Shown here in pieces: positions 1 to 64,000 of a stretch of DNA of 64,000 nucleotides (position 1 is its first letter; the number at the start of each line of letters is the position of its first letter). The notes below the pieces were generated by a model. It did no database searches and was not told where the DNA came from. It saw only the letters and a program-made list of their open reading frames with translations. Position numbers and translations under genes: made by a program. This DNA is from Sedimentisphaerales bacterium (GTDB lineage: Bacteria; Planctomycetota; Phycisphaerae; Sedimentisphaerales; Anaerobacaceae). The stretch lies in the NCBI GenBank assembly GCA_963708075.1, contig OY970194.1, positions 5,600,001 to 5,664,000 of the forward strand. The letters run 5' to 3'.

Positions 1-800
1 GGGCTCGCGTGCTTACCTTCTTCCCTTCCTACCTTCTTACCTTCATCACCGGCGTGTGCTGCCAGGCCTGCGGTCTGCGCGGGCCATTCGGCAAGGCTAC
101 GTCGCTCCAGCTCCTCCATGCGCCGGCGTTTTTCGAGGAAGTGCCTGTACTTCTGTAGGTCCTCGTCGTTCCACTGGCTTGCCTCTGTGTAGTCGCCGCA
201 GAAGGGGACTTGAAGATCGATCCAGCAGGCGAGCTTCTCAATCTCCTCCGGCGCAAGTCGTGCGTCGTAGTGGCCATCCGCCAACAGGGACAACAACCGG
301 CTGCGGGCCGCCCCGGCGGCGTACGGCGTAAGCAGCGGGGGCACTGATTGGGCCCCGACCCAATTCACCAGACCGTCCGTTGTGCCTGCGAGATAACGAT
401 TGCCTTCCAGCGTCTTCTCTGTCGCTTGAACGAGTGCCAGGTAGCTTGTGCTCCACTGCCTCTTGGCGAGGTCTTCGACCACGGGCGTGCCGAGCAGGCA
501 GGGGGCGGCCTTCCCGGTCGCAGGGGCCTTGCCGTCGTGACAACGGATGCAATGGCGGTCGAGGACAGGCTGGATTTCGCGCGAGAAGCTGAAACCTCGC
601 GGGGGACCATGAAAAGGAATCAGGTCCTGCGGGCCCGCCCGGAACGCCAGGCTCGGCGCGGGTTTGACGGCCGGTGTGTCGTTCTTCGACTCATGACACC
701 CGATGCACGAGGCGTTCTCACCCGGCTGCAGGGTCATCCAGCTCCGCATCGTCTGCACCGCGTACCCGCGGGCGTCGATGGCCTGGAAGTAGAGAGGCAT
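1..800 (-). CDS. C-terminal part of the same HzsA-like protein, with two c-type heme motifs; runs off the window start
   Basis: My translation of the shifted frame: MPLYFQAIDARGYAVQTMRSWMTLQPGENASCIGCHE...DRHCIRCHD...LACWIDLQVPFCGDY. Two CxxCH motifs, no stop before base 1. Confidence 0.7.
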   Translation of the reverse strand, partial: MPLYFQAIDARGYAVQTMRSWMTLQPGENASCIGCHESKNDTPAVKPAPSLAFRAGPQDLIPFHGPPRGFSFSREIQPVLDRHCIRCHDGKAPATGKAAPCLLGTPVVEDLAKRQWSTSYLALVQATEKTLEGNRYLAGTTDGLVNWVGAQSVPPLLTPYAAGAARSRLLSLLADGHYDARLAPEEIEKLACWIDLQVPFCGDYTEASQWNDEDLQKYRHFLEKRRRMEELERRSLAEWPAQTAGLAAHAGDEGKKVGREEGKHAS

Positions 801-2806
801 GGCGCGGGCACCGTGAAGAACGCCGAGCCGTCAGGGTGAACGGTGGCGTCGCCGAGCACGACCTTCACGTCCCAGCTCCCATTGCCTATAGCCACCGGCG
901 TGCAAGCCAGCGCATCGCCCGCCGGGCCGGCGTTGTAGTTCCAGCCGACGCCGGCGGCGCGATACTCAAGGCCGATCACGCGGATCTTCTTCACTGTGCC
1001 GCGAGCGATACCGGTTAGTCCGGGGCCTGCGTAGATGTCTTGCAGATAGCAGGTGCCGGTGGTCTTCTCATAATTCACGACGCTGGGTCGGACGAGGGGG
1101 CGCGGCCGTGCCGTCAAAGGTATAGGCTGGCCGCAGGAGAAATCCGGATCAGCCGCCAGCAACTCCCGGCGGCCATTCGCGGCGATCCAGTACAGCTTGA
1201 AGAATGTGGGAGAGCGGGACCAGCCCAGGGGTGTATAGGCCACCACGAATTCAGATTCAGAGAGTGGATAGGGATACTGAAACAGATCGCCGTCCTGTCC
1301 GTAATAGTCGATGCGCTCGGCAGGCGTCTCGCGGACCGGGGCGATCAATTGGGTGCCGGCGTTTTCCTGCCGGCCCTTGGCAGGGTCCACGATTCCCAGC
1401 TTGCCGACCTGGCGCGTGTGGTGGCCTGAGAAGATGGCGACCACTTTCTGCGTGCCGGGAATGCCGCGGGCGTGCAGCAGCGAGGTGGGAAACCAGGAAT
1501 TGTTCGCGTAAAACTCGGTCTGGCCCGTGCCGTCGGGATTCATCTGGAACAGGCCCTGGACAAAGAGCTGGCCGCGGTCCTGGTATTCCCAGCGGGTATA
1601 GACGACCCGCCCGTCCGGCATCACCATGGGGTAGTTGTCGTGGACTTGATCGAATGTCAGGCGGCGCATGTAGCGACCGTCACGGCTGCACGTGTACAGG
1701 TTGCTGACCTCCGTCCACCAGCAATCCACCGTCTGAACGCAGCGAGTGGAGTTGAACAGAATGTCGTCGTTCGGCAGGTAGACGCACTCATAATCCGCAA
1801 AGCCAAGCCCTTCGGTCAACTGCTTCACCGAGCCGTCCGCGACGCTCATCTCGTACAGATGGTAATCGTCCTCGCGGTCGGACTTCTTCCAGGCGAAGAG
1901 CACATGCCGTCCGTCCCACGACACGTCCGGGTCCCGGATGACGCCGTTGGAGTCCTCGATCAGTGTTCGTACGCGGGCCCCGGTTTCTTCGAGCTCAAGC
2001 CGGCACAGCGCTGCCCCCGGCTCGAACTGCCGCTCATGCTGGGCGTCGGATTGGCCCTCGGTATAGGCGTAGTGCGAGCCGCCCAGGATACAATGCTTCG
2101 TGAAGATCCATCGCGGATATTGCTGGCGCAGGTTTTGCAGTCGCCTGTCGCGGCGCAATTCCGCGGCGCGGAAGTAGAGTTCGAGCCATTGCTTCGGTTC
2201 GGCGGGTGTGGACCGACTCACGAGCCGGTCAAACTCAGCCTGCAAATCCCGGCCGGTCGCTCCCAGCGCCGCCAGCACGTTGGCCGTCGCCTTCTGCGCC
2301 ACGACCGACACGGTGGACGCCGACAACCATGGGCCGAAGTCCGGCCCCGCATCCTGGAGGCACCAATCCCACGGCACCGGGAACTCCCGCTCGCCCCGGA
2401 TGGAGAACTCCTCGGCCGCAGCGGTGAACGTCTCGCTGTTCGGGTCGAGCGGCGCCATCTCGGTCTGCGCTCCGAGCACAGCCGCCTGCCATGCCTTGGC
2501 CTGGTCGGACAGTGACGCCGCATCGGCTGCCGGGCTCGTGCCTGGACACCAGCAGAGCCAGAGAGCCCCGATTGCAGTAAGCAAGATGGACTTTGACCAG
2601 CCTCGTAAAGATGAGAGGCCTGGGTGGCAGCGGCAAGCGGAGTCTTCGGAGCTTGCCGATGGTGTTGACGCACATCCCGCGAGCCATCGGCAAGCTGCGC
2701 TTGCCGCTGCCACCCGCCATGAGTCTTGAATGCGGAACAGTGTACACGTACCTTGACGCGGGTGGATGGGCTTTAGTCCATGCGGACGCCTTGCAGCATC
2801 GTTCAT
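734..2806 (-). CDS. HzsA-like secreted beta-propeller protein (hydrazine synthase alpha middle domain family), N-terminal part; frameshifted near 803
   Basis: TolB/WD40-like motifs (IRDPDVSWDGRHVLFAWKK, YTRWEY, NPDGTGQ) and middle-domain motif 'DGSAFFTVPA'. The signal-like stretch 'ILLTAIGALWLCWCPGTSPAADA' suggests the real start is near 2584; the preceding ~74 codons are REP DNA. Confidence 0.75.
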   Translation of the reverse strand: MNDAARRPHGLKPIHPRQGTCTLFRIQDSWRVAAASAACRWLAGCASTPSASSEDSACRCHPGLSSLRGWSKSILLTAIGALWLCWCPGTSPAADAASLSDQAKAWQAAVLGAQTEMAPLDPNSETFTAAAEEFSIRGEREFPVPWDWCLQDAGPDFGPWLSASTVSVVAQKATANVLAALGATGRDLQAEFDRLVSRSTPAEPKQWLELYFRAAELRRDRRLQNLRQQYPRWIFTKHCILGGSHYAYTEGQSDAQHERQFEPGAALCRLELEETGARVRTLIEDSNGVIRDPDVSWDGRHVLFAWKKSDREDDYHLYEMSVADGSVKQLTEGLGFADYECVYLPNDDILFNSTRCVQTVDCWWTEVSNLYTCSRDGRYMRRLTFDQVHDNYPMVMPDGRVVYTRWEYQDRGQLFVQGLFQMNPDGTGQTEFYANNSWFPTSLLHARGIPGTQKVVAIFSGHHTRQVGKLGIVDPAKGRQENAGTQLIAPVRETPAERIDYYGQDGDLFQYPYPLSESEFVVAYTPLGWSRSPTFFKLYWIAANGRRELLAADPDFSCGQPIPLTARPRPLVRPSVVNYEKTTGTCYLQDIYAGPGLTGIARGTVKKIRVIGLEYRAAGVGWNYNAGPAGDALACTPVAIGNGSWDVKVVLGDATVHPDGSAFFTVPAPCLSTSRPSTPAGTRCRRCGAG
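2622..2715. repeat. REP/MITE-like palindrome, family A (GGGTGGCAGCGGCAAG...CTTGCCGCTGCCACCC)
   Basis: Terminal inverted repeat seen directly. Related copies at 21039-21070, 25868-25901, 31306-31386, 49764-50017, 56727-56807 and 61329-61408. Confidence 0.9.
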
Positions 2807-3939
2807 TACTTTCTCACCTCATTGCCAAGGGGCCGCTCGAAGTACTCGCGCCATACCGCGTAGGCGGGGCGGGCATTGCCCTGCTCATCGACAAGCCCGC
2901 AATCGCGCCACGCCATGAACAGCTCCGGCGCGGTCGCTTTGATTTTGTCCCAGAGTGCATCGTAGTCGCGGTGGATGAACAGCACGACAAACTCGAAGCG
3001 GCGTTGCTCGGCCAGCGCCAGCAATGTCCGCACGTAGGCGGCCTGCTTTTCGGGCGTGCCGTTGATCACGATCTTGCTTTGTGGAAAGACCAGCCGGTCG
3101 CCGGCCTCGTTGGTCTCGACCATGGCGTAGGGCTTGTCAAACCGGTCGAACTTCTCCGTCATCCACGCCAGCGCCTTCTCGGCGGGTTCGCCCGCCAGGA
3201 AGGGATAATAACTGACCGCGACGAAATCGTTGAACGGCATCAACTCCTCCCAGGTGGCCAGCATCGGCCCGCGATCTTTGATCATATTGTGCAGTGTGAA
3301 GGACGCGAAGATCGGCAGATTCGGATGCTCCTTCTTCAGCTCGCCATAAACGTAGCGATGGAGCTCGACATACGCCCGCCACTTCTTGACGCCGGAGTTG
3401 AAGATCTCGTTCACTTCGATGCCGATAGCCAGGTAGTCAGGCTTGAAGAAGTCGATGCAACGACGGCAATAGGTCAGGAACGCCCGCTTGACGAGAGGAT
3501 CGTCGTACGATTTGCCTTTCAGTTCCGGCGGCAGCGGCGTAGCGCCCTTGTCGGGCAGCTTGAGATCGCCGCGACCCGGTGACACGGCCAGATATACCTT
3601 CGCCCCCGGCGGTTTCATGGAGCGCTTGGACTCGTGCTCACTCACGAGTTCCTTCGGAAAAGGCACATCCTGCAACGCCTCGGCCCAAGGCACGCCTTCA
3701 ATATGGTGGGCGATGAGATCAGCGTTGTCACGTACGAACTGCCGGGTCTGCTCGACCGCCTCGATGCTGATATCGTGCGGGAACGCCGTGAACCCCATGC
3801 GAAAGGGCCGTAACCGCTCCGCTTCCGCACTCAGGTCAATCGCCATGCCCAGGAGCAACACCAACACAGCCACGGCTAACCCGTAGTCGCTCCTCCGCAT
3901 TCGGATACCACACGCGATGTTGTGTAGTGGCGTTCCCAT
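2806..3939 (-). CDS. Secreted glycoside-hydrolase-like TIM-barrel protein (probable start 3900)
   Basis: Signal peptide; motifs 'PDYLAIGIEVNE', 'VSYYP' and 'KPYAMVET' resemble clan GH-A catalytic Glu positions. Confidence 0.6.
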   Translation of the reverse strand: MGTPLHNIACGIRMRRSDYGLAVAVLVLLLGMAIDLSAEAERLRPFRMGFTAFPHDISIEAVEQTRQFVRDNADLIAHHIEGVPWAEALQDVPFPKELVSEHESKRSMKPPGAKVYLAVSPGRGDLKLPDKGATPLPPELKGKSYDDPLVKRAFLTYCRRCIDFFKPDYLAIGIEVNEIFNSGVKKWRAYVELHRYVYGELKKEHPNLPIFASFTLHNMIKDRGPMLATWEELMPFNDFVAVSYYPFLAGEPAEKALAWMTEKFDRFDKPYAMVETNEAGDRLVFPQSKIVINGTPEKQAAYVRTLLALAEQRRFEFVVLFIHRDYDALWDKIKATAPELFMAWRDCGLVDEQGNARPAYAVWREYFERPLGNEVRK

Positions 3940-4010
3940 CCGTCTTTCCTACTCCTATTTGCCTGTCGAATGTTGATCGACCCATCCCTATGGCGATAGA
4001 ATAACGAATC

Positions 4011-4361
4011 ATGGCTGACCCGGCAACCATAGAGACTGTGCGACGATACCTGCGAAACCTCGCACAGCAGGGCATTCTGGCTCGCATGGGGATCATCTTC
4101 GGCTCTCATGCCTCCGGGCATCCCGGTAAGTGGAGCGACATTGATTTGGTAGTGGTGTCCCCGATGTTTGACGGCCTGTTCTCACGAGAGACCGTCAACC
4201 GCCTATGGCGCGTAGCCGCACGCACGGACAGTCGGATCGAGCCCATCCCCTGCGGCGAGCGTCAATGGGCCGAGGATAACACAACGCCCATTATCGAGAT
4301 TGCCCGCCGGGAGGGAGTACAGGTGGTACCAGATGGAAATGGAGCCGGTGAGACAACCTGA
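4011..4361 (+). CDS. Minimal nucleotidyltransferase (MNT) domain protein
   Basis: 'IFGSHASG...SDIDLVVVS' pol-beta NTase motif; 116 aa. Confidence 0.85.
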   Translation: MADPATIETVRRYLRNLAQQGILARMGIIFGSHASGHPGKWSDIDLVVVSPMFDGLFSRETVNRLWRVAARTDSRIEPIPCGERQWAEDNTTPIIEIARREGVQVVPDGNGAGETT

Positions 4362-4510
4362 ACGAGGTGTCATTTGCCAATGGTCTGATCTTGGCCCTGC
4401 GCCTCAGAACATTGCGTCCTGTTGCCGGTAATGGTATCTTGTTGGCCGACACATGGCCGCCTCACAGCGAATGACGGAATATATGTTCTGGCGAGAAAGG
4501 AGATCAGGAG

Positions 4511-4918
4511 ATGGCACGGACCTTCAACGAAGCGATCACTCAAAACCCGAATAACGACGAGGTCAATCTATCCGCGATTAGGGCACTCCAAGCATGGCAA
4601 TATCTCATTCCGAAGGCTAAGAACCGCCAGCTCGTGAAATACGATGAACTGGCGACGCTGATGGGCTATGCGAACAACCACCCTCTGCGGTTCATATTGG
4701 GTCACATTATGCATTATTGTCAACAGGAAGGCTTTCCCGCCCTGACTATCATTGTAGTCAACAACGATGGGACTCCAGGCGAAGGCTTCACGGCGGTGCC
4801 ACGTGATCAGTTTGACGCTCAGCGTGAAAGGACCTTTGGTTTTGATTGGTTCTCCGTTTATCCTCCGACCCCTGCGGAATTCACACAGTCATGGGACGCG
4901 GCCCAGCGACAGCAGTAG
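4511..4918 (+). CDS. Hypothetical protein, winged-helix-like
   Basis: AGGAG RBS; pattern 'YDELATLMG...LGHIMHYC...FPALTIIVVN...PGEGF'; less GC-rich than the flanks. Confidence 0.65.
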   Translation: MARTFNEAITQNPNNDEVNLSAIRALQAWQYLIPKAKNRQLVKYDELATLMGYANNHPLRFILGHIMHYCQQEGFPALTIIVVNNDGTPGEGFTAVPRDQFDAQRERTFGFDWFSVYPPTPAEFTQSWDAAQRQQ

Positions 4919-5016
4919 TAGAAAGCACCTGTCTCCCGACTCTCGCGTCTGTTGGAGACTCAAGAACGACCAAAGACAGATGAAGGTGCGGGGAGACTTG
5001 TGGCGTGGGTAGACCT

Positions 5017-5038
5017 GGTGGGACAGGGCCTACCCTAC
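5017..5038 (-). repeat. GTAG-type REP hairpin overlapping the kinase stop codon
   Basis: Minus strand reads GTAGGGTAGGCCCTGTCCCACC. Similar GTAG-led hairpins at ~21077-21095 and 39731-39755. Confidence 0.5.
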
Positions 5039-6354
5039 GCGAGGGGCAGTCGCAGGCAGGCTCGGCAGCCGGGTTTGTCGGGGTGGTTGGCCAGGGTCAG
5101 CGAGCCGTTGTGCGCTTCGGCGATCTGGCGGCTGAGAGCCAGGCCGATTCCGGAGCCGTACTGCTTCGTCGTGTAGAACGGTACGAATGCGTTTGTGTCC
5201 TCCGCCAGACCGGGGCCGTCGTCATCCACGCGGACCTCAAGCTCATTGGCGTCGATCCGCCAGCCGATGCAGACTCGGCCGTCTCCCGCCGGGTGAGATT
5301 GCTGGCTTGCCTCCACGGCGTTCGAGATCACGTTGATCAGCAGTTGCTCCAGTTGATCGCGGTCGGCTCGGATTCGTACCGGCGGGCCTTCCTGGACCGT
5401 CGCCTCCATCCGGGTTTCAAGCTCCGCCACTCGGCGAAGCAATTGCGCCACGTCCACTTGAGAGAAGGTTGGGTGGGGCAGATGCATCAAGCGGGAGTAC
5501 GCGCCGATGAACCGGGCGAGGGCCTCGGATCGCTCGGCGATCAGTTCCAGGCCACCCTTCAAATCCTCCTCCCAATCCAGCGGCAGCGGCCGTCGGGCGA
5601 TGATCGCTCGCAGACTGTCGGCGACCGACTGGATGGGCGTCAGGGAGTTGTTCACCTCGTGACGGACCGTCCGGATCAACTGCGTCCAGGCGCGTCGTTC
5701 CTCCTCGTGCAGCGTGCGGGTCAGGTCGGAGAGGAACACGAGCTGATGCGACACGCCTTTTTCCCGATAGTCCCCGCGGCGCAGCTCCCAGCGTCCGGAG
5801 CCGCCCGGCAATGCGATGTCGAGCACGCGGGGGGTCTCGCCCTCCAGGCACTCGGCCAGGCCGAGCTCGCTCGCCCGGCAACCGAGCAGCTCCTCATCGG
5901 TCCTGCCCAGCAGGCGTTTGCCGCTGTCATTGACTAATTGGAGCCGCTGCCGGCTGTCGAAGCCGAACATCGCGACATCGATCTCCGCAAGGACCTTGCG
6001 AAGCAGGGCGGTCGCTTCCATCGCTCCCAGACGTTGCTCGCGCAGCGATTCCGCCAGGGCATTGACCTCCCAGATGACCTCGCCCAGCGCGTCATTGAGC
6101 CGAGCGCCCCGGGCCCGCAGGGAATAGTCGCCTTCCCGCAGCGCTCCCAGCAGATTGGACAACGTGCGAAGCGGAAAGACGACCTTGCTCTGGATAGTAA
6201 ATGCGACCCCGACCCAGATGAGCGTGATCAGCACGCCCAGCGTCACTTGTGTCCGCAGGGCGTAGTTCGAGTCCCACAGCAGGAAGAAAGACGCTGTGGA
6301 ACCCGCCAGTCCAGATAGCAGGCCAAGCGTCAGGATGCGATGTTCGTACTTCAT
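5035..6354 (-). CDS. Sensor histidine kinase (NtrY/NtrB-like; TM, HAMP, PAS, HATPase)
   Basis: H-box HEVNNSLTPI, N-box NVISNAVEA, DDDGPG, 'FVPFYTTK', GSGIGL. Confidence 0.92.
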   Translation of the reverse strand: MKYEHRILTLGLLSGLAGSTASFFLLWDSNYALRTQVTLGVLITLIWVGVAFTIQSKVVFPLRTLSNLLGALREGDYSLRARGARLNDALGEVIWEVNALAESLREQRLGAMEATALLRKVLAEIDVAMFGFDSRQRLQLVNDSGKRLLGRTDEELLGCRASELGLAECLEGETPRVLDIALPGGSGRWELRRGDYREKGVSHQLVFLSDLTRTLHEEERRAWTQLIRTVRHEVNNSLTPIQSVADSLRAIIARRPLPLDWEEDLKGGLELIAERSEALARFIGAYSRLMHLPHPTFSQVDVAQLLRRVAELETRMEATVQEGPPVRIRADRDQLEQLLINVISNAVEASQQSHPAGDGRVCIGWRIDANELEVRVDDDGPGLAEDTNAFVPFYTTKQYGSGIGLALSRQIAEAHNGSLTLANHPDKPGCRACLRLPLA

Positions 6355-6445
6355 GAGTTGCGATTTACCAGTTGCGATTTACGATTGTTGGGATTCGAGC
6401 CGTCACGAACAAGCCTGAAATCTCAAATCTCAAATCGCGATTCCC

Positions 6446-7855
6446 CTATCCAATCCCATACTTCTCCAACCGCCGGTACAAGGCGCCGCGGCTGAGGCCG
6501 AGGGCCTCCGCGGCCTTGCTGATGTCGCCCTGGGAACGCGCCAGCGCATTCTGGATCATCATCTGCTCGACCTGCTCCAGGGTCATGTTCTCGATCTTGC
6601 CGCCGGTCTCGGGCCTGGCCTCCAGGCCCAGATCGCTGGGCTGTACGGTGCCGCCGTGAGCCATCAGGACCGCCCGCTCGATGGTGTGATCGAGCTCTCG
6701 CACGTTCCCGGGCCAGGAGTAATCCAGCAGCGCCTGCATCGCCGCTGGGTCCAGACCGGCAAGCTCCTTGCGGTACCGTCCCGCGTGCCTGGTGAGGAAA
6801 TGAGCGGCCAGTAAGGGGACATCTTCCTTTCGCTCTCGCAAGGGCGGGACGCGAATTTCCACCGTCTTCAGGCGGTACAGCAGGTCCTGCCGGAAGCGTG
6901 CCTCGGCGACCTCCTTGCCAACGTCGGCGTTGGTGGCCGACAGAATTCGAACGTCGACGCGGTGGGTTTTCGAAGACCCGACCGGCTCGAACTCGCCGCT
7001 TTCGAGCACGCGGAGCAGCTTCGATTGCAGGTTAGCCGGGATGCTGGCGATCTCGTCAAGGAACAGTGTCCCGCCGTCGGCCAGCTTGAACCGCCCGATC
7101 CGGTCCGATTTGGCGTCGGTGAAGGCGCCAGCGACGTGGCCGAACAACTCGCTCTCGAAAAGGCTGTCCGGGATGCTCGCGGTGTTCACGGTCACGAGGG
7201 ATTTGTCCTTGCGGGTCGATGCGGCGTGCAGAGCCTGGGCGACAATCCCCTTGCCCGCCCCGTTTTCCCCAGTTATCAGCACGTTCGCCTGCGACGGCCC
7301 GATCCGAGCGATGGCTTCAAGCACCGGCCGCATCGCGCGGGCCTCGGCGATCAGTAGCGGCTGGGCCTCGCTTCGAAGCAGGAAATTTTCCTGCTCAAGT
7401 TGTCGCCCCTTGCGCAGGGCCCGGCCCAGCTCCACCTGCGTGCGCAAAACAGCGAGCAGCCGCTCATTCTTCCACGGCTTGGTCACGAAGTCGCGGGCCC
7501 CGCGTTGCATCGCCTCCACGGCCAGCTCCACGCTGCTCCAGGCCGTCATCACCACCACTGGAAGCGTGCTGTCGATTTGTTGGATCCGGGCCAGCACGTT
7601 AAGCCCCTCCTGCCCCGACGTATTGCCCCTCGCGTAGTTCATGTCCATCAGGACGACGTCCACGTCCTGCCGCCGGATCGCCTCGATGACCGCCTCCGCC
7701 GAGCCGACGGTCTCGATCTGGTAGCCCTCGCCCTTGAGGAGCAGCCGCAGCGCCTTCAGCACGCCCAACTGGTCGTCCGCCACGAGAATCCGCGGCGACA
7801 CCGGCCCCGCCCGGCTCATCCCGACATCCACGCCACCCTGTTCATCTATCGCCAT
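6446..7855 (-). CDS. Sigma-54-type response regulator (NtrC/AtoC family)
   Basis: Receiver domain (ILVADD, DMN), AAA+ GENGAGK, ESELFGH..GAFTDA, LFLDEI, WPGNVREL, C-terminal Fis HTH. Confidence 0.93.
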   Translation of the reverse strand: MAIDEQGGVDVGMSRAGPVSPRILVADDQLGVLKALRLLLKGEGYQIETVGSAEAVIEAIRRQDVDVVLMDMNYARGNTSGQEGLNVLARIQQIDSTLPVVVMTAWSSVELAVEAMQRGARDFVTKPWKNERLLAVLRTQVELGRALRKGRQLEQENFLLRSEAQPLLIAEARAMRPVLEAIARIGPSQANVLITGENGAGKGIVAQALHAASTRKDKSLVTVNTASIPDSLFESELFGHVAGAFTDAKSDRIGRFKLADGGTLFLDEIASIPANLQSKLLRVLESGEFEPVGSSKTHRVDVRILSATNADVGKEVAEARFRQDLLYRLKTVEIRVPPLRERKEDVPLLAAHFLTRHAGRYRKELAGLDPAAMQALLDYSWPGNVRELDHTIERAVLMAHGGTVQPSDLGLEARPETGGKIENMTLEQVEQMMIQNALARSQGDISKAAEALGLSRGALYRRLEKYGIG

Positions 7856-8125
7856 AACAACTCCCCAGCCACAAAGCCACTCATCCCGCCCATCTTACCC
7901 GACACGACCGTCACAGTCCATCCGCCACGTCCCCGACCGCGCACGGCGGCCCATAGGAGGGTAAGAAGGTAGGAACCAACCTGATCCCTGATCCCCGATG
8001 CCTGCTCGTCAATCCGCAATCACGGCGTCCCGCCGCTCCCCCGACCCCCCGTCTTCTTCAACCACAGAGAACACCGAGGGCACGGCGAAGGAATCTGCCA
8101 ACTGAGAACCAGCAACCGTAACTGC

Positions 8126-8217
8126 TTGTTCACCGCAGAGAGCCTGCCCCCGCGAAGGCGGGGGACGCCGAGGGTCGCAAAGGAAATATGGAACCGCTGA
8201 TAAATGCGGATGCACGC
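8126..8217. repeat. ~92-bp dispersed direct repeat, copy 1 (hairpin CCCCCGCGAAGGCGGGGG)
   Basis: Nearly identical to 9681-9772; a related inverted core lies near 11123-11156. Confidence 0.85.
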
Positions 8218-8348
8218 TGAATTGGCCGCAGGCCGCCACGACAATCATCAATCACAAATCATCAATCATCAATCCACCGGCAACCGCCCGCAGTCCGCAC
8301 TCCGGTGGCCCGCCTCCCGGTCCCGGTCCTCACGCCGTTTCCCTGCAC

Positions 8349-8780
8349 CTACACCGCTCTGCGTCTACGGAGCCGGCCGACCAGGCTCGCGCCGAGCAGC
8401 CCCAGCAGCGCCGCCCCGGGCGCGGGGACGGGGGCCCGCACCTCAATCAAGCCGTACCAGGGCCCATCGTCGTTGGCGCTCGAATGCAGGTACACATCCA
8501 GGCGGTACTCGTGCGTGGGATCGGCCGGGAGCACCTCCTCGAGTGGGCCTTCCAACGTGTAGTCGTGGTTCAGCCCATACTCATCCCGAAGATAATACAG
8601 TTGGTCGGCGGATGTCAGATCCGTCAGCTCAATGAGCAGGTGCTCGATCTCAATATTCCACAGATCGAAATCCGTCACCACGATGATCGTGTCTCCATCC
8701 GGCCGGAAGGTCCAGGTGCCCTCGGCCACGACACCCGCTCCAGACGATTGTACGTCCGGCGACCAGGCCTTGCTTTCCAC
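8349..8780 (-). pseudogene. PEP-CTERM-like (VPAPGA) sorting-signal protein lacking a signal peptide; probable 5'-truncated remnant
   Basis: C-terminus VPAPGAALLGLLGASLVGRLRRRRAV; in-frame TGA shortly upstream of the GTG; no N-terminal hydrophobic stretch. Confidence 0.55.
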
Positions 8781-9075
8781 AGATGCGTGGAGGCCGCCGA
8801 TGTGAGCAAAATGCGGCCGGCGGATTCAGGATTGCGCTCACGGGAGTCAAGCCCTTTGCGGGGCCAAATCTCAGTATAATGGAGCACATCGTGATTGAAT
8901 AGCGGCTGCCCGGCTCAAAGCGTTGTTGACGCAAAGGCCGGGAAGATACAAGCGACGGTCGAGAACTCGGGCTACCGCCGGATGAAACAAGCGCAGGAAT
9001 CCCGATGAGAACCATCGTCGAGTTCCTGGAGACAACCACGACCGGCCGTCGAACATCAGCATAAGGAGCATAATC

Positions 9076-9540
9076 GTGCGAGGAGACAACATCACGTTTC
9101 GGACATTCGATACTGTCTTGCTGCAGGCGGGCTTGGCCGCGGGGTTGGCCATCCTCATGGCCGGATGTCAACAGAAATACTGGTACCAGGAAGGCAAGAC
9201 GTTCGACGAGTGCAAGGCCGACCATGAGGATTGTTGGACCGAACTGCTCAAGCGGACGGACCTGCGCTATGCGAGCAGTTACAAAGACCGCTTCCTGGGG
9301 GACTACATGCAGCGGAGAGGCTACTGGCCCATTTCGGAGGAGGACTTGCCGCTCGACGTAAAGCGTGAGGACCCGGGTGTGCCGTCGGACGTGCCCTGGA
9401 TTCGTTCCTACGGCGTGGCAGGAACCCTCAGCATGGCGTCCATCGGTCCGGCCGAACTACGCCCCCGCAGAATCCGCGATGCCGGCGTTCCGCAATCCGC
9501 AGGGAGTGTTACCGAGCCACTTACAACGTTCTCGTGGTAA
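9076..9540 (+). CDS. Putative lipoprotein
   Basis: AAGGAG RBS before GTG; lipobox 'LAILMAGC'. Confidence 0.75.
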   Translation: MRGDNITFRTFDTVLLQAGLAAGLAILMAGCQQKYWYQEGKTFDECKADHEDCWTELLKRTDLRYASSYKDRFLGDYMQRRGYWPISEEDLPLDVKREDPGVPSDVPWIRSYGVAGTLSMASIGPAELRPRRIRDAGVPQSAGSVTEPLTTFSW

Positions 9541-9680
9541 GAAATTCGGGGGGGACAGCTTACTTATTTCGGTTTTGAAGTGAGTCCGGTATCCCCAGAT
9601 TTAACCCACAACTGCCGTTTATCCGCAGATTGCGCAGAGTCTCGCAGATTCACGACTGACAACCGAGAACTGTCAAACGA

Positions 9681-9772
9681 TTGTTCACCACAGAGAGCCT
9701 GCCCCCGCGAAGGCGGGGGACGCCGAGGGCCGCAAGGGAAATATGGAACCGCCGATAAACGCGGATGAACGC
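9681..9772. repeat. ~92-bp dispersed direct repeat, copy 2
   Basis: Matches 8126-8217. Confidence 0.85.
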
Positions 9773-9798
9773 AGATTCTCAACCTGCAACTGCATTTT

Positions 9799-9943
9799 CA
9801 TTCCGCATTCCGCAATCATCATTCCGCATTGCGCGTCCCGCGCCGGCTCCGCATTCCGCAATCCGAAATCCGCAATCGCCCGGCCCCGCCGTGCCCCCAC
9901 CGACTACCGACTACCGGCTACCGACTACCGGCTACCGACTACC
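9799..9943. repeat. Heptamer tandem repeats (CATTCCG/CAATCCG and ACCGACT/ACCGGCT x6)
   Basis: 7-nt periodicity seen directly. Confidence 0.9.
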
Positions 9944-10892
9944 GCCTTTTCCCCTTGCAGGCTTCGCCTGCACTCGCCATAATACCGTCAGACATGCACC
10001 TCTGATGAAGCTGCGACAAGTTGGTTGGTGGCCCATACGGGCCGGACAGATGTGGTGAGGCCAAAGAAGACGCGGGGATTTGCGGAAAGTGAAATGTGTA
10101 GGTGCGACCCCCGGTCCTCCCGAGAAGTTGGTTGGCGGCCCCCATGGGCCGGACAGATGTAGTGAGGCTGAAAGATGACGCGGAGATTTGCAGAAAGTGA
10201 AATGTGTAGGTGTGACTCTCAACTTGCTCGGTGGCTTTTTTGTTGGTGCCGCCCCATTGTTTGAAGAAGAAGGGGGCTTTGGCGGCTATGCACTGGTCGC
10301 GGATGTCGATTACCCACTCGTGCGGCATGGGGCGAGCGCCGGGGCCGGACTCGCCGCCTAAGATGGCCCAGCCGATATCGGTGAGGTCGATGTTGGGGAT
10401 GGGACTCAACACGGGTTCGAGCGAGAGGAACTTCACCGCCGCGCCGGTTTGTCTCAGGTGGTCGATGCGGTAGGTGTAGTCGCTGTTCTCGACGGTGACG
10501 CCCATCCAGACGTTGTCGGGCCATGTCAGGCGGGGGCTGAGCTCTTTCAGTCTCTCGGAGCGTTTTGTCAGGATCTGGAAACGGTGCTGGTGGGCGCGGC
10601 GCATCACGTCGAAGACCTGCTGGATGAAGTCGAAGGGTACGTCTTTGTGGAACAGGTCGCTCATCGAGTTGACGAAGATCGAGCGGGGCTGTCGCCAGTG
10701 CAGCGGCAATTCGAGCATGTGCGCGTGAAGGGTGAGGCGGAACCCGTTGCGGTAGTTCGGCTGGCCCATCGCCTGCAGCCGGCGGGCCATCCGCTTGGCG
10801 TAGCAGTTCTGGCAGCCGGGGCTGACCTTTGTGCAGCCGGTCACCGGGTTCCATGTACATTCGGTCCATTCGATTTTCGAGTTTGCAGCCAT
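9939..10892 (-). CDS. Phage Gp37/Gp68-family (DUF5131) protein; native C-terminus replaced after ~10228 by repeat-derived sequence
   Basis: '[26 protein letters not shown]', [29 protein letters not shown] and FFFKQWGG, after which similarity ends. Confidence 0.88.
10018..10216. repeat. Imperfect tandem duplication, two ~91-bp units (10018-10108 and 10125-10216)
   Basis: Both units read AAGTTGGTTGG...GGGCCGGACAGATGT.GTGAGGC...AAAGTGAAATGTGTAGGTG.GAC. Confidence 0.9.
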
Positions 10893-10918
10893 GCACCTGC
10901 CTTACATGAGTCTGTCCT

Positions 10919-10947
10919 ATTGTACGCGCAAATGAGTGAGCAATCAA
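10919..10947 (-). promoter_or_regulatory. Putative sigma70 promoter of the DUF5131 gene
   Basis: TTGATT-17 bp-TACAAT on the minus strand. Confidence 0.55.
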
Positions 10948-11245
10948 CTATACGAAGAAAATCGGAGGCCAGGTCAGCCTCAGGTTAAGCTCCGGTGGAC
11001 ATCTTGTCTGCCGGAGGAACAGGACGGGATCGTTTGTTTCCGGGGTGAAGAAGGGCAGGCAATCAGTTGTCAGTTCACGGTTGTTAGTTCTCAGTTGACG
11101 GATTTCCTCTCCGTGACCTCAGTGCCCCCCGCCTGCGCGAGGGCAAGCCTCCGTGGTTAGAGACGCATTTCATTGTTCCTAACCTCTGTGCCACAAAGGC
11201 GTTACGGTATGGGCGGAAAAATTTGATGATTTTTGAACTATTGTA

Positions 11246-11275
11246 TGGACAATGGATCATAGCAGGGCTATGATC
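11246..11275 (+). promoter_or_regulatory. Putative sigma70 promoter with overlapping inverted repeat, upstream of the HNH-AP2 gene
   Basis: TGGACA-17 bp-TATGAT; perfect IR GATCATAGC/GCTATGATC at 11255-11275 covers the -10. Confidence 0.6.
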
Positions 11276-11340
11276 ATGGTTGATGTATGAGGGTTGATGG
11301 TTGCTGTGTCAAATGAGCGAGGACCTGTTCAACGGCATAA

Positions 11341-11378
11341 ATCAAACATCAAACATCAAACATCAAAAATCAACCATC
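11341..11378. repeat. Heptamer tandem repeat (ATCAAAC)n in the leader of the HNH-AP2 gene
   Basis: ATCAAAC x3, then ATCAAAA and ATCAACC. Confidence 0.85.
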
Positions 11379-11403
11379 ACACTTGATTTGAGAGGGGCGA
11401 ATC

Positions 11404-12222
11404 ATGGCCAAGCAGGCGACTTGTCACACGTGTGTTTATGCTCACTGGGACCGGGCGGCGTGGCTGCGGAGCCTGGGGTCGGGGTGGCCGGCACGGCCGA
11501 CGTGCGGGAACCAGCCGGACTCGTACGGGCGATTGAAAGAGTGTCCCTGGGGCACGACCTGCCGGAACTACCGGGCCTGGCCGCCCGTGCCCACAGGCGA
11601 CGGCGTCAAGACGATCCCGCTGGGCGGCGGGTTGTATGCCTATGTGGATGCCGAGGATTACGAGTGGCTCAATCAGTGGCGCTGGCGGGTGTACGGCAAC
11701 GGGTACGCCGGGCGACGCGAGAACGGCAAGGGGATCTTCATGCACCGCGAAATCATGAAGCCCCCGAAGGGCAAGGTCGTGGACCACATCAGTGGCAATA
11801 AGCTCGACGACACCCGGGCCAATCTGCGCAACATCACGCAAGGACAGAACATTCGCAACAAAGCCAAGTGCTTTGGCAGCACCTCCATCTATAAAGGCGT
11901 CTACTACGACGAGAAGCGACACCGATGGGAGGCGCACATCTGCTTCGGTAACAGGAATCTCTTCCTTGGGCGCTTTGACAGCGAGGTGGAGGCGGCGCGC
12001 GCCTATGATCGCGCGGCGGTCGGGGCATTTGGGGAGTTCGCCCGGCTGAACTTCCCCGAGGGGTGGCCGGCCAAGAGGATACGGGAGGTTCACGCTCAAT
12101 GGCTGCGGGAGCAGGCCCGGCAAAAACGCAAGGCAAGGGCCGCAACCGCGAAGGCCAGGACGCGGACCAAAGCGCCGCGCGCAGAGCGCCGAAGAAGGCC
12201 GCGGGAAAAGCGAAGCGCGTGA
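11404..12222 (+). CDS. HNH endonuclease with AP2 DNA-binding domain, Cys-rich N-terminus and basic tail
   Basis: HNH 'VVDHISGNKLDDTRANLR...QNIRN'; AP2 'SIYKGVYY...RWEAHI...LGRFDSEVEAARAYDRAA...GEFARLNFP'. Confidence 0.9.
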   Translation: MAKQATCHTCVYAHWDRAAWLRSLGSGWPARPTCGNQPDSYGRLKECPWGTTCRNYRAWPPVPTGDGVKTIPLGGGLYAYVDAEDYEWLNQWRWRVYGNGYAGRRENGKGIFMHREIMKPPKGKVVDHISGNKLDDTRANLRNITQGQNIRNKAKCFGSTSIYKGVYYDEKRHRWEAHICFGNRNLFLGRFDSEVEAARAYDRAAVGAFGEFARLNFPEGWPAKRIREVHAQWLREQARQKRKARAATAKARTRTKAPRAERRRRPREKRSA

Positions 12223-12276
12223 CAGAACGATCTTCACGGCGCGGCCTCGCTTCGCCCAGCCGCAAGTAAAACGGTT

Positions 12277-12380
12277 TCGCGCAGAGACGCGGAGACGCAG
12301 AGATCGGAGAACACAAATGGTTTTCCCACCCAGCGTCCCCATTCGACTTCGCTCAGGGCAGGCTCTGCGTCTCTGCGCGA
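12277..12380. repeat. Inverted repeat between convergent genes (TCGCGCAGAGACGCGGAG / CTCTGCGTCTCTGCGCGA)
   Basis: 18-bp arms with one mismatch; the same arm motif recurs near 53950-54025. Confidence 0.7.
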
Positions 12381-12402
12381 GACAAAATTCTTAGGGTTTG
12401 CA

Positions 12403-15400
12403 CTACTTGTGTGCCGTGCCGGGTGTGCCGAACAGAGTCACGGCCCGCCAATTCTTGCCGAGATTGTTGTCGCTGGATACATCCATCAATTCAATGGTGT
12501 ATCCGGTTCCCCGGGCCGTCTGCGGCCAGGGAGCGACCGATCTGTAATCAACCCGGTCGATGACCTTGTTCTTTGGGTCCAGGACACGAAGGGATTCCCC
12601 ATCGCCGCTGAGTCCAAACCCAAGATTCCCCAGGCGGTCCTTGACATTGGGATGGATGGCTTTGAACTTGATTCTGTCCTCGCACAATACCAGATAGCTA
12701 TTGGGCCAGAGTACGGTGTCTGCAGGAAATGGATACGCGTGTCCCGCGCCGTCGGTGAGCTGCCATCCCGTCAGGTCGATGGCGGTGGCGGTACGATTGT
12801 ACATCTCAATCCAGTCGTCGCTGTCCGCCTCGGGGGCGGACGCGAAGTTGATTTCCGTGATGACGATCGGATCTGCGATGGTCGTGGCGGCCGCATTAAG
12901 AAAGGCGGTGAGTTGAACGTCGCCCGAAGGTGTGATCTTGATCTCGGGGGTATCGACCCGCTTCGTTTGAGCGACGGCAGAGGTTTCGCCGGACAGGGAA
13001 CAGTCGAAGCTGATGTCGGAGCTGCCCCTGCCGCTCTGGTGGATCTCCACGGCCAGGGTGTTGACGCCGGACTTCAAGTGAGCGGGAGAGACTTGAAACT
13101 CGGCAAAGCTGTTTTCATTCCCCTGAGAGGCCGGTGTCGCGGAATAAATGCTTCCTGATGGCATGCCGAAGCGTGCGATTTCCCGGCCGTTCAGATAGGC
13201 CACGGCCCCGTCATCCACCAGTAGAAAAAGCGACAACGAATGAAAACGTGTGATGTCGGTCAGCTCGAACGACTTGCGAAAATAGGTGGTGATATACTTG
13301 CGGTTCGCATCCCCGCCGTAGCCGACCACCGTGGCTTCATCTCCATCGCCGTAGCCGAGTTGGGCCGGGCCGGAGGGCCATGCCGTGTCGTTATAACCTG
13401 TCTGCTGCCATGCGGCGCCAAGGTCCGCTCCGGTGTCCGAGTATTTCCAGACGGATCCCGTGGACACAAGTTTCTCTGATGAGACCACAGTGGATGCAGC
13501 TTCCCAATGCGAGAAGGTGTACCCCAACCCGGGTGTCGCACGTACGACGATGGGAATATCGTTGAAGTACATCCCCCGGAATCCGTCGCGGAGTCGCTTG
13601 CCGTTGATTTGAAGCACGGCGGAATCCGGGACGTGCAGATCGAGGCGGATCTCGGAAGTCCCGCTCAACCCGAAGTGGTCGAGAACATGGCGTGTGGTCC
13701 TGGCGGGCCGCTCCACGGCAAAGACTCGCATCTCGTCGACATTCTGTTCCCAGGCCGCCATGGAGTCGAATGTAGGATTGATCCAGGTCTCCAGTGCATC
13801 GGGATCTTTCTGTCCTCCCCATCGGGTGATATGTCGCGGCATCTCGGGCGCCAGCGCCCCTGGAATTGATCGACGAATCCCACCAGACGCTCCGGATTGA
13901 AGGTGGTATTCATGTGATAGGCATAACGCTGGACAAACTCATTGCGAAAGCCTTCATTCTTCAGCAGGTTTCTGAATAGGCGTGTGGACCACTCCGAATT
14001 GGGCCAGCCTGTGCCCAAGGCGGTAGTCGTTCTCTCGATCATGTCCTCTTCGACCCACCCCAGGTCGAAGGATTGATCCATGTCGTAGTTGATCCACCGC
14101 CACCGCGCATGAGGTCCCGAGTCTGCCCGCCAGTATTTGACGTTGTTGCTGGGCCAATCCCTCTCCGCCAGGTAGATGTGGCCGATCATGTAGTCGATAT
14201 ACTGGTCGATGTCCATCTGAGCTTTGACGACCTCGTAGTGCGCGGGATCGGCCATGTCATGGGTGTTGGCGTAGTTCACCATGGCCGCGTAGCCGGAATC
14301 GGTCCCTACGAGAACGACGCTGTTGCCTCCCAGCAGATTCACTTCCTCCGGGTCAATGCCGAAGTTCCCGGCGACGTAGTGCTCATTGGTCTTCTCGCGA
14401 ATATTGTGGATGCCCCAGTATTGGCCGTTGATGAAAACGACCGCCGGGCGGTAGGCCTGAACGTCAACGTCCATGTATTCCACCAACACCATTTGTGATA
14501 TGGCATCACGGAAAAAGGTGTGTACCTGATCATCTCCCGAACATCTCAGGATGAAGGATTCAAAACGGTCGATATCCTTGTCCGGGAAGAGTTGATACTG
14601 AAATGACCCTTTGCCATACGCCTGGCGTGCGAACAGGGCCAACGCTCTCTGAGGATATCGGTGACGCGAACAACCGCCATGGATTTTCACGCCGGCGGGC
14701 TGATTGAAGCCCAGGCTCCCGTCCATTTCATACAGCTCAATATTCACAGGTCGTTCCCAATCCTGCTTCACATTGCTGATGGTGCTGTCACAGTAGCTAT
14801 CCTTTCCGTTAGTGCCGGTCACGTAAATCCCGCGTTCGTCGCTGAAGAAATTGTCCGGGTCCGTGACAATCGAGATGAAGGGAAGATGGACCGCCTCATC
14901 GATAAAATAGGTGTGCGTGACAACCGCACTGGGTGCAGCACCGTGTTTGTAGCCGATGGCGCGGACCGCCGTGGTGGCCTTCAGAGTGATCGGGGCCCGA
15001 TAGGGTAAGGCGCTGTCATCCGGCGGTGTCCCGTCGAGGGAATAGTAGATATCGATCTGCCCGGAATTCTGGAAGCGGAGCGTCTGGGTTCCCTGGTAGA
15101 ACCCTCCCGTGATTGAGAAAATCGGCTGTGGCGTCACCTGCACGCTATCTTGAGGGTCATTGGCTGCCCCGGGGCTGGGTGGACTGAAAAAGCTCCACTG
15201 ATCCGCATCGTTTGCCAGACGCCCGTACGACATATCATCCTGCTGCGCGTCGAAGCTCAGCGTATCCACGGGAGCGCCACCCGGCGCATACAGGCCGAGT
15301 TGCTCCCCTTCTTTGTCCAGCTTGAAATTCGTGTGGAGTCCGGTATTGCGACCATCGGCCCACAGGAGAAGAAAGCCGGTTCCAGGAATCCGGGTTCCGT

Positions 15401-15698
15401 CCGGGATCCGCCACTTCAACGGCTCATCCAGGTCATCGGTCAGGTAGTAGCCGCCAAGGTCCACGGCTCCGGGGGTCGTGTTGTGCAGTTCGATCCAGTC
15501 GGAGAATTCCTTGTACTGGGGATCCGTGTTCACCGTTTGGTTGGACGTGAGAAACTCACTGATCACGATCTCGGGCGGTTGACCCCACGTTGTCGTATGA
15601 AGGACGAGAAGGACATGCAGGCTCAACGCGAATTGTGCACGTGTATTCAAGGCAAACGCTCCCTCTAAAATATCCATGAATGAACGACATCGCCGCAA
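12403..15698 (-). CDS. CotH kinase-family protein with lamin-tail domains and chitobiase/FN3-like domain; frameshift near 13857 joins ORFs 13665-15698 and 12403-13842
   Basis: LTD motifs (IVISEF..N, DWIELHN; VITEINF...DWIEMYN); CotH motifs (INGQYWGIHNIRE, DWPSNN, DMD). One added G in the G-run restores 'FQGALAPEMPRHITRWG'. Confidence 0.8.
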
Positions 15699-15952
15699 CG
15701 ACGTCGCTCCAGATCAGGCCGCCGCATCACCGCGGCCAACTCAGCCGGACCTGAAAGTCCATTGAACTCATCTGAGAGCGAAAGACACAGGGGTTTCCAG
15801 CGTGTTTGTCGAGAGGATCAAACCTAGAAGGATTGTTGCCGGGGGAGGCTGAATGCAAGGCGATTGCTTAGTCGCGTTTGGGGCGGGTATCGGGGAAAAT
15901 GCGGGAAATCGTTACCGATGGCTGCAAGGGGGATATAGATAAGGAGAGAACA

Positions 15953-16639
15953 ATGGTTACTCAGATGCAATTGGAACGGCTGCCTTTGATCGGGGATAAG
16001 GCGCCGGCGTTCGTGGCGGACAGCACACGGGGGACGATCCATTTTCCGGACGACTTCAAGGGCAAGTGGGTGATTTTCTTCTCGCACCCGTCGGACTTCA
16101 CGCCGGTGTGCACGACGGAGTTCATGGCGTTCGCGGCGATGGCGGAGGAGTTCCGGGAGCTTGATACCGAACTGATGGGGCTGTCGATCGACAGCACGTA
16201 CAGTCACATCGCCTGGCTGCGGACGATCCAGGACAGGATCGAGTACAAGGGACTGAAGCACGTCGAGGTGACGTTCCCGGTGATCAGCGACGTGACGATG
16301 GAGATTTCGCGGCTGTACGGCATGCTCCAGCCGGGGGCAAGCACGACCCAGGCCGTCCGCGCAACCTTCATCATCGATCCCCGGACGACGGTCCGGGCCA
16401 TCCTGTTTTACCCGCTGACCAACGGGCGCAACGTCGAGGAGATCAAACGCCTGCTGATCGCGATGCAGCACACCGATGAATACAAGATCGCCACGCCGGT
16501 GAACTGGCAGCCGGGCGAGGACGTTATCATCCCGCCTCCGGGCTCGTTCGACGCGGCAGAGGAACGCATAGAGAAAGCCGGGGACGAATACCAATGCCTG
16601 GACTGGTTCCTGTGCCTCAAGCAGGACCCGCACAAGTGA
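15953..16639 (+). CDS. Peroxiredoxin (Prx6/archaeal-type AhpC family)
   Basis: 'FSHPSDFTPVCTTEF', 'ATPVNWQPG', C-terminal 'CLDWFLC'; AAGGAG RBS. Confidence 0.93.
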   Translation: MVTQMQLERLPLIGDKAPAFVADSTRGTIHFPDDFKGKWVIFFSHPSDFTPVCTTEFMAFAAMAEEFRELDTELMGLSIDSTYSHIAWLRTIQDRIEYKGLKHVEVTFPVISDVTMEISRLYGMLQPGASTTQAVRATFIIDPRTTVRAILFYPLTNGRNVEEIKRLLIAMQHTDEYKIATPVNWQPGEDVIIPPPGSFDAAEERIEKAGDEYQCLDWFLCLKQDPHK

Positions 16640-16725
16640 CCGGGGACGGTCCGCTGGGCCGCCGTGACATGCAGGGCAATATCATTCTTTCTCTGATGCC
16701 TGCCTTTGAATGAAGCGCATCTCTA

Positions 16726-17145
16726 TCAGAGCCCGTTGATCCTCTGGTACTGAGTCGCTTCGAAATTCCTTGCCATCGTCCACACGGCGGCCCTGCACTG
16801 TGTCACGCGAAAGACCGCAAGCAGGCCGTAGCCATGCTTCTCGATCCACGATTTCATGAAAGGCCGGGCCTCGACGATCTCCTTCTTGAGATCCATGTCC
16901 TCCACGATCTCGGCGACACCGGCAATCCGCACCTGGGTATCCTGGCTGTTGAAGCACACCTCCACCCGCCTGTTCGCGAGCAGTTGTCTGCAGACCGCCT
17001 TGGGCCGGCCCGTATGAAAGATCAGGCCCGACGCATCCGCGCGGTACAGCATCATGCCGCGCACTCGCGGCTGGCTCCCCTCACAAGTAGCCAGATGGCA
17101 CACAGGATGAGCGTTCAGGAATTCCAGAATCTGCTCTCGATTCAT
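16726..17145 (-). CDS. Pyridoxamine 5'-phosphate oxidase-like FMN-binding protein
   Basis: 'HLATCEGSQPRVRGM...FHTG..K..RQL..N..VEVCF...QVRIAG'. Confidence 0.85.
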   Translation of the reverse strand: MNREQILEFLNAHPVCHLATCEGSQPRVRGMMLYRADASGLIFHTGRPKAVCRQLLANRRVEVCFNSQDTQVRIAGVAEIVEDMDLKKEIVEARPFMKSWIEKHGYGLLAVFRVTQCRAAVWTMARNFEATQYQRINGL

Positions 17146-17235
17146 CCTAGCTCTTTCGGGACGATGGCCGTTTCCACGAGGATTTGGGAACTGGCTCTCG
17201 AACAAATGGTTTCCCGCACTTCCTTCACAATTGGG

Positions 17236-18444
17236 TCAGGATTCATGGCTTGCTGTATCTCGCAGGACTGCCTCAATCCGTTGATGGATGACGTCTTGGT
17301 TTGCCCGTATTGACCGCGCATACGCCACGATGGTCTCAACCAAACGCTTCGGCGAAATGTTTCCCAATCGCTTCGACCGGTAGAAGAACACTCCGCTGTA
17401 CTGGTTGAACTCTGCGTTTGTGGGATACTCTCCTGACCCATCGGGCAGCCGTCCAAAGTCGAACCAAAGCTTACCGCCGCCACCGTGTTGCCAGAGCGCT
17501 TTGGCGATTTCAATTGCCCTATTCTTGTGCTCGCCTGCAACTTCAACGACGAGCCGGAACTGATTCCCCTGCACTTGGATACCCAAGATCACCGGATTGC
17601 CGAGACGATGCTTGTCTATCACGAAATACTTGAGATCAAATAGCCCTACTCCACGCGTCAGATCAGTGCAAAGGAGCACCGAGCCTGCTTGTCCGTCATG
17701 TCCATCGCGCAGCTTCTCATGGAGAACGGCCGGAAATCCATCACCGCGAAGCGCATCTCCGACGCGTCGCTCCAACTGGGCGTAACGTATTTTGTCAATC
17801 AGGTCATGCAAACGGACGGCCTTGAGGCATTTGATGTCATTTCTGGCGAGGAAGAAGTCCTCCTGTTCGTTGTCCCAATCGATGGCGAATCGCATCTGGA
17901 GCGCATCGAGGTGAGTAATGAAGTCGATGTAGTCACGCAGCAATTGGCCGTGATAGCTGTCGACCCTCTCACTGTGCGGAAGAAGATCAAGGAGCTTGCC
18001 TGCCAACTCACGATAGGTGAGGTACTGCCACACAGTACCATCGGAAAGTCGGATGGCCGTTTCGTTGAGAGGCAAGAATGTGGGCCGGGTCAAGCTTAGA
18101 AGTAAGAAACCGGTCTGCTCCTTCTCCGGAAATCTCGCTGCGTACTCTTCCAACTGCTGCTTCGCGGGGAGGCTCTTCACCTTGTTCTCGATCACCAGTT
18201 GTGCGCCACCCGGATACGTCAACAGCAGATCGATGTTGTGTGATTCGCGACAGACGGTCAGATCTTCGCAGGTTAGAGGGGGGCGAGGAAGAAAGGCTGC
18301 AAAAAGGCGTCCGGCACGGTCGGAGTAAGCCTCGCACAACCATGCAAGGAGGTTGCTGTGAAAGAGTTCTTTGGAAGCAAGCGAGAGCTGGAACAACGGC
18401 GATTGCTTCAAGCCGCTGACGATCTGATCGAGTTTGTGGCTCAT
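17236..18444 (-). CDS. PD-(D/E)XK nuclease family protein
   Basis: 'SKELFHSNLLAWL', 'RE..NIDLLL', 'LVIENKVKS...QLEEY'. Confidence 0.8.
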   Translation of the reverse strand: MSHKLDQIVSGLKQSPLFQLSLASKELFHSNLLAWLCEAYSDRAGRLFAAFLPRPPLTCEDLTVCRESHNIDLLLTYPGGAQLVIENKVKSLPAKQQLEEYAARFPEKEQTGFLLLSLTRPTFLPLNETAIRLSDGTVWQYLTYRELAGKLLDLLPHSERVDSYHGQLLRDYIDFITHLDALQMRFAIDWDNEQEDFFLARNDIKCLKAVRLHDLIDKIRYAQLERRVGDALRGDGFPAVLHEKLRDGHDGQAGSVLLCTDLTRGVGLFDLKYFVIDKHRLGNPVILGIQVQGNQFRLVVEVAGEHKNRAIEIAKALWQHGGGGKLWFDFGRLPDGSGEYPTNAEFNQYSGVFFYRSKRLGNISPKRLVETIVAYARSIRANQDVIHQRIEAVLRDTASHES

Positions 18445-18668
18445 CAGGTCTCCATCGCCTGGTAGACTCTGCCGTGCTGTTGAAGCCATTCGATGTCTCC
18501 GCGTTCGGCGTGTTCTTCAACATCATGCAGCAGTTGCAAGATCTCGGCTTCATAGCAGGGCTCCCTCCCATCATCCTCCGGGATGACAGCCTCAACCTCC
18601 ACCGCCACCACAAGACTATGCGTCCGAACCAGCCGCATGCGAGGCACTCGCTTACCGGGAATTCTCAT
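18444..18668 (-). CDS. Small conserved hypothetical protein (74 aa), TA-neighbourhood type
   Basis: MRIPGKRVPRMRLVRTHSLVVAVEVE...RGDIEWLQQHGRVY; its stop overlaps the next start (TGATG). Confidence 0.6.
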   Translation of the reverse strand: MRIPGKRVPRMRLVRTHSLVVAVEVEAVIPEDDGREPCYEAEILQLLHDVEEHAERGDIEWLQQHGRVYQAMET

Positions 18669-18679
18669 GGGCACCACCT

Positions 18680-18928
18680 TCACAGCGCGGCCGCGTGGTT
18701 CTTGGCATTCTGGATGACGATCTTGGGGTCCGGGTTGTTCTCCGGCACAGGAAGGCCCTGCTCCCTCAGCAATTCGACGTGTTCTTTCATTCCCCACTTG
18801 GTTTTGTACAGGCAGTCCTCGATGGAGTGCCCGATGCCGGTGAAGCCTTCCAGGTCGGGGGAGTAGAAGCCAAAGTAGTCCGGCTCTTCCGTAGCTTCGA
18901 TCACTAACGAGTATGGCAATTCAATCAT
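18680..18928 (-). CDS. HicB-like antitoxin (no adjacent HicA)
   Basis: 'YSLVIE...YSPDLEGFTGIGHSIEDCL...EHVELLREQGLPVP' HicB pattern; GAGGTG RBS. Confidence 0.75.
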   Translation of the reverse strand: MIELPYSLVIEATEEPDYFGFYSPDLEGFTGIGHSIEDCLYKTKWGMKEHVELLREQGLPVPENNPDPKIVIQNAKNHAAAL

Positions 18929-18939
18929 TTCATCACCTC

Positions 18940-19236
18940 TCAGCGGCGACCACGCCAATAGAAGGGACGCCTCTTGTGATGCGCCACTGCCAATATCCTG
19001 ATTTCATCTGGCCGGATCGAATAGACCAGCGAGTATGGGAACTTGGCGATAGACCTTTTTCTGACACGCCCTTGGACAAGCGGCGCCGCCTCCGGGAATT
19101 CAGAAATGCCCCGAATCGTGCGTTCGATCTCGCCGATGAATGCGGTGCCGAGACCCGAGCTCTGCATGTCGTAGAAATCCGCGGCCTCGTTGATCTCCAC
19201 CTCGGCGGCCTCATGGATGACGAGCAATCGACTCAT
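18940..19236 (-). CDS. RelE/ParE family toxin
   Basis: 'H..AEVEINEAADFY...GLG..F','FPYSLVY','ILAVAHHKRRPFYW'. Confidence 0.9.
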   Translation of the reverse strand: MSRLLVIHEAAEVEINEAADFYDMQSSGLGTAFIGEIERTIRGISEFPEAAPLVQGRVRKRSIAKFPYSLVYSIRPDEIRILAVAHHKRRPFYWRGRR

Positions 19237-19457
19237 TTCCGCCGGGCCCGCGAGCGGTCGAGCACTTCGTCTGCTGGATGGGCACGCGCTGCACCGCTAT
19301 CCAGTTCCTCATCGCGGCGAATGGCCTCGTCCAGCCATAGCTTCTCGATTTCAGCCTCGCTCAGGGTGTCCAGGCTGGCCAACAACTCGCGGGCGAGATA
19401 GGCACGCGTCTGGGGGTCCAGGCGAAGGGCCTCTGCCTTCAGTTCGTCAACGCTCAT
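19233..19457 (-). CDS. Addiction-module antitoxin (TIGR02574-like)
   Basis: 'EALRLDPQTRAYLARELLASLD...IEKLWLDEAIRRDEE'; ATGA overlap with the toxin gene. Confidence 0.88.
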   Translation of the reverse strand: MSVDELKAEALRLDPQTRAYLARELLASLDTLSEAEIEKLWLDEAIRRDEELDSGAARAHPADEVLDRSRARRK

Positions 19458-19676
19458 ATGTACGGCTCCAAATTGCGACCGTGATCTTTCCCTAGCTTAT
19501 GTCTTTGAGGATAGCACACCATGACGAGCAAAGCAACGGGCATGGCAGAAGACATGCAGAACCGGGTCCTTCAGTGGTGATTCCTTTTGATTTGACGGGG
19601 GGCGGGTGGCGGTTTAGACTCTGGGCGTGAGAAGGTCCGTTCGGATGGCTGATTTGGGTTTGTGAGGAGAAACGTC

Positions 19677-21011
19677 ATGGTCCGGCATGGGAATGTCACG
19701 CGTCGCGGTTTTCTCAGGGGGACAACCGGTCTTGCGTTGGGGGCGGTCGGGCTTCCGTATGTCGTTCGCTCCACGGCCCTGGGTGGGTCGGGGGCTATCG
19801 TGCCGAGCGAGCGGATCACCGTTGGCTGCGTCGGCACCGGTCCGCAGGGGACGTATGTGATGCAGAACTTCCTCGGGCAGGGGGACTGCCGGGTCGTGGC
19901 GATCTGCGATCTCAAGGCCCCGGTCCGCGAGGCCACCAAGAAGCTGGTGGATGGGCACTACAAGAACAACGATTGTGTCACTTATACGGACTTTCGCGAG
20001 TTGATCGCTCGCCCTGATATTGACGTGGTCACGGTCGCGACGTGCGACCATTGGCATGTCCTGGTGGCGCTGGAGGCGGCGCGGGCGGGCAAGGACCTCT
20101 ACGTCGAGAAGCCGATGGGCTTGAGCCTGGCCGAAGATCAGGCGTTGCGCCAGGCATGTCATCAGTACGGCACGCGGTTCCAGTTCGGCACCCAGCAGCG
20201 GTCGAGCCGAGACTTTCGATTCGCCTGCGAGCTGGTGCGGAACAAGCGGATCGGCGAGCTCAAGACGATCAACGTCTGGTCGCCCGGCAGCACAGGCGGC
20301 GGCCCGCGAAACGTGACGAAGCCGCCCGAATGGATCGACTACGACATGTGGCTGGGGCCCGCCCCGTATCACGCCTACACGCCAGGCCGGGAGTCCAACT
20401 CGTGGTGGTGGTTCATCTCGGACTACGCGCTCGGGTTCATCGCCGGCTGGGGCGTCCACCCGCTCGATATCGCCCTGTGGGGCCTTGGGGACAAGATTCC
20501 GCCATTGGAGATCGAGGGCAAGGGCCAGTGGCCCGACCCCAATGGCGTGGCCGATACGGCCCTCAACTGGGACGTCACCTGCAAGCTCGACAACGGGGTC
20601 ACGATGAACTTCACCGGCTGGCCCATGCGCGACGAATGGGTGAAGCGATACGGGCAGCTTGAATCACACGGTACGGCGTTCGAGGGCACCGACGGCTGGG
20701 TCGTCGTGGATCGCGCCCGCATTCAGGCCCAGCCGAAGGAGTTGCTCGATACCCAGTGGGGCCCGAACGATACCCGGCTGTACGAGAGCAATCACCACGC
20801 GAGAAACCTGCTCGACTGCGTCCGCAGCCGCAAGGACACGATCTGCCCGATTGACGTGGCGGTCCAGGCGGATACACTGTGCCAGATCAGCGACATCGCC
20901 ATTCGACAGGAACAGAAGCTGCGATGGGACCCGGCGAAGGAACGCTTCGTCAACAATGACGCTGCCAACCGCCGCCTGGTCCGCTCAATGCGAAGTCCCT
21001 GGCGGTTGTGA
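19677..21011 (+). CDS. Tat-exported Gfo/Idh/MocA oxidoreductase
   Basis: TRRGFL twin-arginine signal; GTGPQG, 'DHWH', 'KDLYVEKP', GTQQRS, WGVHPLD. Confidence 0.92.
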   Translation: MVRHGNVTRRGFLRGTTGLALGAVGLPYVVRSTALGGSGAIVPSERITVGCVGTGPQGTYVMQNFLGQGDCRVVAICDLKAPVREATKKLVDGHYKNNDCVTYTDFRELIARPDIDVVTVATCDHWHVLVALEAARAGKDLYVEKPMGLSLAEDQALRQACHQYGTRFQFGTQQRSSRDFRFACELVRNKRIGELKTINVWSPGSTGGGPRNVTKPPEWIDYDMWLGPAPYHAYTPGRESNSWWWFISDYALGFIAGWGVHPLDIALWGLGDKIPPLEIEGKGQWPDPNGVADTALNWDVTCKLDNGVTMNFTGWPMRDEWVKRYGQLESHGTAFEGTDGWVVVDRARIQAQPKELLDTQWGPNDTRLYESNHHARNLLDCVRSRKDTICPIDVAVQADTLCQISDIAIRQEQKLRWDPAKERFVNNDAANRRLVRSMRSPWRL

Positions 21012-21133
21012 GGATATGTGATTCTGGGCGGCCCTGCACCATCGGCAAGCTGCGCTTGCCGCTGCCACCCGGTTCGTAGGGTGTGCTATGCACACCAGTT
21101 GCTCATCAATGGAGTGATTAAGGAGAAAAGAAG

Positions 21134-21784
21134 ATGGCAAGGTACGGGGTTCTACTGCTGGTGTGTGCCTGCGTTCTGATGGCAGGCTGTCAAACGTGCC
21201 CGATATGCAGCAAGATGACAGGCTGGAAGCCGCTGTTCGACGGCAAATCGCTCGATGGCTGGCGGGCCAGCGAGAACAAGGACACGTTCACCGTCAAAGA
21301 CGGCGAGATCATCGCGCACGGCCCGCGAAGTCACCTGTTCTATGTCGGCCCGGTCAACAATGCCAATTTCCAGAATTTCGAGATCAAGGCGGACGTCAAG
21401 ACCACGATCGGCTCCAACTCCGGCATCTACTTCCATACGGAGTACCAGGAAACGGACTGGCCAGCCAAGGGCTTTGAGGTCCAGGTCAACAACACGCACA
21501 CCGATGCGAAGAAGACCGGCGGCCTGTACAACGTGAAGGACTCGAATCACCAGTCGCGGGCCTTTGACTACGAGTGGTTCACCGAGCATATCATCGTTCG
21601 GGACAAGCATGTCACGATCAAGGTGAACGGGCACACCGTCGTGGAGTGGACGGAGCCGGAGGGCTGGCAGGGGCCGCAAGGCAACCCCGGCCGCAAGATA
21701 TCCAATGGAACCTTCGCTCTCCAGGGACATGACCCCGACAGCATCGTCCATTTCAAGAACATCATGGTCAAGCCGCTGCCCTGA
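21134..21784 (+). CDS. DUF1080 (3-keto-disaccharide hydrolase family) lipoprotein
   Basis: Lipobox LMAGC; 'LFDGKSLDGW', 'NSGIYF', 'TGGLY', 'ALQGHD...FKNIMVK'. Confidence 0.9.
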   Translation: MARYGVLLLVCACVLMAGCQTCPICSKMTGWKPLFDGKSLDGWRASENKDTFTVKDGEIIAHGPRSHLFYVGPVNNANFQNFEIKADVKTTIGSNSGIYFHTEYQETDWPAKGFEVQVNNTHTDAKKTGGLYNVKDSNHQSRAFDYEWFTEHIIVRDKHVTIKVNGHTVVEWTEPEGWQGPQGNPGRKISNGTFALQGHDPDSIVHFKNIMVKPLP

Positions 21785-21814
21785 GCGGGAGTAATGTAGT
21801 CAGTATGCTCGGAG

Positions 21815-22606
21815 ATGCATCAAATGAAGAAGTGGATACAGGTAGTAGTGTGGTTGGTAGTGCTGCTGTTCGTCGTGGGGCTCCTCAGTTCCTGTCATAG
21901 TTCTACTCAGGGCTGCTCAGGCTGCTGTCAGATGGCGGACAAGACCCGGGTCGTCGTCGTTACAGGCGGGCACGACTTCGATCATGACCCGTTCTTCGCC
22001 ATGCTGAGGCAGTGCCCGAGGCTCGAAGTCACTGAGGCCGCCCAGAAGGACCACAGCGAGCTGTTCGAGGACATCAGCAACTGGAACTACGACGTGATCG
22101 TCCTGTACAACATGACGCAGAATATCTCCCCGAAGCGCCAGGCGAATTTCGTCACGCTGCTCAAAGACAAAGGCGTGGGACTGGTCGCCATGCACCATGC
22201 GGTGGGCGCGTTCCAGGAGTGGGACCAGTATCGCAAGATCATTGGCGCGAAGTACCCGCTCAAACCGCAGGACATCGATGGCGTCCATTTCGAGACAGCG
22301 ACCTATCAGCACGACGTGGACCTCAGCGCAAAGGTGATCGACTCCAAGCAGGCGATCACACGCGGCGCGAAGGATTTCGAGATTCACGATGAGGGCTACA
22401 AGGGTTGCTGGTTCGCCAAGGACAACCACGTCCTGCTGACGGTGGACCATCCGGCCAGCGATAAGACTGTGGCCTGGACCCGGACATTCGGCAAGGCCCG
22501 CGTGTTCGGCATTATGCTCGGACATGATGCCAAGGCCTACGCCAATCCGAACCTGGGCCAGCTCATGATGCGAGGCATCTGCTGGTCCGCAGGCGAGCTC
22601 AAGTAG
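21815..22606 (+). CDS. ThuA domain-containing protein
   Basis: 'VTGGHDF','GVGLVAMHHA','HDEGY','AWTRTFGKARVF..MLGHD'. Confidence 0.87.
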   Translation: MHQMKKWIQVVVWLVVLLFVVGLLSSCHSSTQGCSGCCQMADKTRVVVVTGGHDFDHDPFFAMLRQCPRLEVTEAAQKDHSELFEDISNWNYDVIVLYNMTQNISPKRQANFVTLLKDKGVGLVAMHHAVGAFQEWDQYRKIIGAKYPLKPQDIDGVHFETATYQHDVDLSAKVIDSKQAITRGAKDFEIHDEGYKGCWFAKDNHVLLTVDHPASDKTVAWTRTFGKARVFGIMLGHDAKAYANPNLGQLMMRGICWSAGELK

Positions 22607-22644
22607 GACTCGGTCCGTTGTCATCCCGACAATAAAGGGTGAGC

Positions 22645-22722
22645 GGGTGCCATGTCTACGCTTGCGTAGACATGTTGAATCGGTACAGAGAACATGCTTA
22701 TGCTTGCATAAGCATGGTACCC
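22645..22722. repeat. REP-like double hairpin, family B (GGGTGCCATGTCTACGCTTGCGTAGACATG...CATGG(T/C)ACCC)
   Basis: Copies at 52185-52263 and 59817-59894. Confidence 0.88.
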
Positions 22723-22867
22723 AGACTGATGGCTTGGTTTCTTTCAGGCATTGACCGCCGCCCCGAAGATTCTTGCTTTCGGGCGGCGGATTCCTTATAG
22801 TGATGGGCTGGCATGGCCCTCGGGCGTGACTGAGGGCGACGTGGTTATCGAGAAAAGGAGGACGAGC

Positions 22868-23854
22868 ATGTCATCAGGTCTGAATCGTCGTGCGTTTCTG
22901 AGAGACTCCATCCTCGCATCAGCCGGCGGGGCCGTGGGCCTGGGCGCCGCTTCGGCTCGCGGGGCTGAAGGCAAGCTGCCCGCGATCAAGGTCGAGCCGA
23001 ACTCGAAGGCCACGATGCCGGTGGGCAAGATCGGCAAGATGCAGGTCAGCCGCATGTTGCTGGGCGGCAACCTCCTGACCCACTACACCCACAGCCGCGA
23101 CCTCAAATACGTCTACAACCTCTGTGCGCACTACAACACAGAGGACAAGATCCATGAGACAATGGCCATCGCCGAGGCCCACGGCATCAATACGCTCTCC
23201 ATCCACAACCCGCCGGGGATCGTGCCGATGCTCAAGCGGTACCGCCAGCGCTACGGCGGCAAGATCCAGTGGATCATCTGCCCCATCGCCGAGATTACTC
23301 CCGACATGAAGGCCTACGCCGAGATGACCAAGGAGCTCGTCGATGACGGCTGCGAGGCCATCTACCTGTGGGGCGTTCGCTCCGATCCCCTCTGCGCCCA
23401 GGGCAAGATGGACCTGGTCCGCAAGGCGGTCGAGATTGCCAAGGATCTCGGCGTCCCCTCGGGCGTGGGTGCTCACGACCTGAACGTGATCGTCCAGTGC
23501 GAGAAGAACAACATCCCGGCCGACTTCTACATCAAGACGTTCCACCACCACAGATACCCCAGCGCCCCGAAGCCGAACGAGTTGAAGAACGCCTACAACG
23601 AGGTTCCCGGCTACTGGTGCAAGGACCCGCAGGGGACGATCGAGGTCATGAAGAACGTCAAGAAGCCCTGGATCTCCTTCAAGGTGATGGCCGCCGGCGC
23701 GATTCCGCCGAAGGACGCCTTCCGCTACGTCTTCGAGAACGGCGCCGACCACACGCTCGCCGGCATGTTCGACTTCGAGATCGCCGAGGACGTCCAGATC
23801 CTCAACGGCATCCTGCCCGATCTCAAGAACCGGGCGCGACCGTGGTGTAGTTGA
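22868..23854 (+). CDS. Tat-exported aldo/keto-reductase-like TIM-barrel protein
   Basis: NRRAFL Tat motif; 'VSRMLLGGN', 'KPWISFKVMAAG'; paralog at 48466-49443. Confidence 0.7.
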   Translation: MSSGLNRRAFLRDSILASAGGAVGLGAASARGAEGKLPAIKVEPNSKATMPVGKIGKMQVSRMLLGGNLLTHYTHSRDLKYVYNLCAHYNTEDKIHETMAIAEAHGINTLSIHNPPGIVPMLKRYRQRYGGKIQWIICPIAEITPDMKAYAEMTKELVDDGCEAIYLWGVRSDPLCAQGKMDLVRKAVEIAKDLGVPSGVGAHDLNVIVQCEKNNIPADFYIKTFHHHRYPSAPKPNELKNAYNEVPGYWCKDPQGTIEVMKNVKKPWISFKVMAAGAIPPKDAFRYVFENGADHTLAGMFDFEIAEDVQILNGILPDLKNRARPWCS

Positions 23855-23876
23855 TCTGGGAGACAGGACAACGGTC

Positions 23877-25418
23877 GTGGGCATCATCAATATCCGAAGG
23901 CAAGTGACAGCGAACATCCTTTGGGTGGGCCTTGTGGTCTGTCTGACGTTCGGTGTTCTGTACGGCGCCTCGGATGCCGTTGCCCCGGCGGGGCCGCGGG
24001 CGGAGCCGGCGCTTCGCCACTCGGATGTGGTCTTCATGAATGCGGCCTCGGATGAGGCGTATCGGGCTTATGGCGCCACGTTCGTCGCCTGGGGTGGAGC
24101 CGACACGGCCGAGCAAGTCAAACGCCATCACGACATGGGCATTCGCTGCACGGGCTCGATGTGGTGCCTGACGGCGGGGGCGGAGAACATCCACAAAGAT
24201 CCGAAACTGCGAGCCGCCTGTGCGGTGGACATCGAGGGCAATCCCGTTGAAGTGCCCTGGCTGTTCGACCACACGTATCAGGGGACCAAGACCTACTTTG
24301 GCTGCACGAACCATCCTGAGTTTCAGAAGCTCTGCCGCGAGCGGGTCCGCCAGGCCATGGCCGGCAGGGCGGATGGCCTGCACGTGGACGACCACCTGGG
24401 GACAGCGGGCGCGGCCTGGTGGCAAGGCGGCGGCTTCTGCGACTACTGCATGAGCGGCTTTCGGGAGTATCTGAAGAAGCACGCCACGAAGGAGCAGTTG
24501 CAGCAGGCCGGCATCGAGCGGATCGACGACTTCGACTATCGTACCCTGGTTCGCAAATACGCGACAACGCGCCAGCAATACAAGAAGGTGCAACATCAAA
24601 TCCCCCTGATGGATCTGTTCCTGGTATTTCAGGCGGAGGCGGCCGCCGAGCACACGCGGCAGTTGGGGCAATTGGCCCAGGAGGTGGCCGGCCATCCGAT
24701 GTTGCTCAGCGCCAACGCCGGCCTGCCCAACAAGGCGCACACGTACGTTGTGAAGTATCTCACGCACGTTGTATGCGAAGTGGGCCAGAACGCTTCAGCA
24801 GGGACACGCCAGATCGATCATGCCATTGAGGCGTATAAGCTGGCGGCAACACTCGGCAAGCCGCTGGCGGCCACGGCATCGGGACAGGACTGGGCCTTCG
24901 TAAAGCAGAACAACTGCGAAGAGCTGGTCCGCTTCTGGATTGCTCTGGCCTATGCGCACGGGCAGCGGTTCATGACGCCGCATCCTCAACGGCAATGGTG
25001 TTTCGATGACAAGCTGGGAACCCACTGGTACGCTGCACCCATCGAGGCATACGCGCCGCTGTATCGTTTCATCCGCGAAAATGCCGGCTGGTTCGACGGC
25101 TTTGAAGCTATCGAATCGAAGGACCGTATGCCCGCCGTGCCGGCGAACGTGCTCGTGACCGTTCGCAAAAACAGCGGGGCAAACCAGGTCGTCCTGCACC
25201 TGCTCAATCGCGACTACGATCCTGCGGCCAAGAGCACCAAGGCGATCTCGAATGTGGACGTATCGCTGGATAAGGCCTTGATCTCACCGACGAAGCCCTA
25301 CGCCAGGCTCCTCTCGTACGGCGCACCCCCGCAGCAGGTCGATCTGGTGCAGGAGGCGGACGCTCTCAGACTGCGGCTGCCCGAATTGCGGTTGTGGACA
25401 TTGGCCATACTGGAATAA
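23877..25418 (+). CDS. Secreted hypothetical protein, probably glycoside-hydrolase-like TIM barrel
   Basis: Signal/TM segment; 'GCTNHPEF','ADGLHVDD','GGFCDYC..GFREYL'. Confidence 0.55.
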   Translation: MGIINIRRQVTANILWVGLVVCLTFGVLYGASDAVAPAGPRAEPALRHSDVVFMNAASDEAYRAYGATFVAWGGADTAEQVKRHHDMGIRCTGSMWCLTAGAENIHKDPKLRAACAVDIEGNPVEVPWLFDHTYQGTKTYFGCTNHPEFQKLCRERVRQAMAGRADGLHVDDHLGTAGAAWWQGGGFCDYCMSGFREYLKKHATKEQLQQAGIERIDDFDYRTLVRKYATTRQQYKKVQHQIPLMDLFLVFQAEAAAEHTRQLGQLAQEVAGHPMLLSANAGLPNKAHTYVVKYLTHVVCEVGQNASAGTRQIDHAIEAYKLAATLGKPLAATASGQDWAFVKQNNCEELVRFWIALAYAHGQRFMTPHPQRQWCFDDKLGTHWYAAPIEAYAPLYRFIRENAGWFDGFEAIESKDRMPAVPANVLVTVRKNSGANQVVLHLLNRDYDPAAKSTKAISNVDVSLDKALISPTKPYARLLSYGAPPQQVDLVQEADALRLRLPELRLWTLAILE

Positions 25419-25462
25419 GCTCGCTGACTGCTATCGCACCATGTGAAACTCATTCAGTACCA

Positions 25463-25491
25463 TTGACATTCCAACGACGGCTCGGTACGCT
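25463..25491 (+). promoter_or_regulatory. Putative sigma70 promoter, near-leaderless transcript
   Basis: TTGACA-17 bp-TACGCT, ATG 10 nt downstream. Confidence 0.55.
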
Positions 25492-25501
25492 GCCCACCTC
25501 T

Positions 25502-25849
25502 ATGTGGATCAAATCACCAATCCTGGTTATTGTGGCGACACAGTTGCTCTTTACGACGGGCGACCTGATCGCGCGGGCGAATATGCGGCATAGCCCGTTC
25601 GCGCTTTCCACGTTCCTGAAGTGGTGGTTCCTCGTGTATTTCCTGATCCGGCAGGTGGCGATGTTCGGGCAACTCTATGTGTTCTCCGCCCTGCAACTCG
25701 GCAAGACGATGGCCCTATTTGGAGCCACTTCCATCGTGGTCGTCAACGTCCTGGGCATCCTGCTGCTGGGCGAAGTCCTCTCCACTCAAGCCTATCTCGC
25801 TATCGCCCTGGTCGTATTCGCGTTTATCCTGTTGTCGATGAGCCCGTAG
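25502..25849 (+). CDS. Small 4-TM membrane protein (DMT/SMR-like)
   Basis: 115 aa, four hydrophobic helices, 'GILLLGEVLS' DMT-like motif. Confidence 0.7.
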   Translation: MWIKSPILVIVATQLLFTTGDLIARANMRHSPFALSTFLKWWFLVYFLIRQVAMFGQLYVFSALQLGKTMALFGATSIVVVNVLGILLLGEVLSTQAYLAIALVVFAFILLSMSP

Positions 25850-25918
25850 CAGGGACAGGTGCCGACCGGGTGGCAGCGGCAAGCGGGCAGCTTGCCGATG
25901 GCCCTTTGTTGCGCGGTA

Positions 25919-27331
25919 CTAATTCTTCATTGCTCCCTTTGGGACATCCTCTCGCACGACGACCGGCACAGCAGATTCAGGTCCCGCGGGCTGACGCTGG
26001 ACATCGCGGATGACGGCGTTGCCGGCACCGTACACCGACAGGGTAGACCGCGGGTACTTGCTGAAGACCTCATCGGGAATGAAGACCCGCAGGCCGTCGA
26101 TGGTCAGCCCATCGATATTGGCGAGCGTGACGTAGGAGGCTTTGCGGGCGTAAACTGTCTCGCGGCGGTCCTCCGTGTCGTACACTTTCCCGCCGACGTG
26201 CTTCTTTCTCGCGGCGTAATCGAACGGCCGATCCACTCGCATTGTGACGTTTCGCATGGAAAAATTTTCGATTCGGCCGGCGCTCATGCCCTGCACGAGG
26301 ACACCGTTGTCGCTGACAATCGTGATGTCCGAGAAGTTCAGATCGCGGATTTTGCCGACCGGCGACTCGGGGCGGCGCTTCTCGATATCGACGAAGATCG
26401 GATAGATTGAGTTCTGGAGCGAGTCACTGGCGAGCTCCGGCTTGCGGATCGTCTCGACCGTGCAGTTGGAGAAGCTGATGCGCTCGGCCGTACCGCCATC
26501 TTTGATGTACAGGCCTATCCCAACTGTCGAATTGCGGATCACGCAATTACTCACGAGGATATTGCGAAAGTCGCTGGGCGACTCGGTCCCGATCTTGACC
26601 GCCGTGGCAATCGTCTCCAGCACGCAATTCGTTACGGTGATGTCCTCGCAGGGCGCGCCCTCCCGCGTCTTGCACACGATGCAGTCGTCGCCGGCGACGA
26701 TGTGGCAGTTGGAGATCCGCACGCTTTTGCACGAGACCGGGTCGATCCCGTCGGCGTTGACCCGGTAGTAATTGTTCAGAATACTCACGCCGTCGATGAC
26801 AACGTTCTCGCAGCGTTCCAGGTCGAACGTCCAACTGTCGCTGAATCGCACGGTGACATCGCGGATCGTGACGTCTCTGCACCGCACAAGCTCCAGGATG
26901 CCCACGCGAAATTCCGGCCGCTGCTCGGGCTTGTCTGTCTTCTTACGCGCCAGGTCCGCCTCGCCCGTGCCGTGAATGGTCCCTCGCCCCTCAATTGTGA
27001 CATTGCCTTGGCCTTCGGCAAACAGGAACCGATTGCCTTTGCTGTAGTCCTCCTTTTTCGGGCTGACCCAGAGGGTGGCGCCTGCCTCGATGTGCAGCGT
27101 GACATTGCTCTTGAGAGCCAACTGTCCGCAGAGATAATTGCCGGCGGGCACGAAGACGGTCCCGCCTCCCGCCGCCGCACACTGATCGATAGCCGCCTGA
27201 ATCGCCGGCCCGGAATTGGTCTGCTTGTCCCCCTTGGCGCCAAGCTCCGTTACATCCCATACTTTGGCGCTGCACGGAAGGACTGCGAACAGGAATATGG
27301 ATAGACTTGTCAGGGTTCTTCTTGCAGCCAT
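25919..27331 (-). CDS. GH28 polygalacturonase-like beta-helix protein
   Basis: 'AIQAAIDQC..GGGTVFVPAG','NADGIDP','GDDCIVCK','KIGTES'. Confidence 0.88.
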   Translation of the reverse strand: MAARRTLTSLSIFLFAVLPCSAKVWDVTELGAKGDKQTNSGPAIQAAIDQCAAAGGGTVFVPAGNYLCGQLALKSNVTLHIEAGATLWVSPKKEDYSKGNRFLFAEGQGNVTIEGRGTIHGTGEADLARKKTDKPEQRPEFRVGILELVRCRDVTIRDVTVRFSDSWTFDLERCENVVIDGVSILNNYYRVNADGIDPVSCKSVRISNCHIVAGDDCIVCKTREGAPCEDITVTNCVLETIATAVKIGTESPSDFRNILVSNCVIRNSTVGIGLYIKDGGTAERISFSNCTVETIRKPELASDSLQNSIYPIFVDIEKRRPESPVGKIRDLNFSDITIVSDNGVLVQGMSAGRIENFSMRNVTMRVDRPFDYAARKKHVGGKVYDTEDRRETVYARKASYVTLANIDGLTIDGLRVFIPDEVFSKYPRSTLSVYGAGNAVIRDVQRQPAGPESAVPVVVREDVPKGAMKN

Positions 27332-27612
27332 GCCTGTGATCCTCCTTTGCCTGCTGTCGCACGCGGCTATTCACCCCAGATCGGGATTCATCCGTTGCCG
27401 GGCGGATCATGACGTTATCGATTACGCGCCATCGTAACCGATTCGGCGTACGCGTCAACTATCCAACCGGCAGGTCCATGCCTGTGCGGATTTCAGGGTA
27501 CTGTGCTATGTGGCATCGACAAACTGGGCTTGCCGATGCCACCCGACTACCGGATCATTTTCACAGACACGCAGGTCCCCATCGGTTTATCACCGACAGG
27601 GCTGCGGCTCGC

Positions 27613-27939
27613 TCACTGGATCGTGACGGCGGTGCCGCTGACGCTGACCATGAGCATTGCGCCCTGCCCGCCTACCGTTTCGATGTCCAGGTCGATTCCC
27701 ACGACGGCATTGGCGCCGAGGTCCACGGCCTCCTGCTGCATCTCCTCGAAGGCGATCTCGCGGGCCTTTCGGAACGCGTTCTCGTATGCCCCTGAACGTC
27801 CGCCCACGATGTCGCGGACGCTTGCCATGATATCCCTGAAAATATTGGCGCCGAGAATGGCCTCGCCGATCACCACGCCGTGGTACTGCGTGATCTTCCT
27901 GCCCTCGATACTGGGAGTTGTGGATAGAATCATCGTCAT
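27613..27939 (-). CDS. YbjQ/UPF0145 family protein
   Basis: '[24 protein letters not shown]','[11 protein letters not shown]','[11 protein letters not shown]'. Confidence 0.93.
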
Positions 27940-28011
27940 GTCTCCTTATCGATACCTTCTTCCTGATAGACGCATGAGAGGGCCTTTTACTCACGAATCC
28001 GGAATCCGGGC

Positions 28012-29511
28012 TCACGGTGTCTGCGTCACGAAGGCCCTGCGATCGCGCTTGCAGAGGATCTGAATCACATTGCGACCCGACATTGCGGCGGTGGGCACGC
28101 CGCCACCCGGCTCGACCCATTGTCCCGCCATGTAGAAGTTCTTCAGGCCGGGGAGAGTCTTGCTCATGTGGAAGGGAGGGAACGTCTTTTGTGTGATCAG
28201 CCAGCCCTCGAAGCTGCCTCGCCAGTTGCCGGTGTAGCGTTCCCAGGTGATGGGCGTGGCCACATCGTGCATTTCGACCTGGCCGGCCAAACCGGGATAA
28301 CGCTGATCGAGCAGGGCGATCACCTGGCCGGCGATTTTCCGCTTCTCCGCCTCGTATCGCTCGGGGTCCTGCCTCAACTCCTTCCAGTATTCATAATCGG
28401 AGGTGAGCATCACTTTCACGACCGTCTTGCCCGAGGGGGCCAGCGTTGGATCGAAGTTGTAGATCTCTACAGGGACATGCTTGTGTTCCCGCCCGCCGAT
28501 TGCGATGGATTCATCGAGAGGATAGATGACGGTCGACGGCAGCCCCTCGAACGACCGGGCGACGCCCAACGCCACATGGATCAAGGGAGGAAACAGAGGC
28601 AGTTCATCATAGTAGCCCCGGACCTTGTCGTTGATGTACCTGCCGCCCAACATATCGAAGATGGTTGCGTGACCATCGGCAGCGGAGATGGTAATGTCGC
28701 TGCGGTGCTCTGTTCCATCCGCCAGCCGAACACCTGCGGCTTTACCGTTCTCCACCATGATTTCGCTGACCTGTGAGCGATAGTGAATCTCTCCTCCCAG
28801 GTCCAGGTAACGCCGTTCGATGCGACGGGAAAACGCGAGTGAACCCCCCTGCGGATAGCCGGCGGATTTCCGATGCATCCAGGCCAGGACCATAATCACG
28901 GCCGCCATCGGAAAACCGGGCAGGTCGCCGAGCAGGGGAAGAACTTCCCGCAGGAATGGATCCGAAAACCTCTGGGCGTAATCCCGGGGCGTGAGCTTCT
29001 TCCACTTGGACATGATTCTCAGGAAGGGAAACATTCGAATCAGGAATCTGATTCCATGAATCATCCCGTACAACTCGGGCGCCCTGTCAACCGGCAGGTC
29101 GTATCTTGCACAGGCGCGTGCGGCCCCGGTCAGCTCCTCGATCACACGCGAGTCTTGAGGAGCGAGTTCCTTCATGTGCCGCTCCAGCTTGTCGATGTCC
29201 CGATAGACAACGAAGGCCTTGCCTCCTTTGCCCTCGATGCGCAGGTATTCTTCATGATCGATTATGCGCTGCCCCTGCACCGCGCCTAACTCCTCCCAGA
29301 TACGATAGAAACCGACGCCCGGCGAGGTACCCACCAGCCACGCTAAGCAGCCGTCGATGGTGTATCCCTTGCGTTTCCAGGAGGTGCATAATCCGCCGGG
29401 GCTGTCGTGCATCTCGAAGATCCGCGTTCGATAGCCGTTCATCTGCCCATAGCACCCGGTAGCCAGACCGGCGATGCCGGCCCCAACGACGGTGATCGAT
29501 TTCTGCTCCAT
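28012..29511 (-). CDS. FAD-dependent oxidoreductase, phytoene desaturase family
   Basis: GAGIAG Rossmann motif; 'PGGLCTSWKRKGYTIDG','ATPITWERYT','FYMAGQWVEPGGG'. Confidence 0.88.
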   Translation of the reverse strand: MEQKSITVVGAGIAGLATGCYGQMNGYRTRIFEMHDSPGGLCTSWKRKGYTIDGCLAWLVGTSPGVGFYRIWEELGAVQGQRIIDHEEYLRIEGKGGKAFVVYRDIDKLERHMKELAPQDSRVIEELTGAARACARYDLPVDRAPELYGMIHGIRFLIRMFPFLRIMSKWKKLTPRDYAQRFSDPFLREVLPLLGDLPGFPMAAVIMVLAWMHRKSAGYPQGGSLAFSRRIERRYLDLGGEIHYRSQVSEIMVENGKAAGVRLADGTEHRSDITISAADGHATIFDMLGGRYINDKVRGYYDELPLFPPLIHVALGVARSFEGLPSTVIYPLDESIAIGGREHKHVPVEIYNFDPTLAPSGKTVVKVMLTSDYEYWKELRQDPERYEAEKRKIAGQVIALLDQRYPGLAGQVEMHDVATPITWERYTGNWRGSFEGWLITQKTFPPFHMSKTLPGLKNFYMAGQWVEPGGGVPTAAMSGRNVIQILCKRDRRAFVTQTP

Positions 29512-29552
29512 GGTTCTCGCCTCTCAGCATTCAGGCCGGGACACGCTGCACT

Positions 29553-30545
29553 CTACGGTTCCGTGGGCTTCTCGGGTTCCTTCTTGCTCATCTGGGTCTG
29601 GCTCAGGGCGGCCAGGCCGGTGATGGCGCCGAGGTTCATGGTGTCGAGGGCCGAGCTGGGGACGATGATCATCGAACCCTTCTCCTTGAGACCCTCGAAC
29701 AGCATGTTCATACCGCGAAGGTGCATGGCCCCCGGATTCGACTCGTATTGCTTGGCGGCTTGAGCGAACTTCTCGGCGATTTCGGTCTCCGCCGTGCCGA
29801 GGATGATTCGCGCCTGGCGCTCGCGCTCCGCCTGGGCCTGCTTGGACATCGCCGCCTCCAGGTCCTTGGGGATGATGATGTCGCGAATTTCTACCGACTG
29901 CACGGTGATGCCCCAGGGGTTGGTCTTCTCATCGAGGATTTCGCGCAGCCGACGGCCGAGTTCCCCGCGGTGAGTGAGCATGTCGGCGAGCTCATGCGTG
30001 CCGATGATGTCCCGCAGGGCCGTCTGGGCCGACAGCACGATGGCCAGGTAGAAATTCTGGACTTCCAGGACCGCCTTTTTCGCGTCCCAGACCATCCAGA
30101 AGCAGATCGCGTCGACGTTCACGGGTACGGTGTCCTTCGTCAGGGTCGATTCCGAGCTGAAATCGGTCGAGCGGATACGCATATCGACGATCTGGGCGAT
30201 GCTCTCGATAACGGGGATGATGAAGAACATGCCCGGGCCCTTGAGCCGGTGGAACTTGCCCAGCCGCAGGATCAGGACACGCTCCCACTGCCTGGCCACC
30301 TTCATGCTCAGTAGCATGAGGACTGCCACGAGGATCGTGACGGTCATAATACGGGCATCCAATGGCTCCAGACTGCCCTGCATCAGCCAGTGCACCCCTA
30401 ACCCCGCGGCCACAATGATGGCCGCCGCCAGCCAGGCAACGAACGGGATGTGCACCCCGGGGTTCCATTGCTGCATTCCGCTGTAGAGCTGCGAAAGTGA
30501 ACTAATCGCGTCTGCTGATGTTGTCTTCGCCTTGTTCTGTGCCAT
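29553..30545 (-). CDS. SPFH/stomatin (slipin) family membrane protein
   Basis: 'QWER...RLGKF..LKGPG','TKDTVPVNVDA','PWGITVQSVEIRDI','QAQAERERQAR'. Confidence 0.92.
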   Translation of the reverse strand: MAQNKAKTTSADAISSLSQLYSGMQQWNPGVHIPFVAWLAAAIIVAAGLGVHWLMQGSLEPLDARIMTVTILVAVLMLLSMKVARQWERVLILRLGKFHRLKGPGMFFIIPVIESIAQIVDMRIRSTDFSSESTLTKDTVPVNVDAICFWMVWDAKKAVLEVQNFYLAIVLSAQTALRDIIGTHELADMLTHRGELGRRLREILDEKTNPWGITVQSVEIRDIIIPKDLEAAMSKQAQAERERQARIILGTAETEIAEKFAQAAKQYESNPGAMHLRGMNMLFEGLKEKGSMIIVPSSALDTMNLGAITGLAALSQTQMSKKEPEKPTEP

Positions 30546-30915
30546 GGTTAAGTCTCCCTTGCAGATGCTCAACAATGTCTTTGAGCGTCAGGTTGTATTG
30601 ATGTCCGCGAGCGACCAGCTCGTCACAAATCTGTTCCAACATGCGGCGTTGTTCCGCCTCGCCGATCTCGATCTGCTGGTCGCCGACGAAAGTGCCGGTG
30701 CCTTGCTCCGTATTGAGAATGCCGAGCAGCTCGAGGTCCGAGTAGGCCTTCCTCACCGTGTTGGGATTGACCTCGAGCTGGACAGCCAGCTCTCGTACCG
30801 TGGGCAACTGCTCGCCGGGGAGCAGTCGCCCCGAGGCAATCCCGTAGCGGATCTGATCGACAATCTGCCGGTGAAACGGCACGCCGCTCTTGAGATCCAG
30901 TTTGAAGTCAACCAT
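30502..30915 (-). CDS. GntR family regulator, YtrA subfamily
   Basis: 'P..RQIVDQI...IASG.L.PGEQLPTVRELA..L.VNPNTV.KAY..LE..G...GTGTFV'; short C-terminal domain. Confidence 0.92.
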   Translation of the reverse strand: MVDFKLDLKSGVPFHRQIVDQIRYGIASGRLLPGEQLPTVRELAVQLEVNPNTVRKAYSDLELLGILNTEQGTGTFVGDQQIEIGEAEQRRMLEQICDELVARGHQYNLTLKDIVEHLQGRLNHGTEQGEDNISRRD

Positions 30916-30959
30916 TTGCTGTCTCCATTCACTTACGTTCACCAGAGCTTTAGAAGTAC

Positions 30960-30998
30960 AGTGTACTATTATTCTATAACACTATACGCAGCGGTCAA
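30960..30998 (-). promoter_or_regulatory. Putative YtrA-type operator overlapping the promoter of the gntR operon
   Basis: AT-rich imperfect palindrome AGTGTACTA-TTATTC-TATAACACT (30960-30983); minus strand TTGACC...TAGAAT. Confidence 0.6.
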
Positions 30999-31166
30999 TA
31001 GTAAGTGCCGCTTTCTCTCAAGAATTGCCACTCTTTCCCCTCTCGGAGGTTTGTAAGTGCTTGTTATACAATTACTTAAGGCTGTGCAAGACGCGATGAA
31101 AAAAAATCAGGACTGGTCTCCAAATGGCGGGAGTAATCGCGTGGGAGCGTTTCTCATACATGCGTT

Positions 31167-31587
31167 AGAGACTATCTCAAGACCGCACTCCGGCTTGTCA
31201 TTGCGAGCGTGGCGAAGCAATCTCCCACGCATAGGATTGAGATTGCCTCGTTGCTGCGCTCCTCCTAAGAAAACAGGTTGGGTTCGTCCCAAGTTGTTGA
31301 GTTTTGGGTGGCAGCGTCAAGCGCAGCTTGGCGATGGTCTTGCCCATTCGCCATCGCCAAGGCCTTCGGCCTTGACGCTGCCACCCGACTGCACAGCTTG
31401 CACAGGCTCGATCTCAAGGATTTGGGACGAACCCAACAGGTTTGGCCAAGAACGGGACGAGTTGGTGTAAATACCGGGTACATCTTGAGTTACAGGGGGA
31501 CTCGTCACAGAGGCTGTTTCTTCCCGATACCAGCCGCCCAGCGGCGCAGGGACTCGCAATGACATTCACCGTTTTGAGACAGTCTCT
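31167..31587. mobile_element. Nested non-autonomous MITE/REP composite
   Basis: Concentric IRs at 31167-31180/31574-31587, 31197-31207/31553-31563, 31277-31292/31422-31437 and 31306/31386. Confidence 0.7.
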
Positions 31588-31663
31588 TAAACGTTCCCCA
31601 GGTTCTTCAGGTCATCGTCACACGAGTGGTCACAAGCATCTGGCGGAATCAGCAAATTTCTTC

Positions 31664-31696
31664 TTGATAGCTTTACAACTGTAGAGTACTCTCGTA
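31664..31696 (+). promoter_or_regulatory. blaI promoter with BlaI/MecI/CopY-type operator
   Basis: TACA-AC-TGTA at 31674-31683 lies between TTGATA (-35) and TACTCT (-10, 17-bp spacer); degenerate second box TACT-CT-CGTA. Confidence 0.75.
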
Positions 31697-31721
31697 AGCG
31701 TTAGAGCGAAAGGAGGTTCTC

Positions 31722-32120
31722 ATGGCTGCAAAACAATACGAGCTGACTGAGGCGGAATGGGACATCATCGAGGTGGTCTGGAAGCACGAGCCCTGCGCCG
31801 CCCCGACCGTCCAGGAGGAACTGGCCGCTCGCAAGAAGTGGACATATAGCACCGTGAAAACCCTGATGGACCGCATGGTCGCCAAGGGTTTTCTCACAAC
31901 CGAGCGCATTCGCAACCTGATCCTGTACCGCTCGGCGATCAGTCAAGAGGATGCGCAGCGGGGCGAGCTCATGCGCACCGCCAAGCGTGCCTTCGGCGGG
32001 ACTTTCACTCCCATGATGCAGTTCATGCTGGACGACAACACGCTCTCCGAGCGGGAGCTGGAGAACCTGGAGGAGATGATCCGCAAGAAACGCCGGCCGG
32101 AGAGAACGGGCACGAAGTGA
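31722..32120 (+). CDS. BlaI/MecI/CopY family repressor
   Basis: 'LTEAEWDIIEVVW','WTYSTVKTLMDRMVAKG','FGG'; AAGGAGG RBS. Confidence 0.93.
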   Translation: MAAKQYELTEAEWDIIEVVWKHEPCAAPTVQEELAARKKWTYSTVKTLMDRMVAKGFLTTERIRNLILYRSAISQEDAQRGELMRTAKRAFGGTFTPMMQFMLDDNTLSERELENLEEMIRKKRRPERTGTK

Positions 32121-32126
32121 TAGTCC

Positions 32127-35100
32127 ATGCAGCGAGACATTCCGATGGATGTGCTTAGAAGCGGAGATGCGATCATGAACGTGGTAGTGGAAACGATCAA
32201 TGGAGCCGGCGGGGCATTCGTTGATTTCGCCTTGCCCATGCTCGTGCAGTCCAGTGTGCTCGTCGTGATTCTGCTGCTTGTCGATGCCGCACTGCGGAAG
32301 CGCGTGCGTGCGGTGTTTCGCTACTGGATCTGGATGCTGGTGCTCGCGAAACTCGTGCTCCCTGCGTCGCTGGGGTCGCCGGTGAGCATCGGCAGGTGGC
32401 TTGGCGATCCGCTGACGGCGCCGACAGTCGCTTTATACGAGCTGAGCGAGCGACAGCCGACAGCACCGACTGCAGAACCTCGCTCTGTAGCGGACAGTGT
32501 GCTCTCGCACGACCCTCCCACGTTCCTCGTGAAACCCGCATCGCCTACGGAAGATCGCTACTTGCCGGCCGCGCACCCTCAAGCTGCCGGCACGCAGGCC
32601 GGGATGGACCCCGAGCCGCTGTCCGGTTCGGTGGCGATCCCATCTACTCCGGCGCCGGCTCCCTCGTTGAGTTGGCAGGGTCTTGTGCTTCTGTCCTGGG
32701 CGGCGGTGGCGGCCGCTCTACTGCTGTTGCTGCTGTGGCGCAGTTTCTTCGTGCGAGGTCTCGTCGCACAAGCGGACGAGACAAGTGCCGCCATGGTGAG
32801 TGACCTGAACCAGTGCCGCAGGCGAATTGGCATGCGAAGAGAGGTGGCACTGAAGCTCTCCGCGATCGCGGGCAGCCCGGCCGCATGCGGGCTGATTCAT
32901 CCCGTGATTCTGATCCCGCAGCATCTGGCGCCGAGGCTGGCAGCGCATGATCTGCAGGCGGTCCTGCTTCACGAGCTGGCGCATATCAAGCGGGGCGACT
33001 TGTGGATCAATCTTGCCCAGACGCTCCTGCAGATCGTGTATTTCTATAATCCGCTGCTGTGGCTGGCGAACGCGATCATCCGCCGGACGCGCGAGCAGGC
33101 CGTCGATGAAGCGGTCCTCGTCGCCATGGGCGAGGCCGCACCACGATACCCCGAAACCCTGGTCAACGTCGCAAAGCTGGCCTTTCGAAAGCGTCCGGGC
33201 CTGAGCCTGCGTCTGATCGGCGTGGTCGAATCCAAAAGCGCCCTGTCCGCCCGGATCAAGCACATTCTCACTCGCCCCATTCCGAAATCCGCCAAGCTCG
33301 GCCTGCTCGGACTGCTCGCCATCTTCATCATCGCGGTCGTGCTGCTGCCCATGGCCGAGATGCTCGAACCCCTCGCCACAGTCGTGAATGACGGCCCGCT
33401 GGATATCCGCTTCCTTGGCGTCTGTCCCGATCAAAGCAGCGACATCCTGGATGGCGACGGCGGGAAGATCGCGCCGGTAGCCTACCCGCGGACAGGCCGG
33501 GCAGCGTGGGAGCCGGACACCCTCCGGCGCGATTTCCTCTTCGAGCTGCCGGAAGCGAATGAGCCCATCTTGTTCTCCCATCACCGACTCGTCAGTGTGG
33601 CAGGCGAGGATATACGGCTTCATCAGTCAGATGCCAGCCCTCTCTATCCGGTAGTGGTTGATGGGCGAAAAGTCGCTGCCGTGGAAACCTACATACCGCG
33701 GGTCTATCGCAAGTTGATGCTGCGATTCTTCCGCCGCACGCTTGCGATTCAAAGGGTGGATGTGACGCTGAAGTACTTCTACGGACCGCCTCGGCAAACC
33801 CTCGTCAGTTTTCAAGGTCCATTTGCCGAAGGTCAGGTCCTTGCCGACGCGCAGATGCCGGGGGCCAAGCTGACAGTCCTGCCGGAACAAGCCTATAGCC
33901 GGTCGGTCGAACAGGGTGCGTCCTTCCGTCTGGATCTGCCGTTCGAGCTGGATTACGGCACGCCCGTCCTCGTGTACGACACGGAGGGCAAGCGGAGTCC
34001 GGCCTGGGCCTCAACCATGTCAACCGGCGGTAGGACAACGACATTGGAGTTTCACAACTATCCGCAGTACTTGTCCCTGTCGAATGTGGCCCGCGTCGCC
34101 GTTGAGAAGCCCTACGCATTCACAGTTCGGAACGTCCGCGTGAATTACCCGGACCGTCCGCCCCGGGCTTATGCGGCGTATGTGGATGCCATGGCGCAGC
34201 GCCTTGGCTGGACCGGCACGCCGGAGCAACTCGCAGAGCACCAGACCCTGGATCCTCAGCAGGCAATCAAGGTGATCGATGTTGTCGAGGGTGGGTACAT
34301 CCCGGCGACCCTCCAGGCCCTGAAATACGGACCTCGACGCGTCAAGATATCCGGTCTGGATCGGGCGACGCGGGAGAGGATTCACCAGACCGCCGCCCGG
34401 TGGATCGAATCCGGTTACAGACCCTATGGGATTCAGTTGGGTCTGATGGGACAGTGGCCCGAGTTTCTCGACATGGCCATCGAGGAACTCGCAAACCGGA
34501 GGCCGACCGGCGAGTACTCTTACCAGGAACGTGCCCGAATCGATGAGAGTCGCTCCGTTGCCAGTGCCCTGCAGCAATCTGAGCTTGAACTGAATGCCTC
34601 TCAGGTGGAGAAGCTCAAGCAAATTGTCCTCAACACCGACGATGGTCGGATCCAGGTCATGCTGTTGTGGTGTCTTGCAAGTACCGACACGCCGGAGGCG
34701 ATTGCTGCTTTGTGGGAGCTGGCCCAGGACGACAGGCCCTGGATATGGTGGAAGGCAACCGAGATGTGGCACTCCCGTACGGCGCGGACCCGCCGCGGGT
34801 ATGACGATCTGCCTGGGAAGATGAGGCTGCGATTGTTCCTGACCAGCGGCATTCCAGTGGATGCGAAGCTGAAGGCCGAGGCCTCGGCGCTCCTGCCGCA
34901 GATCTTCACGCCGGAGCTGGGCCAAATGACCTCGGAGGTATGGCGCATCGTTCATGAGAAGATCGCCAGTGGATCCGACAGGAAAGCAGGCACGGAAGCT
35001 TTTCTCAATTACCTGCGTCAAATGCAGTCTGCCATGACCGAGCGCCTGTGGGTCGGCAATTATGGTTACGCGAACGATGCAACGTGGATGGTAGCCCATG

Positions 35101-38100
35101 TAATAAGAACGCTGAACGTCTGGTACGGCGTTGACATCGGTCATCTCGGGACCGTGGAGGCAAAGGAGTGGCACGAGACGAAACCGAATACCTTTTCCGA
35201 CTTTCAGAATCTCATCGCTCAGGTCCTTCAATGGCATGAGGGCAATCGTGATGCTGAGCCTCTTGAGGTGACCTTTCGGGGCAAGGTGGTGGATACCGCC
35301 GGAAGGCCTATCGCGATGGCGGAGCTTGGCCTCACCCGAGCGGAGGATTACGTAGACGCGCGTGGGCAGTCCAGCCAACGCCAGGTTGATGCGGGGCAGT
35401 GCCGCACCGACACTGCCGGCGGCTTCGTGTTCAGCAAGCTGCGGAACACCAGCCACGCTCTGCGTGTCGCGGCGGAGGGCTTTGTCACACTGGAACACGT
35501 GTCTGTCACCCGGCTGCCGGATGGTCGGTTCCGGATCAGCGAGGGCACGGACAACACGATTGTCATGGAGAAACCGGCGTCGCTGTCCGGCAGGGTGACC
35601 GGGCCTGACGGCCGGCCGATGGCCAATGTCCGGGTGGAACTATGGCGCTGTCCCTCCGATCGCTACTTTCATCCGGACCCACCCGTGACGGACGCCGAGG
35701 GCCGCTTCACCGCCGGCTCGCTCATATCGGGCGACTACCTTGTGCAGCATCGTGGCATCGAACGGCCCCCCGACAGGGGAGAGTTTACGAGCGCCAAGGC
35801 GTTTCAACTTGTCGTCGTCGAGGAAGGCCAGGCCGTCGAGAACGTGATCCTCGACCTGCGTCACTCCACCTGCTCCCTCGAATTCGAGATCGTGGACCGC
35901 GACGATCAACCCATCCTCGGCGAGAGCGTGGCCTTACTGGTCCCGCTCCCCTCCGACAGTGGCTCCTTCGCGACGATCTCCGGCGCTCATCGTGTGCCGG
36001 CCAAGTCCGTTCACCGGCTCGACAGTCTCCCGCCGATGGATGGGTTTCTCAGCGTGTACACCGGCGGGCAGGGCCCCAAACGCGTCGAGGCGCGTCTTCG
36101 TCCGAATCAGACCACGCGCTGTCGGGTGAAGTTCAACCTGGCTGCGGCGGAAATGGAGATACCGGTCCCTCCGCGTGAGTCGCAGGCCCGGTACGAGGTG
36201 TCGCTGCCCAATGGCATCAAGGTGGCACTGCTCGGCTTGAAGGATGCTCGCGCGGCGGACAATGTGTGGTGGGCGCCTGACGGGTCACCGCTGCCGGAAC
36301 CTGTACACACCCGGAATCTCGGCGTTTACGGCCCGCCCGGCGACGCCTTCCGCCTCGAGGACACAGTGGAGCGGGAGATCGCGTTCAGACTGACCGGCGC
36401 AACGGACCCGAACGTATCGCCTGTCTTTGAGCTCCACGTGTTGAGCTCAGGAGCGGGGCCGGTGCCGGTGAGCAGCTATCGCCATTCGCTGATTGCGCGC
36501 GCCGCGGGCACGCATCTTCGCAGCGAGAACATCATCGTGCCTCGGGAGGCGAAGGGGGGCGATCTCCGCATCGGCTTCGACGTGCGGGATGAGGATGAGT
36601 TATGGAAAGACCGGCCCCGGCGCATGTGGGCAAGCTTCATCCATGTCACGTTTCAGCCCGGCGTCAAGACGCACACTATGGCCGGCTATTCCATGCCTGC
36701 CCCAACCCGACGGCTGGAGCCGGCAGAGCTGGACAGAGTGCAGCGGTATGTCTCCGTGGCGGCGACTCCTCTGCAACAGGGTGGCTATTATGGATTGCCG
36801 AAGAACGCCCCCGTTACTCTGTTTGATGTTACCAATGCTGCTCGATTTGAGCCGAAGCGCACGGCTGACGCGTTCCTCGAAGTCGTGCGGCAAGTCGATC
36901 TGGGCGAAACCAGGGCTCGGCTGATCTACAGCCGCAACATCGAGGGCCTGTTCAACGGCAAAGAAGCGGATATCCGCCTCGAGCCCGGCGACACCATCCT
37001 CGGCAGCTACGCTGAGAGCCCGCGCGGCGAAAAGACTCCCGCGCAGTACCGGTTCGGCGACGTCATCACAGTCGCTCTGCCGGATGAGAACAATCGACCG
37101 GGCCCGTTCATCGATCTCGACACCGGCAAGCTCCATCATCCTCCTGCCGGCCTCGACACGCGCGACAGCGATGCATTCGGCGCGTGGATGGCGGCCAATT
37201 CGATCGACGCTCGCTTCGAACGCGCGCCGCCCGTCCAGGGTCTGGTTGGCCTCACCATGCTGGCCCTGGAGGTGGACGACCGATTGTGGTCCGGCGCCAC
37301 CGGCATCCACGACCGACTCCTGACGAAAGCCGAGGTCCCCGTCCTGCTCAGCGGCGACGACTACCCGCCCACCACGTATCTGATCAAGACGGATCAACAG
37401 AGAACAGGCATCCTGCAAATCCTCGACCCCGCCGCTGGCCCGGACGGAACGAGCATCCGGTACAAATTCCTGCAGGACCCGCCCGGCACAAGCGATTCCC
37501 AGCCGTCCGACACACAGATCGTCCACGACATCGGTCCCAGCCAGAGCCACGCCCGCACCGGTAACTCCACCGATGCCGACGCCGCCGACCCACGGTGGAT
37601 TGGCCTTGTGGGAGATGATCAGGCAGGATCGGGCGAGGCTTTGCGGGAAATCTTGGGCGTCGTGGTGGACCCGAATGGGCGGCCGATTGCGGACGCCTGG
37701 GTCACTGTGGAGAACAAGGACCTGCTGCTGGAGCCCGAGCCTAAGAAGTTTGGCTTGCTGATGCATCTGGTCGTGCGCGAGGACACGGCGCAATCAGATT
37801 CCACAGGCCGTTTCGTACTCACCGGTCTCCGCCCCGGTGCCACGGATATCCGCGTCTGGGCGGACGGGCACCGTACGGAGCTGGTGCAAGCCGTCCCCGC
37901 CGGGACGATGGACCTGCGGGTCGTCCTGGAAGAGCCGCGGCCGTACACGGTGTCGGGCGTCGTGGTGGACAGCCGGGGCATGCCGCTCGGCGAGGCAAGC
38001 GTCACGCTCGTGAGCGAGCTGTTCACTGCGCAGGATGCGGGCAAGGCCGTACCCCCGGTGACGGTCCGCACCGATGCGAACGGCACGTTCCGGTTCAGTG

Positions 38101-38114
38101 AGACGTTTCAATGA
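32127..38114 (+). CDS. Giant BlaR1/M56 peptidase-family sensor with carboxypeptidase-regulatory-like repeats (probable start 32175)
   Basis: 'RYWIWMLVLAKL','HELAHIKRGD','YNPLLW','REQAVDE'; repeated 'G.VVD..G.PIA.A.V...TD..GRF' modules. Confidence 0.88.
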   Translation: MQRDIPMDVLRSGDAIMNVVVETINGAGGAFVDFALPMLVQSSVLVVILLLVDAALRKRVRAVFRYWIWMLVLAKLVLPASLGSPVSIGRWLGDPLTAPTVALYELSERQPTAPTAEPRSVADSVLSHDPPTFLVKPASPTEDRYLPAAHPQAAGTQAGMDPEPLSGSVAIPSTPAPAPSLSWQGLVLLSWAAVAAALLLLLLWRSFFVRGLVAQADETSAAMVSDLNQCRRRIGMRREVALKLSAIAGSPAACGLIHPVILIPQHLAPRLAAHDLQAVLLHELAHIKRGDLWINLAQTLLQIVYFYNPLLWLANAIIRRTREQAVDEAVLVAMGEAAPRYPETLVNVAKLAFRKRPGLSLRLIGVVESKSALSARIKHILTRPIPKSAKLGLLGLLAIFIIAVVLLPMAEMLEPLATVVNDGPLDIRFLGVCPDQSSDILDGDGGKIAPVAYPRTGRAAWEPDTLRRDFLFELPEANEPILFSHHRLVSVAGEDIRLHQSDASPLYPVVVDGRKVAAVETYIPRVYRKLMLRFFRRTLAIQRVDVTLKYFYGPPRQTLVSFQGPFAEGQVLADAQMPGAKLTVLPEQAYSRSVEQGASFRLDLPFELDYGTPVLVYDTEGKRSPAWASTMSTGGRTTTLEFHNYPQYLSLSNVARVAVEKPYAFTVRNVRVNYPDRPPRAYAAYVDAMAQRLGWTGTPEQLAEHQTLDPQQAIKVIDVVEGGYIPATLQALKYGPRRVKISGLDRATRERIHQTAARWIESGYRPYGIQLGLMGQWPEFLDMAIEELANRRPTGEYSYQERARIDESRSVASALQQSELELNASQVEKLKQIVLNTDDGRIQVMLLWCLASTDTPEAIAALWELAQDDRPWIWWKATEMWHSRTARTRRGYDDLPGKMRLRLFLTSGIPVDAKLKAEASALLPQIFTPELGQMTSEVWRIVHEKIASGSDRKAGTEAFLNYLRQMQSAMTERLWVGNYGYANDATWMVAHVIRTLNVWYGVDIGHLGTVEAKEWHETKPNTFSDFQNLIAQVLQWHEGNRDAEPLEVTFRGKVVDTAGRPIAMAELGLTRAEDYVDARGQSSQRQVDAGQCRTDTAGGFVFSKLRNTSHALRVAAEGFVTLEHVSVTRLPDGRFRISEGTDNTIVMEKPASLSGRVTGPDGRPMANVRVELWRCPSDRYFHPDPPVTDAEGRFTAGSLISGDYLVQHRGIERPPDRGEFTSAKAFQLVVVEEGQAVENVILDLRHSTCSLEFEIVDRDDQPILGESVALLVPLPSDSGSFATISGAHRVPAKSVHRLDSLPPMDGFLSVYTGGQGPKRVEARLRPNQTTRCRVKFNLAAAEMEIPVPPRESQARYEVSLPNGIKVALLGLKDARAADNVWWAPDGSPLPEPVHTRNLGVYGPPGDAFRLEDTVEREIAFRLTGATDPNVSPVFELHVLSSGAGPVPVSSYRHSLIARAAGTHLRSENIIVPREAKGGDLRIGFDVRDEDELWKDRPRRMWASFIHVTFQPGVKTHTMAGYSMPAPTRRLEPAELDRVQRYVSVAATPLQQGGYYGLPKNAPVTLFDVTNAARFEPKRTADAFLEVVRQVDLGETRARLIYSRNIEGLFNGKEADIRLEPGDTILGSYAESPRGEKTPAQYRFGDVITVALPDENNRPGPFIDLDTGKLHHPPAGLDTRDSDAFGAWMAANSIDARFERAPPVQGLVGLTMLALEVDDRLWSGATGIHDRLLTKAEVPVLLSGDDYPPTTYLIKTDQQRTGILQILDPAAGPDGTSIRYKFLQDPPGTSDSQPSDTQIVHDIGPSQSHARTGNSTDADAADPRWIGLVGDDQAGSGEALREILGVVVDPNGRPIADAWVTVENKDLLLEPEPKKFGLLMHLVVREDTAQSDSTGRFVLTGLRPGATDIRVWADGHRTELVQAVPAGTMDLRVVLEEPRPYTVSGVVVDSRGMPLGEASVTLVSELFTAQDAGKAVPPVTVRTDANGTFRFSETFQ

Positions 38115-38330
38115 GGCGATGTCCGCTCGATCCAGCGCACGCTCATCGCGCACAAGCAGGATTATGGCCTCAGCGGCACACGAGTGGATGGCACGGGGGG
38201 AGTACCATCGGTGCGGATCACGCTGGGGCCGGAGGAGAAGGTTTCAGGCACAGTGCTGAACGAAGCCGGCGAGCCGATTGCCAATGCGAAGGTCGCCCTG
38301 CTCTCCGCCTTCTGGAAACGCAGTGGTGCC
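38115..38330 (+). pseudogene. In-frame continuation of the M56 gene beyond the TGA
   Basis: Same frame reads GDVRSIQRTLIAHKQDYG...VRITLGPEEKVSGTVLNEAGEPIANAKV, completing one repeat and starting another. Confidence 0.6.
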
Positions 38331-38440
38331 TCTGGACGATGGCCGACGCGAATAAGGCAGATCCCAGGAACCCCTGTCTGCATCACTTCTGCGTCTGGCA
38401 ATCCGTGTTGGTCCGTGTGCGTCCGTGCAGGTCTGTGTTT

Positions 38441-38713
38441 TCACCCGAAGTTGTAATGCTTGCGCACGGCCTTCTCCACGCTCCAGATGCAGTCGAGGTC
38501 CTGCGGGAAGATGACCAGGTCGCCGGGACCGAAGCTGACGGATTCCTTGCCGTCCGAGATCGTAACCTTTCCCTCCAGAATAAAGCAGGTTTCCTTTTCC
38601 GTGTAGGACCAGTCGAACGTGCTCGGATCGCACGTCCAGATCGGCCAGCTCTTGCAGTGGGCGGCTTCTTCCTTCGTCGGCTTACGAACCACAATATCCC
38701 TGACGGTCGGCAT
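38441..38713 (-). CDS. Cupin domain protein (DUF861-like)
   Basis: 'WPIWTCDPSTFDWSY...ETCFILEG.V...GPGDLVIFP..L.C.W.V...VRKHY'. Confidence 0.9.
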   Translation of the reverse strand: MPTVRDIVVRKPTKEEAAHCKSWPIWTCDPSTFDWSYTEKETCFILEGKVTISDGKESVSFGPGDLVIFPQDLDCIWSVEKAVRKHYNFG

Positions 38714-38887
38714 CCTTGATACTCCTACCGATGCTATTGATAATCAAACATCCTTGGTCAACGGCTGTATTATATCGAGGCACGCGCGTTTGGGAACGAT
38801 GCGATGATTTTTCTTGAAAGCGGCCGGTCGTTCTCAGTACACTCGTGGCCTTTCCGGCGATATGGTTGATTTTGAGACACGAGGCAG

Positions 38888-39682
38888 ATGAAGCAGGAAC
38901 AGGTGGAGCGATTCAGGCGTTGGTTTGAGGAATATACAGCGCGTTTTCTGGGCGATGACGAATACGTCAACATCCACATCCAACTGAAGCAGGAGCACAC
39001 GAAGCGGACGTGCGAGGAGATTCTCTTCCTGGCGGAGCAGCTTGCCCTGGATGAGGGTCAGAAGTACGTGGCCGAGGTGGTTGCTTTGTTTCACGACATC
39101 GGCCGATTCCCGCAGTTCGCGAAGTATCGTACTTACAAGGATCACCGAAGCGTCGATCACTGCCGGCTGGGCGTCGAGGTGCTTGCTCAGGAGGGCGTTC
39201 TGGGCAGCCTGCGACGCGAGGAGAAGCAGTGGGTCGAGACGGCGGTCGAACATCATGGCCGCAAAGCCCTGCCGGCCGATCTGCGGGGCCAGGCCCTGCT
39301 GTTCGCCAAGTTGATCCGCGACGCGGACAAGCTCGACATCTACCGCATCGTGGTAAGCAGCTATCGGGCGTACCGCGAGAACCCCGCCAAGTTCTCGTTC
39401 GAGGTCGAGCTGCCTGACGAGCCGGGCTATTCGCCGCCCGTGCTCGATGCGATCATGAACGGAAGGGTCATCGATTACCACGACCTTCGCACGATGAACG
39501 ACATGAAACTCTGCCAGCTCGGCTGGGTCTACGACATGAATTTCCCCGCCACCCTCGAACGGCTCCGGCAGCGGGGATTCGTCCAAGATCTGCTTGGCTG
39601 CCTGCCACCGGGTGATGAGGTGCAGCGCGTCCGGCGGAAGATTCTGGAACACATTGAGTCGCGGCTGACATCCGTCTCGTAG
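38888..39682 (+). CDS. HD domain phosphohydrolase
   Basis: 'LKQEHT.R','LFHDIGRF.Q','SVDH','IRDADKLDI'. Confidence 0.88.
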   Translation: MKQEQVERFRRWFEEYTARFLGDDEYVNIHIQLKQEHTKRTCEEILFLAEQLALDEGQKYVAEVVALFHDIGRFPQFAKYRTYKDHRSVDHCRLGVEVLAQEGVLGSLRREEKQWVETAVEHHGRKALPADLRGQALLFAKLIRDADKLDIYRIVVSSYRAYRENPAKFSFEVELPDEPGYSPPVLDAIMNGRVIDYHDLRTMNDMKLCQLGWVYDMNFPATLERLRQRGFVQDLLGCLPPGDEVQRVRRKILEHIESRLTSVS

Positions 39683-39801
39683 CCGGGCGGACAAGGACCT
39701 CCTCTGAAAATACGCCGGATAGATCTCCGCGTAGGGCGAGCGTCCCCGCTCGCCCAGGGTCGTGCGAGGGTACGTGTTTAGCGTGAAGCCTATCGTTCGC
39801 C

Positions 39802-39894
39802 GGGTGGCACCGCCAAACTCGTTTGACGGTGCTCATTCGACCGAGTCTGGTCAATCGGGACCCCCACGGGCAAACAAGTTTGCCCGTGCCACCC
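39802..39894. repeat. REP-like palindrome, family C (GGGTGGCAC...GTGCCACCC)
   Basis: Double hairpin; an interrupted relative lies at 56662-56911. Confidence 0.8.
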
Positions 39895-40000
39895 AGGACT
39901 GGGCGCATCCAGGCTAAACACGTACGTGCGAGGACGCACGACCTGCGAAGAGCATCGCATCTTCATCCTCTTCGGGTGCAAGGCCCATGGATGGCTCTGC

Positions 40001-42649
40001 TTAGAACAGCCAACTGTATCGCAACCAGATGCTGTGCTGCCGGGCGTCCGGGGAATAGTCCCCATCGTAGGCCAGCGACACGGCATGCCGGGTCCTGGTC
40101 AAGGTCAGAGAGCCCGACAGCGTCATCGCGGTCCGATCCTGTTCGGAGTGGACGAGCACCGGAATCGCCCCATTGATGGATTGCCAGACGCTCGTCTCGG
40201 CATCCGTCAGCAAATGACGAATGCCAACCGACACGGACGGCAAGACACGGATATCGCCGTGCAGGAAGCTGCTTAACCATCGCAGTGCCGCTACGGCTTG
40301 GACGTTGTGGTCGTCCGTGGCCGAGTAAGTGGTGTCCCAACTCGGATCGGTCGCCTCGGTGGTATATCGCTCGCGGTGGGCCCAGAGCCAGTCCAGCCCC
40401 GCCTCCGGGAGGAATACGTGTGCGCCCCGTCGGAAGATGTGCCCCGCCATGAGCGTGGCGGCCGTGCCGTAGCTGTCATAGGAAGCGGTTTCCCGTTCGT
40501 CCAGCGCCAGGCCGGTCAGCCCCTCGTAGTCATGTTGGCCATAGAATCCGGTGAGTCCGTAGCGCAGGGTCCATGGATCCCAGCGCGTCAGGGCACTGAA
40601 GCCGCCGGTCACGACGTCCTGGTCCTCGCTGTTGCCGCTACCGCGGCCGGTGTATTCGATGTCGGATTGCCCATAGCCCAGGTGCAGGCCCAGGAGGGTA
40701 TTCTCGACGTATCGCTCGCATCCTGCAGAGAATCCCCACAGGCTCGCATCAAACCCTAACGGGTTGGCGTCCCTATCGATTCGAGAGTAGTAGGGCTCGA
40801 CGAATACGCCGGAGGTCTTGCCGGGAGCCGCCTCCGCCAGGACCAGACTCTCAGCCGTCGAGCCGGCGTCGGCCAACAGGCCGGACGAGGGTGGAAAGAG
40901 AACGTTTTGCAGCAGGGTGGTTGTCATGTGGCGGTTGACGACCTCGCCGGCCTGAGAGATCACCTGCTTCGCCACCTCTATCGAAGCCAAAGTCGGCGAG
41001 GCGAGGGGGGTGTAGGCCAGCGCGACCGTGTCATCTGCGCTGCCGGCGGTACCTTGGTCATAGTAAGTGACGGTGGTATTGGGATTGGCGGCCTGCGCGT
41101 CGGCGAAATTGCCGTCCACGGCGCCGGTGCCCTCGGCTTCGAAGAGCTTGTATTCCGTGCTCCAAAGGGTCTGGCCCGAGACCGCAGTGACAGTCAACGT
41201 CGCGTCATTGAGAGCCAGCGTCGCTCCATCGGCGACGCCGAACGAGCCTCGGTTCGGGTCCCCGTCGAGGGCGACATTGTAGATGTCAACAAGGGTCGTC
41301 GTTCCGGAGGCGACGTAGACCTCGTAGGCCGTATCGGCGGCGGCGCGGATGATGCCGGTATTCGTGAGGCGCCCGCCGGAGTTCATGAAGATGCCGTAGG
41401 CGTGGGAGTCAAACCCCTCCTGGGCTGCGCCCGTGACAGTGACGGCGCCGCTGTTGTTCACATCTCCGTCGGTGGCGATGCCATAGGCCTCGGCGTCGGC
41501 TTGGGCATCAGCCGCGGCGGCTATCCCCCCGACGGCCGTGACGGAGATCGCGCCCGTGTTGTTCACATCTTCACCTGTCGCGATCCCCTCCGCGTAGCTG
41601 TGAGCGTCAGCGAAGTCGTCGGCGCCGGCGGTCCCGCCTATGGCGATGATGGTGAGATCGCCGCGATTATTCACAGCTCCGAAGGCCCTGATGCCGAAGG
41701 CTGCGCCGTCGGCGTCGGCGGTGTCGTTGGCGTCGGCGGTTCCGCCTGTGGCGATGGCCAGGATATTACCGCTATTGTTCACACTCCCTTGCGCGGAGAT
41801 GCCATAGGTATAGGCGGCAGTGGAGGCCGTGGCGAAGTCGCCGTCAGACCCTGCCGACCCTCCGGCAGCCATAATGCGGAGTGTCCCCGTATTGGTGACG
41901 TCCTTCTCCGTGAAGAAACCCGTGGCATTACTGTAGGCGAAGGCGTCATTGGCGGCATTGGCGGTCCCGCCCGTGACGGCGATCGTGATATCTCCGGCGT
42001 TGTAGAGGTCTTCCCCGGCATAGATGCCAAGGGCGTCCCAAATGTCGGCGTACGCGCTGCCGTCGCTGGAATCGGCGGTTCCGGCGGTCGCGGTGATTGT
42101 GATGTTCCCTGTGTTGTGGACACCCGCCCAGGCATAGATGCCCCCTGGGAACTGGATGTTTGCATTAGCGCCGCTACTGCTGCTGTCGGCCGCCGTCCCG
42201 CCCGTGGCGGTGATTGTGATATCCCCGGCGTTGTTGGCGTCTCCAAAGGCGAAAATACCAAGGGCATCCCAAACGTAGGCGCGGGCGGAGCCGGCATCAG
42301 TGGCGGCATTGCCTCCGGTGGCATTGACGCCAATCGAACCGGTGTTGATCAGGTTTGGCTCGCTGGAGAGGCCGTAGGCGCTGAACGCGACGTTGGCATA
42401 CAGGCTGGGGTCGGTTTCGCCCCAAGCCTGGACGGAGATGTTCTCTTCGTTAAGATAAGGGGGCTCCGCCATCAATACATCAACCCCGGAGACGCTGACG
42501 TCATCGTGCAGCCCGGTTTCATTGACATCGATCTGTGCCCCCGCGACCGCCCACATCGACTCCAGGATCGCCATCGCTGCCAGAATCTGTCCCAGTCCCC
42601 CACTCCGCCCCGCCGATCGACCCATCGTGCCGACGCCGTGCACCATCAT
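40001..42649 (-). CDS. Autotransporter-like protein (repetitive passenger plus C-terminal beta-barrel)
   Basis: Signal peptide; ~40-aa Ala/Gly/Thr repeats 'A.GI...VNN.G.I...A.GGTA'; amphipathic C-terminal domain ending 'LRYSWLF'. Confidence 0.75.
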   Translation of the reverse strand: MMVHGVGTMGRSAGRSGGLGQILAAMAILESMWAVAGAQIDVNETGLHDDVSVSGVDVLMAEPPYLNEENISVQAWGETDPSLYANVAFSAYGLSSEPNLINTGSIGVNATGGNAATDAGSARAYVWDALGIFAFGDANNAGDITITATGGTAADSSSSGANANIQFPGGIYAWAGVHNTGNITITATAGTADSSDGSAYADIWDALGIYAGEDLYNAGDITIAVTGGTANAANDAFAYSNATGFFTEKDVTNTGTLRIMAAGGSAGSDGDFATASTAAYTYGISAQGSVNNSGNILAIATGGTADANDTADADGAAFGIRAFGAVNNRGDLTIIAIGGTAGADDFADAHSYAEGIATGEDVNNTGAISVTAVGGIAAAADAQADAEAYGIATDGDVNNSGAVTVTGAAQEGFDSHAYGIFMNSGGRLTNTGIIRAAADTAYEVYVASGTTTLVDIYNVALDGDPNRGSFGVADGATLALNDATLTVTAVSGQTLWSTEYKLFEAEGTGAVDGNFADAQAANPNTTVTYYDQGTAGSADDTVALAYTPLASPTLASIEVAKQVISQAGEVVNRHMTTTLLQNVLFPPSSGLLADAGSTAESLVLAEAAPGKTSGVFVEPYYSRIDRDANPLGFDASLWGFSAGCERYVENTLLGLHLGYGQSDIEYTGRGSGNSEDQDVVTGGFSALTRWDPWTLRYGLTGFYGQHDYEGLTGLALDERETASYDSYGTAATLMAGHIFRRGAHVFLPEAGLDWLWAHRERYTTEATDPSWDTTYSATDDHNVQAVAALRWLSSFLHGDIRVLPSVSVGIRHLLTDAETSVWQSINGAIPVLVHSEQDRTAMTLSGSLTLTRTRHAVSLAYDGDYSPDARQHSIWLRYSWLF

Positions 42650-43352
42650 GTCCCTCTCTGCCCAAAGCCATTCATATATCTGAGGAGGAAATGGGACAGT
42701 GACTCACCCATTCCCGCTCTACTCAGGATTGCGCGACATTGTAGTCCAAAGCCTGGCAGTGGTTGTACCTTCATTTCCATTCGCCACGTCCGGCAAATGA
42801 CTCATAGTGAATCCCCGATCCTCTTCCCTTCATCTCACAGGGCACAAGGGCCGCCAAGTCCTGGTCCCATCATAGGGACAATCTTGCAGACAGTCAATTG
42901 CGAATGAGGTGAAGCAGGGGGGATACGTCGAGGAGCTTCTCAGCACCCTGCCTCGGCCGCCGGAGACCACCAAAGCAGGCGAGCAAATCCGCGCCTGCAT
43001 AGCGGCCAAACTGAACCACGCCCCGCAGCCTAAGCTGCCATCCGAGGTATGACCATCACCGCCTTTCGCAATCGCCGCGACCGCGGTGACGTGCATCGCC
43101 CATTTCTGCGGGACAGCCGCCCATCCTCGACCGGATCGGGAGTACGGCCAGAAACTGGGCCGCCATGCTCGGGCCATCCCGGGGTTGGCACGAACTCAGT
43201 GACTGAGTGCAAGGCCCGGATTTCTGGTTGCATTCGGGTCGATGGCTGATAGAATGGTAGAACCAGTGGGCGTGACGGACCGCACCTGGAGGCTAGTGAC
43301 TTTCATGGGATGGAGAATACAGACACGGACTTTTGACTTGGAGGTAAGTATC

Positions 43353-44045
43353 ATGAAGCGCGCATGTCTCACCGTCATTCTGGGGTTGTTCCTTGCCAGC
43401 CCTGTCCTGGGGCTCACCTACCTGGGCTCGCCGACGACGATCCTGAAGACCGGCGAATGGGCCGCTGGGGCGAGTTACGCCCAGAGCGAGCAGGACCTGA
43501 ACCTGAGTAAGGGAGCTGAGATGCCGGAGTTGGAAGAGGAATCCGTGCTTGGACGCGTGGCGGTGGGAATCGCCGATGAGCGGATGGAAATCTTCGGCCT
43601 GTTCGGCATCGTCGATCTGGAGCACGACCCCGCCGAGACGAATGGCGAATTCCTTATGGGCTTCGGTACTCGCATCACGACGAACCTGGGCGGCGATCTG
43701 GACTGGGGCGTTGTCGGGCAATTCACGTACCTCACAAGGGAGGACCAGAGCGTCATCAACGGCGTGTGGACACCGTTTGAGATGGATCTCATCGACGTCC
43801 AGATCGGCATGGGCCCCTGCTGGCGGCCGGGACCGTTCATCCTCTATGGCGGCCCCATGCTCCAGTTCATCGAGGGCGAGCTCGAAACGGACAACTTTGG
43901 GGATCTCGACGTCAACGAGGAATCCTGGTTCGGCGGCTACATTGGCGGCGGAATCGAGCTTGCCGAGCACCTGGGCCTTACCGGGGAAGTTCAGGGCACA
44001 GGAGACGCCTGGGCGCTGGCGGCCTCGCTGATGTGGAGATTCTGA
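43353..44045 (+). CDS. Outer-membrane beta-barrel protein
   Basis: GGAGG RBS, signal peptide, alternating beta-strands, C-terminal 'LMWRF'. Confidence 0.7.
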   Translation: MKRACLTVILGLFLASPVLGLTYLGSPTTILKTGEWAAGASYAQSEQDLNLSKGAEMPELEEESVLGRVAVGIADERMEIFGLFGIVDLEHDPAETNGEFLMGFGTRITTNLGGDLDWGVVGQFTYLTREDQSVINGVWTPFEMDLIDVQIGMGPCWRPGPFILYGGPMLQFIEGELETDNFGDLDVNEESWFGGYIGGGIELAEHLGLTGEVQGTGDAWALAASLMWRF

Positions 44046-44235
44046 GTCCTGGCGTTGACAGAGTCCGGCGGGTCCCGGGGACACCACAGGGAACCGGGCA
44101 GTGGGCGACATTCTCCTGACGCATCCAGCACCTGCGTACATTCAGGCGGCGGGGGTGGTCTGTTTGGATTGACGGGATGGGGGGATGACCTTAGCATAGA
44201 GGAAGCTCAATCAACCAGGCATGGAAAGGAATCTG

Positions 44236-45135
44236 ATGGAAACGATCCTGCAGACGCAGATAGCAGGTATAGAGCCGAGCCGCGGCAAAGTCCGCGATAT
44301 TTATGACTTGGGCGACAAGCTGCTGATCGTGGCTACCGACCGCCTCAGCGCGTTCGACGTCGTGATGACCACCCCGATTCCCTGCAAGGGAGCCGTCCTG
44401 ACACAGATCTCGAAGTTCTGGTTCGAATTCCTCAGTGGCACGGTCGAGCACCACCTGATCTCGGACAAAGTCTCGGATTTCCCCAAGCCGTTTCCGAAGT
44501 ATGCGAAGCAACTCGAAGGCCGCAGCATGCTGGTCCGCAAGGTTGAGGTGCTGCCTATCGAGTGCGTGGTTCGCGGCTACCTGGCCGGCTCCGGATGGAA
44601 GGAGTACCAGGAGAGCGGCACGGTCTGCGGCGTGAAGCTGCCGGCGGGGCTTAAGCAGTGCCAGAAACTGCCCCAGCCGATCTTCACCCCCGCCACGAAG
44701 GCCGAGCGCGGCCTGCACGATGAGAACATCAGCTTCGAGCAGTCTGCCGGGATCGTCGGCAAGGAGCACGCCACATACGTCCGCGATAAGAGTATCGAGA
44801 TCTTCAACAAGGCCGGCAAGTACGCCGAGAGTAAGGGGATCATCCTTGCCGACACGAAATTCGAGTGGGGCCGGACCGCCGACGGCAAGATCATCCTGAT
44901 CGACGAGGTGCTCACGCCCGATTCCTCGCGTTTCTGGCCGGCGGACAAATACGAGCCGGGCCGGGACCAGGAGAGCTTCGACAAGCAGTTCGTGCGAAAC
45001 TGGCTTGAAAGCATCCACTTCAACAAGTCCGGCCCCGGCGTCGAGCTGCCGCCCGATATCGTCGAAAAGACCAGCCAAAAGTACATCGAAGCCTACGAGC
45101 GCCTCACCGGCAAACCCTTCGCCTGGAAAGCATAG
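44236..45135 (+). CDS. purC: Phosphoribosylaminoimidazole-succinocarboxamide (SAICAR) synthase
   Basis: 'RGKVRDIY','ATDRLSAFD','[12 protein letters not shown]','ADTKFE','[12 protein letters not shown]','SFDKQFVR'. Confidence 0.97.
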
Positions 45136-45421
45136 ACGGAGTTGCATGATTGCGTCGTCGCCGTTCCCCGTTTCGAGGCGACCCCACGCGTGTCATTCCC
45201 GTGCCGCCGGAAGGCTACGCGGCGCGGCTGTCAGAGCCCGGTCGGAATAGTCTCAGCGTTGGGCTCTTCTTCGTTTGAGCCTGCGGAGGAATTTGAGGTC
45301 TTCCTTGTCTTTGGGGCGGCCGGCGGCTTGCTTCATTTGGATCAGATCGTCAAGCGAGGCAAATCAGACGAATGGTCGGCATCTGCTTGCGTAACCGCCT
45401 GGCCGATGGTATACTCATGGC

Positions 45422-45607
45422 ATGACGAGCAAAGACATGGCCATCAAGACAATCCAGGAACTCCCGGACTCGGCGACCTGGGAAGAGATTGAGGAGCGCG
45501 TCCGCTTCCTGGCCGGGATTGACAAGGGCCTTGCGGATATCAGGGCTGGCAAGGTCGTTCCCCACGAAGAGGTCAAGGAAAGCCTCAAGAAATGGCTTAC
45601 CAAATAG
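45422..45607 (+). CDS. Putative antitoxin
   Basis: 'IQELPDSATWEEI...IDKGLADIRAGKVVPHEEVK'; overlaps the toxin start. Confidence 0.8.
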   Translation: MTSKDMAIKTIQELPDSATWEEIEERVRFLAGIDKGLADIRAGKVVPHEEVKESLKKWLTK

Positions 45608-45891
45608 TCTGGTCTCAGACGGCTGTTGAGGACCTCAAGCAGATCGTTCAGTTCATCGGCTTGGACGACGCCGGTGCTGCCGCCGGTCTCGCGGATCGCA
45701 TCCTCAACCGCATCGAACAAGCAGCCGAGTTTCCCTTCTCCAACCGAGCCGTTCCTGAGAAAGGGGAGGATTCCATACGAGAGATCATCTTGCGGCCGTA
45801 TCGGATCATCTACCAGGTAGATGACCGGCGAAATGCCATCCACATTCTCAGAGTCTGGCACGCTGCGCGCGGCGTCCCCGATCTCGAATGA
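45592..45891 (+). CDS. RelE/ParE family toxin
   Basis: 'IVWSQTAVEDL..I..FI..D','FP...R.VPE','REII..PYRIIY','ILRVWH.AR'. Confidence 0.9.
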   Translation: MAYQIVWSQTAVEDLKQIVQFIGLDDAGAAAGLADRILNRIEQAAEFPFSNRAVPEKGEDSIREIILRPYRIIYQVDDRRNAIHILRVWHAARGVPDLE

Positions 45892-45902
45892 CGAACCGGA
45901 CC

Positions 45903-46085
45903 TTATGCTCTTTTAATGATTTGAGTAGTCCTTCGACTTCCATGTCGTTTGCGCAGGCGGGCCATCTCGCGGCTCTTGCGGAGCATCATCTCAAATCGTT
46001 GCTGCGTGGTCAGAGTCGCCAGGTAGTCCAATTCGAACTCGATTTCTGCACGTTCATTGTCAGTTCGTGTTTTCAACACAGCCAT
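45903..46085 (-). CDS. Small hypothetical protein (antitoxin-like)
   Basis: 60 aa 'EIEFELDYLATLTTQQRFEMM...IIKRA'. Confidence 0.5.
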   Translation of the reverse strand: MAVLKTRTDNERAEIEFELDYLATLTTQQRFEMMLRKSREMARLRKRHGSRRTTQIIKRA

Positions 46086-46186
46086 TGAATTCGCCCTAAT
46101 CGGCTCAAGCACGTGACCAGCAATCGTCAATCCTATTCTATCACGTTCAACTCACTCAGGCACGATGAATCCCGGGGATCGCTCAC

Positions 46187-48433
46187 TCATTTGACGGTGA
46201 ATTCGACGAGGTAATAAGGAGTCTCGTCACGGGCGGTGTCGAGAATGATGGCGCCGTTTGTGGCGGGGAGCGTTCTGGTTGTTCGCAGGCCGTCATGAGT
46301 CAGCAGGTACACCTTTAGATCGCCGGATTTGCGGATTGTGATGGTCGCCTTTACGGGCTCCATCAGGATGGGCGGCTTGCCGCGGTCGAGCAGGCCGTCG
46401 CCGGCGTCGTTGAACTGCATGCCGCTGTTGCGGGCGCGGGCGATGGCGGTGATCAACAGCTTGGCGGACGTGTCGATGGTCTTGTCGGACTCGCGGGCCG
46501 TCACATAGATCGCCGCGAAGGGACATTCGGGTGTGATCGTCACCTTGCCGAGTTGGATCTGTCGGCCTTCGGCGAAACCGACCACGGCTTTCGTGCCGGG
46601 CGTATCGATGGCGAAATGGCCGCCCAGCTTCTCCTCGCTTGCTTCTTTCCATTGGAGCTGGCGCGTGGATGAGGTAACAAAACCATCCTTCGCAAACGGG
46701 GTGAGATCAAAGGCGGGCGTGTCGCGGTACTGGTCGGTGAACTCGATCGCGCAGCGGGCGACGGCCAGCGCGCGGGCAGGGACCTTGTCGGTGTCGAAGC
46801 TCTTGACATCGTACTCTTGCATGGTCCGGTCGGTGAAGCCGAGTTTGTTTTGAGCCAGCGACGGCATGTGCACGTACAGCGGGGCGAGGAGCTCGGATTC
46901 CTTGACATCGCCTCGCAGGACCTGCCGGGCGACAGCGGGGAAGATGCCGAGCACTTGCGGAGCGGTCGCGTCCCACTGGTCCCGGCCGATGCGGTCGCTG
47001 AACGTCCCGGCGTCGCGGTTCTGGAACATATAGGAGACGTCCCAGCCCTGCAGGCCGTAGCCGTACGCCCCGAGGATCGCGGGACCTTCCACGCCCCATT
47101 CGCTCGGGAACACGTGAATCCACTCCGAGAGCATGAAGGGCCGGTCGCTCGCCTGCTGCAGGCCGACGCTGAGCGTGCCGGAGCCGGCGGTGTGCAGCAT
47201 GGTGGCGTTGTTGAACTTCGCGCCGGCCTTGGCGCTGCCGCCGCCGAAGTAGTTGTGCCGGTCGATGGTCCCGACGCGCCAGTCGGAGTGCAGGTTGTAG
47301 TAGTGGCTGATCGCCCGGCCCGCCTGCCAGTTCGAGCCGAGAACTTCGCCCTGGTAGCCGACGCCGCGCATCGCCTGCACGTAGCGGTCGTAGAACCCGC
47401 ACTGGAGCTCGTAGAGGAACTGCATCGTGTCCAGCAGCCGCTGCTTGCGGAAGGCCTGCGAGCCATTCAGTTGGTCCGGGTCCCAGTACCAGGGGTTGCC
47501 GATGGGCAGGATGTTGCGCTTGTCCAGATGCTCGCCGACGGCCGGAAAGCCCTCGTTCGCAAAGCCATCGAAGGCTTTGTCTCCCCAGGCCGCCACGAGC
47601 TTCTCGTGACCGCCGTACTTGGCGCGGAGCCAGTCGGAGAAATGCTCGGCCGTCATCTGTCGCAGCGTGGCGCTGGCCTTGAGCGGCGCCGTGGAGGAGT
47701 AGAAGAGGATGCTTTGCTCGTTGATGATCTCGATGAACGCGACGGCCGGGTCTTCGGCGTAAGTCAGGCCTGTATAGGGGTTCTTATGCCGGAGCAGATT
47801 GACCGTCTGGAGGATTTGCACATCCTGCAGTTGCGGCGAGTAGTGGAGGGCACTGTGCGGCGTCGTCACGCGGTCCTCAGCACCCGTGAATTTGCCGAAC
47901 TCCTCCAGGTAGGGGACGAGCCGGCGGTCGGCGGGGCCGAGCTTCAACGCGCCGAAGTGGGCCGACAGCAACACGTAGATGCCGGCCTCCTTGAATTTGG
48001 CCACCTGATAATCCATTCGGTCGAGGGCCGCGGGGTCGAACTGCACGCAGCTATCCGTCGACTGGATGCCTGCCCAGCCGGGACCATCGATGTACTTGTG
48101 CAGGCGGACGGAGTTGATGCCGTACTTGGTGTAGAACGCCGCTCGCTTGTCGGCCAGCGCTTTCTCTGGGGAACACGCGCCGTAGCACAGGTTGATGCCC
48201 CAGAGCTTGACAGGCTTGGCGTTGTAGAGGAGCTTGTCCCCCTCGCGACTGATGCGGCCGTGCTTGCCCGCCGGCGTCTCGAACCAATCCTGCATCCCGA
48301 TCTCGCCCGGCGCGGCCGTGCTGTTCGGCTCAAACACGTACCACGAGGACATGTCCGTCGCCCCCGCGACCAGGCCCGTCGCCGTCAGAAGGGTGATTAT
48401 AGCGCAGACTCCGACACATGAACGAAATGTCAT
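46187..48433 (-). CDS. Secreted GH5-like glycoside hydrolase-fold protein
   Basis: Signal peptide; 'KLWGIN','GINSVRLH','NPYTGLTYAEDPAVAFIEIINE','RPFMLSEW'. Confidence 0.7.
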   Translation of the reverse strand: MTFRSCVGVCAIITLLTATGLVAGATDMSSWYVFEPNSTAAPGEIGMQDWFETPAGKHGRISREGDKLLYNAKPVKLWGINLCYGACSPEKALADKRAAFYTKYGINSVRLHKYIDGPGWAGIQSTDSCVQFDPAALDRMDYQVAKFKEAGIYVLLSAHFGALKLGPADRRLVPYLEEFGKFTGAEDRVTTPHSALHYSPQLQDVQILQTVNLLRHKNPYTGLTYAEDPAVAFIEIINEQSILFYSSTAPLKASATLRQMTAEHFSDWLRAKYGGHEKLVAAWGDKAFDGFANEGFPAVGEHLDKRNILPIGNPWYWDPDQLNGSQAFRKQRLLDTMQFLYELQCGFYDRYVQAMRGVGYQGEVLGSNWQAGRAISHYYNLHSDWRVGTIDRHNYFGGGSAKAGAKFNNATMLHTAGSGTLSVGLQQASDRPFMLSEWIHVFPSEWGVEGPAILGAYGYGLQGWDVSYMFQNRDAGTFSDRIGRDQWDATAPQVLGIFPAVARQVLRGDVKESELLAPLYVHMPSLAQNKLGFTDRTMQEYDVKSFDTDKVPARALAVARCAIEFTDQYRDTPAFDLTPFAKDGFVTSSTRQLQWKEASEEKLGGHFAIDTPGTKAVVGFAEGRQIQLGKVTITPECPFAAIYVTARESDKTIDTSAKLLITAIARARNSGMQFNDAGDGLLDRGKPPILMEPVKATITIRKSGDLKVYLLTHDGLRTTRTLPATNGAIILDTARDETPYYLVEFTVK

Positions 48434-48465
48434 CTTCGACTCCTTGTTCCTGTTGCTGTAGGTCC

Positions 48466-49443
48466 TTATGCGCGCCAGGTGCGGTTGCGGGTCTTCAGCT
48501 CGTCGAGCGTCTTCCTGGCGATGATCGCGTCCTCGGCGACCTGGAAGTCGAACATGCCGACGCAGACGAAGTCGGCGCCGCCTTCGAAGGCGTATTTGAA
48601 TCCGCTGCTGGGGTGAATGGCGCCGGCGGCGAGGACCTTGAACGCGATCCAGGGCTTCTTGACCGCCTTCATGACCTCGATGGTCTTCTCGGGGTTCTTG
48701 TCCCAGTAATTATCCGTTTTACTGTCCACGACGTCGTCATTCTGATCGGGCCGGCGGGTGGACCAGTAGTTCGTATGATGCAACGTCTTGACGTAGAAGT
48801 CCGGGTCGAATCCGCGGGCCTCGGAGTTCTCGATCACATCGATCATGTGGGCCCCGAGCCCGCCCGGGATGCCCTGTGCCTTGATGAATTCGACGCATTC
48901 GCCAAGCTGGTCCACGTGACCGGCCTTGAGCCAGCGGTCGCCGATGACGCCCTGGAGATAGACAGCCGAGGCGCCCCAGTCGATGGAGGCCTTGATGTTC
49001 GTGTGGAGGTCTTCCGGCGTGGGGTGTCCCTCCGCGATCCATTGGATCTTGCCGCCTCGGTTCCAGTGCTTCTTGAAGATCTCCATGGGCTTCTTGCGGG
49101 GGTCGGCGATGATCGTGTTGACGCCGTTCTCTTCCAGCAGGGCCAGGGTTTCGAGGACCTTCTCGGGCGTGTTGTAGTTGTCCATCAGATTATGCACGTA
49201 GGCCAGGTCCCGGGCGTGGGACCAGCCGCTGATCAGGTTGCCGCCGGAGATCAATCGGCTGATCTTGAGGTCCTTGATCTGTCCCATCGGCATGCCCTTG
49301 GCTCCGACCCCGGCGTCGGCGCGTCCCCGGCCCGGCTGGTCCGCGGCACCGGTTGGCTGGGCAAGACCCATTCCCATGGCGGCCCCGGCCGCAGCGGCCA
49401 TTGATCCCTGGAGAAACTCGCGACGATTCACATGCTCTGCCAT
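48466..49443 (-). CDS. Tat-exported aldo/keto-reductase-like protein, paralog of 22868-23854
   Basis: NRREFL; 'ISRLISGGNL...H.RDL.YV','KPWIAFKVLAAGAI','GMFDFQ'. Confidence 0.7.
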   Translation of the reverse strand: MAEHVNRREFLQGSMAAAAGAAMGMGLAQPTGAADQPGRGRADAGVGAKGMPMGQIKDLKISRLISGGNLISGWSHARDLAYVHNLMDNYNTPEKVLETLALLEENGVNTIIADPRKKPMEIFKKHWNRGGKIQWIAEGHPTPEDLHTNIKASIDWGASAVYLQGVIGDRWLKAGHVDQLGECVEFIKAQGIPGGLGAHMIDVIENSEARGFDPDFYVKTLHHTNYWSTRRPDQNDDVVDSKTDNYWDKNPEKTIEVMKAVKKPWIAFKVLAAGAIHPSSGFKYAFEGGADFVCVGMFDFQVAEDAIIARKTLDELKTRNRTWRA

Positions 49444-49763
49444 AGCTTTTACCCTTCCACGCTCTGTGACCCAGATGCCCTCTCCGGTTCTCCACAGGCA
49501 TCTTACAATAACCTGCCCCGCAACGCCAGCGCGAATAGCGGCATTGGTGGCTCTGAACGGATGTCACGGAGAATCGCACGGCAATCGTAACACCAGGCAC
49601 AACCGGCACTTGCGCTCGACACGCGAGCATGGGACGGAGTCAGCGAATCCTCGTAGCCACCGCTGCGGATTGTGGCGAGGTTATGAGACGATTGCGGGAT
49701 TGTTGTGGAGACATGATCGATAGGCTTGGGGGGGGCGTAAGACAAGAGAGTGGCAGTCGGGCC

Positions 49764-50017
49764 GGGTGGCAGCGTCAAGCGCAGCTTGGCGATGGCCTGC
49801 TTGGGCTGCGGTGCAACCGTCGCCAAGGCAGGGCTATCGCATCTAAATTGTTCGACGCTGACTATTGGCGCGGAAACGCGGAAAGCTCGGATCACGGATC
49901 GGCCGGGCCACCGAACTTGTGAGCGTCCGATAGGCGTTTTCGCGGGCAAGAAGCCCGATTCCAATTTAGATGCGTAAGCCCTGGTCGCCAAGGCCTACGG
50001 CCTTGACGCTGCCACCC
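49764..50017. repeat. Family A palindrome expanded by an internal IR-bounded insert
   Basis: Family A ends plus an inner 13-bp IR CGCATCTAAATTG (49838-49850) / CAATTTAGATGCG (49962-49974). Confidence 0.7.
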
Positions 50018-50076
50018 AGGACTTGGTACTTGCTCTGCCACAATCTTGTCGTGCACCCGCTTGGGCCAGAAAACGC

Positions 50077-50105
50077 TTGACTTTCCGGACGAGTAGAGGT
50101 ACACT
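50077..50105 (+). promoter_or_regulatory. Putative sigma70 promoter
   Basis: TTGACT-17 bp-TACACT. Confidence 0.7.
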
Positions 50106-50111
50106 ATAGAC

Positions 50112-50282
50112 TCAGATTAGGGGGCCGTGCACCTTGGCACGCCGGGGGCAGTAGATCCGGTTTGGTGCGCGGAATCCTCCGCACTATGGGCGTGGATTTA
50201 TGGCGGCGTTCGCCTGGCGAGCGTCGCGATACACACGGTATCAAGACCCCGGACGGACCCGAGGCTCCGTCGGGGTTTTTTT
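50112..50282 (+). ncRNA. Candidate structured small RNA or attenuator leader, family not recognised
   Basis: Bounded by the promoter and terminator; several G-U-compatible stems. Confidence 0.45.
50243..50282 (+). terminator. Rho-independent terminator
   Basis: AAGACCCCGGACGGA-loop-TCCGTCGGGG followed by T7. Confidence 0.8.
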
Positions 50283-50361
50283 GTGGGTATGGTTGGCTGC
50301 CCGGCGTGCTCCTGCTTCGCCGGGTGAGATGGAACAACCGAACTACTGGAGGAGCCGGGGG

Positions 50362-51365
50362 ATGAAGACGATACGAATGCCGGCACTGCTGGCCTGTGTT
50401 CTGCTGCTCGGTGGCTTGGCCGAGGCGCGCACAGTGACCGTACAAGACACGCTCGACTACACCGACATCTTCAACGGGAACTACTTCTGGGATCCCGATG
50501 TCATCCTGGATCATTCCCCCTTCTTCCGCACCTCGCTGGAGGACTGGGACTGGACCCACGACATGCAGAGCGTGGTTCCGGCCGATGCCAACGGCATCCA
50601 AAGCGCCAGCCTGTCCATCCTGGCATGGGATGTGGATACCGAGGAGGGCGAGATCGACATCGTCTACGCCAACGGGATCAAACTCGGCACGCTGAAGGGC
50701 ATGGCGCCGGGCGAGGAGCGCACGTGGACCACGACGGTCTTCAACCTGCCGGCGAAGGTGCTGCAGGAGCTCTGGACCAGCCGCAAAGTCACGATCTTCC
50801 TCGATATCGACTGGGACACCGTCGGCGACCGCGTGACCCTGCGCAACTCGATTCTGTCGGTCAACTATACGGTCCCGGGGGGCAGCGCCGGGGCGCGGGA
50901 CCCGATCCGAACGCCGCCCTGCATCGCTGCTGGTCGCCCGTGCTGTCCGGTCACTTCTATACGATCAGGGAGAAGGACAAGGACAAGCTGATCCGCGATA
51001 ACCCGTTTGTTTGGAAGTATGATGGGATCGCCTATCACGTGTTCGGCGCGCTGGTGAACCCCAATTTGAAACCCGTGTACCGGTTCTGGTCGAGCCAGTG
51101 CAGCGCCTACTTCTACACGATCAGCGAACAGGACAAGGACAAGCTGATCCGCGAACCATCGCGCGGGTGGACCTACGAGGGCGTGGCGTTCTACGCCTAT
51201 CCCGACGGCCGCCAGCCGGCGGGCGCGAAACCGGTGTACTGCTTCTGGTCCGACAAGCTGAGCAAGTATTTCTATACGATCAGCGAGCCGGAGAAGCAGT
51301 TGCTTGTCGCCAAGTACGCTCAACTCTGGCTTCCGCAAGGCGTGGCCTGGTACGCCTATGAATAG
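50362..51365 (+). CDS. Secreted protein: N-terminal beta domain plus C-terminal DUF5648-like repeats; frameshift near 50890
   Basis: GGAGG RBS and signal peptide. One added G joins the frames to give three '(V/L)(Y/H)RFWS...(H/Y)FYTI.E..K..LI....W.Y.G.A(F/W)Y' repeats. Confidence 0.72.
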
Positions 51366-51497
51366 GGGGTGATGGCCCGCGTCGCCGGCGGCGGACGCAG
51401 GCCCTGATGATGCATGACGATTGTCACGGTCTCACTTGCACGGTGTGTGCTGTGTGGGGGGAAGACCTGTGTACATGATTCTGAGGAGAGAAGGAAG

Positions 51498-52151
51498 ATG
51501 AAAGTTGTGAGAGTGATCACGCTGGCAGTTTGTCTGCTGGCGGGAGCCGGCGCTGCCAACGCCGAGATTGTCCAAGTCAGTGACACCCTGAACTACACTG
51601 ACAATGGGCCCGTGCATGGTTTCTACTTCTGGGAACCGACCACCGTCGTGGATCATACGCCCTTCCATCGCCACGCGTGGGAGGACTGGGGATGGATGCA
51701 CGATGTCAGCGCTCTCGTGCCGGACGGCGCCACCGGCATCAGCTCCGCGACCCTCAACGTTCTGGCCTGGGGTGTAAACGACAGCGTGGGCGAGGTGGAT
51801 ATCATCTCCGCCAACGGCACACAGCTCGGGACGCTTACGAGCATCTCCAGCGAGCCGGTGCCTCCGGTTCCGCCCGAAATGTACACGACACCCGGCCAGC
51901 CCTACGGAGCCCTTACCGACTGGTCCATCACGTCGTTCGCGCTGCCTTCGAACGTCCTGCAGGCGCTGTTCCTGAACGGCGACCTCAACGTCTTCATGAA
52001 CATCGACGCAACCTTGAACGGCGATCGGGTCACGATCCGCAGCTCGACTCTCAAGGTGAACTACCTCACGGGCACGCCCGTTCCGGAGCCGGCGACGCTC
52101 GGTCTGCTCGGCCTGGGCGCCCTGGCCCTGCTGAAACGACGCCATGCGTAA
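51498..52151 (+). CDS. PEP-CTERM sorting domain protein
   Basis: Signal peptide; C-terminus VPEPATLGLLGLGALALLKRRHA. Confidence 0.9.
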   Translation: MKVVRVITLAVCLLAGAGAANAEIVQVSDTLNYTDNGPVHGFYFWEPTTVVDHTPFHRHAWEDWGWMHDVSALVPDGATGISSATLNVLAWGVNDSVGEVDIISANGTQLGTLTSISSEPVPPVPPEMYTTPGQPYGALTDWSITSFALPSNVLQALFLNGDLNVFMNIDATLNGDRVTIRSSTLKVNYLTGTPVPEPATLGLLGLGALALLKRRHA

Positions 52152-52184
52152 CAGGCGTTGAGCTCAGGAAATTGCCTGCCCTTC

Positions 52185-52263
52185 GGGTGCCATGTCTACG
52201 CTTGCGTAGACATGTTCCACTCGATGGGCAAGGCATGCTTACGCGAGCGTAAGCATGGCACCC
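52185..52263. repeat. Family B REP-like double hairpin between convergent genes
   Basis: Matches 22645-22722. Confidence 0.88.
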
Positions 52264-52296
52264 GCATGGGCGTGACGTGCGCGAGAGCCGGGACGT

Positions 52297-53194
52297 TCAT
52301 TTATGATCGGCCCGGCCCAGCCACGCCTCGGATTTGCATTGTTGCGTCCAGGCCCGCAGCGCCTGGAGCGATGCGGTCAGCGTGTCGATTCCGCCGCGCG
52401 CAGAAACTCCGACGGAGGGACTTCGAGAATGATCCGACCGTCAAAGTCATTGAGGATCAGAAGCCTGAGGAAGTCCTTCCAGGGGACAGTGTTATAGACG
52501 AGCGGCTGGTGGTCGTCGCCGCAGACGTCGTGGCAATGGACGTGCCCGATGCGCGGATCAGCGCCTGCGGCGGATGGAGCGGCCAGCCGTAGCGGCGAGC
52601 GTTCCAGTATGCATGCCCGAAGTCCCAGCACGCCACCGCGTCCGTCGCGATCGAGATCTCCAGCAACTCCTCGTATGTGTCGCCGATGCGCTGCCTCGGC
52701 TCATCGGCGTTCGGGCTGATCTGCAATTCCACCGCAACGGCGACATCGGGGACATTGTCGCGGCACCAATCGTGGGCCCACGTGAAGAATGAGATCGATT
52801 GGTCAAGGAGATACCGCCTGGGATCGGCGGATACGCCTGCCGCCGCGTGGATGTTGACGACCGTCGGGAATTGTTGCCGCCGGGCGGCCTCCGCAGCCAG
52901 AAGGAAGAATCGCTCGTGCAGGGCCCGGCAGGGATTCTCCTCCTCAGGCGAGAAGCACACCGGATTGAAGACGGTGCCCTCGGAGTAGGGATGCAGCGTC
53001 ACCTTCAGCCCCGCATCGACGCACCGGGCGATGTGGTCCTGCAGTACCGCCGTCTCGGTTTCCGGCCCGACCGGCGTCTCCACCACCTCCACGCCCAGTT
53101 CCCTCAGGAACGGCAAAATCTCCCGGCTGCCAAACAGCCGCTGGTAAACCTCATCGTGCGAAAACCCAATATCGAATTTCAGTCCTATCAGCAT
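52297..53194 (-). CDS. Sugar-phosphate isomerase/epimerase (xylose-isomerase-like TIM barrel); two frameshifts (~52553, ~52396); probably leaderless
   Basis: 'AVELQ','CWDFGHA', then in shifted frames 'IGHVHCHD...DHQPL...FDGRIILE' and 'GGIDTLTASLQALRAW'. TATAAT at 53201-53206 lies just before the ATG at 53194. Confidence 0.7.
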
Positions 53195-53260
53195 CGGCCC
53201 ATTATAGCGACCGTCCCCGCCAAACCAAGTGGCTGGCTCGTCCCCGCGACCCATCGCCGC

Positions 53261-53917
53261 AAATTGGCTTTGTTTCGCAGAACCGGCCCTGCCTGCTTCT
53301 GTCATTGCGAGCAGCACAGCGACGAAGCAATCTCAGGCGACTGCATGAATTGGCTTTGTTTTTCACACAGGCACTATCCGTGCTTTCTTTTATAACTCCT
53401 TTCCCCGTCAGCAGTTGCCCGTTGTCTGTACCTCCTGCAAATTGGCTTTGTTTCGCATTATCCTCTCTCGCTGCGCACGTGACATCGCCTCCCGTGACCC
53501 AGGTCTCCCATCTTCCCCACATTTGGCTTTGTTTCGCGCAGTAGGGTGAACGTCCCCGTTTGCTCCGGTGGTTGTGCAAGGCCACAGCCCGGAATTGGCT
53601 TTGTTTCGCGTCATCGTCTCTCCACGCGCATGGGACATTCGCGTTCCATGACCCAGATCCCCCATCTTGCCCAAGTTTGGCTTTGTTTCGCAAAGTCGGG
53701 TGAACGTCGCCGTTTGCTCCAGGTCCGCGTGCCGGGCCGCCGTCCGGAAATTGGCTTTGTCTCGCAGAATCGCCTGCTGAGTTCGCGGCGATCTCGTCTC
53801 GGCCATGTCTCCCATGCGCAATTGGCTTTGTTTCGCACAATTGATCCCTCGCCATCACGGCTCGTCGCCAGCGTGGCGACGAAGCCGTCTTGGCCGTCGA
53901 GATTGGCTTTGTTCCTG
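53261..53917 (-). repeat. Regularly interspaced short-repeat array (9 x ~TTGGCTTTGTTTCGC; minus strand GCGAAACAAAGCCAA); no cas genes
   Basis: Repeat cores start at 53264, 53350, 53442, 53523, 53595, 53677, 53751, 53822 and 53903. Confidence 0.92.
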
Positions 53918-54125
53918 CGTCTGGGTGATTTGAGGTTGCCTTCATGTCTCACGCAGAGACGCAGGAATGGACAGTGTGAAATCCGGTTCGGTCCCGCCCT
54001 TGTCGGCGCCTCCGCGTCTCTGCGCCTGAATTGGGTTATGGTCCAAGGCTCCACTGCCCTCTCGGGATGGCGGTGGCGAGAAGCCCAGACGTGCCGCTTG
54101 CGATTCTCTATTCAGTTGTGCAGCA

Positions 54126-54154
54126 ATCGTACAGGAACACCTGTTCTGTGTCAA
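54126..54154 (-). promoter_or_regulatory. Near-consensus sigma70 promoter facing the array, with a palindrome in its spacer
   Basis: Minus strand TTGACA-17 bp-TACGAT; GAAC-ACCT-GTTC at 54135-54146. Confidence 0.72.
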
Positions 54155-54232
54155 GTGAAATACCAAGAATCTGGAACTTTATTTGGCTGCCCGGGGAAGA
54201 AGGAGCCGTCCTCAGGTGTTCTCCGGACACAA

Positions 54233-55282
54233 CTACGATGATGGTCCGGTTGGGCCCCTGCCCAGAATCGCCTCAAGCCTCTTGTGGAGGAGATTTCGCA
54301 GTTCCGTGATATTCTTGTACTCAGGAACATTGTGTACAGAAAGATCGAAGTGCAATCTTGTACCATGCTTTCGATAGAGAATTGGCCGTTTCTGCATTGC
54401 ATGGGCATAGCCAATTTCATAATAGACGTTCGGCCGCTCATAGGACAAATCTGCTATCAGCAATTCGCAGAGCGCTATTTCAGACAAGATCAGGTCGGTG
54501 ATTCTATCTTGATGTTGAATCTCATCGGCTCGGTAGGCGCGTACGCCGAACGAGACACACACCCGCTTGATGGTTTCATAGACATCTTCCAGTTCGGCGT
54601 TCTCAGGGTCCATCGGCATTAGGACAAAAGCAGTACCCTTCTTTATCTCCTGACGAAGCGGCGGTGACGGATTGTAAGAGACATAGTGGGTTGGTTGCCA
54701 CACTTGCCCGGAGAGAATCGTTCCAGGAAAATCCGTAGTATGCAGCGTGTAGGCCACGGAATTCTCTGCACGCCTTTCATAGTACTGTTGCATGAGTGGC
54801 TCTAAGCCTTCGAACGCAAGGTAAGCATCGTAGGCGTCGTCGCCATTAAGGGTAATAGACAAAAGTCCCGCTGACCCGGACCTTCCACTTCCCCCCGAGT
54901 AGAAACCCCCAAGACCAGATAGATTCTCTAACGCTATCTCAGCTTCTGTTTCTGGCAGTTGAACCATCTCAGACAGTCCCTTGGCGGTTATTGTCTCAAT
55001 GCCAGGTTGTTCCACTATGAGATCGCGAATCTTGAAGATCACCCGTTCAAGGTTCTTGAGTACAGGGGAATCGGGATCTACTTTCCAGATCCCGAGTATT
55101 GTCAGTTTCTTCCCGTTGAGCAGAAATCTGCTGTCGACCTTCTTAGGATCAAAGCCCCTCGGTAATTTGTCGCATAGCGTGACTTTTGCTATCTTTGGGT
55201 CAAACTGGGTGTCCTGATAAACAGCCTTGAGCCATGTAATGTCAGCCTCAGATAGCGCGTGGTCTTTGAATGACGAACTCAT
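54233..55282 (-). CDS. Hypothetical protein with C-terminal nucleoside 2-deoxyribosyltransferase/TIR-like domain
   Basis: 'AFVLMPM...AYRADEI...ITD.IL..I...LLIADLS.ERPNVYYEIGYAHA...HFDL'; visibly lower GC than the flanks. Confidence 0.72.
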   Translation of the reverse strand: MSSSFKDHALSEADITWLKAVYQDTQFDPKIAKVTLCDKLPRGFDPKKVDSRFLLNGKKLTILGIWKVDPDSPVLKNLERVIFKIRDLIVEQPGIETITAKGLSEMVQLPETEAEIALENLSGLGGFYSGGSGRSGSAGLLSITLNGDDAYDAYLAFEGLEPLMQQYYERRAENSVAYTLHTTDFPGTILSGQVWQPTHYVSYNPSPPLRQEIKKGTAFVLMPMDPENAELEDVYETIKRVCVSFGVRAYRADEIQHQDRITDLILSEIALCELLIADLSYERPNVYYEIGYAHAMQKRPILYRKHGTRLHFDLSVHNVPEYKNITELRNLLHKRLEAILGRGPTGPSS

Positions 55283-55461
55283 GGTTTTTCACTTTCTTCT
55301 AAAGGGCCTTCATACAGACCTTAATCTTGACTCCCTTCAGGTCACTCTAACGCAGAGAACGCCCAAGGTCAATTTTCACCAGACGGATTGCGTGGACCTT
55401 CTAGGCCGGCAAATAAGGCAATGCGCGGAGCACGCCTTACCTGCTCTGGCCGATGCCGTAT

Positions 55462-56439
55462 TCAGTCGCTGCCGGGGAGGAGGTCGATGTCTTCGCGTTG
55501 GAGTAGTTGGATGATCTCGGCTTTGGTGGGCAGGGCCTCGATCACGCCGAACTTCGTGCAGACCAAGGCGCCGGCGGCGGAGGCGAACTTGACCGCTTCG
55601 CGCAGGTCGTGCTTGACCGCGCAATAGGCGGCCAGTGCGCCGGCGAAGGCGTCGCCGCTGCCGGTCTTGTCCACCAGGTCCACCCCGAAGGCGGGCACGT
55701 GGTCGGCGCCGCCGCGGTCCACTACCACGCATCCTCGCCGGCCCATCGTGATGACCGCGCAGCGGGCGCCGCGGGCCACGAGGTCCGAGCCGATGGATTT
55801 GGCCATGCGGATGTCGGTGGCCAGCGTGTCGGTGATTTCCGCCGCCTCGCCGAGGTTCGGGATCAGGACGTTGGCGGAGAAGTACTCGGGCGGCAGATCG
55901 ACGTTCTGCTGGCCCGCGTGTTCGAGCGGCCGGGCGGGATTGAGGATCACCGGCGTGCCGTGCAGCTCCGCGCAGCGAAGCGCCGCCACAATCGCCTCCT
56001 GCGGCAGGCACCCGTGAATCAGGCACACGTCCGCTTCGGCGATGCACTCCTCCGCCGTCTCGATGTCCGCCGGCTGCAGGGCGCTATTGGCCCCGATGTA
56101 GTGACAACTGGCGTTCTCGCCCTCGCAGTTGACCATCGTGACGATGACGCCCGTGCTCTTGGACTCGGCGAAGAACACGTACTCCGTGTCCACCTTGTAC
56201 TCATTGAGGCTCTTGAGGGCCATCTGGGCGAACCCGTCGCCGCCGACCTTGCTGACCAGGTGCACTTCGCAGCGGCACAGGGCGGTCTGAATGGCCTGGA
56301 TCGGGCCGGGACCGGCAATCGCGCAGGACAGGGCCGAGCCGCTGACCGCCTGCCCCGGGGCGGGAATCTGGCCGCACCGGAAGGCCATATCGACGTAGGT
56401 GCCGCCAATGACAACAACCTTCGGAATCCGTTCCGACAT
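55462..56439 (-). CDS. rbsK: Ribokinase (PfkB family)
   Basis: 'KVGGDGF','TGV...V...GEN','ILNPA','PNLGEA','VITMG..G','VDKTGSGDAFAGAL'. Confidence 0.8.
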   Translation of the reverse strand: MSERIPKVVVIGGTYVDMAFRCGQIPAPGQAVSGSALSCAIAGPGPIQAIQTALCRCEVHLVSKVGGDGFAQMALKSLNEYKVDTEYVFFAESKSTGVIVTMVNCEGENASCHYIGANSALQPADIETAEECIAEADVCLIHGCLPQEAIVAALRCAELHGTPVILNPARPLEHAGQQNVDLPPEYFSANVLIPNLGEAAEITDTLATDIRMAKSIGSDLVARGARCAVITMGRRGCVVVDRGGADHVPAFGVDLVDKTGSGDAFAGALAAYCAVKHDLREAVKFASAAGALVCTKFGVIEALPTKAEIIQLLQREDIDLLPGSD

Positions 56440-56675
56440 CTTCTATCCTCAGGCAATACCTTTTTCTCCTGATCGCCCCAGTATAGGCCCCTGTTCCAAG
56501 CGACACAACGATTTTCCGGACGAATCCGCCCAGCGGGCTGGCGCCTGGGGATGCCTGCTCAGCGACGGGTCAATTCCGCCGCTGACCGCCGACAGGTTCC
56601 CAAACAGATCCTGTGACTGGGCGGCGGACAAGGTTTGGTAGCTGATACTTAAGGATTTGGTGCACCGTCAAGTAA

Positions 56676-56836
56676 GTTGGCAACGTCCCAAATCCTTGAG
56701 ATCGAGCCTGTGCAAGCTGCGCAGTCGGGTGGCAGCGTCAAGGCCGAAGGCCTTGGCGATGGCGAATGGGCAAGACCATCGCCAAGCTGCGCTTGACGCT
56801 GCCACCCAAAACTCAACAACTTGAGACGAACCCAAC
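56676..56836. mobile_element. 161-bp MITE-like element, inverted near-identical copy of 31277-31437
   Basis: Same internal sequence and terminal IR (degenerate in this copy); sits in the loop of a family C hairpin. Confidence 0.75.
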
Positions 56837-56939
56837 TCGTTTGACGGTGCTGTTTCGACTGAGCCGGTTCATTCGAGACTTCGCGGGCCAACGAGTTTGC
56901 CCGTGCCACCCATGACTTTGCCCTTCCACGCCGGGCAAC

Positions 56940-57296
56940 TCATTGACTTGCCTGCTGCTCGAGCCAGCGTTTGATGACGCTCAGGATGTAGTCGATCTCG
57001 GCCGGGGAGAGGGGCCGGCCTTTGGGGATGGCGTGCCATTTTTCCAGGCAGCCGCGACAGCAGGTGGCGGTGGCGTGCTGGGCGATGAAGGCGGGGTGGT
57101 TGCGCATCGGGGTCTGGCGGCCGTCGTTGGCGGGCTCAGCCGGGGCCAGCCGGCTCTCGATGAAGTCCCTCGCGTGAACAAGGACCGTGTCCAGTCCCTT
57201 CTCCTTGAGGTACGCGGCTTCCCTGCCGCGAAGCCGGAACCGGCTGCGAAACTCCGACCGTCCCAACGCCGCGAACAGTTCATCCAGGTCACGCAT
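56940..57296 (-). CDS. DUF4186 family protein
   Basis: 'FRSRFRL...HARDFI..RLAPA.P.NDGRQTPM.NHP.FIAQHATATCCRGCLEKWH'. Confidence 0.88.
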   Translation of the reverse strand: MRDLDELFAALGRSEFRSRFRLRGREAAYLKEKGLDTVLVHARDFIESRLAPAEPANDGRQTPMRNHPAFIAQHATATCCRGCLEKWHAIPKGRPLSPAEIDYILSVIKRWLEQQASQ

Positions 57297-57298
57297 CA

Positions 57299-59686
57299 CT
57301 ATGGGCCCTTCTTCTCCGCCAGCATCGTGTCGAAGAAGCCTGTTTTCTTGAGGTACTGGTACAGGTACGAGACCCCCACGAGGGCCAGGCCGGTCACCAG
57401 GAATCCGGCGATGCGGTATATGGTTTCGAGCTCGCGGGTGTCTACGAGGAAGATCTTGGCCAGCAGGAGCACGAAGATGCCGAGGGCCAGGTACCGCAAA
57501 GGCCGGACCCGACGCCAGAAACCCACCACCATCAGCACCGTTGCATACACCGCCCACAGGATCGAGATGTACATCTGCATCAGGAACCGCCACTGGGCGC
57601 TGGGACGCAGGCGGTCATAGTAGAGCCAGATCTCCTCCGTCAGCAGGATCCACAGCACGACGATCGTGCCGAGCACGACGAGTCCCGAGGCTACGAACTC
57701 GTCCGGCTCCCGGCGCTCCGTTTGCTGCAGCAGCCACGCCGACGCGAAGAGCACGGCAACCAGCAGGATCGCCCGGGCGAAGTCGCCGTTGACGAACATC
57801 GTGAACTTGGGTTCGTGGACGCCCGGGAGCGTCACCAGGATATGAACGGCGGCGGCCGCGGCCAACAGTGTCCCCGTGACCCTGCTGGCCAGCCCGCGCG
57901 GGCAGATCGGACGCGCGATGAGCAGGAGGATGAACACCGCGAAGACGAGCACCATCTGTTCCCAGAAGAACGCTACGCTGCCTTTGCTGGCCGGGATGTT
58001 GAACTCACGATGCCACCACAGTTCCATCACGACGGTCGCCATGAGCAATCCGAGAGCGGCCACGTAGAGCCCTTGCGTGCTCATCGATCGCAGGACAGGG
58101 TCTATGCGTCCGTCGAGCCGGTACAGGACATGGCAAACCATCACCGCCGCGGCGACGAAGCACCACGTGCCGAACGCAGTGTTGAAGACCGGCCGGAACG
58201 GATCAATGTGCAGGGGCAGACCGGTCACGAGGTCGCCAACCGCCAACGCCAGCACGATGGCCCCTGCAAGCTGCGTCGGGAGACTGCGGTAACGCAGACC
58301 AGTGATGACCAGGAGCAAGCCCTCGATGCCCCACAGCATCGCAACCGCGTACACCTCGAAATACAGCGGCACAGCGATCGTGATGAATGCCAGCCCGGCG
58401 ATCAGCAGCACCTGCCACAGGTCCGAGTCTTCCCGGTACCGCACGATGACCGCGGCGGCTGCCGCGAGGTGAGCGGCGCCCATGCCGACGCTGCACCACG
58501 CCAGCGCCGCTCGATAGTCGTGGTTTAGGATAGTCCACAGGTAGTAGAACACGGCGGCGGCGTTGGCCAGGACCAGCACGATGTCCTGCGGGGCGGATTT
58601 GACCCGGCGGACCAGCGTGTGCAGGAGCGGGAGCATGAGGTAGATGAGGAAGAATATCGTCAGCCAGAACAGGGCGACGCCGAGCTGCTCGGGCGGCCCG
58701 TCGTGCGACATCGCGGGCCGGTAGAACCGCTCGAACCAGCCCGTGTACAACAGGTATGTGCCGATGAAGACGAGGATGTTGACGGGATTCCACTTTCGCC
58801 AATAGGCGCAGGCCACCGCGCCCGCGCTGAGGATCAGGACGTAGCTGAACAGCAGCATGGGCCGATTCTGTCCCGTGGACAGCACGACGGGCGTCAGGTA
58901 TCCGCCGATCAGCGAGAGCATGGCGATGACGATCTCATCGAGCACGACGGCGTAGAGCATGGCTCCGGCAGTGACGCCGATGGCCAGGACAAAGGCCGTC
59001 GGTGAGTTGATCAGGCCGTACCAGCGATGGGCGGCGAACACCGTCGCGTAGAGAATCGCGAAGCCCAGGGCCGTCACGCCCTTGGCCACGATGTCATACC
59101 CGCGCCGACGAGTCACCTCGCCGATGGCCAGTGCGGCCAGTCCCGAAAATCCCGCGATCAGCACCCGGCCCAGCGGCCCAATCCACCGCTGATCGTACGC
59201 GTACTTCAGGAAGAACCCGACGGCGAACATGACCGTGATCACGCCCGCAATAAGTACCCATCGCGTCCCGATCCGCTGCTCCAGGCCGGCACCCGTATCT
59301 TGCGGCGCAGGCCCCGGCATCACACGGGCCTCTCTGTCCTTCTGGAAGAAGGCTTCGACTCTTGCCGGCTGGGGCGCAGGCCTCGGCGCCTCCTCTGTTT
59401 GCACAACAGGGGCTTGAGCGACCGTCTCACGCCGGACCTCTTCAATGCCCGATGCCGGCCAGATTGTCTTCATCGGCTCAGGCCTCGCCGGCACAGTCGT
59501 TGCGGAGGCCGCGACTGATCCGCGAGATGCGCGCGCCAACTCGTCCACGCGGCCCTGCAATTCTTTGAGCCTCTTGAGCGCGACAAAGCTGATAATCATC
59601 GCAATGGGTCCGCTCAGGACAATGAATAAGGCCAAGAGAAACAGCAATCCCTGCATACACGTCGCTCCCGATCCTGCGACCATCAC
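57299..59686 (-). CDS. DUF2339 family integral membrane protein
   Basis: 'LE..IG.RW...G','GFFLKYAY','GGYLTP...STG','K.FL.D...L...YRI..F'; many TM helices. Confidence 0.87.
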   Translation of the reverse strand: MMVAGSGATCMQGLLFLLALFIVLSGPIAMIISFVALKRLKELQGRVDELARASRGSVAASATTVPARPEPMKTIWPASGIEEVRRETVAQAPVVQTEEAPRPAPQPARVEAFFQKDREARVMPGPAPQDTGAGLEQRIGTRWVLIAGVITVMFAVGFFLKYAYDQRWIGPLGRVLIAGFSGLAALAIGEVTRRRGYDIVAKGVTALGFAILYATVFAAHRWYGLINSPTAFVLAIGVTAGAMLYAVVLDEIVIAMLSLIGGYLTPVVLSTGQNRPMLLFSYVLILSAGAVACAYWRKWNPVNILVFIGTYLLYTGWFERFYRPAMSHDGPPEQLGVALFWLTIFFLIYLMLPLLHTLVRRVKSAPQDIVLVLANAAAVFYYLWTILNHDYRAALAWCSVGMGAAHLAAAAAVIVRYREDSDLWQVLLIAGLAFITIAVPLYFEVYAVAMLWGIEGLLLVITGLRYRSLPTQLAGAIVLALAVGDLVTGLPLHIDPFRPVFNTAFGTWCFVAAAVMVCHVLYRLDGRIDPVLRSMSTQGLYVAALGLLMATVVMELWWHREFNIPASKGSVAFFWEQMVLVFAVFILLLIARPICPRGLASRVTGTLLAAAAAVHILVTLPGVHEPKFTMFVNGDFARAILLVAVLFASAWLLQQTERREPDEFVASGLVVLGTIVVLWILLTEEIWLYYDRLRPSAQWRFLMQMYISILWAVYATVLMVVGFWRRVRPLRYLALGIFVLLLAKIFLVDTRELETIYRIAGFLVTGLALVGVSYLYQYLKKTGFFDTMLAEKKGP

Positions 59687-59816
59687 AAAAGCCGAACCGT
59701 CACCACTTTATCCCCTTTCCACGCGGCCTGTCAAATCCTATCCCCACCGCCTGACAGCATCGTGCCATATGAAAGGTGTGCACGGCACACCCTGCCCTTT
59801 CAAGGTGAAAGACCAC

Positions 59817-59894
59817 GGGCGCCATGTTTATGCTTGCATAGGCATGCCTTGCCCGTCGATGGAGCATGTCCACGCGAGCGTGGACATGGCACCC
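59817..59894. repeat. Family B REP-like double hairpin (diverged)
   Basis: Same architecture as 22645 and 52185, with substitutions in both stems. Confidence 0.8.
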
Positions 59895-60065
59895 GCAACC
59901 CACAAGTTTAAGATAGTCGGGGTACTATGAAAGCCAAGGCCTCCTGCCTGGAGGGGTTCGGCCGGGTTTGACTGCTTTGAAAAAGTTGCGGAGGGCGGAG
60001 GGTTTTTATGTAATCTGGGGGGCTGGGGTGTGTCTTTATTGTGGAATCCAATGACGGAGCTCTGA

Positions 60066-60593
60066 TTGGACGAACGCAGCGATAACGATCTGGTGATGGC
60101 GTCGAGCCGGGGGGATCGGACGGCGTATGCCGTGCTGGTCAGGCGGCACTATAACCAGACCTTTCTCGTCTGCCTCGGCGTTCTGGGCCACGTCCATGAC
60201 GCCGAGGACGTCGCGCAGGACGCGATGATCAAGGGATTCGAGCGAATCCGCCAACTCCGCACGGGCTCGCAGTTCGGGGCCTGGGTCGGGGCCATCGCCA
60301 GGAACCTGAGCATCAACCTGCTCCGCAAGCAGAAGATGACGGAGAAGGCGCTGAATGCCGAGGAATCTTTGCGGCGGCGCGAGGGCCGGCCTGCCTGCGA
60401 GGACTTGCAGCAGGCGGTGGCCCAACTCCCCTGGGACCTTCGACTGCCGCTCGTGATGTATTACTTCGACGGCCAGAACGTCAAGACCGTGGCCGAGAAG
60501 CTGGAGATATCGACTTCGGGGGTCTATCAGAAACTCAGGACCGCCATCCAGGAGTTGCACGAGATTTTAACCACGCAAGGAGATACACCATGA
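60066..60593 (+). CDS. ECF RNA polymerase sigma factor
   Basis: 'DAEDVAQD','F.AW...IARN', region 4 'LP..LR....YF.G......AE.L.IS'; TTG start after GGAG. Confidence 0.92.
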   Translation: MDERSDNDLVMASSRGDRTAYAVLVRRHYNQTFLVCLGVLGHVHDAEDVAQDAMIKGFERIRQLRTGSQFGAWVGAIARNLSINLLRKQKMTEKALNAEESLRRREGRPACEDLQQAVAQLPWDLRLPLVMYYFDGQNVKTVAEKLEISTSGVYQKLRTAIQELHEILTTQGDTP

Positions 60594-61297
60594 ACAGACC
60601 TTGCCCGAATATGCAGGACAAGATTGCGGATTACGTGCTCGGGGCGTTGGACGCCGCGCAGGCCGATGCTTTGCAGGAGCACGTCAGCGAGTGCTCCGGC
60701 TGCCGGCAGTACATGCAGAGTCTGAGGAGTCAGAGCGAATCGCTTGTTGAGCTGGGTCGCGAGATCGGCACCGGCATGACCACCCGTCAGGACAAGGTAA
60801 TCGAGGCCCTGGAGAACGCCGAGCCGATTGCCCGCCGTGCGTTCCCGTTCGTCGGCGGATTCGCTAAGACTGCCGTCGCGGCGGTGCTGCTGCTCGGCGC
60901 CGGGATCACCATCGGCCGGTGGACGGCCCCGCGCCAGGTTGATGTCGAGAAGCTCCGGGCCGACCTGCAGGCATCCATCGCCGCTTCCATCAAGCCGGTC
61001 GTGGAAACGACGGTCCTGGCCCAGGTCGATCGGCGTCTGCAGGCCGAGGCCCAGCGGCAGGCTGAGCTGGCCATGCAGACGCAAAAGGACCTGTTCATGC
61101 TGGTTGAGCAGTGCACAGGCCTCGAGAATCTCATGAAAGGACGATTTGCCGAGTTAGTCGAGATCATCGAAGCCGGCCGCGAGACGGACCGCTGGCGCGT
61201 CGAGAAGGCGCTGCTGGAGATGAGGACACAGACGGGATTGGGCCTGCAAGCCCTCGCCGTTCGAGCCGGCGATCGCGCCACCACCGTCCATGACTGA
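60590..61297 (+). CDS. Zinc-finger (zf-HC2) transmembrane anti-sigma factor
   Basis: 'HVSECSGC' HxxxCxxC, one TM helix; ATGA overlap with the sigma gene. Confidence 0.85.
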   Translation: MNRPCPNMQDKIADYVLGALDAAQADALQEHVSECSGCRQYMQSLRSQSESLVELGREIGTGMTTRQDKVIEALENAEPIARRAFPFVGGFAKTAVAAVLLLGAGITIGRWTAPRQVDVEKLRADLQASIAASIKPVVETTVLAQVDRRLQAEAQRQAELAMQTQKDLFMLVEQCTGLENLMKGRFAELVEIIEAGRETDRWRVEKALLEMRTQTGLGLQALAVRAGDRATTVHD

Positions 61298-61328
61298 TAC
61301 CGACTACCATTGAATATCTCATTCGTCC

Positions 61329-61408
61329 GGGTGGCAGCGGCAAGGCCGAAGGCTTTGCCGATGGCGGATGGGCAAACCATCGGCAAGCTGCGCTTGCCGC
61401 TGCCACCC
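61329..61408. repeat. Family A palindrome inside the ECF operon
   Basis: GGGTGGCAGCGGCAAG...CTTGCCGCTGCCACCC. Confidence 0.9.
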
Positions 61409-61468
61409 AAAGCTGAATGACGTGTGATGCCGGAAGACGCAAGTAGCACCCATGAAAGGATAAACGTC

Positions 61469-63406
61469 ATGATTCACATCCGCAGGACCGCTATCGCCCT
61501 GACCGTTCTCACTCTGCTTGCCCCGGGTCTCAACCGCGTTGCCCGTTCTCAGACCCCGGCATCCCCGGAGGTCTCAAAGAAGACCTTCATCATCACCGGA
61601 TCGACCGGCGTGGGGGGCGTGACGTTCAAAAGTCTGCCGGGCGATCCCATATCGGACGAGCATGGCAACTTCGCCATTGAAGTCCCGAACGACCTCAATG
61701 GCTACGTGATGCCGATCAAGGAAGGCTATACCTTTAACCCGCCGTTCGTCGCCTTCGGCCCTGCGAACAGGGTCAACAACATCTCCTTCACGGCGCGCGT
61801 GGATACATTCACGATCTCCGGCAGCGTCGGGTTCGCTGGTGTCCGGATGACAGATCTGCCTAACACTCCGGTCACGGATGACAACGGCCGGTACAAAGCG
61901 GTTGTTCCATACGCATGGAAGGGGCAGGTCATACCCTCGAAGCTTGGCTATGAGTTCGAGCCTCCCGCGCGGCAGTATACCCGGGTCACGGAAGATCTGG
62001 CGAATGAGGACTATGTGGCCCGCGCGCGCACGATTACGATCTCCGGCAATGTCGGGGCTGCGGACGTGATTCTAGAGGGTTTGCCGGAAGAGGTCGTCTC
62101 CGGACAGGATGGGTCCTATTCCGTGGAAGTCCCCTATGGGTGGGCGGGAACCATCACCCCGATCAAAGACGGCTACAGCTTTTCGCCGGCAAAAAGATCG
62201 ATTGCAGTTGTCACGCGGAATAAGACGGATGCAGACTTCACCGCTGAGGCGAAGATGCTGACGATCACGGACCAGATTCTGCTGGACGGCGATGAGCCCA
62301 TTCAGGGCGTGTATGTCAAGGCCGTGCCGGGGGGCTCTTCCGCGGTCACCGACGCACGGGGAAGGTACGCGATCCAGGTTCCCTCCGGATGGAGTGGCGA
62401 CTTATTCCTTGAGAAGAAGGGGTTCGAATTTGATCCACCAAGTGTCCACTATGACAATGTGACGGAGGATATTGACCTTACGGCGTCAAGGCGTCCCGTG
62501 CCGCCGTCCGGTGCAAAATACCCAAGAGCGCCAGCCCCTGATACCGCTGGCGATGTCCTGGTCATTCCTACGACCGGGGTTTCGACGGTGCAATTCACCG
62601 AGATCGCGGAGGACATGCGCGTGATGCTGAACATCCTGCGTGAGAAGCTCAGCGAGCCGCGGACGATTTCCGGCGTGTTGTACGATTACGGGGACTTCTT
62701 CGGAGACTCGAAGCGAGCGACCGAGGCGCTGTACCTGCAGGGCTACGCGGCCATCTTCATGCTGAAGGCGGACTTCCCGCTGTCCCCGCCGGCGCCGCAG
62801 GGTCAGGCGGAGCCGCCGAAGACCGAGCCGGCCGATCCGGTCTGGCAGCGGGCCAGGGACAGGCTCTATGCTCCGCAGAATGCCGGTGCGTATGGACCTC
62901 CCAGGGCCTCGTCCGAGGCACAGGAGAAGAGCTTCGACCAGCTCAAAGAGGACTTGATCAAGACGCTCAAGCACGCCGCCAATATCCGCAACATCGATCC
63001 CAACGAGTGGATCATCCTGACGGTCACAGGACGCAGTGGCGGGTCGTTTGGCGGCGGTTTCGGCGGGGGCATGTATGGCAGCATGGGCATGATGGGCGGC
63101 GTCGGCGGAGGTGGGGGCGGCGGTATGTATGGAGGCATGATGGGCGGCATGGGCGGCTACGGCGGCGGAGGGGCGGGCGGCGGCTCGTTCGGTTATGGCG
63201 GCGGGGGGCGCTTCCGCATGGACTCCGGCTCACAGGCGGCTGCACCCCGGAGCCGCGGCGCCGGCCGCACTCCGCGGACTCCGGCAGATCCGGCGTCCGC
63301 CACTGTCCTGACGATTCAAGCGAGCAAGGCTGACATTGACGCCCTCGCCGGGGGCAGCCTGAGCTTCGAACAATTCCAAGAGAAGGTGAAGGTCTTCACA
63401 TACTAG
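61469..63406 (+). CDS. Secreted protein with four Ig/prealbumin-like repeats and a Gly/Met-rich C-terminal domain
   Basis: Signal peptide; repeats 'TISG.VG...V...LP.....D..G.Y...VP..W.G...P.K.GY.F.P'; GGM-rich loop. Confidence 0.75.
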   Translation: MIHIRRTAIALTVLTLLAPGLNRVARSQTPASPEVSKKTFIITGSTGVGGVTFKSLPGDPISDEHGNFAIEVPNDLNGYVMPIKEGYTFNPPFVAFGPANRVNNISFTARVDTFTISGSVGFAGVRMTDLPNTPVTDDNGRYKAVVPYAWKGQVIPSKLGYEFEPPARQYTRVTEDLANEDYVARARTITISGNVGAADVILEGLPEEVVSGQDGSYSVEVPYGWAGTITPIKDGYSFSPAKRSIAVVTRNKTDADFTAEAKMLTITDQILLDGDEPIQGVYVKAVPGGSSAVTDARGRYAIQVPSGWSGDLFLEKKGFEFDPPSVHYDNVTEDIDLTASRRPVPPSGAKYPRAPAPDTAGDVLVIPTTGVSTVQFTEIAEDMRVMLNILREKLSEPRTISGVLYDYGDFFGDSKRATEALYLQGYAAIFMLKADFPLSPPAPQGQAEPPKTEPADPVWQRARDRLYAPQNAGAYGPPRASSEAQEKSFDQLKEDLIKTLKHAANIRNIDPNEWIILTVTGRSGGSFGGGFGGGMYGSMGMMGGVGGGGGGGMYGGMMGGMGGYGGGGAGGGSFGYGGGGRFRMDSGSQAAAPRSRGAGRTPRTPADPASATVLTIQASKADIDALAGGSLSFEQFQEKVKVFTY

Positions 63407-63429
63407 TTCGGCAGGGAAAGGGTTCGTCC

Positions 63430-64000
63430 ATGAAACGCACAACGTATTGCAGCGTCATCGTCGTGGTGCTCGTCGCTGTCTTAGTGACATCCGCCTATTC
63501 GCAGGTGCAAAGAGCGCCGGTCCGCGTCCGGCGTAGCGGCACACCGTCCACAGGCACACAGTCCATGGGGCCGTTGCGTGGGCCGATCGATCCTAATATG
63601 ACGCCGCAACAGCGGATGGCCCAGCATCAGCAAGAGTTCCAGCAGCGAATGGCGGAAATGCAGCGCCAGTTGGAGCAGATGCAACGTCAGGCCGAGGAGA
63701 GCTGGAACAACGCCATGCGCCAGATGCTCAACGCTACCGACGAGCAGTGGCCGCGAATCAAGACGAAGCTGGACCTCATCGACAAACTGAAGAAGGAAGC
63801 CGATGTCGCGATAACCAATATTTCGCCGGACAGCGGCTCCTCCAGTGGTGTAAACACCTTCCGGAGCACTGGACAAACCTTCAGCGGCGGCGGGTTCTCG
63901 GGCGGCGTGAGCGGCGGCATCGGGGGATTCAGCATGGGTTCTTCGGGCACGCCGCAGACCTGGAGCAGGACCTGGGGCACCGGCTCGAACCGCCGCGACC
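63430..64000 (+). CDS. Secreted Gln/Met-rich helical protein, partial (runs off the window)
   Basis: My translation: MKRTTYCSVIVVVLVAVLVTSAYSQ...QQRMAQHQQEFQQRMAEMQRQLEQM...LNATDEQWPRIK; no stop in the window. Confidence 0.75.
   Translation, partial: MKRTTYCSVIVVVLVAVLVTSAYSQVQRAPVRVRRSGTPSTGTQSMGPLRGPIDPNMTPQQRMAQHQQEFQQRMAEMQRQLEQMQRQAEESWNNAMRQMLNATDEQWPRIKTKLDLIDKLKKEADVAITNISPDSGSSSGVNTFRSTGQTFSGGGFSGGVSGGIGGFSMGSSGTPQTWSRTWGTGSNRRD

Follow-up and report, generated by a model that had tools for sequence, protein, structure and literature searches.

The nine short repeats at positions 53264..53917 (minus strand) of the window, i.e., the 64,000-nucleotide stretch of a Sedimentisphaerales bacterium genome that was analysed, represent a single copy of a repeat family that has no name, is dispersed over the genome and is linked to an uncharacterised multi-copy gene, which is referred to as STGPRT, a label coined here from a conserved motif in this gene. 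New is a conserved module of approximately 90 bp, in which a core, a TAA-N19-TTA palindrome and a second core follow each other at fixed spacing. We regard it as an even call that the arrays of this family serve as binding arrays for the STGPRT protein together with an IHF-like bender on a mobile element. In the literature searched, which covered few subscription journals and no supplementary tables of preprints, neither a description of the repeat family nor a match to the motif and the peptide strings was found.

At the locus, the first-pass annotation had described nine same-orientation repeats with periods of 86, 92, 81, 72, 82, 74, 71 and 81 nt, and all of these were recovered, the cores starting at 53264, 53350, 53442, 53523, 53595, 53677, 53751, 53822 and 53903. 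On the minus strand, the unit reads (G)TGCG-AAACAAAGCCAA-TT (consensus of the 288 cores of the genome). Six of the copies in the array are exact and three carry 1-3 mismatches. The whole window holds 12 core matches at up to three mismatches compared to 1.36 expected, and 12 matches were reached in 0 of 100 shuffles. The proposed A-B-A'-B' duplication of two units (53459..53747, minus strand) was confirmed by spacer and repeat comparison: identity within the two spacer pairs amounts to 76% and 77%, whereas all 28 pairs average 51%, and the four repeats within the duplicated units are identical to one another. The A spacers carry REP-like GTAG hairpins at approximately 53541-53563 and 53695-53717, and the last spacer contains the strand-less palindromic repeat GTCATTGCGAG (53298..53335), whose palindrome, earlier suggested to be shared with position 31197, was indeed found at 53301 and 31197 and has 44 copies in the genome. 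Four DNA sequencing runs yielded no contig across the array, and the joints found derive from other arrays.

A scan of the genome and its relatives for core clusters, as suggested in the same annotation, revealed the extent of the family. In the 7.5-Mb genome, 248 exact copies of the 12-mer are present where 0.34 would be expected, 7 of them outside arrays, and allowing one mismatch results in 43 same-orientation clusters with 288 cores in this genome, among which the array studied here is cluster A34; three cluster pairs resemble single loci split by insertions. The core is 15-18 nt long and the units, over 251 of them, measure 23-269 nt. Of 23 other genus members, 13 contain the exact 16-mer, which was found in none of 17 more distant relatives. 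Within a 251-genome sample of the phylum, for which no more than 12 candidates per genome were scored in the gene search, high core counts were seen with the strict pattern in this genome and in one other (G036) alone. The clusters are spread around the chromosome with a median gap of 119 kb, without a replichore bias (16/43) and without a tRNA link (tRNA association in 1/43 arrays), and no dif-like site was recovered. All arrays of this genome run in one direction relative to their leader, 12 of the 43 clusters show a promoter score of at least 9/12, and the array strand contains 38% G and 25% C compared to 30% and 27% in co-oriented intergenic DNA. The helix phasing of the unit lengths is overall not significant (P=0.09). 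The next gene downstream is co-oriented in 31/43 clusters, a count that depends on crude gene calls (77% coding).

Next to the cores, the spacers were analysed. Matches elsewhere in the host genome were found for 120 of 230 spacers compared to 53 of 230 random intergenic pieces, and spacer families are common to and reordered among arrays, with 115/230 spacers falling into one similarity cluster. The 19 kb of spacers contain 50 REP-like GTAG/GTGG hairpins, compared to 170 in 148 kb of intergenic DNA elsewhere; of the 50, 43 lie on one strand and 7 on the other. The spacers also contain 7-nt tandem repeats. The spacer search suggested earlier was thereby productive for the host genome, in which the genome's own palindromic repeats were matched, and gave nothing meaningful for phages and plasmids: this array yielded only short matches or one widespread palindrome in the phage and plasmid sets, and beyond this palindrome no match was significant. 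The spacers look like duplicated filler carrying the palindromic repeats of the genome. The genome carries 13 Y1 transposase matches. Among the resident repeats, a large palindromic REP-like element of a family with approximately 205 copies lies at 52184-52264 of the window, 3' of a PEP-CTERM gene. A further family of approximately 144 copies has a sharp common end and is often located just before host promoters (e.g., G000:C1:1539541). This family caps six gene-bearing arrays, and the sharp 3' end of the gene-bearing copies, considered as an element terminus, was ruled out since it is the end of this repeat family.

The array is spanned by an open frame of 247 aa (53202..53945, minus strand) that had been noted before, is present and has no Pfam match. 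Among gene-less arrays with at least four cores, an open frame spans 5 of 28 compared to 3.5-5.6 by chance in three null models, and as this rate is at chance level the 247-aa ORF needs no explanation. The periods of arrays without the gene are distributed over the three reading frames (81/56/70). Both results support the earlier view that conservation acts on the nucleic acid and not on a peptide. For the gene-bearing arrays, the frame was found open in 6/6 against 0.8-2.5 expected, three of the six being close duplicates. As a separate observation, the STGPRT frame runs through the entire array in A7, A12, A13, A15, A16 and A38, and these arrays end in one common C-terminal peptide despite having cores in different frames.

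Nine of the 43 clusters adjoin the STGPRT gene and form its 3' tail. There are 1-24 matches to this multi-copy gene per genome in 22/23 genus relatives; outside the family, it was found in just 3 of 16 genomes of the order. In a representative library, STGPRT comprises 38,569 clusters at 50% identity (E<=0.001), counted with a profile that includes translated tail sequence. The copies differ most at third codon positions, as expected for a real gene. STGPRT could not be assigned by Pfam, NCBIfam, PHROG or structure, a DNA-binding or catalytic domain was not recognised in it, it has no Rep family match, the PDB sequence search was empty, and annotated phages gave no match. Within the PHROGs, weak scattered matches were obtained, one member of 114 matching a small terminase with E=0.018. 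The structural model is all-helical (pLDDT 88), without a fold match at E<=0.001 and with a best Z of 8.2 to generic coiled coils. The linkage to the core extends beyond the genus. Among the best 80 of 555 loci, which derive from Planctomycetota, Acidobacteriota, Alphaproteobacteria and others, a forward core is located in the gene tail in 55/71 scorable loci (59/71 in either orientation), upstream of the gene in 0/72 and far downstream in 3/69; the exclusion of Bryobacteraceae core matches at gene position +309 had reduced the first count from 60/72 to 55/71. Similarly, in relatives the core is linked to the gene tail in 18/20 loci. Two distant homologues, L033 on a viral contig and L221 in G251, show a single core 30-65 nt upstream of the gene start, and another viral contig of phage-like appearance (L030, 36% GC) encodes a full-length STGPRT homologue of 146 aa with neither tail nor core.

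The module itself lies at 53350..53456 (minus strand, 92-nt period) in this array. Its palindrome, a strand-less, IHF-site-like element of the TAA-N19-TTA type termed Z (53393..53417), is weak, scoring 13.1 bits with CAA replacing TAA, and is placed 36 nt after the first core and 31 nt before the second. Genome-wide, the palindrome spacing peaks at 19 nt, with 247 sites compared to 53-116 at other spacings, and there are 179 strong sites in the genome against 7 in shuffles. One palindrome lies inside 17/43 arrays and none inside 26/43, and in 20/43 arrays a palindrome is present within 1.4 kb upstream. The distance from the first core to the palindrome is 34-36 nt in 15 of the 17 arrays, and that from the palindrome to the second core is either 21-22 nt (6 arrays) or 30-31 nt (11 arrays), two classes that are approximately one helical turn apart. 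In other genomes, 23/63 core spacings amount to 88-92 nt and 14/63 to 10-11 nt; the 88-92-nt module recurs in loci of Phycisphaerae and Pirellulales, where it is often followed by cores in 10-11-nt tandem. Moreover, inverted cores are present in 10/20 loci of relatives, and the gene-less modules of G036 mix orientations, with head-to-head and convergent cores. For positions 3-8 of the palindrome arms, neither a pairing excess nor covariation as an RNA stem was detected; a single inner pair out of nine reached P=0.016. Elsewhere in the genome, the symmetric TAA-N19-TTA motif is mostly intergenic and often located shortly before promoter-like sequence.

The genome encodes three HU/IHF genes, two of which score best to IHF-beta, below the cut-off, and both IHF-beta-like proteins show an R-x-E-x-R stretch, which we take to be the TTR-reading triad of IHF-beta. 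Two beta-like subunits would explain why the palindrome is symmetric. Its profile places the TT and AA steps at a distance of 9 bp, with AAnnnnTTA in each arm; of 162 distinct sites, 115 contain TAAnnnnTT in one arm and 55 contain TAAnnnnTTG. The palindrome thereby matches the kink spacing (AA/TT steps 9 bp apart) and the AAnnnnTTR element of IHF sites, as these are defined in the available excerpts of two studies (PMC1874591; 10.1101/382655). The full WATCAA element of IHF sites is absent, the positions before the AA being weakly conserved and the palindrome symmetric. The TAA-N19-TTA motif is a candidate site of a beta-type IHF dimer. The fixed IHF geometry, the missing RNA covariation and the inverted and 10-bp tandem cores together suggest that the module is a double-stranded DNA site and not a guide RNA.

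Upstream of the array, a sigma-70-like promoter, TTGACA-17-TACGAT (54126..54154, minus strand, score 10/12), is directed into the array; the promoter scan at the locus gave 2 sites compared to 0.8 expected. It is part of a leader (54060..54176, minus strand) that is common to other gene-less arrays and to the STGPRT genes of two relatives (L079, L068). In an alignment judged by eye, which comprised seven gene-less arrays and the STGPRT leaders of the two relatives, the promoter aligns with seven other array leaders. The leader also contains a strand-less palindromic repeat element (53944..54025) that is multi-copy in this and related genomes. Transcription of the array from the promoter-like site is plausible. 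This array lacks the STGPRT gene, yet promoter and leader are kept, and from its sequence it is to be regarded as a gene-less derivative of an STGPRT element.

The array is located upstream of a host gene of 245 aa (52457..53194, minus strand), which is conserved in 14/15 genus relatives, has a TATAAT 6 nt before its ATG and gave no Pfam or NCBIfam match. None of the 11 orthologous loci of relatives carries an array upstream of this gene, one locus having just 103 nt of upstream sequence, and three of these relatives carry arrays elsewhere; from this absence at the orthologous site in 11/11 relatives, the array is a lineage-specific insertion. On the other side, a low-GC gene (49%; 54233..55282, minus strand) shows a weak nucleoside 2-deoxyribosyltransferase-like match below the cut-off and was probably acquired. 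It encodes 349 aa, has its own promoter-like site, and carries the 2-deoxyribosyltransferase-like match at its C-terminus; as a guess, it is possibly a defence gene. Low-GC DNA is present upstream of 20/38 arrays and downstream of 2/38, five small or split clusters of the 43 having been left out of this comparison. For other repeat families, the corresponding upstream values are 0-18%, and one low-GC control defined by very long gaps in the gene calls, a circular control, reaches 45%. Within the genus, the arrays lie at the boundaries where acquired low-GC DNA meets core genes. At the STGPRT elements, neither a terminal repeat nor a target duplication was found, and no mobilising enzyme was identified for the element. 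In four of five relatives, a portal-capsid cluster follows the ribokinase-family gene that is located beyond the upstream low-GC gene here.

STGPRT and the phage small terminases match at the N-terminus, over residues 2-46 of STGPRT (99%; a profile match limited to 45 columns). In ten viral loci, from which eight distinct proteins were aligned, this N-terminal motif lies at the start of a gene whose immediate downstream neighbour is a gene of approximately 600 aa; this neighbour scored as large terminase in 3/5 cases tested and was followed by a portal gene in 2/2. Among the eight motif-bearing viral proteins, one is above the PF05119 cut-off and another four show weak matches; the STGPRT proteins have no match to PF05119 (Terminase_4 oligomerisation domain). 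The phage terminase loci sharing the motif contain 0 cores in 7/8 and one core in the remaining locus, none of the nine STGPRT copies is near the large terminase of the genome, and the model of the phage small terminase is poor, with a pLDDT of 54. For HK97, the N-terminal arm of the small terminase is described as contacting DNA in the excerpted text of the source (PMC11331095). STGPRT thus has a probable DNA-contacting module in common with small terminases, without being a small terminase itself.

Furthermore, the genome contains a domesticated phage module (G000:C1:6070075-6071658, L186; 6089386-6089808; 6095125-6110243) with an intact orphan large terminase, an HTH small-terminase-like gene and a portal-scaffold-capsid cluster, the latter adjoined by a divergent HTH/ATPase/ParB-like operon. 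The large terminase of this genome was found with PF17289 and missed by phrog_2 and PF03237. The orphan large terminase is intact in 39/41 relatives and the capsid gene is present in 34/41; both the terminase and the portal-capsid cluster are near-universal and single-copy in the order, and all 16 same-order genomes outside the family carry the terminase. The small-terminase-like gene lies directly before the large one in three relatives (G033, G039, G041) and has a homologue in this genome. With a small-terminase-like gene already belonging to the domesticated system and STGPRT found in just 3/16 of these genomes, STGPRT would be at most an optional redirector, a role to which the PICI protein Rpp, as excerpted (PMC6739421), is comparable. 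In another relative (G005), the motif upstream of array L057 (G005:C9) is nearly identical to that before the portal gene (L165, G005:C43), a hint of shared regulation of array and portal gene; the portal leader of the genome studied here lacks this motif.

Taken as a binding array on a mobile element, the explanation that we put at even chances, the dispersed element would consist of an optional palindrome, a promoter, the STGPRT gene and a tail with core sites. The core would be a double-stranded DNA site, most likely bound by STGPRT protein supplied from the gene-bearing copies, and the embedded palindrome would be the site for an IHF-like bender, which folds the DNA and thereby brings two cores together, as in lambda cosB. 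In the genus, an ancestral two-core module may have grown into arrays by unit duplication and uptake of the palindromic repeats of the genome, which would make the spacers filler. The complex would most likely serve the element's own spread or recombination, with a catalytic partner acting in trans. This explanation covers the fixed geometry of the module, the varying core orientations among relatives and the gene linkage across phyla; the small-terminase-like N-terminus of STGPRT, the absence of the array at the orthologous site and the low-GC DNA upstream of arrays also speak for it. Of the options given in the first-pass annotation, the iteron-like protein-binding array fits best. However, a pure DNA site would not need promoters kept in gene-less copies, and the G-rich array strand, the lack of overall helix phasing and the clusters without a palindrome also argue against it. 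The same holds for the near-absence of cores from the phage terminase loci with the shared motif, for the failure to recognise a DNA-binding or catalytic domain in STGPRT or to find terminal repeats, a target duplication or a mobilising enzyme, and for the weak palindrome of this copy. Promoter retention and the uniform orientation within this genome are less well accounted for by a DNA site and keep alive a possible, though distinctly less probable, scenario, in which the promoter makes a CsrB-like sponge RNA of approximately 0.8 kb that would sequester an RNA-binding protein, possibly STGPRT, at its A-rich cores. The G-richness of the transcribed strand and the identity of repeats between duplicated spacers that are just 76-77% alike are consistent with such an RNA. 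However, in 10 arrays with 4 shuffles each, the cores were no more unpaired than with shuffled spacers and the folding energy showed no consistent excess over the shuffles; the inverted, head-to-head and 10-bp tandem cores as well as the two spacing classes fit DNA better, and the palindrome does not covary as a stem.

It is rather unlikely that the modules are cos/pac-like packaging signals to which STGPRT, like PICI Rpp or SaPI TerS, redirects a terminase, either that of the domesticated capsid/terminase system of Phycisphaerae or that of an infecting phage. The modules would then be dispersed cosB-like signals read by a host-encoded, small-terminase-derived protein, and the chromosome would be packaged from dozens of sites. 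The shared N-terminal motif, the cosB-like succession of repeat, IHF-type site and repeat, the widely conserved orphan terminase and capsid genes and the distribution of arrays around the chromosome all speak for this possibility, but homology ends at residue 46, the domesticated system has a small-terminase-like gene of its own, STGPRT is rare in the same-order genomes outside the family, all of which carry the terminase, and gene and core also occur in phyla beyond those surveyed for this terminase. Still less probable are near-neutral repeat mosaics, in which gene conversion or unequal recombination among the 43 arrays keeps the cores alike, those of gene-less copies being functionless of themselves. 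Shared and reordered spacer families and the location of the arrays in repeat-rich intergenic DNA would be expected of such mosaics; however, the 11-nt core and the 90-nt module are retained in several phyla, duplicated spacers have diverged by about a quarter next to cores that remain identical, and promoters are kept. Very improbable is a Cas-less guide array or a repeat protein translated from the 247-aa ORF, notwithstanding the repeat-spacer look behind a promoter and the open frames of the gene-bearing arrays, as Cas1 was not found, unit length is variable, the spacers consist of host repeats without foreign matches, and open frames in gene-less arrays are at chance level. The first-pass proposal of guide- or antitoxin-like RNAs of approximately 80 nt, processed from a transcript, is not supported, given the spread of unit lengths, the origin of the spacers and the lack of an Rfam match at gathering level and of a consistent folding excess.

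Several known systems resemble the arrays in part. CsrB/RsmZ-type sponge RNAs are promoter-led, multi-copy and contain many short motifs in variable sequence as well as GGA-loop hairpins. The arrays share the former features, but lack GGA-loop hairpins, an Rfam match and a folding signal, and relatives contain inverted cores. A plasmid iteron origin, in which tandem iterons lie beside a Rep initiator and an AT-rich unwinding element, was rejected, as the array is flanked by a host gene on one side and a low-GC gene on the other, and the linked protein has no Rep match. CRISPR arrays consist of a near-constant repeat of approximately 23-47 nt and spacers of similar length, which are unique and match foreign DNA. 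The statement that the array is not a canonical CRISPR was upheld by its 15-18-nt core, its 23-269-nt units and its spacers, which are partly duplicated within the array and match the host's own repeats; Cas1 was not found in the genome, which is 92.8% complete. CRISPR, TIGR and VIPR arrays, which likewise alternate a conserved repeat with variable sequence behind a promoter, have periods of 60-79, 18 or 5 nt according to the excerpt of a comparative source (10.64898/2026.10.21.760802), and differ from the family described here in its wide range of periods, its host-repeat spacers and the absence of a Cas1 match.

As far as the excerpts of the cited sources extend, the closest analogues would be the NIME arrays, lambda cosB and BIME-1, each of which fails on a defining feature. 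NIME of Neisseria, called Neisseria-specific, combine the 20-bp inverted repeat dRS3 with RS elements, and are similar as dispersed intergenic arrays of one short repeat with spacers of many families and inserted repeats; they were proposed to be recombinase sites that vary neighbouring genes (PMC1797815). In contrast to NIME as described there, the core found here is non-palindromic and one-directional and comes with a linked gene family, a promoter and a fixed IHF-like module. Lambda cosB has the layout R3-I1-R2-R1 (PMC4669245). The array family resembles cosB and the PICI Rpp system in that an IHF-type site is flanked by repeats at fixed distance, that relatives contain repeats in mixed orientation, and that the linked protein has a motif in common with small terminases (PMC4669245; PMC6739421). 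Judged against these partial descriptions, the array family has no cosN or cosQ, no adjacent large terminase and no winged-helix domain, but dozens of chromosomal copies and variable spacers. In BIME-1 of E. coli, a REP and an inverted REP are separated by an IHF-bearing linker (PMC3333891). The arrays share with the REP/BIME-1 elements, as excerpted, the intergenic mosaic, the IHF site between two repeats and, in the spacers, the GTAG-footed hairpins, and differ in that the palindrome is flanked by cores and not by REPs, the REP-like elements being passengers.

As this array is one of many copies, the value of the single locus is limited. Through the family, a very large unassigned group of STGPRT proteins gains a candidate DNA target and an IHF-like layout that is conserved across phyla, and the docking of proteins on bent DNA, for which the sites appear to be laid out, may serve the spread of the element or DNA packaging. 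If the modules were packaging signals, they would tell what the GTA-like particle of this lineage packages, and this would constitute a site-directed gene-transfer or packaging-hijack system over several bacterial phyla. Moreover, as border marks of low-GC DNA, the arrays may shape gene uptake in the genus.
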